The position numbers and the translations under genes are program-made. From Podarcis muralis (taxonomy: Eukaryota): a stretch of DNA of 64,000 nucleotides. Below, piece after piece: positions 1 to 64,000 of this stretch (position 1 is its first letter; the number at the start of each line of letters is the position of its first letter). Under the pieces are notes generated by a model. The model was not told the DNA's origin, searched no databases, and saw nothing but the letters and a program-made list of their open reading frames with translations. The stretch lies in the NCBI RefSeq assembly GCF_964188315.1, contig NC_135667.1, forward strand, positions 16,182,001 to 16,246,000. Direction: 5' to 3'.

Positions 1-778
1 CTGATTTCCTAAAAGCTTTTGCCACCCAATTCAATTTGTGAATTTGTAGACAGTGGAGTATAAAAGGCAAGAGTAAGGACTACTACACTTTTCCAATACT
101 TCATGTTTCAGACCTGAGCCTCAGTCCAAACTGAACCAGGCACGTAGGTGGGGTTTTTTGTTTTGTTTTTGTGTATAAAAAATAAAAGTAACCTAGGATA
201 TAGCATTTGGCTAGTTGCACTCATTTCTGCAAAACTGATCCCTGCATCACCTCCTAGAACATGATAAAATCTCTAAATTTGTGGCTTGGCAGTGGAAAGA
301 AAAGTTCGTTCTTATTAAAGTGGTTTTAAAAGAGATTTTGGATTCCAGTCATTGTCGCTCCAGATTCTTTGCTCCCTCCTGGTTGGAAAGAGACAGCACC
401 AAACATTTAGACCACTAGGAAGCAGAAAAGTACAAAGCTAACTTCACAGACAAGAAACTTTCAATTTTACCTACCTCTTATTATCACAGAGATTAAAAAA
501 TTGCTGCAATGGAGAACTTTTGTGAAAATACAAGGAGTATAAACCAAATAATATATATGCCACTTATGTAATCATGGCCATTCAGTATTTAGTGAGATTT
601 TCCGCTTTTTTCCAAGGGATTGCAATGAACAAGATGTGGCTTTTGAAGTGAGAATGGAGAAAAACAAGGGTGCAACCTGGTAGTAGTCCCGGCCTGGCTC
701 GTTTCTGGCTGTAATGCCACATCTTTCATCACTTTCCCCCAGATTCTACCAAAGCCCAAACAGCCTATGGCATTAAGG

Positions 779-901
779 TAGGGTTACCAGATGTCCCCGT
801 TTCCCAGGGACAGTCCCCGGATTTACAAATCAGCCCCCCTACAAAATCCATTGAAGATGAAAAGTGTCTCCAGATTCATTGAAAAAAATCTGGTAACCTT
901 A
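779..901. mobile_element. Non-autonomous hAT (Tip100-like) MITE, 123 bp
   Basis: TIRs TAGGGTTACCAGAT and ATCTGGTAACCTTA (1 mismatch). Degenerate 8-bp flanks cattaagg and tgctaagg. Confidence 0.7.
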
Positions 902-2196
902 TGCTAAGGAGTTGGAAGGGATGTGAAACAAAACTCCAGAATCGGAGATCTCAGGCTGGTGATAGCCAGGGGATTTCCCCAATGACAACAATTTCACACT
1001 GCCAACCTAGTTTTATAATATAGCAGGACAGTACAGGATTTGGAGATGTCTGCCCCTTCTGTGTACTTTCTCAACATTAGGAAGTGTTTGTGGCAGAGGT
1101 GTCGAAGACGTGACAACTACTGGTTTGAAAGTGGATTATGGACGGGTCCCTTGCCATAAGCAACCAGGCTACAAGCAGCATCAGTGGCCTACTTCCTCCT
1201 CCACTCTCATTTGGCATGATATATCATACTAGGGCAACTCATAATAATGAGAATCCAGCCTTTAGGGTAGCAAGAGAAATCCTTAGGGCTTTTTGTGCTG
1301 CTTAGAGCAACAATCAAATCTAGCTCAGTGTTCAATAGTGGCTAGCAAAGTGAGATACCACACTTGGGTGGGGAAGCCTCTGGGTATGACTGGCAGGGGT
1401 TACCTGTAGACCTGCACAAATTTACCTTAGTGTCTTGGCATGGCTTATAGCAATGCAAGTGAGAGGACCAAAACATACTTTGTCCCAACTTCAAAGGCGT
1501 TACGAAGTCTGTCATGCAGGTATCTTGGACCATTTGATTTTGCCCAACTCCCTGGCAGGTGTTGGCTTTTAAATGGGCATTTCTTAAGTTGCCCTCTGGG
1601 GTGTGGGATCATGCTTTGGAGAAAGGGCTTTGTCTGCTGGGCTCTAAGTCTAGGACTTGTGCAGGAAGGATTAAAGGTGGAGGCAGGAAAATGGAAAACC
1701 CACCTTCAATTTCAGGCAGCCACTCGCACTGGTTTATCACTCTGTCCCTAAAGCAAAAGGGTGAGGGAAGAGGGAGACGAAAATGAGGCTTTCATTTCTC
1801 TTCCAAAGCAAAAACACTGTTGATGCCAAAGTGTTTCACCTCCTGTAAAACCAATGTCCTACTTCCATACCGTCACAATTGCTCTGGAGATGTGATGCTT
1901 TTGGGGGAATCTTGATCAAACAGTGTACAGTTTGGCTCCAAGTCTTGTTCCCTTTCATCTTTTAAAGGGCTACAAAAATTATACTCGTCCAGGGTGCCAG
2001 CCTCCCGTTCCCAGAACTCCAGTTTTAATCTAATAGTGTCCTGCTTCCACCAGATGGGGCTAAAAACCCAGGATTCAAGTGAGAAAGATTGTAGAGGTCT
2101 TGTGCTTTCCCCTCCTCTTCCTCCTGCCCTCCTCCCCGCCAGCCATCCAAAGACACACACGCACACACCGAGGAATCCAGAAGCACCAGTTTGGGG

Positions 2197-2202
2197 TTTA
2201 AT
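2197..2202 (-). terminator. Probable FBRS polyadenylation signal (ATTAAA) with a downstream GU-rich element
   Basis: ATTAAA on the minus strand, followed 30-45 nt downstream by GGTGTGTGCGTGTGTGTCTTT (plus 2150-2170). Confidence 0.55.
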
Positions 2203-2991
2203 TAACCAACCTGGGGAAGAAAAGGGGCACTGGACAAGTGCATTACACCCTCCTCACTGCACCTTTCCGATCAATTACAGAAGGAGGAAAGGGACCGGGA
2301 GGTGGAGAGGGTGCGGATACAGGTATAGAAAAGAGCAGTACAGTAAAAACAAGGGGAGCTGTGGGGGGAGGACAGGAGAAGAGGGAGAAGTCACTTTTAA
2401 AATCACAATCTCAAACCTTTTATAAATGTACAAAAAAACCTTTTCCCCCACCTGCTTGGGGCAGAATATATAAATATTTACACTGCCTGGCAGGGGGAGG
2501 TGCCCCAAGATACATCCCTCCCCCTTCCCCTGAAAGCAGCTTTCCCATCAGTCCATTGAGGGAGAAGAACACGCCCCAGAGCCATTTCAGCCCAGCAGGA
2601 ATACTGGAAGCAGACACAAAACCTGTTAGGAAGAGGGATCTGGGAAGAAACCGGGACCCCAAACTGGGGGCACACCAGCCCCTCGACTCCTGCCCTCCCT
2701 CCGCCACAAACACCTCTAAAACAGAGACATCACACCCCGTATCTCTTAAGCCCCAACCTGAGCTTGGAAGAGGTTCCAACTATTCATAGCTGAAGGAGGC
2801 GAAAGTCCTTCTGGGAGGGGTGGCTGGGTGCTCCTCAGGTTAAGGCAGCAGGAGGCTGCACTCTTATCCCTGCCTGACAGGAAGGGGATGGGGGGCTCGG
2901 TATCTCTGCCCAGGGCTCACGCTGACCCCACCAGTCCACTGGAGACAAGGGAAGCTGCTTGATACAGGTGCGCACATGTCCCAGAGCACCA

Positions 2992-19535
<16,544 letters not shown>

Positions 19536-20194
19536 GGTTCCCCCCTTGAGGTACAGAGAATGTGTCGTGTTGTGTCCTGTGGATACTGCAGACACGCAAG
19601 AAGGTGGGGGGGGGGGGGACACTCTTCACCCTTCCCCAGCCAGTTGCATTGCAGCTGCTCTCAACTGAGCCCTTGTTCTTCCACAGATGCCACTTGGAAA
19701 AGCAAGAACGAAACTCCTCTCTTCTTTTCCGTAAAAAAGAGGGTTTTGTATTTCGTGGCCAAAACAAAAAATCCTTGGCCTTTACACCTTACAGTTGTCA
19801 GCAACCTTTCCTTGATTTACATTTAGAGAGCCCACTCAACACAAGTGGATCCTTTTTGCTCTGGGAAAGTCAAAACAACTCTCCTTTCATTCAAGTTTAA
19901 TTCCCTCTCAAGTGACAGGGATGGCAGCTTCTGGTTTTTTTCTGCTTGTTTTTGGTCTTTGTCTTAAAGGCAAGACCATTAAATTAAAAAGAATTAAATA
20001 CTTTCAACATAGAACTCTAAGAAGCGGAAGGTGATCCAATAACTTTTTCTTCCTTTACATAAAATCAGCCCCTGCCAGCTCACAGAGATCTCTCTCTAAC
20101 ATGGAGCCTCCTGTTTGGGTGGGGAAGGAAATCTGTCAAAACACCCTCGCCTTGGACAAGGGTTTTACATCCCTCCAACTGCGACACAGTGTGC

Positions 20195-20197
<3 letters not shown>

Positions 20198-20226
<29 letters not shown>
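20198..20226. repeat. (TA)n microsatellite at the edge of the FBRS CpG island
   Basis: Directly visible. Confidence 0.9.
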
Positions 20227-20231
<5 letters not shown>

Positions 20232-20299
20232 TGTTTGTAAAACCCAATTTTAAAACAAACCCCAGCGCATGGCAACTTTCTTGCAGGTTGAAGGAAGCC

Positions 20300-21870
20300 T
20301 TTGCTTTAAGTGCCTATCTGTGTGGTTTTTTTCGGAGACGAACCGCGAAGCTGTCACTTTCGACTTTCCCTCAGGGGAATTGGGGGTTCGCCCCCGACGG
20401 AGCTGCCAGCCTGGGCAGCCTCCCCTTCAAGACTGCGGAGGTGGCTCCTGCCAACAATGGCAAGCGGCTTCCGCCCAGAGGGCAACTCACTTCCTCCGCT
20501 CGGCCGAGGGCTCCCCGCGAGGGAAGCGACTCCGCGGGGCCATCTCTTCTTCCTCTTCTGCTTTCCCGGGAAGCGGCACCTTCTTCCTCCTCCTCCTCCT
20601 CGCGAACCTCGGTCCGTGAAGAAGAGGCCTCCCGGATTCCTCCCACAGGGTGTGACCTTGCCTTTAAGGGTCCGGATCTCTGTCTCTCAATTTCCCCTTT
20701 AAGAGTGTTCGATTTTGAGTCCGCCACACATTTCCTGCCAAAGCATGGCCTCCCCTTTAAGAATGTGGATTTAAAGTTCTCCCTTGTCAGACACCGACTC
20801 TCCCAGCGACCGGAATGAAAAGCCCTCCAAGCATTTCTCTTTCCTCCTTGTCAGCTTGCGCTGCCCTTTAAGGATCCAGCGTTCAAGGTCCTCCGGAGAA
20901 ACCCGAATTTCACCTTTAAGGGCCACCCCTCCCTCTCAGCCACAATGAGGGCCCGAGAAGAACTCCCCTTTAAGAGGGCCGAGCTCCCTTTAAATCCATT
21001 GACAGGCGCTGGCGGTTGGAGGGGGGGTTGTTGTCCTCCGGCGGAAAGGGCCCCCTCTTCTCGCGGCCCCCCCAAGCTGTCCCTTTAAGAGCGCCGGCCG
21101 TTGAGGGGGCTGTTCAACTCACCCCACCTTTTCGCCTCCGTCCAGGCTCGCGGCAAGCGGCCCCGCGAGCCCCTGACGCTGATTGGCTGCGAGGCTGGTA
21201 CCCTCCGCTCTCGTCGCGGCCCCCCCACAGCTGATTGGCCGAAGCGGTGAGGTGAGTAAGGATGGGGGAGGGGTGGCTGGCTGGCTGGCAGGGTCCGGCT
21301 GCAGGGAGGGAGGCCGGCAGGCGGGCTGGCGTGGCGCTCCCGTCCCCCTCGCGCCTGGGTGGGGGGGCCTTTCGGCTGGCCGTCCTTTGCCCCCTCCCCG
21401 CTCCGTCTCCGCTGCTGCCCCCCGACTCTCCCTCTCCCTCTAGCAGCCTCTGCCGGATCCCCTTCGTCTCTGCGCACGGCACGCAACTCCTCCCACAGCG
21501 TCATATCCCTCCGCCCTCTGAGTTGATGGAACCATTTAAAAAATCCCTCCGCTGGAAAAAGAAAAGGAAATAGTCCCTTCGGTTAGCCTCTGTTTCCGCC
21601 CACCCGCCCCTTGGAGACTGTTCGAGGTGGAGGGTGTTCCCTTAAACCAACACCCCCGCCTTCAGAGTCACTTCCGTCCTCCGCAGGGTGACGTCATGGT
21701 TTCACGGAGACAAACGTGATGCAATGATGTCATACTTTCTTCGCAGCAACCTCGCACGGTGATGCTATAACGCCAGCGCGTGATGTCATAGGGCTCAGCG
21801 CCACATGCCTCTGCTGTAGCAGCCCGTTGAGGACGAAGGAGAACTTGATGACGTCACAACACTACCATGT
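20300..21870 (-). promoter_or_regulatory. CpG-island promoter and 5' region of FBRS
   Basis: High CpG and GC content. Two CCAAT boxes on the minus strand (ATTGG at 21182 and 21234), GC boxes at about 21595-21660, an ETS core ACTTCCG at about 21670, and CRE palindromes at 21689 and 21849. Confidence 0.8.
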
Positions 21871-23059
21871 CATGCCATCCTCCCGCAATGGAACTGTTAC
21901 TTTCTAAGCTTCCGCATAAAGTAGTACTTTTGAACCCTTCATCCAGTAGAGGACTGTCTGCGTTGTCTGGCAGAACGGCTCTGGGATTTTTTTACAGGGG
22001 TATCTCTCAGCCTCGATACTATTCCATTAGCAATAGCCCTGCACTGAATTTCAAAAGCATTTGTTTGAAAAAATTGTTATAGACTTTAGTCAGATAAAAG
22101 TAGCTGAAACTATGATGAATCAGATATGATAAATCCTTCTGCATTGTTGTTAACTTTGACAGAAGTTTATATTGCACTGTGACTGTAAAGAATTAGAAAT
22201 GGGGGGGGGACAAAATATCAACAACCTGATTTAGAGTTTAATTAAAAACTGGAGCTTGCTCAGAGGAAGACCTCCAGTACAGTGAGGGGGAAGGAAATCA
22301 AGTCCAATTAGAAAATTTAAAAAGAAATAGAGCAGCAACTTTTGAATTTTTGAATTGCTATTACATAGCACAAATTCATTTCCTGTCATTCAGGGTAGAT
22401 CCAAACTAACAGCTTCAAATTACAAGGGGATTTCAATTAAACATTATAAAGAACTTACTGATGATATGAGCTGTTTTAACCACAGTGGATGGAGCAGTCG
22501 CAGATTTTGTATAACTGCTGACTAAACGTGTTTTGAGGTCCCTTCTATTATTCTAGATGCATACTTGTGTTTAGATAACCGAAGTCTTTGTGGTCCTTTT
22601 GCTTTATACCTTGAAGACAAAGTCGCTGAACTCTGGAAGGACTTCGTTGTTGCAGTCTGTTGAGGTGCCCAATGCCATGCATATCTAAACTGGTGTAGGA
22701 TCAATTTCAGATGATGTGGCCGGACTATGTGGGCAGGGTGCTTGCAGCAATGAGTCTAACTACCGTATGTGCTCTCTTGCTCCTCGCCATCATTTGCTAA
22801 TAAAAACGAGCAGAAAATATGTGAGTGGGCAGGTTCAGAATGCAGTTAATGCATGTCTGTTTAAGAGGGTGGTCTCCAGTGTTCTCAACAAGGCAAGTGC
22901 ACCCTGGACCCTCTGATGCAGAGTAACTACCAACCAGTTGTGTATTATTAGTAAGGTGCCTAGAGAAGGTTGTAGCATAACAACTGCAGGCATTCCTCTC
23001 CCCAAAACTAGAACTTGTGGATCTCCAAAGAAACTGAATATTAAAACTTTATTCTCAGA

Positions 23060-23410
23060 CCCTGCAGTCACTGAAGCCCTTATTTGTATGTCTTCTGCAC
23101 AAGAGGTCCAGAGGGTGGGAACACAAGAATGGGCCTTTTTTACAGTGGTTTCCCATTTGTGGAATGCTCTCCTTGGGGAGGCTTGCTTGGCACCTTCATT
23201 ACGTATCTTCAGGCAACAGGAAAAAACTTTCCTCTATAACCAGGCCTTTGGCCTTTTAACTATTTGTGGCCTTTTAGAAGTGGATGGGATGTTTTTAATG
23301 TATTCCCTTTTCCTCTTGGTTTTAATGTATGTATGTGGGGTCTTCTCTCTTGTTTGGTTGTAAGTTGCTTTGAGTTGCCCTGGGCAAGATAAAGCAATTA
23401 ACAAAGTCAC
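23060..23410 (+). mobile_element. L2 LINE 3' end, degenerate
   Basis: gggccttttttacagtggtttcccatttgtggaatgctctcc (AFxVVxxHLWNAL) followed by a T-rich 3' UTR and tgtaagttgctttgagttgccctgggcaagataaagcaatt. Confidence 0.6.
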
Positions 23411-23559
23411 CAAACAATGACGATGACAGACAAATGGAAATACTTCTTCACACAGCACATAAACTATGGAATTCGCTCCCATAAGAGGAATTCAGTCTCC
23501 CATTGTGAGACTGAATCAGCCTTGGTGGCCCCGATGGAGAACTTCTACTGAGAGCAAGG

Positions 23560-24000
23560 CACAGGGAGTATAACCATTCTCCTTCTTCTCAAGCTCTTGG
23601 TGGCTTTTTATATCATTGACCATGACATTCTCCTGGACCAACTCTTGTGAGCTGGGTATTGGAGGGACTGCACTGCAGTGGTTCTGATCCTATCTGCAGG
23701 TTTAGGTCCAGTTGAAAAGATACTCATTGGTGCCACAGCGGTTTTACATTATGGTGCACCACAAGGCACCACTTCGTCACCAATGTCTTTTTACCATACG
23801 TATAAAGTTGCTAGGAATTTTGGGACAGGATGTCATCAGTATGCAACATTCCGCTCTACTTCTTTTATACATCTGATTCAGGTTAGGCTGCACACACCCT
23901 GGACCAGTGGGCTGAATGAATCGCAGTAAGACTGTGGTTGAGTGGTTCCCAAGTCCAGGAGGCAAATTGTCTGTTCCAGACTCTCCCTTGGGTGGTTTGC
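23560..24000 (+). mobile_element. Degenerate L2 reverse-transcriptase fragment
   Basis: The translation GAPQGTTSSPM...GCHQYA parallels G..QGAILSPML...GCHQYADD of the L2 copy at 57000-57150. Confidence 0.6.
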
Positions 24001-25564
24001 ATCTTGAAGGTGCTCCTGGATCCGTTTGGTCTCAATGGCCAGGAACTCCATCTATAAACCTTTGTCTGGGAGGACAATTCCTGGATTGGGATAGCTTGGC
24101 CACTGTGTGTCAGATGTTTGTAAGCTCAACATTATACAATACAGTGATGCATCCTAGGCAAGGCTTTGATTGGGTTTGGTCCAGCAGCTGGGACTACTAA
24201 GGGTGCCACATTCTGCTTGCCTTGTTTCTTCTACAAGAGGACATTTAATGTGTCTGCACCTAGGTTCTGTAACTCCCTATTACCATGAAGCAAACACCAC
24301 AAGTACTTTGTTTCAGATGCCCACTTAAGCCTCTTCTGCTTGCTTTTCCAATGCGTTGTTCAGCCAATAATTTATTGCGTATCACCATCCAGATGTTGGC
24401 ATAAGTTTTGTGTGCTCTTTTATGGGTATGTTCACAGCCCAGGTCCTTCGTATACTGTGCAATATTAAAACCTGTAAATTAATAAAAGCAGGCAGGACTG
24501 AGAGGAAGAGAAGTCTGAGATACACAACGGAGCAAGGTTAGCGAAAAATGCAACCATCCCCACCCAGAAAAGCACCTGACGGCAAGGCCTGCCAGATGAC
24601 CCTGTAGCAAAGGTAATAAAAAAATACTGAACAGAAGCAAAAGTAGAGAATGAATGTAGCCCACCTAAGCCTTGAAGAAAGAGTTTGTTTCACCCACAAC
24701 AGTATGGAGGGAAGGTGTACCATGTTTATTTAACAAGTTTTATATAGCATCAAAACCTCTAAGCAGTTTACATAACTATAGACAGGGGGACCTTTCTCCT
24801 GATGCACGTAAGGAGCAGCAGAACCTTTGTCAGGGCTTCAGAGTCTTCCAAACTTTGACCAGAGCCTACTGTACTGGGATAAAAGCTGCTCAATACATCC
24901 TAAGCAGTTAACTAACAAGAAAAGGCATTTTCCAGTAGACAAACGGACCAAAGAAAGGCCTGCGAGAGTGAATAGGATGGAAATGTCTCCACTCCCACGC
25001 AAAACCTGTTAATTTGATAAAATGAGATGTTACTGTTGCAGTACTAACCATGAGGAATCAATCAGACATGCTGTCTTTTCCTGTAACGAACAACGGAGTG
25101 AATTTCACCAATGTCAACTCTAGACTATGGTAGTTTTGAAGGTGAACGTACCACCTAAAAACAGATTTTAAACTGGGCACAAATGTGAATTTGCACAAAA
25201 TGCACTGCAGACTTCACAAATCCACATATTTTGTTACTTGTTGTAGCCTCTTATACATGTACAATTGTCGTACAACCGGGTGCAGTTCGCTCGAATTCTT
25301 TCTTGCCATTTGATCCCGCATCACAGCAATTTTGCTTTTTGCCATAGCCAACGCACCTACCACCATTCCTGGTAGGAGGCAACATTGGCTGGGGATATAT
25401 GATCCACCGCTTGCTATGGATTTTCATTTTCTGGTTGCTATGCCCTTGTTCCAAGGCAAAATTATTTATTGCGGTCTCCCTTAAAGCTGAATTCAGGGTC
25501 CCACCAAGGCCAGTTAAGGAGCAACTGGCAATATGTGGTTTTTTCCTCCCCCCAAGATACAAAG

Positions 25565-25570
25565 TTTATT
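25565..25570 (-). terminator. Probable PRR14 polyadenylation signal AATAAA
   Basis: TTTATT on the plus strand about 880 nt after the PRR14 stop. A second signal is at about 25465-25470. Confidence 0.6.
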
Positions 25571-26450
25571 AGAAATATAGATTAATAAAAAATGAAAACA
25601 AAAAACACATCATTCCTAACAAAACAGTTGATCCAAGCTAGGAACACCCAGAGGCCTTGATCCAGAGATGCAAAGGCATTCTCTCAGGATTCCCAGCCTC
25701 TCATCCACTGTCTGTGCTTAAACAGGTGGACACGTCCCCATTGCCCAGCCTATTGCTACATCGTCTCTTCCTCCACATCATCCCCTGTGCCATAACAAAA
25801 ACCTGCTCCTGCTGATTCTTTCACACAGTCCCTTTTTTCTTTCTCCTTCCCATCCAACAGGCACGTCGGTTCTGCATTCCTATTTGGTTTGATGGCGATG
25901 GCCGCTCCAGAAAAGGCAACTAGGCCCTCACTTGGCTAGGCCCATCCCTTGCTGGCCTAAGTCTCTCACAGAAGGCACAACAGCGCTGGGCACTAGACAC
26001 TCCTCCCATGCGCGGCACTGGCGGTCTGACTGGGCGCAGGAGGAAGAGTGCAGAGGGCGGGCAACTCTGGGGCACCACAAACATTCTTCCCCTTCCACTC
26101 GCAAGCCAAAGAGCCAAGCAAAAGGGGATTCGTGCGGTGCCAGAGCAGGCACCATGCTGGCTGGGCCAGGTGGCACAGATAGGCACCCAGGCACTATTTT
26201 CAAAGCAGCAGAGCTTGTGGCTCGGAGACTGATCAAGGGAGGAGGAGGCAACAGGCACAGAAGGCCGGTTTGATGGGGAAGTGGAGAATAAACAGCACCA
26301 CAGGAGAAACTTGGAGTGGTATTGGTGACTTTGGTAGAGTTTTTTTTAAAAAAAACCAACAACACCAGCAACCTCTTTTGCTAGTTAAACAGAGGAAGTG
26401 GTCTTGGGCTCCTCGGGGTGCTGCCCTTTCCTCTAGCCTCTGCTCAGATC

Positions 26451-33773
<7,323 letters not shown>

Positions 33774-34730
33774 GGCCTGTCTCAGAAGGGAGACACCAAA
33801 CCCCTTCCTGGCATCAGGAAGGTGGCCGCCCCAGAACAGCCCACAAGGTCTTCATTCCTCCCTTCTCTGCTTCAGAAAAGGAAAAAACCAGAATTAAAAT
33901 GACTGCATTCCCATGGTCCCCAGATATAGTTCTGCCTTTTAAAGCCAAATGCTACTTTAATCCAGATTAACCTGGAATGTGTAACACCACACCCAGATTG
34001 TCAAAACCTACTGCACGGATGACAAATCACAATTCTCTTTGCTAGCTGGAGAAAACTTCACATTTACTACTGAACTAAGCAAAGGATGGTTAAGAGGGCA
34101 CTCCTGTTCTTGTCTACTCAGAAGTAGACCTCTCTCCCCTGGGTTCAATAGGACTTCCTCCCAGCTAAGCGTGTGTAAGCATTGAACCCTATGTGGGTCA
34201 GGGGGGGTACACAGCCTGACTAAAAACCCCTAGCAATGCCACCCCCTCCTTTCTATTGGACCAGCAGGCTCAAACATGCATCCCTCCAATGGCACTGAAC
34301 AAGACACAGAGGCCAGCATGAGAGCTTATTAGGTTTCCCCTTAGAGAAGGTAATTATAAATCATTAGGAGCCATGCAAATAGCACCTTAGCAACAACCAA
34401 AAAAACCGCCCTTCCTTCACGGAGATTCTCCAGGGCTACAAGACTAGAAGCTCAGGTAGGAAGGGAAAACTTCTCAGTGGGAGACAATGTGTTGCTTCTG
34501 CAGATCCCTCCACCCAGGGAGATGGGTAAAATCAAGCACGCACTTGCCAAATGGGGGACAGCAAATTAAAGGTGGGGGCTAGAAACAGAAGCACTGCAAA
34601 GACAAGTACTACAGCAAGCAAGGCAGAAGGAAATCCAAGCTGGAAAATGCACTCCATGGCTTTTAAAGGGCTCAACAGAACAGAAAGAGGGAACCTGTTG
34701 CCTTGCACTGGTGTTGGTCTACAGTACTGT

Positions 34731-34861
34731 ACATAGAATTGTAATTGGAAGGGACCACAGGCGTCATCTAGTCTAACACCTTGCGATGGAGGAATCTTTT
34801 TGCCCAACGTGGGGTTCAAACCCACAACCCTGAGATTAAGAGTCTCCTACTCTACCAACTG
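34731..34861 (-). mobile_element. tRNA(Lys)-derived SINE with a CR1-type tail
   Basis: The minus strand reads cagttggtagagtaggagactcttaatctcagggttgtgggtttgaaccccacgttggg (A and B boxes), then actagatgac...ggtcccttccaattacaattctatg. A tail-only copy is at 38484-38557. Confidence 0.7.
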
Positions 34862-35599
34862 CCCTTGCTGGCAAGAGCTAATGGCAGTTGGGAGTCCAGC
34901 ATCATGTTCAGGGACATGGGTTGCCCAACTCTGCAACACAGATACACACTAAAGGCAGACCAACGTTTTAGTGGATTTACGTTTCCGCACATGACAGGAG
35001 CCTTGCTCAGACATTCATCTTGTCTGTGACCTTCCTCACATTTGACATCTCATTAGCGATTATTCTCAAAAGTTAGCCCTGGCAAGAAGAGATCCAGGAA
35101 GACTGTGGGAGGAAGGGTAGGAAATGCCGAGTAATGCCGGGTGATAAAACTCAAGCCAACAAAAGCGTCCCAAGTCATGGCAAGATGAAACAAATAAGAG
35201 GCAAGCAGCCAAGTGAGCAGAGGGTAGGTGATTTTGCTGGGGCTACTGCCAGTGGCAATATTAGGCTGTCTCAGACCATATTTTCTCAGTAGAGTCCTGG
35301 ACTAACCAGCTTGGAACAGCTGCTCCCTTCAGCAAAGACACTGTGATCTCTTCCATCCAAATATTTTCCTCCCAGGAGTCGGTATTTTAATATTTATTAG
35401 GTATTAGCAGCATTTATGGGAGTCTTAAAAATCCACTTATCCAATTTCCTGTTTTGCAGCATAATTATTCGCTGGGTCTTCTTAACTATGTAAGAAGATT
35501 GGTGGGGGTGATGCCAGGCAAAGATGGCAGGCAAAGATGGGAGTTCTGTCCCTTGGACATGGAGGGACAGTGTAATCAACGATCCTCCTCAAAACTTGA

Positions 35600-36700
35600 T
35601 CAGCAAAGATAACAAGGAATGCAAAAGTGCCATGGCTCTGAACAAGAAAGAAAGCTACTTCACTATCAGAGAATGAGGGTAAAGGATACCTTAACTGAAA
35701 AAGAAACCATAGGTCCCAGCTTGGTTCCAAAAGCCTTAAAACTATCCAGAGAAGGACAAGACCTCCTGACTGAAATTAATCAAAGCATAGCTAAAATGCA
35801 TGAGGATTTGCTTCAAAATGGGATGCAAAAATAAAATCATTAGAGGCTAGCATTGTTGATCTGACAGCCCAAATGGCAGATACCTGCAAGTGAGGCCCTG
35901 AATATGGGCATTGAACATCAAAGCAGCCTGGACTGACTTCAAAGAGAACTGAACATTTCCCCTCAAAAGGAGTTTTATTGGGGTTTCAGACAAGTGGAAA
36001 GGTTAAAAGTCAATAGTCTTCAGAAGGGTTTTGGGTTTGATGGGGAAAATTTACTAAGCATACATGGAACTGTAAAAACTGAGGAAGGAATGCTGAAATA
36101 ATACTGTAACTTATAATTTTTCAAACAATTTTTATCATAGCAGATGGTAATTAAAATTATATTGCTAACATCACAGGGGTCTAGGCTCTCCAGTGAAGGG
36201 TATTTGCAGAATTAAACCATAATAACCTGACTCTCTTTTTTGTATTACAGCAAATTCATTTAAATTAATTGCAATATTTTTGCACCAAAAAAAGTTTTCA
36301 TGGAAATTAAGCACTACTCTGTTACAAAACACATTACCTTGAAACAACTGACAAGAGGTATTAAAACAATTTTGAACTAAATCATTCTGTTCCATCTAAA
36401 ACATGGAAAAGGAACACAAATGTGAAGGATTGCCAGAGATTTTGTAAAATTTTACCAGGGAAGAGTAGAAGTAGAAATGTCAGAAACTGGAAAAATAACT
36501 ACAATGCAATTTGGATGCCCAAAACAACTAGCAAAAAATGGATATACCAAAAGAATAGTTTTATTTGAGCTTCTGTATACCCTGTCTGGTTTATTATTAT
36601 CGATTATTTGTTTGCATTATAAAATATATATATTTGTATTGTGTATTATTTGAATTATGAAATAATACGAGCACGGGGCATCCAGAAAGTATAAAACAAT
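35600..36700 (+). mobile_element. Possible highly degenerate L1-like LINE remnant in PRR14 intron 1
   Basis: A-rich on the plus strand with broken coiled-coil-like reading frames. No diagnostic motif was confirmed. Confidence 0.3.
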
Positions 36701-37049
36701 GCATCTACATAAGAATATGAATCATTGCCAAAATATAATATTGACTGTCCTTGACTCTTCCTGCCACACTTGTCATCCCCTCATGCCACACCCTTTGATA
36801 ACCACACACACAAACGCTTATTAAAAACCTACGGAAGTGGAGACATCATCCCATCTGCTCCTGCCTCTCACCATCCCTGGTGATGGACCCTTGGTGCGTT
36901 CAAAAGGTGAGGATGTGGGGCATGTGGAAAAAGGGAAACCATAACCCAGGGTTGCACCTGACCCAACGATCCCTCCCAGAACTGGATTTCAGTGGCAATT
37001 CTAGGATGCTGGAGGAAAGGGGTCTGCTGTCTATTCAGGATCCCTTTCT

Positions 37050-38400
37050 CTCTCCCCCCCCCCCCAGTCCTGCTTCGCAGCCTAGGTTCACCCGCCACAC
37101 AGGTAAGCACGGGCACCGTCAGGCCCCTCTTTCTCTTGGGGGTCGCCTCCTAACTATCCCCACCGCCTCAAGATCCGTCCCCTTTAGCTCTCCTGCCGAT
37201 TCCTCCCTCACAGACCTAAAAGGGCCGGCTCCAGAGGAGGAGGCGGTGTGGGGAGGAAGAGCTTGCCTCCGATTACCTGTCGGCTCCTCATCCAGCCCCC
37301 ACCCCCCTGGTGCTCTGCCCTAGGCAGGATCAGCACCGCTCCCTGGCGGGAGGAAAGGCAAGGCGAGTAGAAGCGGAGGCTGCTCCTCTTTCCTCCGAGG
37401 GAGAGCGGCAGCACCAGGCAGAGAAGGCGCCGGGTGGACAGTCCCTCCGCGCACCCCTGACAGCCGGGTTAGGTGTGGGGCTGGACGGTGCCCCCCTCTG
37501 ACTCCTCAGACGCTTCCTCCAGATCCTTCCGCCCTTCTCCTCCCCACCCCACAAAAAACATCCAACTTCATGGGGGTCCCCCCGCCCCAAATATCTGCCC
37601 CCCCCCACATGGTGGCCTTTTGCTCCTTCCACCCCCTCTCGATCCTCCCCACAAGTTGCCCCCTCCCCGCCTCCTCCTTCGCCCCGTAATCCGCCAGGCG
37701 CGCCCGACCCGACACCGGCCGGCCACCCCACCCGGGAGCGGCGCCCCCCTCGCCCGCCCCATCCAGGTCTCACCTCCGCCGCCTCCCTCCCTTCCTGGGG
37801 CTTCTCGCCTGCCTCAGGCAAACAAACTGATAAGCACCCGCATCTCAATGTGAAAAAAATAAAATAAATAAAACTACTCCGCACGCTCGACCCCGCCTTT
37901 ACCGCCTCCTCTCTCCAACTCACCAGCTCGCCCTCTTCCTCCTCCCCTCGCCCTTCTCCAAGCAGCCGCTGGACAGTGCCCGAGCCGTCTCCACATGCAG
38001 CCCACCCAATGGCCATGCGTCTTGTTAATGGTCCCAACCAATAGGCGCGCGGTTTCTTAACCGGCGTCTGGTAGCTACAGCGCCGCCATCGCTGTTCAGG
38101 GCAACAACAAAAAAAGTTGGTCGTAGACTTTTTTGAGTTTGTGTTGCAAAAGGAAGCGGTGCGACCGCCTTCTTCGCTAAAAGGCGTCTGCGCCGTTGAA
38201 GTCAGCAGGCCCGCCATCTCAAGAAAGGGCAGGGAATGAGAAGGAAATAGGAAGGAAAACGTACAGGGCGGTAGCCATTTTGGGTGAGGGCAGAGTCTGG
38301 TTGGCGCCGTTTAAGACGCCGCCATTTGAGGGGAAGACCAGAAATTCAGGCTTTAAAGAAGCCGTGTTTCCATTTTCCAGTTGGATGCGATGGAATAAAG
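37050..38400 (-). promoter_or_regulatory. CpG-island promoter and 5' exons of PRR14
   Basis: CpG-rich. CCAAT at 38006 and 38038. YY1-like GCCAT motifs at 38081, 38211, 38274 and 38317. Minus-strand donors follow positions 37924, 37774 and 37277. Confidence 0.78.
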
Positions 38401-38611
38401 AATAGTAGTTTCCTTGGTTCCTTCCTTCAGGGAGGTCGTTTCATCATACACGCGGTTTTTGAGGGAGATTAATCTCTATTAGGTTAGAATTATAGAATTA
38501 TAGAGCTGGAAGGGACCCCCAAGGGTCATCCAGTCCAACGCCCTGCAATGCAGGAATAAGTTCGTTGTAAGGCAGTGCAAAACACCACACACACATAAAG
38601 ACTAATTTAAT

Positions 38612-38800
38612 ATGTTATTATTATTATTTATTAAATTTCTATACCACCCTTCATCCGAGGATCACATGGTGGTTTACAACATAAAAACACAAAAATACAT
38701 AACATAGTAACAAACAAAATAATACTGCCTCCAACGCACACAGTTTAAAGGGCTATATATTGCTTAATTAGCCAAAGGCCTAGGAGAAGAGGAATATCCG
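38612..38800 (-). mobile_element. L2 LINE 3' tail
   Basis: (TTA)n followed by ttaaatttctataccacccttcatccgaggatcac, the reverse complement of the tail at 39600-39660. Confidence 0.65.
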
Positions 38801-39227
38801 CCTGGAGGAAAAACATTTGTGTTCATATTTTTTTAAAAATGTTGAGGTATGAAGTGCTCACCATCTTGCCAGTTCATTCCCTCCACACTCCTAGGCATGT
38901 CTGCTCAGAAGCAGGCTTCTGCGTCAAAGGAGGCCTCCAAGACAGAATGATCTTTGCCAAGGAATCAGACCGACCAGGATCTGTGCATATTCCCCCTCAT
39001 CTCTCTCTGAAAGTAGTAGTGATGAGTAAAGGTGCACTCCTTACCCCCATTTACCACGTGGAATTCACCTAGACCTATTTCTGAGTAGACATGGTAGGGA
39101 TTGCCAGCTTAGCTTGGGTTAGAAAACTCAGGGGGGAGGAAACTGATTTTCTAGATCCATTTCAACCTGGGTTTCAGCCAGGTTTCGGCACAGACAGAAA
39201 CTGCTTCCAACAGAAGCAGTTTCCAGG

Positions 39228-39663
39228 CCCCATTCAAAGTACTGGTTTTGACCTATAAAGCCTTAAAAGGCTCCTGACCACAATACCTCAAGGACTGGCT
39301 CTCACCCTGCAATCATCCTCCAAGGCCCTTCTGCGTGTGCCTCCTCCAGAAGAAGGTAGTAATATGAGAATGGGCCCTTTCTACAGTGGCTCTGTGTTTG
39401 TGGAGTGCCCTCCCCAAGGTGGTTCGAATGGCACCTTCATTATATACACCTTTAGGTGCCAGGCAACCAGGCCTTGCGCTGATTAACATCCTACACCCTT
39501 TTAAATGTGTTTGTGGGGTGGGGGTAAGGGGAGTTATTAGTTTGTGGTCTTCTTGTCGTTTTTGTAAAACATTTTGTGCTTCATCTTCCATTTTTATGTT
39601 TTGAACCACCCTGAGATTAAAGGATGAAGGGCGGTATACAAATTTCATAACTAAATAAGTAAT
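39228..39663 (+). mobile_element. L2 LINE 3' end
   Basis: ttcaaagtactggttttgacctataaagcctta (FKVLVLTYKAL) ... gaaccaccctgagattaaaggatgaagggcggtatacaaat tail. Confidence 0.7.
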
Positions 39664-39744
39664 GATATCCCTTAGCAAATCTCTGCCCTACACTTGCCCT
39701 TTTCTTGGACGAAGCCTTGCCCGAATGAAGGTACCATTCATTTC

Positions 39745-39845
39745 CCCCATGTGACCCCTTCCCAGACGTTGTTGGACTGCAATTCCCATCATCCCTTGCC
39801 ATTGGCTATGATGGCTGAAGCTGATGGGAGTTGGAGTCTATCAGC
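39745..39845. mobile_element. Partial palindromic hAT MITE abutting the ZNF promoter
   Basis: cagacgttgttggactgcaattcccatcatccc...gctgatgggagttggagtc. Confidence 0.6.
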
Positions 39846-39849
39846 CTCT

Positions 39850-40330
39850 GGCGCGCACCGCGTTGGCTACATCGCTTCACCGGTTCTAAATGATAGCTGC
39901 CTCCGCCCTCCTTCATCTCTCGGATTCGCCCGTCCTCTGCCCTCAGGATCAATGGGGTTTTTTTCTACCCAGACCTTTTCTTTTAAATGTCACCCGCTTG
40001 GGGAAACTACGCCTCCCAGGATGCCGCGCAGATCCAGCCCTCTTCCTCACCGCGCCTTGCGCTGCGTCGGCTAAGTGGGAAAGTGCGCGGCAAGCGCGGC
40101 GCTCGTCCAGGCTGCCCCTCGCGCCGCCCTCGGCCCGCTTGCTGCCCCTGCTATGGCGGCAGGGGCTCCCTCGGCTGTTCCTGCCCGCAGCCCCCCTCGG
40201 TGGCTCGGAGGCCCTGCTGACGGCTCCGTGTACCTCCTCCTGCCCGTCCCTGCTGGAAGTGCCCTGGTGCTAACACCAGGTGAGCATGTGGGGGGTACGG
40301 ACGGAGGGTTTGCTCGGAAACCGGGGCTAA
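39850..40330 (+). promoter_or_regulatory. CpG-island promoter of the 6-finger ZNF gene, with a ZNF143/THAP11-type motif
   Basis: CpG-rich. ACTACGCCTCCCAGGATGC at 40006-40024 fits the ACTACNNNTCCCAGNATGC consensus. A donor follows 40279. Confidence 0.75.
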
Positions 40331-41850
40331 ACTTGACCCAGGGATCTGCCCTAGAATAGCATTTTTAGCCAGGTCTAAAGTCTGGATCTTGAAATGTCTG
40401 CCTATGTGTTAGAAAGTGGGAGATGGACTCGTGTTTGTTTGTGTGCGTGTAAGGGTAGATGAAACTGCACCAGTAGGTTTCCTGAGTAACACTGCAAGCC
40501 TAACCCCATTTACCCGAAAGTAAGCACCACTGAATTCCATAGGCCTTAATTCTGGGTAGGCATGGTTAGGAGACTACGTACTGCAAACCCCACGAAAACC
40601 CTTAACACTGTTTCTCTCTTCATATGGATGCAGCCTACATATTTCATAACCCAGGGGCTTCTTGGTTCTTGTGGTAGATATCACACCGTCTTCCTGTGCA
40701 AATTTTTCTCTTCCCAAGATGTTTTTCAGAGGGATTCCTCATCTTGCAACGCTTAACCCAGGGATGGGGAAACCTGTGGCCCGCCAGATGTTATTGGACT
40801 CCAATCAGCCCAGCCAACATGGCCAATGGTCAAGGATAGTGGATGTTGTGGTCCAGTAGCATCTGGCGGGCCAAAAGCTTCTCCATTCCTCCTTATTCTG
40901 CCTCTTTTCTGTCTGCAGCAGATGGAGCAAATTCTGCCTGGATTCTGTCTCTCCCTGCAGAGAGCAAGAACAAAGTGGAAAACCCACAGGAAGATGGTGC
41001 ACAGCCACGTCCCATTTCCTCAAGTAGCTCCAGCGGGAGTGGAAATAAGGTGCTGCAGAAAGGAGGCTCTGCGAAAGACCAGCCGACTTTTTGTAAAGGG
41101 GACTTGAAGGACCCTCTGCGGGCCTTGTGTGGCAAAACAAAATCCTACAAATGCCCCGACTGCGGGAAAAATTACCGCAGGAGCACAGACCTCTTGAGGC
41201 ACCAGAGGACCCACACGGGAGAAAGGCCTTATCTGTGCCTGGACTGTGGGAAGAGCTTCAGTCGGAGTTCAATCCTCCTGGAGCACCAGAGAATCCATAC
41301 AGGTGAGAAGCCATACAAATGCAGCCACTGCGGGCAAGGATTTAGCCAGAGCTCCAACTGTAAGCAGCATGAGAGGACTCATGGGAAGGAGAAAAGGAGT
41401 GACCCAATACACTGGGGATCAACTTGGCAAAGGACAGAGGTTCAGAGGCGTGGGCCTAAAAGCCTGAAAAGAATTGATGAAGGTGCAAAAGCTGGACTCA
41501 GATCTCAGTCTCCAGGGGGAAGTTCCTCATGGAGCTCAAAGATGGTGATGAAGTATCAGAAAAGCCATAGGATGGAGAAGCCCTACAGGTGCCCTGAGTG
41601 CGGGAAATGCTTTGCACGTAGCACGGATTTCATCCGGCACCACATTACCCACACAGGAGAAAAGCCCTACACGTGTGTGAAATGTGGCAAGAGTTTTACG
41701 CGCAGCTCGGTCCTCATTGAGCACCAGCGAATCCACACGGGAGAGAGGCCCTACAAGTGTCGGCTGTGCGGAAAGGGCTTCAGTCAGAACTCTAACCGTA
41801 ACCAACACGAGACAATCCACCAGGCTAAGAAATCTCCTGACGCTTCCTGA
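40153..41850 (+). CDS. C2H2 zinc-finger protein with 6 fingers in two 3-finger clusters; no KRAB or SCAN domain seen
   Basis: The main exon is an open frame to TGA at 41848-41850 with six C-x2-C-x12-H-x3-H fingers and TGEKP/TGERP linkers. In-frame phase-1 acceptors lie at 40919, 40922 and 40961. A candidate first coding exon, 40153-40279 (gctATGG...CCAG|gtgagc, phase 1), sits in a CpG island. AATAAA is at 42138. The first exon is inferred. Confidence 0.85.
40759..40890. mobile_element. Palindromic hAT MITE in the intron of the 6-finger ZNF gene
   Basis: cagggatggggaaacctgtggcccgccagatg ... catctggcgggccaaaagcttctccattcct, with inverted arms. Confidence 0.7.
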
Positions 41851-42003
41851 GTGGCAGTGGAACTTGTTACTGGGGTGTGGGACTCACTAGAATCCACTTG
41901 GCTGGGGAGAAGGCCTGAAGCGCAAGTCCAAGGGGGTGCAGATGTCCCAAGGCAAATTTGAAGCTATTGTGTGTTAGAATCCAAAATGGTGAGGAAAAGT
42001 CCA

Positions 42004-42093
42004 AGGCTGCAAGTTTATGCCCACTTACTTGGGGCTAAGCCCCACTGAATTAAATGGGACTTACTTCTGAGTAGACATGGGTATGATTGCAGC
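42004..42093. mobile_element. Short fold-back MITE (about 90 bp; gctgcaa...ttgcagc family) in a 3' UTR
   Basis: ggctgcaag...ccacttacttggggctaagccccactgaattaaatgggacttacttctgagtagacatgggtatgattgcagc. Related copies are at about 34120-34220, 40490-40570, 54085-54140 and 55745-55815. Confidence 0.6.
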
Positions 42094-42137
42094 ACTCAAG
42101 TGGTATAGGGGCTTATTTTTATATGAGGTGATTTGTC

Positions 42138-42143
42138 AATAAA
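42138..42143 (+). terminator. Probable polyadenylation signal of the 6-finger ZNF gene
   Basis: First AATAAA after the stop codon at 41850. Confidence 0.55.
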
Positions 42144-43706
42144 AGGTTCTTGCTGCAGAAATCATGAGGAAAACACATGTATCTATGAAAAACCTTACTA
42201 TTGACACTGAGAGGAAATAAATTAATTTTGTTACAAATTATAATATTCTTGTTAATTGTTCTGTGCACCCCAAATGTAAATTCCACTATGTTCAGTGGAA
42301 TGAGTGCCATATTTAGGGTGGTCCAGGCGGTTCCCACACAGGGTGCCAAGCCAAGGGGAAGAAAAATTGAGAATATCCATAATTAAGAAGAATCCTTTGG
42401 GGGTACCAAATTTTGGCCTCACACAGGTGGCCATATTACAAAGATTACTAAAATCCACTTTGGTGGAACTTACTTCTTCCATTCAGAAGTAAGTTCCACC
42501 AGGTAAGTGGGCACAGGAGAGCTGCTTGTTAGAAAACCTTTATAATTTAAATAAAAGAAAGAATACGGAAAAGGAAATAGTACCAGCAGGTGATCTTTTT
42601 CTTTCCCATATAGTGATCATTACTAATGACTGCTGGTACTTAACTCTATTCTAAAAGATAGTGAGAGTGTACAGCCTGATCATATTTCATACAATCTACA
42701 GAAAACTGCAAGAAAGTAACTTGGGTTTCATCACTTCATGGTGGTTGTTTTTAGATTAGAGTAGTAGAAACATTTGCTTGATTAGTCTGAACTTGTCTTG
42801 CATTATACCATATCCTGGCCATACACACAATCACTGCAGCATTTTCTTTTCTTTTCCCATCAGTGAATTTGTTCTGTTACATTTGTACCCTCTTTCACTA
42901 TATATGGCTTGCTAATTTTTTTTTCTAATTTATTTTAACGAAAGCTAAATCTGCTTATTCCATGGTCCTGAAAATAAAAGTGCCTTTGAGGATGTGCATG
43001 CCACCCCAATCTCTGGGCAGTGTGAAATTCCAGGGGTTCCAGGCATTTCCTTCGGGAATGAGGCACAGTGGGGACTGTGGTGTCTTTATGACATATGGTT
43101 TATTTACACATACAGTATATACGACCTGAGCCTACAATGGAGGGGTACACAGCATCTAAGCCCCAAGGAGGTCCTGCTTCTCCCACAGCCCACAGCGTTG
43201 GATTCCAGCATAAATCAGGCCTGGCTCTCGCTCTCTCTGCCCTTGCAGCCTGTAGTTTTTGCCTGCAGCTTCTAGCTCATATCCCTCAACTCTCAACTCT
43301 AGCCTTTTGTATTTCTAAGGAACAGACAGTTGAGAGAGGGAGGCCCACAATCTTTAGTGGGCCATCACCAGGCTGGCCTGGCTATTCCATGCTGGGTCCA
43401 GGCATTAGGAGGAGGTCCAAGCATTCAGACCATCCCCTCTCCTACCAAACTCCTAACACTACAAATATGAGAGTCACATCTGTTGCTCTCCCCATTTTAA
43501 CTCTTGCCTTGCCTACTTTTTGCCTCTGGCCCTGCCCATCATTGATATGTCGCCCCTACAAGGTTGCCCATGAAGTAATGCCGTCAGTCCTCAGACTCAT
43601 GGAAGTTCTCCACCCTGGTCTAGTGTGTTCACTATAGTTCTAGTTCAGATCCCCACCTGCATATGAAGCTGACTGGGTTAGCCTGAGTCAGTCACTCAGC
43701 CTATTC

Positions 43707-43914
43707 CAGGGGTCTGCAACCTTTAAGACAAAAAGAGCCACTTGGACTGAAGGGAAAAAACCTGGGAGCCGCAAAACCATTGTGACATTTAAAACAGTGG
43801 GGAGTGTCGGGGCACACAACGCGCCTCCTCCCCTCGCTAGTATCTGCCCCGGAGCCGCGGCAAAGGTGTAAAAGAGCCACATGTGGCTCCAGAGCCGCGG
43901 GTTGCTAACCCCTG
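43707..43914. mobile_element. hAT (Charlie-like) MITE with a perfect 8-bp TSD, nested in a Squam3-like SINE
   Basis: GCCTATTC|CAGGGGTCTGCAACC ... GGTTGCTAACCCCTG|GCCTATTC. Confidence 0.85.
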
Positions 43915-44150
43915 GCCTATTCCAACAGCTCATAGGGCTGGTGAAGGATAAAATGGGCAGGGGGTGGGGAAAATCATCTGTGGGTCCAGCCATTCCTGCA
44001 TCCTCTCTTGCTAAGAGTTCCAGCTTCTATCACACACGGTAGTTGCCGCCAACCCCTTTTCTGACGACAGGCTTTTGTGCCATTTTAACAGCAGCACAAC
44101 AGGTAGAAATCCAGCAGGTGCTATTTTACCTCTTACTTCAGCCTATTATC

Positions 44151-44205
<55 letters not shown>
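44151..44205. repeat. (ATT)n microsatellite upstream of the ZNF771 promoter
   Basis: Directly visible. Confidence 0.9.
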
Positions 44206-44399
44206 TGGGGGAATGCACACAATTTCTGTTGTTGAAGAGGGCTGTGTGTCATGCACCTTGCCCCCAAGCCCCTTTGTGACTACCCTGCTGATCTCCCTCC
44301 GGGCAGTGGAGTGTCCCGCTGTCCTTGCCCTCAGGCAGCGAAATGTCTTGGGCCGACCTTTGCTCCCAGGCATGTTCCCATGCACTAGTCCCGTGTTAA

Positions 44400-45451
44400 C
44401 GGTGCACCTTCCGGATTCGAACGGACAAGAGGCGATCGTTACTCTGCACATTCTCGGAAGCAGCATTCTCTCCCCGCCTCCCCCCGTCCCTATTCCACGG
44501 CGCGGTTTCTGCAAGAGCTCCCTTGCCACGAGGAAACACGTTTCTTCGGGGTGGCCTCTAGTAGAAGCTCCGGATCAGCGGCTCCGAGTGCTCTCTCTTC
44601 CTCCTCGCCCCCGCCCCTATTTCAAAACCCGAATACTCGTCGCTTGCGGGGCTGGAGAAGGGAGGGAGGACTCCTGGGTCCACCCCCTGCTCGCGTCTGG
44701 CAGGAACAGGCGCCGCTGCTGCAGTTGCCACTCTCCCTGTCTTGCAGACCTCTCCACCAATGAGCGAGAACGAGGCAAGGCAACGTTGGCGAATCTGCGA
44801 GGCGCACCGCCCCTCCGCCACCCTCCTCTCGACGTCTAACATTCTCCCCGTCCGTCCCCCCCCCCCCGCCATCGGAGCTCCCCCTCCCCACTCAGCAGGG
44901 TCTCTTCTCGGGGAGGGAAGAGGCGCAAAAGCGCAGCCGGAGCCGATTCCGCCGCCCATCTCGAGGCGCTTGCCAAAGGGCGAGGAGCCTCCGGATCCCG
45001 TTGATCGGCTGTGCTAGCCACCTCTGCGCCCTCCTCCGCATCATCATCATCTTCATCATCACCCTCGGCAGCCCCACCATTCCTCCCCTGCTCCAGAGAG
45101 GCCCGGGTGAGAGGGGAGGGGAGCCAGCCTGGGTCGCAGGAAGCAGTCACTCCTTGGCTCAACTTCCTTCCCGGACTTGGTACTGGCCCCGGGTGGGGAA
45201 TCCGTCTCCCCTTCCTTACCCAGCCCCTTATCCTGCTGCCAGCTACCCTAACTCTCCATAGGGACGTGGCGGAGAAAAAGGGTGTCTACCACGTGGGTTG
45301 CCAGAAGCAGCTGTTGCTTGGAATAGAGAGAGGTGTGCATCACAGCACAACCCCCCCCCCCGCCTTGGATTTCTAAGACGCAATTAGGCTAAACTTACGG
45401 AGCTAGTGATATTAGCGAGCAGACACACGCCAAGACAGAGAGACAAAAGAG
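44400..45451 (+). promoter_or_regulatory. CpG-island promoter and non-coding 5' exon(s) of ZNF771
   Basis: CpG-rich, with CCAAT at 44757 and no ATG on the plus strand from about 44765 to the strong donor AGAG|GTAAGT after 45451. A possible internal intron runs 45107-45261. Confidence 0.72.
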
Positions 45452-45971
45452 GTAAGTTTTAAGAGCTCGAGACCCCTGGGGGTTGCGGGGAAGGGTGGAG
45501 CTTATTTGGGGCCATGGCCTGCCCAGGGATCCCTGTGCAGTTGTGATACCTACACATTAGTAGTGCTGTGTGCTTCTGAGCATGTGAAGGGTGCAGAAAT
45601 AAGCCAGTCGTTCTCTATGAAGACAGCACTTTGCATCAGGGATTAGTGACAGGATTTCCAGGCAGACTTGAGTCATACCATGGCCTCATCCATCTTCCCA
45701 TACTATATTCAAACCAAGTGGATTCATCCTTGTTCATTGGGGGCAATAGGAAAATAGATCTAAATATCTCCTGAATCTAAGCTAGGTGGTGGCCTCACAG
45801 GGTAGTTGTGAGTCAAAAAAAGCTACCCTGACTTGTAGGGGGTTTGATGGTCTACAAATAAGAGTTGTTTAAAGAGGACTTAATTTTCTAATAACTATGC
45901 CTAGGGTGGAGAGCCTTGGTCACTTACCTTTGTTTCTCCCTCAAAAGCCACTCACTTCCGCACTTAAATTA

Positions 45972-48900
45972 ATGATGGATGAGGACAAGGAGGACATGAA
46001 AGAAGAGAAGTCAGAGGGGATCCCTATATCTGGCACACCAACCGAGGTCAAAGATGGGGGTGTGGTAAGTAACAGTGGCACTTTGACACTGAATGTTTCC
46101 CCAGATGCCTCTGGGTTTAAAAGAAAGACTCCTTTGTGGAAAACAGACCAAACCATCATGTCCGTTTCTGCTCAGACTGATATGACTAAAGCAATCTCAT
46201 GCTGGGTGAACAGTACCATGGGAAGATCTGGTGCCTAAAATATGTAAGGAGCTAATTTGGTCACCTAATGGATTTGTTTGTTTGTGTATGTATTTGTTTT
46301 CCCATTCTGTACCTTCAGAAATTGGATGCAGACAGGCCATTGATGAAGAATGCGGGAACATCTCGGGGATCCTCAGAGATACGGCGGAAAGGGCTGCTGA
46401 CTAGAGTAAAGAAGGAAAGGGAAAGGGCCCAGGAGAGCAAGGTGTGGCTATACAAGATCTCCAGGGACAGACCTATGAGGTTTTTTTGTTCGGAAGGAGG
46501 GTGGTGAGGTGGAAGGAAGGAAAAATCAGGACTAGAGGTTTGTGTGTCTGTCCTGGGTGTAATTTGCTTCCTACTAAATAATTCTGGGACAGAAAAGGCC
46601 CCATAAAAGACTGAGCCACACACAGATTTGAGGGAATAGGTTGGAAAAACCAGGATTCTGAGATCCAATAGGAATGGAGCAGGACTTCTTGGTTTGCAGG
46701 GAGTGTTTATTGATTGCCTTTCTATCCCATCCTTCTTCAAGGAGCTCAGGGTGATGAACACGTTCCTTTTGCCCCCTCCCCAATTTATCCTCACAACAAC
46801 CCTGTAAGGTCTGTTAGGCCAAGGGGTAGTGACAGCCTAAGAGCACCCAGCAAGTTTCATGGCCATGTGAGAATTGGAGCCCAGGCTTCCCTGATCCTAG
46901 TGTAGCATTCTGACCACTATGCTGTGCTGGCTCCTTGTGTTCTGCCCTGTCCAGATTACACAGGGTTGGTTGGTGTATTATTGTGCCTGACTTCATAGAA
47001 AAACAATATAGTGTAGGGTTATAGTGTTGGATTAAGGGGTGGGGAGAGCAGGATCAGATATTCAAGCTTGATGCTGAACCGTGACCTTGGACCAGTCATA
47101 TTTCATTCTCTCACACACATTCTCTCTCAAGCTAGCCTGTCTCACAGGGTTATTGTGAGGATAATGTGGGTGAGGGCTAGAACAGCTTATACTGCCTTGA
47201 GTTCCTTGGAGAAAATATGGAATAGAAATCTAATGAATAAAAATAACGTAAAATCCGCTCCCAGCTACTTTACCTCTTCTTTCAGCCTCTGCCACCTTCT
47301 CCAAGGAAATGGACATGGCTTGCCACTTCATGCAAAACAGAAAAGGTGGCAACAGTGAAGGAGGAAGAGCCTCCAATTGTGGTGAAGATGCTTGAGATCC
47401 CAGTGGGTGACAACATGGTGAGTAATGAAAGCAAACCAATGACTAGATCTCAGGGCTACATCTATGCAGTGGTACCTCTGGTTATGAACTTAATTCGTTC
47501 CAGAGGTCTGTTCTTAACCTGAAACTGTTCTTAACCTGAGGTACCACTTTAGTTAATGGGGCCTCCCACTGCCGGCGTGCCACCAGTGCACAATTTCTGT
47601 TCTCATCCTGAGATAAAGTTCTTAACCCAAGGTACTACTTTCAGGTTAGCGGAGTCTGTAACCCGAAGTGTTTGTAACTCGAGGTGTTTGTAACCCAAGG
47701 TACCACTGTATAGCAGAAAAGGATACACTGTATAAAGTGCTCCTGTTTACATCCGCACCCCTTTCTAACGTATAATATTCTTCATTAGCATTGCCAGCCT
47801 TCCAACCAGCCTTTATAAAAAGCAGCTTGATTTGGATTTTTATGGAGAAAATATGTCATTGGTCTCCTTACTTAAAGATTGCTGCCGCCACCGTCCTTCA
47901 GTTGATATTAGAACTGAATACAGATTTACAGATTGATAAAGCACTCCAAGCATTGTAGCTCTGTAGGGAATAGTGTTTTTCTAACAACTGTCAGCACCAT
48001 TAACAAACTACAGCTCCCAGGATTCTTTGGGGGAAACCATGGCTATTTAAAGTGGCATGGTACCACTTTAAATGTATGGTGTGAATGTGGCATAAATAAC
48101 TTGCAGAAAACAGTCTTAAAAGGAGGTTGCATAACTTACTTACAAACTGCATAGTTATCCCAAAGAGGATGATAAACATGACGTATAGGTGACAAATTTC
48201 AGTTCAGCGTCATCTTTGCTACTATACAAGATAATGGGGTTGGCAGAGAGAAGAGAATCCATCAATCAGGAGTTGCCATAGCACACTGGATAAGATTTTC
48301 TTATGTACTCTGGAACATGACACACCAGCATGTACACTGAAGTGATTGGCCTGGTTATATTTTGTCCACAACTTGGAAAGGGGAATTTTAGAGGCGTGAA
48401 TGTGAGTCATCTCTACACCTGGTAGGTGGAAACCATTTGGGTATCCAAGTCTTGGAACATGACAGAAATGGATGCTAAACAGTTTTGCCAGATACAAGCA
48501 CTCTTTGCTCCAACTTTTCATCACAGTGATTTTTATCTATATCTATATCCCATGGAAAGTGTTGTTTGCTGATTTCTGAAGAATGAGCCACTGCTAAATG
48601 TATGAGAGAATCCATTTGCTGGTTAGTTGGCAACCATATTCTTTATTAGAGATAAAAACAAGATCTTGCCTGCAAGAGTATTGTTCTTCAACTTTTAAAG
48701 GCAAAATCTGAATTATTTTGTTCTTCCCTCTTATTAAGAAACTAAGAATTGGAGAGATGGAAAGGAACAAAGAGCAGTTGTGGCACACTATGGAATGGGC
48801 TATGTACTCACATTGTTGCTTTTTGCTAGTACAGTAGATAGTGTGAGAAAACTGCCACACAGGAAGCTCAGCGGCCTACCTATAAGCAAGAAAACCCACA

Positions 48901-51900
48901 CGTTCTGCATGCTGAGTGCTACATATATGGTTATCATTTTCAGTATTCTTCTATAAGTTGCTTTCCTTTGGCAAAAGTCAGCACCGGTGGTGATTTTGAT
49001 ACTTTAAAAATGGCTTTTTGAGTTGGCTGCAGAGAACACATCCTGTGAGGAGAAATTGACAAAGTGGTGTCTCCCCTGGCAACCATTTTTTACCTCCTTA
49101 GCCTTAGGCATGCACAACATTTGATTTGTTAGCCGTCTGTGATGACCCTTGGTGACCTCCTGGGACAGTAAAACACAGTAGGGCTGTCCAGGATCATATA
49201 GGTCACACTATATGGTTGATGAGATGTACTTGGTTTAGTGCAGGGGTCACCAGAGCAGCAGCTGCCAGTGTACCCACAGTACCTCCTATGGCGCCCACAA
49301 AAGGTCTCAGTAAATATCCCCTCAAAATCCAGTGTATGAGACTGTTTGATCTTCCTGCTCAGTACCTCTTTGCATTTGTTCATCCTCTTCTGCACAACCC
49401 CATAACAGCCATTTTGTGACGGGCACCAATGGTACTTCTGCAGTATTCCAAATGTGCTCACTGCCTCCAAAAGGCTGGTAACCTCTGGTTCAGGTGGGCT
49501 TAAGGCCATCTTGGCCTGTCTCAGCATTTGAGAACTATTCAACTCTAGAGGGATAAGATATGTGTAAAAATGCTCACTTCTTGCTGTTTTTGCCTTTTCT
49601 AGCCAGAGTGTTCATTCTCCCAGAATAGGTTAATAATGGAGGATGGCAGTGAGAAAGAACTGATAATTAGAAGAAGAGTGAAGAAGGAAAAAGATGAGGA
49701 AGAGAATCTGGAATTTGAAGTGGAGGTAAGGAGGGTTTCCGCAGGTGGGAAATCAGTGAGTGGAGATGAAGATGGGAAGGTGAGATGTTTTATTTGGGTG
49801 AGGGGAAAGAAGGACCAGCTTTCAGGAAAAGAAAGGATTGCTTAACTCAGCCTTTGAAACACTGGACCCTCAAATGTTTTAGACTACAGCTCCCATCAGC
49901 CCTAGCCAGCACAGCTGGTTTGGAATTGTAGTCAAAAACATGTGGAGGGCACCACGTTTGCAACGGCTAGTGAAATCATTGTCTTGGCCAAACTTGCTCC
50001 AGCTTAGTTCTACTGCCTTGCAGGACTTGTTACCTGAGGAAGAGATGAAGGCTGAGGTGGAGGAGCAGAAGGCTCAAGAATTCGAGATGCAAAAAGCCAC
50101 CATCCCGATAGATGGGATTTTGGTGAGTACTGGGGGTAGCATAGTCGAGGGAATGTCAGGAGAGCTTGGAGGAGAGACTTGAGGTAAGTGGTAGTGGGTG
50201 GTGAGGTGGTTCTGTTGTACTGTTTCCATGATCTTTGGGAATGTTGGATTTCTCCTGTCAGAGGCCTGATCTGCACTATACATTTAAAGCAGTATTGTAC
50301 CACTTTAAACAGTCATGGTTTCCCTCAAAGAATCCTGGGAACTGGAGTTTGCTATGAGTGCTGAGAGTTCCTAGGAGACCCCTGTTCCCTCACAAAGCTA
50401 TAAATCTCAGAGCCATTCCCTCTTCCCAAGGAAATATAGGAATTGTAGCTGTATGATGGGAACATGGGTCTCCTAACAACTCTGGACACCCTTTTCAGGA
50501 TTCTTTGGCAGAAGCCATGCCTGTTTAAAGTGGTACGATACTGCTTTAAATGTATGGCACTGATGGGGCCAGACTGCCAAGGCTGCATCCTGATGTTAGC
50601 CTTTTTTTTGGTGAGTCTTGGCAGCTGTATGGCAGGGGGGACGATGATGAAAGAAGTGGTATTTGGCAATTCTTCTGGCATTGTACAGGACAACATCTTA
50701 CTAATGTTAGGCCCTTGTAAGTCACTGAAACTCAAGAGTGCAATGAAGGAATAGTAAAAAAAAAAAGTCTACATGCTGAATCCAAGATTCACAAAAAAGG
50801 CTTGGCATCAAGATGAAGCCTTAACAATATGGCCAGAGAACCAGCAAGGGAAAATTTGGCCACATGCCTCTTTTCTTATCACGCTGCTGTAGCATTGGGG
50901 CCACCACTAGTAGGGACCCTCATTGTTGTTGTTGTTTAATCATTTAGTCGTGTCTGACTCTTCGTGACCCCATGGACCAGAGCACGCCAGGCACTCCTGT
51001 CTTCCACTTCCTCCGGCAGTTTGGTCAAACTCATGCTGGTAGCTTCGAGAACGCTGTCCAACCATCTCATCCTCTGTTGTCCCCTTCTCCTTGTGCCCTC
51101 AATCTTTCCCAAGGGACCCTCTTTAGCCTTGTCTAATCTCCTGTCCATCCCCAGTTCACTTGCACACAATATATACTCCCTTTACAAGTAGGTCAGGTTA
51201 TATCATCGGCAGCCTGTTAAGCCAAAAGAGAGGCTTGCCAAGCATATATTAACTTTGACCTCTGGTTTTGACCAACTCTTAATACACTTTAGTTCCTGCT
51301 CTTATCAAAAGATGATTTGTAAAACTATGATACAGTACAAAGATGGACTTCTTTAAAAAATAATGACTTGTTTATGTGGCAGTTTCCAGGCTAGCACCCC
51401 TAATATCTGTTCCCAGAGTGCCTTTTTTTTTACAGCAGGCTAAGCTGTCCTAATCATTTCTTCCATTTCTGTAGGTGCCCTCCTCCTCCTCACACCCCAA
51501 TACCTGTAGTGTTTGTGGCAAGAGTTTTAGCCGTCGCTCAAACTTGGCCAAGCACCAGATCATCCACACGGGTGAGAAGCCTTACCGCTGCAATGACTGT
51601 GGCCGCAGCTTCAACCAGAGCTCAGCCCTCACCAAGCACCAGCGGACACACACTGGGGAGCGTCCCTACGTCTGCGGAGACTGTGGCAAGGCCTTCACGG
51701 CCAGCTCAAACCTCCTCCAGCACCGCCGTTTTCACACAGGAGAGCGGCCCTATCGGTGTGAGCTGTGTGGCAAGGCCTTCTCCCAGAGCTCCAACTACAA
51801 CCTGCACCGCCGCAGCCACACAGGAGTCACACCTTATCAGTGCAATGTGTGTGGCAAACGCTTTACCGGGAGTTCCTGCCTTACTCGCCACCAGAGGACC

Positions 51901-52494
51901 CACACAGGGGAGAAGCCATACCAGTGCCAGGAATGTGGCAAACGCTTTTCTGGCAGCTCCACTCTGGCCAACCACCGGCGCACCCACACAGGTGAGAAGC
52001 CTTACGGCTGTGCTGAGTGTGGCAAGAGGTTCACCCACCACTCCAACCTAGTGGACCACTGGCGGGTGCACACAGGAGAGAAACCATATGTTTGCACCGA
52101 GTGCGGGAAGAGCTTTCGGCTTAGCTCCCACATCATTCGCCACCGCCGCACTCATGCCAACGCCCGCGGTGCTAGCCTGGCATATGACATCCTTGGCAGC
52201 GTCAATACAGCTGGCAGTGATGCCAGCATTAGTGCCCATCACATCAGCCTCCTCTATGAAAATGCCAGCAGCACTGACGGTGGCAGCCCTCATGGGTCCG
52301 GTCACAATGCCCTGTGTGCCAATAGCAGCATCTCCAATGGCAACAATGATACCGATGGGGAAGAGGGCAGCCGGCTTCTCATTTGCAGCCAGTGTGGTAA
52401 AGGTTTCCGCCTGGAGTCTGGCCTTCAAGAAGACTCCGTGCTGGGTGAGGGACCCTATACTTGTACTGAGTGTGGCACCAGCTGTTGGACGTAG
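45972..52494 (+). CDS. ZNF771: Zinc finger protein 771 orthologue with 8 C2H2 fingers and an expanded acidic N-terminus (about 522 aa if all exons are included)
   Basis: The last exon, 51475-52494 (ag|GTG CCC), has finger helices [56 protein letters not shown] and LSSHIIRH. These match in order the recalled human ZNF771 helices (RRSTLAKH, QKSALTKH, AASNLRQH, QSSNYAQH, GSSCLARH, QSSALAKH, HRSNLAEH, LSSHFIRH), and both proteins end in C..CG+.F+L...C.EC. Inferred upstream phase-0 exons are 45972-46064 (exon from 45948), 46319-46441, 47286-47417, 49624-49725 (alternative acceptor 49603) and 50024-50122. Confidence 0.85.
46715..46932 (-). mobile_element. Squam3/Ther1-like SINE
   Basis: ctttctatcccatccttcttcaaggagctcaggg...cctcacaacaaccctgtaagg...cattctgaccactatgctgtgctggctc. 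Confidence 0.65.
47005..47237 (+). mobile_element. Squam3/Ther1-like SINE
   Basis: atagtgtagggttatagtgttgga...ctagcctgtctcacagggttattgtgagga...gccttgagttccttggagaaaatatggaatagaaat. Confidence 0.65.
47467..47708. mobile_element. Tc1/mariner (Tigger-like) MITE
   Basis: TIRs CAGTGGTACCT ... AGGTACCACTG|TA, with internal gttcttaacc and tgtaacc repeats. Confidence 0.8.
50263..50570. mobile_element. Long-TIR non-autonomous DNA element (probably PIF/Harbinger-like)
   Basis: Inverted arms tacatttaaagcagtattgtaccactttaaacag and ctgtttaaagtggtacgatactgctttaaatgta. A half copy is at about 47940-48090. Another small hAT MITE is at about 49858-49970. Confidence 0.65.
50922..51111 (-). mobile_element. 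5'-truncated BovB/RTE LINE with a 10-bp TSD
   Basis: The minus frame reads [52 protein letters not shown], the RTE/BovB C-terminus. It has a (CAA)n tail and is flanked by AGGGACCCTC at 50912-50921 and 51112-51121. Confidence 0.9.
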
Positions 52495-52844
52495 CCAGAC
52501 TGTGGTGTAGCTGAACAGCAAATCTTCCATAGCCCTCCAGGATCTCTGGCTGGATCAGAAAGCAAAGCCCAAGCACAGGAGAGAGATTTATCTGTGACTA
52601 AATCAATAATGGACCAGAATGGAGAAGTGTATTCTGATCTCCATTTTTTAATGGGTTTGGGGAAATGCTTGTATTGAACTAAGATTGGATCTGCTTCCAT
52701 AGAATACTATGTTCACCTCCAAAGATCTGTTCCTGCTTTTGCTGTGAAGGAAAGGAGTAAATAATATTGCAGAGTATGTGCATGTGCACGCGTGTTTGTT
52801 TGTGGTGGCAATCTTGATTTCTAGGACAGAATGGGTTTCTAGTG

Positions 52845-52980
52845 CAGGGATGGGTAACCTTTGGCCCTCCAGATGACACTGGACAACAGCTCCCATCATC
52901 CCTGACCACCAGCTGTATTGATTGGGGATGGTGGGAACTGGAGTCTTAACAACTGGGGGGTCAAAAGTTACCCATTCCTG
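52845..52980. mobile_element. Palindromic hAT MITE in the ZNF771 3' UTR
   Basis: CAGGGATGGGTAACCTTTGGCCC ... GTCAAAAGTTACCCATTCCTG, with flanks ttctagtg and ctatagtg. Confidence 0.75.
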
Positions 52981-53304
52981 CTATAGTGCCACAGGATAGC
53001 ATTAGGAAGATACTAAGAACATACAAGGCTTGCTGGAACAGGCCTGTGACTTATCAAGTCCAGCATCTTGTTCGCCCTTGCCTATGGGAAGCCCACAAGC
53101 AGGATGTGAGCTCATTTGACTTACCCTTCATCTTCTGTATTCCCTCTAGCTTTCTCACCCAGTACTTTTGTTCTCTCCTCGCCTCTGCCTTGCAAAAAAG
53201 AAAATAGAAAATCACTTGTTGTCTTCTCTTTTAAAATGCTACTGTTCAAAAGAATCAATTCCAGGATGCACCAAGAGCTTGAATAGATTTTCTCATCCCT
53301 ATGT

Positions 53305-53310
53305 AATAAA
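53305..53310 (+). terminator. Probable ZNF771 polyadenylation signal
   Basis: First AATAAA I found after the stop at 52494. Confidence 0.45.
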
Positions 53311-54139
53311 GTTAAGGAAAATAATATCAGGTCAGCAGTCAAGGCTCTGATTGAAGAAAGGAAATCATGAACACTGGTGCAAGTAGCAATACAGTAGACA
53401 CAAAAGCTTTGGATTTGTGTCACTAGCTCCCCCTTCTGGCAGGAAAAGAGACACTTGAAGGAATGAGGATGTATCCATTGTGGGAATGGATGCATAGAAG
53501 ATGGTCTTCTGTTTTTTGTTTTCCTAAGGCAGAGGGTGTGTATGTGGAAAAACGTATATGTCATATATATGTTTAAGATCCTTGGACTTCATAGACTCTT
53601 ACTAGCATTTGTAGAACATCTAAACCAAAATTTGGTCCCTAAATAGACCTGGTCACTCCTGATTAGGAAAGGTTAGGAGGACACTTTTTCCACACCTGTC
53701 TCTTGAAACATAGAAGCCTACAGAGCAAGGCAAGCCACGTACTTCAAGCAGCCTCAGACTGACAAAGCAAGTGTTCACAGTGAACTTCATTTGTGCATAT
53801 GAAATTTCTGCTTGGCCATTAATAGTGTATTGACAATATTCAAGCTAATATTCAGCTTTTGTAGGAGAGGGCAGTATCCCAGGAAAACATACACACCACT
53901 GCCTTAATCAATCTCTTAACAGTGAGTAATATCATATTACCATCTTCCATGGTCTAGGGACTTTGGGTCTGGGCTGTATATGTTCTGTACTAAAAGTAAA
54001 AACTTTCCCTCCCCAAAAACACACACACTAAAGTAACCAGAAATAAATCACATCAAATGAAAGTGTAATCTTTTATCAATCTTAGAAGCAAACCCCATTC
54101 ATTTCAATGGTGTTTTCTCCCAAGTGAGTGTAGGGTTAG

Positions 54140-54305
54140 AGCCTAAGCAACGTAGGAAATTGTCTCATAGCTTGCTCAGTATTGATGATATTGGTAGCGG
54201 TTTTCCATAGTTTGATTGATGTCTGCCAGCCGTACCTGAAGATGTTGGATTGAATCTGGGATCTTCTGCATGCCAAGCATGTGCTCAACCACTGAACTAT
54301 GGCCT
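54140..54305 (-). mobile_element. tRNA-derived SINE, degenerate
   Basis: The minus strand reads ggccatagttcagtggttgagcacatgcttggcatgcagaagatcccagattcaatcc (A and B boxes), followed by a non-tRNA body. Confidence 0.6.
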
Positions 54306-54679
54306 TTTCCAAATCGCATAGAGCTGTGTAAAATTATTTACCGGTATTCTGCTTTCCCTAAACCCGCAAGCTACATGTAAGCATCTATTAGTACTGAAGT
54401 CCTAGCCTATGACCAGTGAAAGTTCTGATCAAGCCCAAATCTAGTTTCTGATCCCACCAGGCACTGATCCCACGTCTTCCAAATTTCTCTTTGCTGCCAT
54501 GGGGGTAGAAACCGATTGGTTTTCATGCTTTAAAGGAAATGTCAGCACCCTAAGAGTCTTTCAGTCCTGTAATATGAAGAGTGGGAAAACATACTTCTTT
54601 TATTTCCCCCCTAAGATTATTGCTGACACACATGGCAGACAAAGGCATTGTGATGGAGTGACTTAGGAACACAACTTAT

Positions 54680-55285
54680 TTATTTATTTGTTGTGGGGGG
54701 GTGTTGGTTGGTTACATTTCTAACCTGTAGTCTTCAGTAAATAATGTTCTTGGGATGGCTTGGAAAAAGTATTTCAGCCAGATCTAAAAAACCAGTAATT
54801 GATAACACATAAAAAATAAGAGAGGAAGAATGGGTAAAATATTTCACCATGGCTAAAAATACTTGGATTGTTGTTTGTTCGGGACAAGAAAAAAGTATTT
54901 ATTTGCCTGGTGCTGAACTGATAAACAACAGAGGTGCTAGGTAAGCTTTCCAGATGAAGGGGTTTCAATGACTGTGCCACCACCAAACAGGCACTCTCCC
55001 TAGCCATGACATATTTTATGTTGGACCAGGGGTAAACCCAGTAGGGAAGGTCAGATGACAGCCTCAGTCTATTTGCGGACTGATCCAGGTGAAGATAGTC
55101 TAACAGGTATCTTGCCTACTGAGCCGTGTAGGGCTTTAAAGGTAAGTACCAATGCTTTTAACTGGACTCAGAAACAGACCATGAACCAGTGATATTTTTT
55201 TCAACACAAATGAAATATAAACCCTGCAACACAAGGGGTACCCTGGCAACTGTGTTTTGAGCAGCCTTATCCAACTCTTCAAATG
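54680..55285 (-). mobile_element. Degenerate L2 LINE 3' region
   Basis: tagggctttaaaggtaagtacc parallels tagggctttaaaggttaaaacc of the young copy at 56440. A tail-like ttatttatttattt is at about 54677. Confidence 0.55.
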
Positions 55286-55972
55286 CAATGCCACGTACAA
55301 ATAAGCTCTCTCATCCTAATTGTTCCTTTCCTTGCTTCTAGCTTTATTACTATGCCAACAAAGGTGCCCAGGCTATTTCTGTGAATTTAACCCTTTAGAA
55401 TGGAAAATCTTGGCAATTCTTGGGAGGAGGCCTTTCTGCTTTCAGTGGCTGCTGGGAAACATTGTGTGTTAAAGCATGCAGTTCAATGAATTAAAAACAC
55501 CACCACAAAACTGCAGTTTAGTTTGGACAAAAACACAAAAGCATCCCAGAATCTATGTTCAGGGTCCAACCTCTACCAAGTTCAAATCCTTGTTGATCAT
55601 AAAAGGCACTGGGTGATTTTTGGTGTGTCACTGTCTCATGGCCTGACCTACCTCACAAGGTTTTTGTGATGTTAAATGGAGGGAAAGAGCTGCTTGGGGG
55701 AAGGAAATGATAAAAATCTAAATAAAAAAATTGAAATGTAAAGGCTTGGGGCTATAATCCCATATTCAATTATCAGAGGCTTACTTCTGTGTCCACAAAT
55801 ATTGGATTGCACTGATAATTATTGCAGGGTTATAAACTATGTTAAGGATACTAACTTTTAAAAACTGACCATTCATCCTTTGGCTTCAATAACAGCCTGA
55901 TGGACCAAATTTAAGAAGTCAACATTTTTTTCCACCACCTTAGAAGGAGGCTGAAAAAGAGAGAAATGCCAG

Positions 55973-57332
55973 AATAATAATAATAATAATAAATTTTATT
56001 TATATCCCGCCCTCCCCAGCCGAAGCCGGTCTCAGGGCGGCTAACAACAATAAAACAGTACAAAAGTACAGCATAAACAACATTCTAAAATCATTCATTA
56101 TAAAAATTAATTAATTCAAGCCACTAGCAACCATTGGGCCAGAGCTCCGCGAAGATTGCCGAGGGAGGGAGTCAGGCTGTGCCCTGGCCAAAGGCCTGGT
56201 GGAACAGCTCTGTCTTGCAGGCCCTGCGGAAAGATGTCAAGTCCCGCAGGGCCCTGGTCTCTTGTGACAGAGTGTTCCACCAGATCGGAGCCACAGCCGA
56301 AAAAGCCCTGGCTCTAGTTGAGGCAAGCCTAACTTCTCTGTGGCCTGGGACCTTCAAGATGTTTTTATTTGAAGACCGTAAGTTTCTCTGTGGGGCATAC
56401 CAGGAGAGGCGGTCCCGTAGGTACGAGGGTCCTAGGCCGTATAGGGCTTTAAAGGTTAAAACCAGCACCTTAAACCTGATCCTGTACTCCACCGGGAGCC
56501 AGTGCAGCTGGTATAGCACCGGGTGAATGTGATCTCGCAGCGAAGACCTCGTAAGGAGTCTCGCTGCAGCATTCTGCACCCGCTGGAGTTTCTGGGTCAG
56601 TCTCAAGGGCAGCCCCACGTAGAGCGAGTTACAATAATCCAGTCTGGAGGTGACCGTCGCGTGGATCACAGTGGCTAGGTCAGGGCGAGAGAGGTAAGGA
56701 GCCAACTGCTTAGCTTGGCGGAGATGGAAAAATGCCGCCTTTGTTATAGCTGCAATCTGCGCCTCCATGGAAAGGGAGGTGTCGAAGATTACACCCAAAC
56801 TCTTAACGGACGGTGCTGGCACTAATTGCGCCCCCGCAAGAGATGGGAGTTGCCCCCCCAATCCCATATCGCCCCGTCCCAGCCACAGGACCTCTGTCTT
56901 CGAAGGATTTAGCTTCAACCGGCTCCCACGTAACCATCAAGCCACAGCTTCCAAACATCTGGTCAGTGTGTCTGGGGCCGAGTCAGGATGGCCATCCATC
57001 AACAGATAGAGTTGGGTGTCATCGGCATACTGATGACAACCCAGCCCAAAACTCCGAACAAGCTGGGCGAGGGGGCGCATAAAGATGTTGAAAAGCATCG
57101 GGGAGAGAATCGCACCCTGAAGTAATCCACACACCAAGGAGTGGCGCGATGACAATTCCCCCCCAAGCGCCACCCTCTGTCCCCGACCAGAGAGAAACGA
57201 GCGCAGCCATTGAAGGACTGTGCCCTGGATCCCCACGTCGGCAAGGCGGTGGTCCAGAAGTTCGTGATCGACCATGTCGAAAGCTGCTGATAGATCTAGA
57301 AGAATCAGCAGCCCCGACCCGCCTCGATCCAA
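55973..57332 (-). mobile_element. Young 5'-truncated L2-clade LINE (ORF2 RT domain plus 3' end)
   Basis: The same-frame ORFs 56937-57330 and 56172-56918 encode LILLDLSAAFDMVDH, QGAILSPMLFN, HQYADDTQLY, LKLNPSKTE, SRLDYCNSL, LHWLPV and RAFSAVAP.WWN, separated by one TGA at 56937-56939. There is an (AAT)n tail at 55973-55995. Confidence 0.92.
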
Positions 57333-59160
57333 GAAACTTTCCCCATTTTGGTATATTTTCCTACACTTGGACTGGAAAGTGAGATACAGAAAATTTAGAA
57401 GCAAATTTAGCAGAATCAGGATTAGGTTTTTCATTGCTTAAATGAAAGAAAAATTGCTGAATTCTCACATAAAAACAAAATATATAATGTATTTAGTATA
57501 ATATATTTTATTAGCTGATCAATGTATTGTACATACATTGTAAAGATAGAAATTTGGGCAATCTTAGGGGTTAATACCAGCGAGATTTTTATATGCTAGA
57601 CGAGACATGGAAGTAGCAGTAAGGGGGAAGGTGGTGCTAAGTGTACCTTCCTGTGCAGCATCCCCCCTCCCTGTTTGCCCCAAGCCGACAACAAAGCTTA
57701 GCTATGGGATCACAAAGTGCAAGAGCTGTCAACACGCATAGCCTGGTGAGTGATGGGAAGTCCAGAGCTGGGGTTATTCTATTTATTATTTGTAACATTT
57801 TTACTTTTCAAGTCTGTGAGTTTTGGGGCATCAGCAAAGCTGGGATATTGGGAGGTTGGGATTATTGGATATGAGATTTTGTCTGCTAGAAATAAAACGT
57901 TAGAAGTTTGCAAGCTGGAATAGCTGCAGGTTGGGTAGTTGCCTAGATGATGATGGTGACTGCCACTTCTCCTGGGAGAAATGTGGCCTCGCAAAGGGAT
58001 ATTGCTTTGCTGTATGTAGTGAAGGAAGGAGGCTGCTGGGATAACTTGCCTTTGCTATAGCCTGACCCAGGTAAGCTGTCCATCTTAGCTGCTGGAAGTG
58101 TAGGATATGAAAAAGGATGAAAGCCCTTTCAGAGGCTGTAGGCTAGTAGTATGAGATAATGGGAAATACTGGACTAGTAGTAGAGTTGTTTTCTCGTGTT
58201 GTGGCAGAAGACCGGGGAGGGTCATGAGAATCTTTCAGGTTAGACATGTCTCCCAGCCACAAGGTCTTTATTTGTTGTTTTAGAGTCTGCTAGGACCTGC
58301 CCCTTTCAGCCAAGGAAAAGCATACCTTTACAGTTTAGGAATGTAGCTACAGAGACACTGAGAAGAGAATTAATAGACTCCTTTTCTCCAGGTAAGGGTA
58401 CTTTTCTTCTGTTAAGTACATCCTCCAGGTATCTGATGCCTGTGTTCTTTAGCCTAAGCAGGACTGCCTTCTGTTTGGGCGGTATGAGATATAGTAATTG
58501 AGGGGGGGATTAGTAGCCAACATAATGCTTTTGCAGGGTTTTGTTGGGAAAATGATGTTTTCAGCTGGTCTTCATTTATTTATTTTTTTGCAAAGGAAGG
58601 AGGATAAAGTAATTTCTAGCTTTCACAATTCTGGAAGCAAGCTTGAAAATGTTACAGTAATTACAAGCTAATGACGTGGAACCTAAAAATACCCTGAGAA
58701 CTGCTTTTGGTTTATCCATGAGGAAATAGTTGTTAAGAATAAGTCATCTTGAGTCCCAATAAACTCTTACTCTTAATTTTTCTTTCCTTTGAACAGGGCA
58801 TTTCTACCCGAAAACCTCTTGTTAACTCCTGAGATGGATTGAGGGAAGGAACATAACAAAACAGGCTCTGAGGCAAGGAATAGCCTTCTAGCTTCAAGGA
58901 ACTACAGAACAGCTCCAAGATCACTTGGTAAAATGGAGAAAGTGAGGTCTGGTGGGAGGGGTAGCACACAGTGATTAAAACATCAGAAGTAGGTAACTGA
59001 TATGGTAAGATCACTGTCAATACAGTAGGCTCAGGTCTTGACTGTCTCCCTTTAAAAAATATTTTATTAATTTGTTGGTTCTCACAGGATGTAGCACTCC
59101 ACACTGGTGTGGTATCAGAGGATGGAAGTGTGGCAAGAAGATTCAAGGACAATCAAAGAA
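57333..59160 (-). mobile_element. Possible old LINE (L1-like) remnant
   Basis: AT-rich with broken frames. The assignment rests only on composition. Confidence 0.25.
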
Positions 59161-59179
59161 ATATTTAAACATTTCAGTT

Positions 59180-59225
59180 TAGTATAGTATAGTATAGTAT
59201 AGTATAGTATAGTATAGTATAGTAT
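59180..59225. repeat. (TAGTA)n pentanucleotide microsatellite, about 9 copies
   Basis: Directly visible. Confidence 0.9.
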
Positions 59226-59259
59226 GGTATCAAAATATTTTGAGGGGGGTATACAACCA

Positions 59260-59620
59260 GACACGGGTGGCGCTGTGGGTAAAAGCCTCAGCGCCTAGGG
59301 CTTGCCGATCGAAAGGTCGGCAGTTCGAATCCCCACGGCGGGGTGCGCTCCTGTTGCTCGGTCCCAGCACCTGCCAACCTAGCAGTTCGAAAGCACCCCC
59401 GGGTGCAAGTAGATAAATAGGGACCGCTTACTGGCGGTAAGGTAAACGGCGTTTCCGTGTACTGCGCTGGCTCGCCAGATGCAGCTTATCACGCTGGCCA
59501 CATGACCTGGAAGTGTCTGCGGACAGCGCTGGCTCCCGGCCTATAGAGTGAGATGAGCGCACAACCCTAGAGTCTGTCAAGACTGGCCCGTACGGGCAGG
59601 GGTACCTTTACCTTTACCTT
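59260..59620 (+). mobile_element. Full-length Sauria SINE (Squam1) with a 12-bp TSD
   Basis: tRNA-like head gggtggcgctgtggg...ggttcgaatcccc, body cctgccaacctagcagttcgaaagcac...gtgcaagtagataaataggg, and an (ACCTTT)n tail. It is flanked by TATACAACCAGA at 59250-59261 and 59621-59632. Confidence 0.92.
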
Positions 59621-60455
59621 TATACAACCAGAAACATTATCCATGCCTCTCTTCAAGAGCATTGGCTATTCTTCTGAACTTCTCCATGGCAACTGTTGTG
59701 AACAGGGATTTTCAACTCTGGCAAATATGAAAGTTCAGAAAAGGGAAAGGCTTCTTTGTGTTGATGAGATGAGAGTTCATTTATTTCGGACTAGACCTAA
59801 GAGAAATGAAATTACCTGGCAAAAGTGAGCTCACGCTTCTCACTGAGTGTGTATACATATTTAAGGTACATATGTAAGAGGCTCATTTATAATTGTATTT
59901 TGAGAATGATTCATGTTCTTATGTAGCTGCATTTTAAAAAAAGTTTTGGATGCCCCATGATCATATTATAAAGTCGTCGTGTTCTATGCTATAAATCAAG
60001 CACTGATAGGAGTTGTTTCCTTTTGTTTTCCAATGTATTTCTAAGCAATAAAAAAAATTGGCATGAGCAAATTTTTGTTTTAAAAGTGTGGCCCTGAGAA
60101 AAAGTTAAAGAAGCACTGTATTAATTATTATTAATAATCACCATCTCAACAGTTAAGACACTGCACAGTAACTATTATTAAAAGGAGCATCCTCAAGTTC
60201 AAGATGCTAGTTTTAACACTAGAGTCAGAAACAGGGAACTAGAAACCTGTGCTGCTTCCAGCAACAGAAAGGCTCAAGAGGAGGGTCTTCTGTACTTTTA
60301 TGTCCCAAACCACATCCTAAGCACAGCTGCCAGCAGTGAAGGAATATCAAGGATTGCTTAAGGGTTGTGATCCCTTCCTGGAGTGGCTAGGAAGATGGAA
60401 TAATCTGGGCAGGAGGTGGTAGCAGGATAAAAAGACGTGGGAATGATGAGTTTGT

Positions 60456-60592
60456 CCAGGCATAGGCAAACTCTGGCCCTCCAGATGTTTGGGACTACAA
60501 TTCCAATCATCCCTGACCACTGGTCCTGTCAGCTAGGGATGATGGAAATTGTAGTCCCAAAAATCTGGAGGGCCAGAGTTTGCCTATGCCTG
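60456..60592. mobile_element. Palindromic hAT MITE, 137 bp, near-perfect copy
   Basis: CAGGCATAGGCAAACTCTGGCCCTCCAGAT ... ATCTGGAGGGCCAGAGTTTGCCTATGCCTG, with an 8-bp TSD agtttgtc/agttagtc (7/8). Confidence 0.9.
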
Positions 60593-61077
60593 AGTTAGTC
60601 CATAAATACAACTCAAGGATATTGTGCTGAGAATGAGACCCTGTAGAAGGGCCATATTTATTCAGAAGTGGGCCAGTTCAGGAGTCTTGTCTTGCTGGCC
60701 TGCAGCAACTTTCATAATAGCTGTCATGGAGAGGCTCATCTAGCTCATCCTACACTTTCTAGGTTGGAAACTACAATGAGGTGGGAAAATAAATTCATTG
60801 TGGTTGAGAAAGGCTCTTCACATATGCACTGGCCTAAGCTGCAGTAGTGCCCACATTCAGGACCCAAGGCCAATGCAGAAAGAACAGAGAGGAAGGAAGA
60901 AGATGTGGACTTGGTAAAAAATATATCTAAAGACTAACTGGCAGCAAATGATGCAGCATAGATGGAGCTATGGTGGTTAAAAGACTTGTGGAAGCAGAAT
61001 GTGAGGATTGATTGTCGTTGGGGATTGATGGTAGATGAATCAATGTGAATTTCTTATTTCTACTAGGAAACAGAAAG

Positions 61078-62724
61078 ATGGATACAGCTGAAAAACCTGC
61101 AAGCAAAAGGGAAGATGTAGTATCAGGAATAAAATCTCAGAGAAGTTTAGCAACCCCAGTAGCAAAGCATCGGCGAGTAGGCAGGGTAATCTGTGGTGTT
61201 TGTGGAAAGAGCTTTGTCAAGACCTGTGAACTGTTTGCCCACCAGCGGACCCACACAGGGGAGAAGCCATACGAGTGCTCAGATTGTGGCCGTTGCTTTT
61301 CTGTCCAGTCCGCATTGGCCAGTCACCAGAGTATCCACACAGGAGAGAAGCCTTACAGATGTCAGGAGTGTGGCAAGAACTTCCGGCTAAAGAGCAACTT
61401 GAGCCGCCATCAACGAGCTCATGATGGCATAAGACCATTCCGATGTGAATACTGCGGGACCACCTACAGCACCAAAGCTCACCTGGTCTGGCACCTGAAC
61501 ACCCATACAGGTGAGAAGCCATACAAATGTACTGAGTGCTGGAAGCGTTTTGGAGAGATCTCCTTGCTCGTAGAGCATCTTCTTTCACACCAGGGTGATG
61601 GTAGTGGTGGAAAAAATGAAATTGCCTCTGCAGGACGTTTAGGTAGTGGGAACCTTCACCACTGCGATGATTGCGGGAAGAACTTCTGCCGGAGCACCAC
61701 GTTAGCTGAACACCGTCGCATTCACACTGGTGAGCGTCCTTTTGCCTGCGGGGAGTGTGGCGAGCGGTTCATGCGACGGGCTCTCTACAACGAACATGTC
61801 CGCACTCACTCTGAAGAGGGCCCACCCAACCTATGTGTAGCCTGTGGTAAATCTTTCACCAAGCGCTATTCCCTTCTCCAGCATCAGAGGTCACACACAG
61901 GAGAAAAGCCCTACCAGTGCCCCGATTGTCCAAAAAGCTTCATTGCCAGCTCTGCCTTGACACAGCACCGGCGGATACACACCGGAGAGACACCCTACCC
62001 ATGTCCAGATTGTGGGCGCAGTTTTAGCCAGAAATCGGTGCTCACAACTCATCGGAGACTTCACACAGGCGAGAGGCCATACAAATGCCAGGAGTGTGGG
62101 AAAGGCTTTAGTCAGAGTTCAGCGCTCACTCAGCATCTCCGGACTCACACTGGTGAATCCCCTTACAGCTGCCAAGAGTGTGGGAAAAGTTTTAGTGGTA
62201 TGTCAGCTCTCAAGCGACACCACCTCACCCATACAGGGGAACGCCCCTTTCGCTGCGATGAATGTGGCAAAGGTTTCAAGCAGAGCTCCACGCTGGTCCA
62301 GCACCAGAGGATTCACACTCACGAGAAGCCTTATGCCTGTCTCCAGTGCAACAAAAACTACAGCCAACGGGCTGCTCTTGCCAAGCACCTGAGGACTCAC
62401 ACCAAGGGAGCCTTGCTTTCTGGCACATGCAGTGAGCCAATAGACATCAGGGTTTACAAAGAGCCTTTTGTCCAACCCCAAGAAGAGGAGAACAATACAG
62501 GGAATGACATGGAGGAAGAAGCTGATGAGGTCGTGGTGCTCCCTCCGGGGACGTGGGATGCTGAGGTAAAAGAAGAGTCAGAGCTTCAGTGGGAGAACGA
62601 CATACCATTTGCAGAAACGGGGTCGCTCTCATGGGTGAAAAAGGAAGAGTCAGATGAGGCCCAGGTAGAAAGGAGAGAACTGTCAACAGTCTCTCTGCAC
62701 ATCAAAGAGGAACCAGATGACTGA
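61078..62724 (+). CDS. C2H2 zinc-finger protein with 14 fingers (5+2+7) and an acidic C-terminal tail; no KRAB or SCAN domain; 548 aa
   Basis: The CDS is a single exon after an acceptor (tttctactag| at 61067), with a strong Kozak AAGATGG at 61078. It has 14 intact fingers with TGEKP-type linkers and a stop TGA at 62722-62724. Downstream AATAAA signals are at 63079, 63686 and 63709. I did not recognise an orthologue. Confidence 0.92.
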   Translation: MDTAEKPASKREDVVSGIKSQRSLATPVAKHRRVGRVICGVCGKSFVKTCELFAHQRTHTGEKPYECSDCGRCFSVQSALASHQSIHTGEKPYRCQECGKNFRLKSNLSRHQRAHDGIRPFRCEYCGTTYSTKAHLVWHLNTHTGEKPYKCTECWKRFGEISLLVEHLLSHQGDGSGGKNEIASAGRLGSGNLHHCDDCGKNFCRSTTLAEHRRIHTGERPFACGECGERFMRRALYNEHVRTHSEEGPPNLCVACGKSFTKRYSLLQHQRSHTGEKPYQCPDCPKSFIASSALTQHRRIHTGETPYPCPDCGRSFSQKSVLTTHRRLHTGERPYKCQECGKGFSQSSALTQHLRTHTGESPYSCQECGKSFSGMSALKRHHLTHTGERPFRCDECGKGFKQSSTLVQHQRIHTHEKPYACLQCNKNYSQRAALAKHLRTHTKGALLSGTCSEPIDIRVYKEPFVQPQEEENNTGNDMEEEADEVVVLPPGTWDAEVKEESELQWENDIPFAETGSLSWVKKEESDEAQVERRELSTVSLHIKEEPDD

Positions 62725-63419
62725 AAGAATTGTGGGCACGATGTCAGGCTTTGTGGTTTTTTCAAACAAATGTGCCAGGGCTGTCCCAGAAACTCCCACA
62801 TGTGACAAGGGGTTCTGTCTTGGAGGGAGAAAGATAAATCTAAGCTTGGAGCACTGTAAGGATAGACCTCTGAAAAGAGTGCTATTGGAACTGAAACCTG
62901 CCTTGAACCATGTTTACCAACCCTAATCCCAGAATTGTATAGCTTGGTTATGAATACTCAGTGGTGAGGAAAATGAATTCAGTATATCCTGAACAGCATT
63001 CTTCATTACCTGGTTCATGCAGTGTTCCCTTGGAAGGGAGCAGATTCAGAAGAGGTTCCAGAGCAGAGCCTTAACTCAAATAAATTATTGGCTGATCATA
63101 TTCTGTGGGTCAGCTTTGGGAGTTTGTGGTCTTGAAAACCCACTTTAAAAAGAAAAAAAGTGTTTTGGTGCTCCAAAGTTGCACATGCAATTTGGAAGGT
63201 ATAAAACTAGAATTGCAGGCAGCACTTGTAGTGGCCATGTAACCAATTAATATGAGGGGTAGATGGCATGGAGGGGAATGAGTATTCCCAGGAGGTGATT
63301 GTGCTAAAATGTCTCTCTGCATTCACAATGTATTAAAGGCATGATGACAACAGTGGTGCTGCAGTCAATATTTTCCAGTAGCAATGTTAATACACTATGT
63401 CTCAATCTTTGCCCTAGGG

Positions 63420-63546
63420 CAGGGATTAGGAACCTGCAGTGTCTCTAATGTTGTTGGACTACTCTCCCAGATCATTGGCTGTGCTGCCTGGGGCTGATGA
63501 GAGTTGATCCAACAACATCTGGAGGGCCACAGGTTCTCTATCCCTA
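63420..63546. mobile_element. Palindromic hAT MITE, degenerate
   Basis: cagggattaggaacctg...gttgttggactac...gagttgatccaacaacatctggagggccacaggttctctatccct. Confidence 0.65.
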
Positions 63547-63723
63547 CTTTTGGGCCAGGTTGTGAACACCCCCTCCATGCATTGTGCTAGTTTATAAAGG
63601 AATAGTGCCATGTCACCTTGAAAATGGCTTGGGCAGTGTTCACATTGTCTGTTTTCTGACAGGACCCTTATCGATCATGGGATTAAATAAAGTTTACCAA
63701 AAGTTAACAAATAAATGCTGAAG

Positions 63724-63812
63724 AACTCTGGGCAATCCTACCCCAGAAAAGCTCGACAACTCTGGGCAATCCTCCACAGAAAAAGCTCAACAACTCTGGG
63801 CAATCCCCCACC
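63724..63812. repeat. 34-bp tandem repeat, about 2.5 copies
   Basis: AACTCTGGGCAATCC starts at 63724, 63758 and 63792. Confidence 0.85.
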
Positions 63813-63871
63813 CCACGCACGCTCCTCCTCCCTCCAATGACAATGGGTAGATCACTGCCAGTTTTTTTATA

Positions 63872-64000
63872 CAGTGGTACCCCGCAAGACAAACGCCTCG
63901 CGAGACGAAAAACTCGCAAAACGAAAGGTTTTTTCGTTTTCGAGTTGCCTCGCAAGACGAATTTCCCTATGGGCTTGCTTCGCAAAACGAAGCTTGCCCA
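63872..64000. mobile_element. CpG-rich Tigger-like MITE, cut off by the window end
   Basis: TA|CAGTGGTACCCCGCAAGAC..., with repeated cgcaagacgaa/cgcaaaacgaa units and the same TIR start as 47467. Confidence 0.7.

What the first reader, a model, noticed from the sequence alone, without database searches (positions are those of the whole stretch)
45948..50122. ZNF771 N-terminus built from five phase-0 cassette exons, each carrying one acidic psi-K-x-E (SUMO consensus) motif
Five small exons (93-132 coding nt) all have good GT-AG signals and all are phase 0-0, so any subset can splice in frame to the finger exon. Each encodes one psi-K-x-E in an acidic context: dMKEEk, rVKKEr, tVKEEe, rVKKEk and eMKAEv. 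From memory, human ZNF771 has one such coding exon (..LVKGEEDEGEEKYEVVKLKIPMDNKE|VP). Pieces of it are recognisable in several exons here: [49 protein letters not shown]|VP. Exons 3 and 5 share AGA GT(A/G) AAG AAG GAA, and exons 4 and 6 both end in IP-x4-5, which suggests a duplicated exon pair. Exon 5 also has its own strong-Kozak ATG (ATAATGG, 49636). Inference: this is a lineage-specific exon amplification that could let splicing set the number of SUMO acceptor sites on a KRAB-less zinc-finger factor.
Basis: partly seen in the sequence, partly recalled or inferred. Interest (0 to 1): 0.75.

Follow-up and report, generated by a model that had tools for sequence, protein, structure and literature searches.

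The report
Lizard ZNF771 repeated N-terminal exons
The five small in-frame exons are real, but they are the already-annotated N-terminus of wall-lizard ZNF771, shared by all sampled squamates; three of them are ancient copies of one short module, and only two of the five SUMO-type motifs are conserved.

Summary
Observation confirmed. Five exons (45948-46064, 46319-46441, 47286-47417, 49603-49725, 50024-50122) are open only in frame 0. Each has a length divisible by 3 and AG/GT signals, and each carries one psi-K-x-E (5 seen, 0.93 expected, p=0.0014).

- The window is a Podarcis. RefSeq already models this gene as ZNF771, 529 aa, colinear with all five exons plus the 8-finger exon.
- The same six-coding-exon, all-phase-0 layout occurs in Zootoca, P. 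raffonei, Sceloporus and the gecko Eublepharis. Skink, anguid, anole and snake proteins share the N-terminus, some without exon 2 or 4.
- The tuatara orthologue carries three homologous modules. The layout is therefore squamate-wide and the modules at least lepidosaur-old.
- No annotated isoform in five species skips exons 3-6. Variants use shifted splice sites or a start in exon 3.
- Only the exon 5 motif (12 of 12 squamate proteins) and the exon 6 motif (11 of 12) are conserved. Tuatara has none.
- Exon amplification is supported in altered form. Exons 4, 5 (with its ancestral 3' extension) and 6 are paralogous (profile z 5.3-8.1). The proposed 3/4 versus 5/6 pairing is not supported.

AlphaFold2 gives no fold. 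No RNA reads were obtained, and no non-lepidosaur orthologue was retrieved. SUMOylation is untested.

The parts
44250..45340 (+). CpG island and non-coding 5' exon(s) of the gene
   Evidence: GC is 0.61-0.65 and CpG o/e 0.69-0.85. A P. lilfordi model (P0123) maps upstream exon pieces at 44760-45108 and 45272-45352. Blocks at 44670-45333 align to the gecko locus.
45948..46064 (+). Exon 2. ATG at 45972, 31 codons, phase 0 donor. MKEE motif at 45996-46007.
   Evidence: Identical in P. raffonei and P. lilfordi proteins. Conserved DNA island against gecko and Sceloporus. The motif is present only in lacertids. Exon absent from snake models.
46319..46441 (+). Exon 3, 41 codons, phase 0-0. VKKE at 46406-46417. 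Internal Met at 46343 is the start of the annotated 490-aa isoform.
   Evidence: P0129 and P0125 start MKNAG. The motif is not conserved: RARKE, RVRKE, RVKKG and RLKKG elsewhere.
47286..47417 (+). Exon 4, 44 codons, phase 0-0. This is module A. VKEE at 47355-47366; module core at 47370-47417, ending IPVGDNM.
   Evidence: The orthologous exon is present in gecko and Sceloporus loci. It is absent from Anolis, Elgaria and snake proteins. The motif is lost in Zootoca and P. raffonei, which read EKEE. Paralogy to e6: hhalign E=8.5e-5, z=8.1.
49603..49725 (+). Exon 5, 41 codons, phase 0-0. This is module B. Conserved VKKE at 49678-49689. An alternative acceptor at 49624 gives the annotated 522-aa isoform. 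In-frame ATG at 49636.
   Evidence: P0126 lacks the first 7 residues. R-V-K-x-E-K is invariant in the squamate proteins aligned. 88.8% DNA identity to gecko over 89 nt.
49726..49755 (+). Ancestral 3' extension of exon 5. It is open and in frame ([10 protein letters not shown]) and is followed by GTGAGT at 49756. It is intronic in lacertid models and a possible alternative donor.
   Evidence: Homologous residues are coding in Sceloporus, Phrynosoma, Anolis, Elgaria and skink (VRRVSxDG), and in tuatara (KLRVTMDG). Sequence and downstream donor are conserved in Zootoca and P. raffonei.
50003..50023 (+). In-frame stretch upstream of exon 6 (LSSTALQ), preceded by CAG. It corresponds to coding residues in skink and tuatara and is a possible ancestral acceptor.
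   Evidence: tblastn of skink and tuatara units extends to 50003. The CAG is changed in P. raffonei (CAT) and Zootoca (TAG), so use of this acceptor in lacertids is doubtful.
50024..50122 (+). Exon 6, 33 codons, phase 0-0. This is module C. Conserved MKAE at 50045-50056; module core at 50075-50122, ending IPIDGIL.
   Evidence: K, E and the QK..IP core are invariant across squamates. All three tuatara units hit this exon by tblastn (E 0.011, 8.7e-4, 0.001 in the 64-kb window).
51475..52494 (+). Exon 7. Eight C2H2 fingers plus a C-terminal tail with two degenerate CxxC pairs, then the stop codon.
   Evidence: Pfam zf-C2H2 matches 8 stretches at E=7.7e-55. 98% identical to Zootoca ZNF771 and 84-86% to gecko, anole and Sceloporus.
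47965..48081 (.). Interspersed repeat copy in intron 4. Related copies lie in intron 6 at 50263-50390 (inverted) and 50496-50570. It is not part of any exon.
   Evidence: the repeat finder reports D1, I1 and I2. None overlaps an exon.

Best explanation
This is the genuine, already-annotated N-terminal coding region of ZNF771 in a Podarcis wall lizard.

Five symmetric phase-0 exons encode about 190 residues rich in acidic residues and lysine. AlphaFold2 gives no confident fold for this region, which is consistent with intrinsic disorder. It sits in front of a single exon that carries eight C2H2 fingers.

In every principal annotated isoform all five exons are included together. The isoform variation on record comes from small in-frame shifts of splice sites and from a start in exon 3, not from exon skipping.

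Exons 4, 5 and 6 are diverged copies of one module: an acidic run, then [F/Y]-[E/K]-V-x-K-x-x-I-P-x-D/G. This amplification predates the squamate-tuatara split. Later changes were loss of exon 4 or exon 2 in some lineages and sliding of the exon 5 donor and exon 6 acceptor.

Two psi-K-x-E motifs with acidic residues downstream, in exons 5 and 6, are conserved throughout squamates. They are the only plausible conserved SUMO acceptor sites. The other three motifs in this window are young and lineage-restricted.

What is shown: the anatomy, the conservation and the paralogy. What is inferred: disorder, SUMOylation and any effect on transcription.
For: - Exon anatomy.
- Colinearity with RefSeq proteins. 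P. muralis X1 (P0127) matches e3, e5 and e6 exactly. P. raffonei and P. lilfordi match e2 and e5 exactly. Length is 529 aa = 31+41+44+41+33+339.
- The same exon layout and phases in Eublepharis, Sceloporus, Zootoca and P. raffonei loci.
- Against gecko and Sceloporus, only the exons and the promoter align at the DNA level, apart from e3.
- Pooled pN/pS for e2-e5 is 0.27-0.36 within lacertids.
- Annotated isoforms differ only by shifted splice sites or start.
- Tuatara orthologue P0165 has three modules.
- Module paralogy: A-C E=8.5e-5, z=8.1; B-C E=3.7e-4, z=6.2; A-B E=2.7e-3, z=5.3; 0 of 150 column shuffles reach the score; all three in one register. A squamate e6 HMM hits tuatara unit A with p<0.0005.
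- Motif conservation.
- AF2: mean pLDDT 52.6, pTM 0.09, no secondary structure.
- No Pfam domain in any of the five exons, and no KRAB in any orthologue.
Against: - No RNA evidence was obtained here.
- Within lacertids, introns are nearly as conserved as exons (94-98%). Exon-specific constraint is therefore visible only at deeper divergence.
- Single-sequence exon similarity is weak: e4-e6 p=0.86, e5-e6 p=0.005, e3-e5 DNA p=0.004 uncorrected. Squamate-only profiles gave hhalign probabilities of 1-5%. The paralogy case depends on including tuatara and the extended exon 5.
- The units were delimited by me.
- The tuatara exon structure could not be fetched.
Confidence: 0.8

Rival explanations
1. 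The five exons are independently skippable cassettes produced by a recent lineage-specific amplification. Alternative splicing sets how many SUMO acceptor sites the factor carries.
For: - All exons are phase 0-0, so any subset stays in frame.
- The window has five psi-K-x-E motifs against 0.93 expected.
- Annotated Anolis isoforms drop 12-residue segments at the ends of e3 and e5. A Podarcis isoform omits the e2 coding part.
Against: - No annotated isoform in five species skips e3, e4, e5 or e6.
- The layout is shared from geckos to lacertids, and the modules by tuatara.
- Three of the five motifs are not conserved, even between Podarcis species and Zootoca.
- The Anolis segments that are spliced out carry no psi-K-x-E.
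Confidence: 0.08
2. The conserved function of the modules is a short linear binding motif, the [F/Y]EV-x-K-x-x-IP-x-D/G core, for an unknown partner. The psi-K-x-E matches are a by-product of a K/E-rich disordered sequence and are not SUMO sites.
For: - The IP-x-D core is the part shared by all three modules and by tuatara, which has no psi-K-x-E at all.
- Q-K-x-x-I-P is invariant in squamates.
- P. raffonei has lost the hydrophobic residue of the e6 motif (EKKAE).
Against: - V-K-x-E-K in e5, and K and E in e6, are invariant or nearly so over the whole squamate sample, beyond what composition explains.
- No known motif class fits the core. eh1, CtBP-type and SUMO-interaction motifs were considered by eye; the residues I recalled as defining them are not conserved in A1/A2.
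Confidence: 0.3
3. One or more of the small exons are gene-prediction artefacts: chance open frames with chance splice signals that are not in the mature mRNA.
For: - No reads were examined.
- e3 gives no blastn island against gecko or Sceloporus.
- Some database models of this gene are plainly faulty: P0121, P0122 and P0154 lack the finger array, and P0123 and P0128 translate UTR or intron.
Against: - Every exon keeps its frame, length class, acceptor and donor in gecko, Sceloporus, Zootoca and P. raffonei.
- e3 residues K41, R60, K63 and E66 are invariant across squamates.
- e2, e4, e5 and e6 are DNA conservation islands amid unalignable introns.
Confidence: 0.04

Closest known systems
RefSeq ZNF771 models of lacertid lizards: Podarcis muralis XP_028560921.1 (X1, 529 aa), P. 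raffonei XP_053219508.1, Zootoca vivipara XP_060137689.1
   Same: Colinear with e2-e7 of the window. They have the same exon boundaries and phases and the same 529-aa product length. e3, e5 and e6 are identical to P. muralis X1.
   Different: A few substitutions, for example one residue each in e2 and e4 against P. muralis. The window is therefore another Podarcis genome or species. The databases describe no module structure or motif content.
ZNF771 of other lepidosaurs: gecko, skink, iguanians, anguid, snakes, and tuatara A0A8D0GVL0
   Same: The eight-finger array is 80-86% identical in the squamates, and the tuatara array shares the same helix signatures. The C-terminal CxxC tail is shared. 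The N-terminus is built from the same modules, and the loci checked have five phase-0 exons.
   Different: - Exon 4 is absent in Anolis, Elgaria and snakes.
- Exon 2 is absent in snakes.
- The exon 5 donor and exon 6 acceptor lie at different in-frame positions.
- Tuatara has a long insertion in the tail and no psi-K-x-E.
Human/mammalian ZNF771 (16p11.2), as named by NCBI orthology
   Same: That would equal a single module.
   Different: It would have one module instead of three, and far fewer N-terminal residues.
SUMO consensus sites with downstream acidic residues (NDSM type) and 'synergy control' motifs in transcription-factor regulatory regions (from general knowledge)
   Same: psi-K-x-E lies in a region without predicted fold and is followed by acidic residues (VKKEKDEEE in e5, MKAEVEE in e6). 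There are multiple copies per protein.
   Different: No conjugation data exist for this protein. A ZNF771 search of one large endogenous SUMO-site paper's held supplements found nothing. Only two copies are conserved.
Tandem duplication of symmetric exons that encode repeat modules in disordered regions (general mechanism)
   Same: Adjacent exons are in the same phase and encode recognisably related modules.
   Different: The copies are old and strongly diverged, with only a core of about 12-20 aligned residues left. Exon boundaries have since slid.

Membership tests
ZNF771 orthologue group (as annotated in squamates) | Single large exon with eight tandem C2H2 fingers whose recognition-helix signatures match annotated ZNF771 | tested here: met
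   Pfam finds 8 zf-C2H2 stretches. The exon is 98% identical to Zootoca ZNF771 and 84-86% to Sceloporus, gecko and Anolis ZNF771. Seven signature strings are shared only by the lepidosaur ZNF771 proteins among the 264 proteins fetched; these include three long fused models that carry other names.
ZNF771 orthologue group (as annotated in squamates) | C-terminal tail with two degenerate CxxC pairs, ending ...CTECGxSCWT | tested here: met
   Present in the e7 translation and in all lepidosaur orthologues.
ZNF771 orthologue group (as annotated in squamates) | No KRAB or SCAN domain | tested here: met
   No Pfam hit in e2-e6. PF01352 and PF02023 are absent from the precomputed domains of P0002-P0010.
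Orthology with human ZNF771 | Reciprocal best match and shared synteny with 16p11.2 genes | not tested
No mammalian sequence was obtained.
Cassette (skipped) exons | Both inclusion and skipping isoforms observed for the exon | tested here: not met
   Annotated isoforms of P. muralis, P. raffonei, Anolis, Eublepharis and Vipera never lack e3, e4, e5 or e6 as a whole. Only database models were checked. Junction reads were not available.
Tandem exon duplication | Neighbouring exons of the same phase with sequence similarity above a composition-preserving null | tested here: met
   Met for e4, e5 (extended) and e6 at profile level, with z 5.3-8.1 and 0 of 150 shuffles. e3-e5 is marginal. There is nothing for e2.
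SUMO consensus / NDSM site | psi-K-x-E with acidic residues within about 10 residues downstream, in an accessible region | tested here: met
   The sequence criterion is met in e5 and e6 and conserved. The region has no confident predicted fold.
SUMO consensus / NDSM site | Lysine actually conjugated to SUMO | not testable with these tools
   No proteomic record was found. This needs an assay.
Intrinsically disordered effector region | No stable predicted fold; low-complexity charged composition | tested here: met
   AF2 on a 12-sequence alignment gives mean pLDDT 52.6, pTM 0.09 and no DSSP elements. A shallow alignment limits the weight of this result.

The most novel reading that the evidence does not exclude
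Lepidosaurs expanded a single ancestral module of about 25 residues (psi-K-x-E, an acidic run, then [F/Y]EV-x-K-x-x-IP-x-D) into three exon-encoded copies. Mammals would keep one copy. In squamates two copies then fixed SUMO-type lysines. The result would be a multivalent regulatory platform on an otherwise conserved DNA-binding array, whose valency has since been trimmed differently by exon loss and splice-site sliding in snakes, anoles and anguids.
Probability: 0.3. Interest if true: 0.4.

Novelty: new member of a known kind. Interest (0 to 1): 0.22.

Why it matters
The practical result is mostly a correction. The gene model is already in RefSeq, is not lacertid-specific, and shows no sign of cassette splicing, so it should not be carried forward as a splicing-tuned SUMO switch.

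Two modest points are new.
- Three of the exons are ancient copies of one short module, and tuatara is the link that makes this visible.
- The exon 5 donor and exon 6 acceptor have slid in frame within formerly coding sequence.

This gives a small, clean example of how a region with no predicted fold in a conserved zinc-finger factor evolves by exon duplication, exon loss and splice-site sliding. It also points to two specific lysines and one IP-x-D core as the residues worth mutating if anyone studies ZNF771, a factor with essentially no functional literature.

Tried and rejected
- **RNA evidence.** Later searches used database proteins, window ORFs outside the stretch, or local scripts.
- **Spliced model.** Exons were searched one by one by reference, and the colinear database proteins (P0127 and others) stood in for the joined product.
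- **Outgroups.**
  - A word search with the N-terminus found only squamates.
  - The full HMM search of 1.84 billion representatives with the N-terminal profile gave 13 hits, all of them squamate proteins or unlabelled short fragments that closely resemble them. That library holds one protein per 50%-identity cluster, so the blank says little.
  - A search with finger 8 plus the tail found tuatara but no turtle, bird, crocodilian or mammal orthologue.
  - The ESM Atlas gave only generic ZNF clusters.
- **Tuatara locus.** Not on record.
- **Squamate-only comparisons.** Single-sequence and squamate-only profile comparisons of exons were weak.
- **SUMO proteomics.** There is no ZNF771 entry in the held supplements of PMC6018634. 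A second paper is not held.
- **Motif classes.** eh1, CtBP-binding and SUMO-interaction motifs were considered by eye for the IP-x-D core. I rejected them because the residues I recalled as defining them are not conserved in A1/A2.
- **Exon 5 ATG.** The internal ATG as a start was rejected. The Met is lacertid-only and no model uses it.
- **TE origin.** A transposable-element origin of the exons was rejected. The repeats lie in introns only.
- **Flanking ZNF exons.** Comparison with the Anolis fused 'ZNF629' model showed only generic finger similarity.
Full report
**1. What is in the sequence.**

Reading 45500-52500 and locating boundaries by script confirm five small exons upstream of one large zinc-finger exon.

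| Exon | Coordinates | Size | Note |
|---|---|---|---|
| e2 | 45948-46064 | 93 coding nt | ATG at 45972 |
| e3 | 46319-46441 | 123 nt | |
| e4 | 47286-47417 | 132 nt | |
| e5 | 49603-49725 | 123 nt | |
| e6 | 50024-50122 | 99 nt | |
| e7 | 51475-52494 | 339 codons plus stop | finger exon |

Each small exon has a length divisible by 3. Each is open only in frame 0, follows a pyrimidine tract plus AG, and is followed by GT. Pfam finds eight C2H2 fingers in e7 and nothing in e2-e6.

Each small exon has exactly one [VILMF]-K-x-E. That is five observed against 0.93 expected from per-exon shuffles (P=0.0014). The chance that all five exons carry at least one is P=0.0002. The observation therefore stands, with the caveat that the test is post hoc.

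**2. The gene is already annotated.**

A word search with e7 returned squamate proteins named ZNF771. Identity was 98% to Zootoca and 80-86% to Sceloporus, two geckos, Anolis, Elgaria and two snakes.

The 90% cluster around the Zootoca protein holds Podarcis muralis, P. raffonei and P. lilfordi entries.
- P. muralis X1 (529 aa) matches e3, e5 and e6 of the window letter for letter.
- P. raffonei and P. lilfordi match e2 and e5.
- 529 equals 31+41+44+41+33+339.

The window is therefore a Podarcis genome, and the five-exon N-terminus is the standard RefSeq model. The colinear database proteins served in their place.

**3. Cassette splicing is not supported.**

Annotated isoforms show the following.
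- P. muralis X2 (522 aa) uses an acceptor 21 nt inside e5, at 49624 in the window.
- P. muralis X3 and P. raffonei X2 (490 aa) start at the Met inside e3 (46343 in the window), so e2 is not coding in those isoforms.
- Anolis X1-X6, Eublepharis X1-X2 and three Vipera models differ by 1-16-residue in-frame shifts at exon ends, and one Anolis form has a different start.

None lacks e3, e4, e5 or e6 as a whole. I could not look at reads. Constitutive inclusion therefore rests on gene models.

**4. The layout is not lineage-specific in the narrow sense.**

I mapped proteins onto fetched loci for Eublepharis, Sceloporus, Zootoca and P. raffonei. All four show the same six coding exons, and every one of the N-terminal five is phase 0-0 with similar length.

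Protein alignments add skink, Phrynosoma, Anolis, Elgaria, Gekko and snakes.
- e4 is missing in Anolis, Elgaria and snakes.
- e2 is missing in snakes.

Against the gecko and Sceloporus loci, only e2, e4, e5, e6, e7 and a promoter block at 44670-45333 align by blastn. Introns do not align, and e3 is too diverged at the DNA level.

Among lacertids everything is 94-98% identical, so there is no exon/intron contrast there. Pooled pN/pS for e2-e5 is 0.27-0.36.

**5. Tuatara and the modules.**

A region search with finger 8 plus the tail found the Sphenodon orthologue P0165. Its N-terminus contains three stretches ending IPMD, VTMD and IPMD, each preceded by an acidic run and [F/Y]-[E/K]-V.

By position and sequence they correspond to e4, e5 and e6.

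tblastn of each tuatara unit against the window hits e6 (E 0.011, 8.7e-4, 0.001). Unit B also hits e5 together with the 30 nt after its donor.

That 30 nt (49726-49755) is open and in frame, and is followed by GTGAGT. It is homologous to residues that are coding in Sceloporus, Phrynosoma, Anolis, Elgaria, skink and tuatara. The lacertid and gecko donor therefore lies inside formerly coding sequence.

Likewise, 50003-50023 upstream of e6 corresponds to coding residues in skink and tuatara. Its CAG is changed in P. raffonei and Zootoca.

**6. Testing the duplication idea.**

Single-sequence comparisons within the window are weak.
- e5-e6 protein: p=0.005.
- e3-e5 DNA: p=0.004, driven by the RVKKE pentapeptide and uncorrected for ten pairs.
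- e4-e6: p=0.86.

Squamate-only exon profiles gave hhalign probabilities of 1-5%.

I then delimited units by homology, used the long form of e5, and included tuatara. All three alignments fall in the same register over the core.

| Pair | hhalign E-value | hhalign probability | z against column-shuffled null | Shuffles reaching the score |
|---|---|---|---|---|
| A-C | 8.5e-5 | 60% | 8.1 | 0 of 150 |
| B-C | 3.7e-4 | 36% | 6.2 | 0 of 150 |
| A-B | 2.7e-3 | 11% | 5.3 | 0 of 150 |

A squamate e6 HMM finds tuatara unit A with p<0.0005.

I conclude that e4, e5 and e6 are ancient paralogues.

**7. The SUMO-type motifs.**

Results across 12 squamate proteins and tuatara:
- The e5 motif is present in 12 of 12 squamates (V-K-K/T-E-K).
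- The e6 motif is present in 11 of 12. P. raffonei has lost the hydrophobic residue.
- The e2 motif is lacertid-only.
- The e3 C-terminal motif is present as psi-K-x-E in lacertids only; Eublepharis has the related VKKD.
- The e4 motif is present in P. muralis and this window, but not in P. raffonei or Zootoca.
- Tuatara has none.

Another motif near the start of e3 recurs in several lineages but is absent here.

So two conserved candidate acceptor lysines exist, both with acidic residues downstream. The 'one per exon' pattern is a feature of the P. muralis group only.

No literature links ZNF771 to SUMO. One large endogenous SUMO-site data set has no entry for it in the files held.

**8. Nature of the region.**

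AlphaFold2 on the 12-sequence alignment gives mean pLDDT 52.6, pTM 0.09 and no secondary structure. This is consistent with a disordered region that carries short motifs.

The exons are not derived from repeats. The interspersed repeat copies lie in introns 3, 4 and 6.

**9. What remains open.**

No turtle, bird, crocodilian or mammalian orthologue was obtained. I therefore cannot say whether three modules are a lepidosaur gain or an older state reduced in mammals. The human comparison in the finding is from memory and untested.

The tuatara exon structure is unknown.

SUMO conjugation, and any partner of the IP-x-D core, are inferences.

**10. Verdict.**

This is a real and ordinary gene structure that is already annotated. 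It contains a modestly interesting ancient triplication of an exon-encoded module and two conserved SUMO-type sites. The splicing-tuned, lineage-specific reading is not supported.

Noticed in passing
window 40843-41850 (+) and 61045-62724 (+): Two further long open frames with C2H2 finger arrays flank ZNF771 on the same strand. Pfam gives about 4-5 fingers for the first and 10-11 for the second. The C-terminal tail of the downstream frame also carries psi-K-x-E strings (EVKEE, VKKEE) around 62536-62670. Comparison with an Anolis fused 'ZNF629' model showed only generic finger similarity.
   Followed up: partly
Database proteins P0121 (Lerista), P0122 (Phrynosoma), P0154 (a snake genome, GCA_009733165.1): Three independent gene models join the ZNF771 N-terminus directly to the C-terminal tail and leave out the whole finger array. 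This is probably an annotation artefact rather than a real finger-less isoform, but that was not checked.
   Followed up: no
window 47965-48081, 50263-50390, 50496-50570; also 46779-46808 / 47141-47170: Copies of short interspersed repeats lie in introns 3, 4 and 6, in direct and inverted orientation, at 79-87% similarity. They were not classified.
   Followed up: no
L006 and L007 (Logan contigs SRR12196012, SRR12196015), protein P0146: In an unidentified squamate, the exon 5 / exon 6 interval is short and stays open in frame. One ORF therefore runs through e5, the intron and e6.
   Followed up: no
L003 11538-11764 (Zootoca, minus strand): A CDC26 (ANAPC_CDC26) gene lies about 2.3 kb downstream of the ZNF771 stop in Zootoca. 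The corresponding part of the window was not examined.
   Followed up: no
P0165 (tuatara), residues about 430-620: The tuatara orthologue has an insertion of about 150 residues in the tail between finger 8 and the terminal CxxC pairs. It is rich in N, V, I and D, with repeated 'VN...IN' strings, and is absent from squamates.
   Followed up: no
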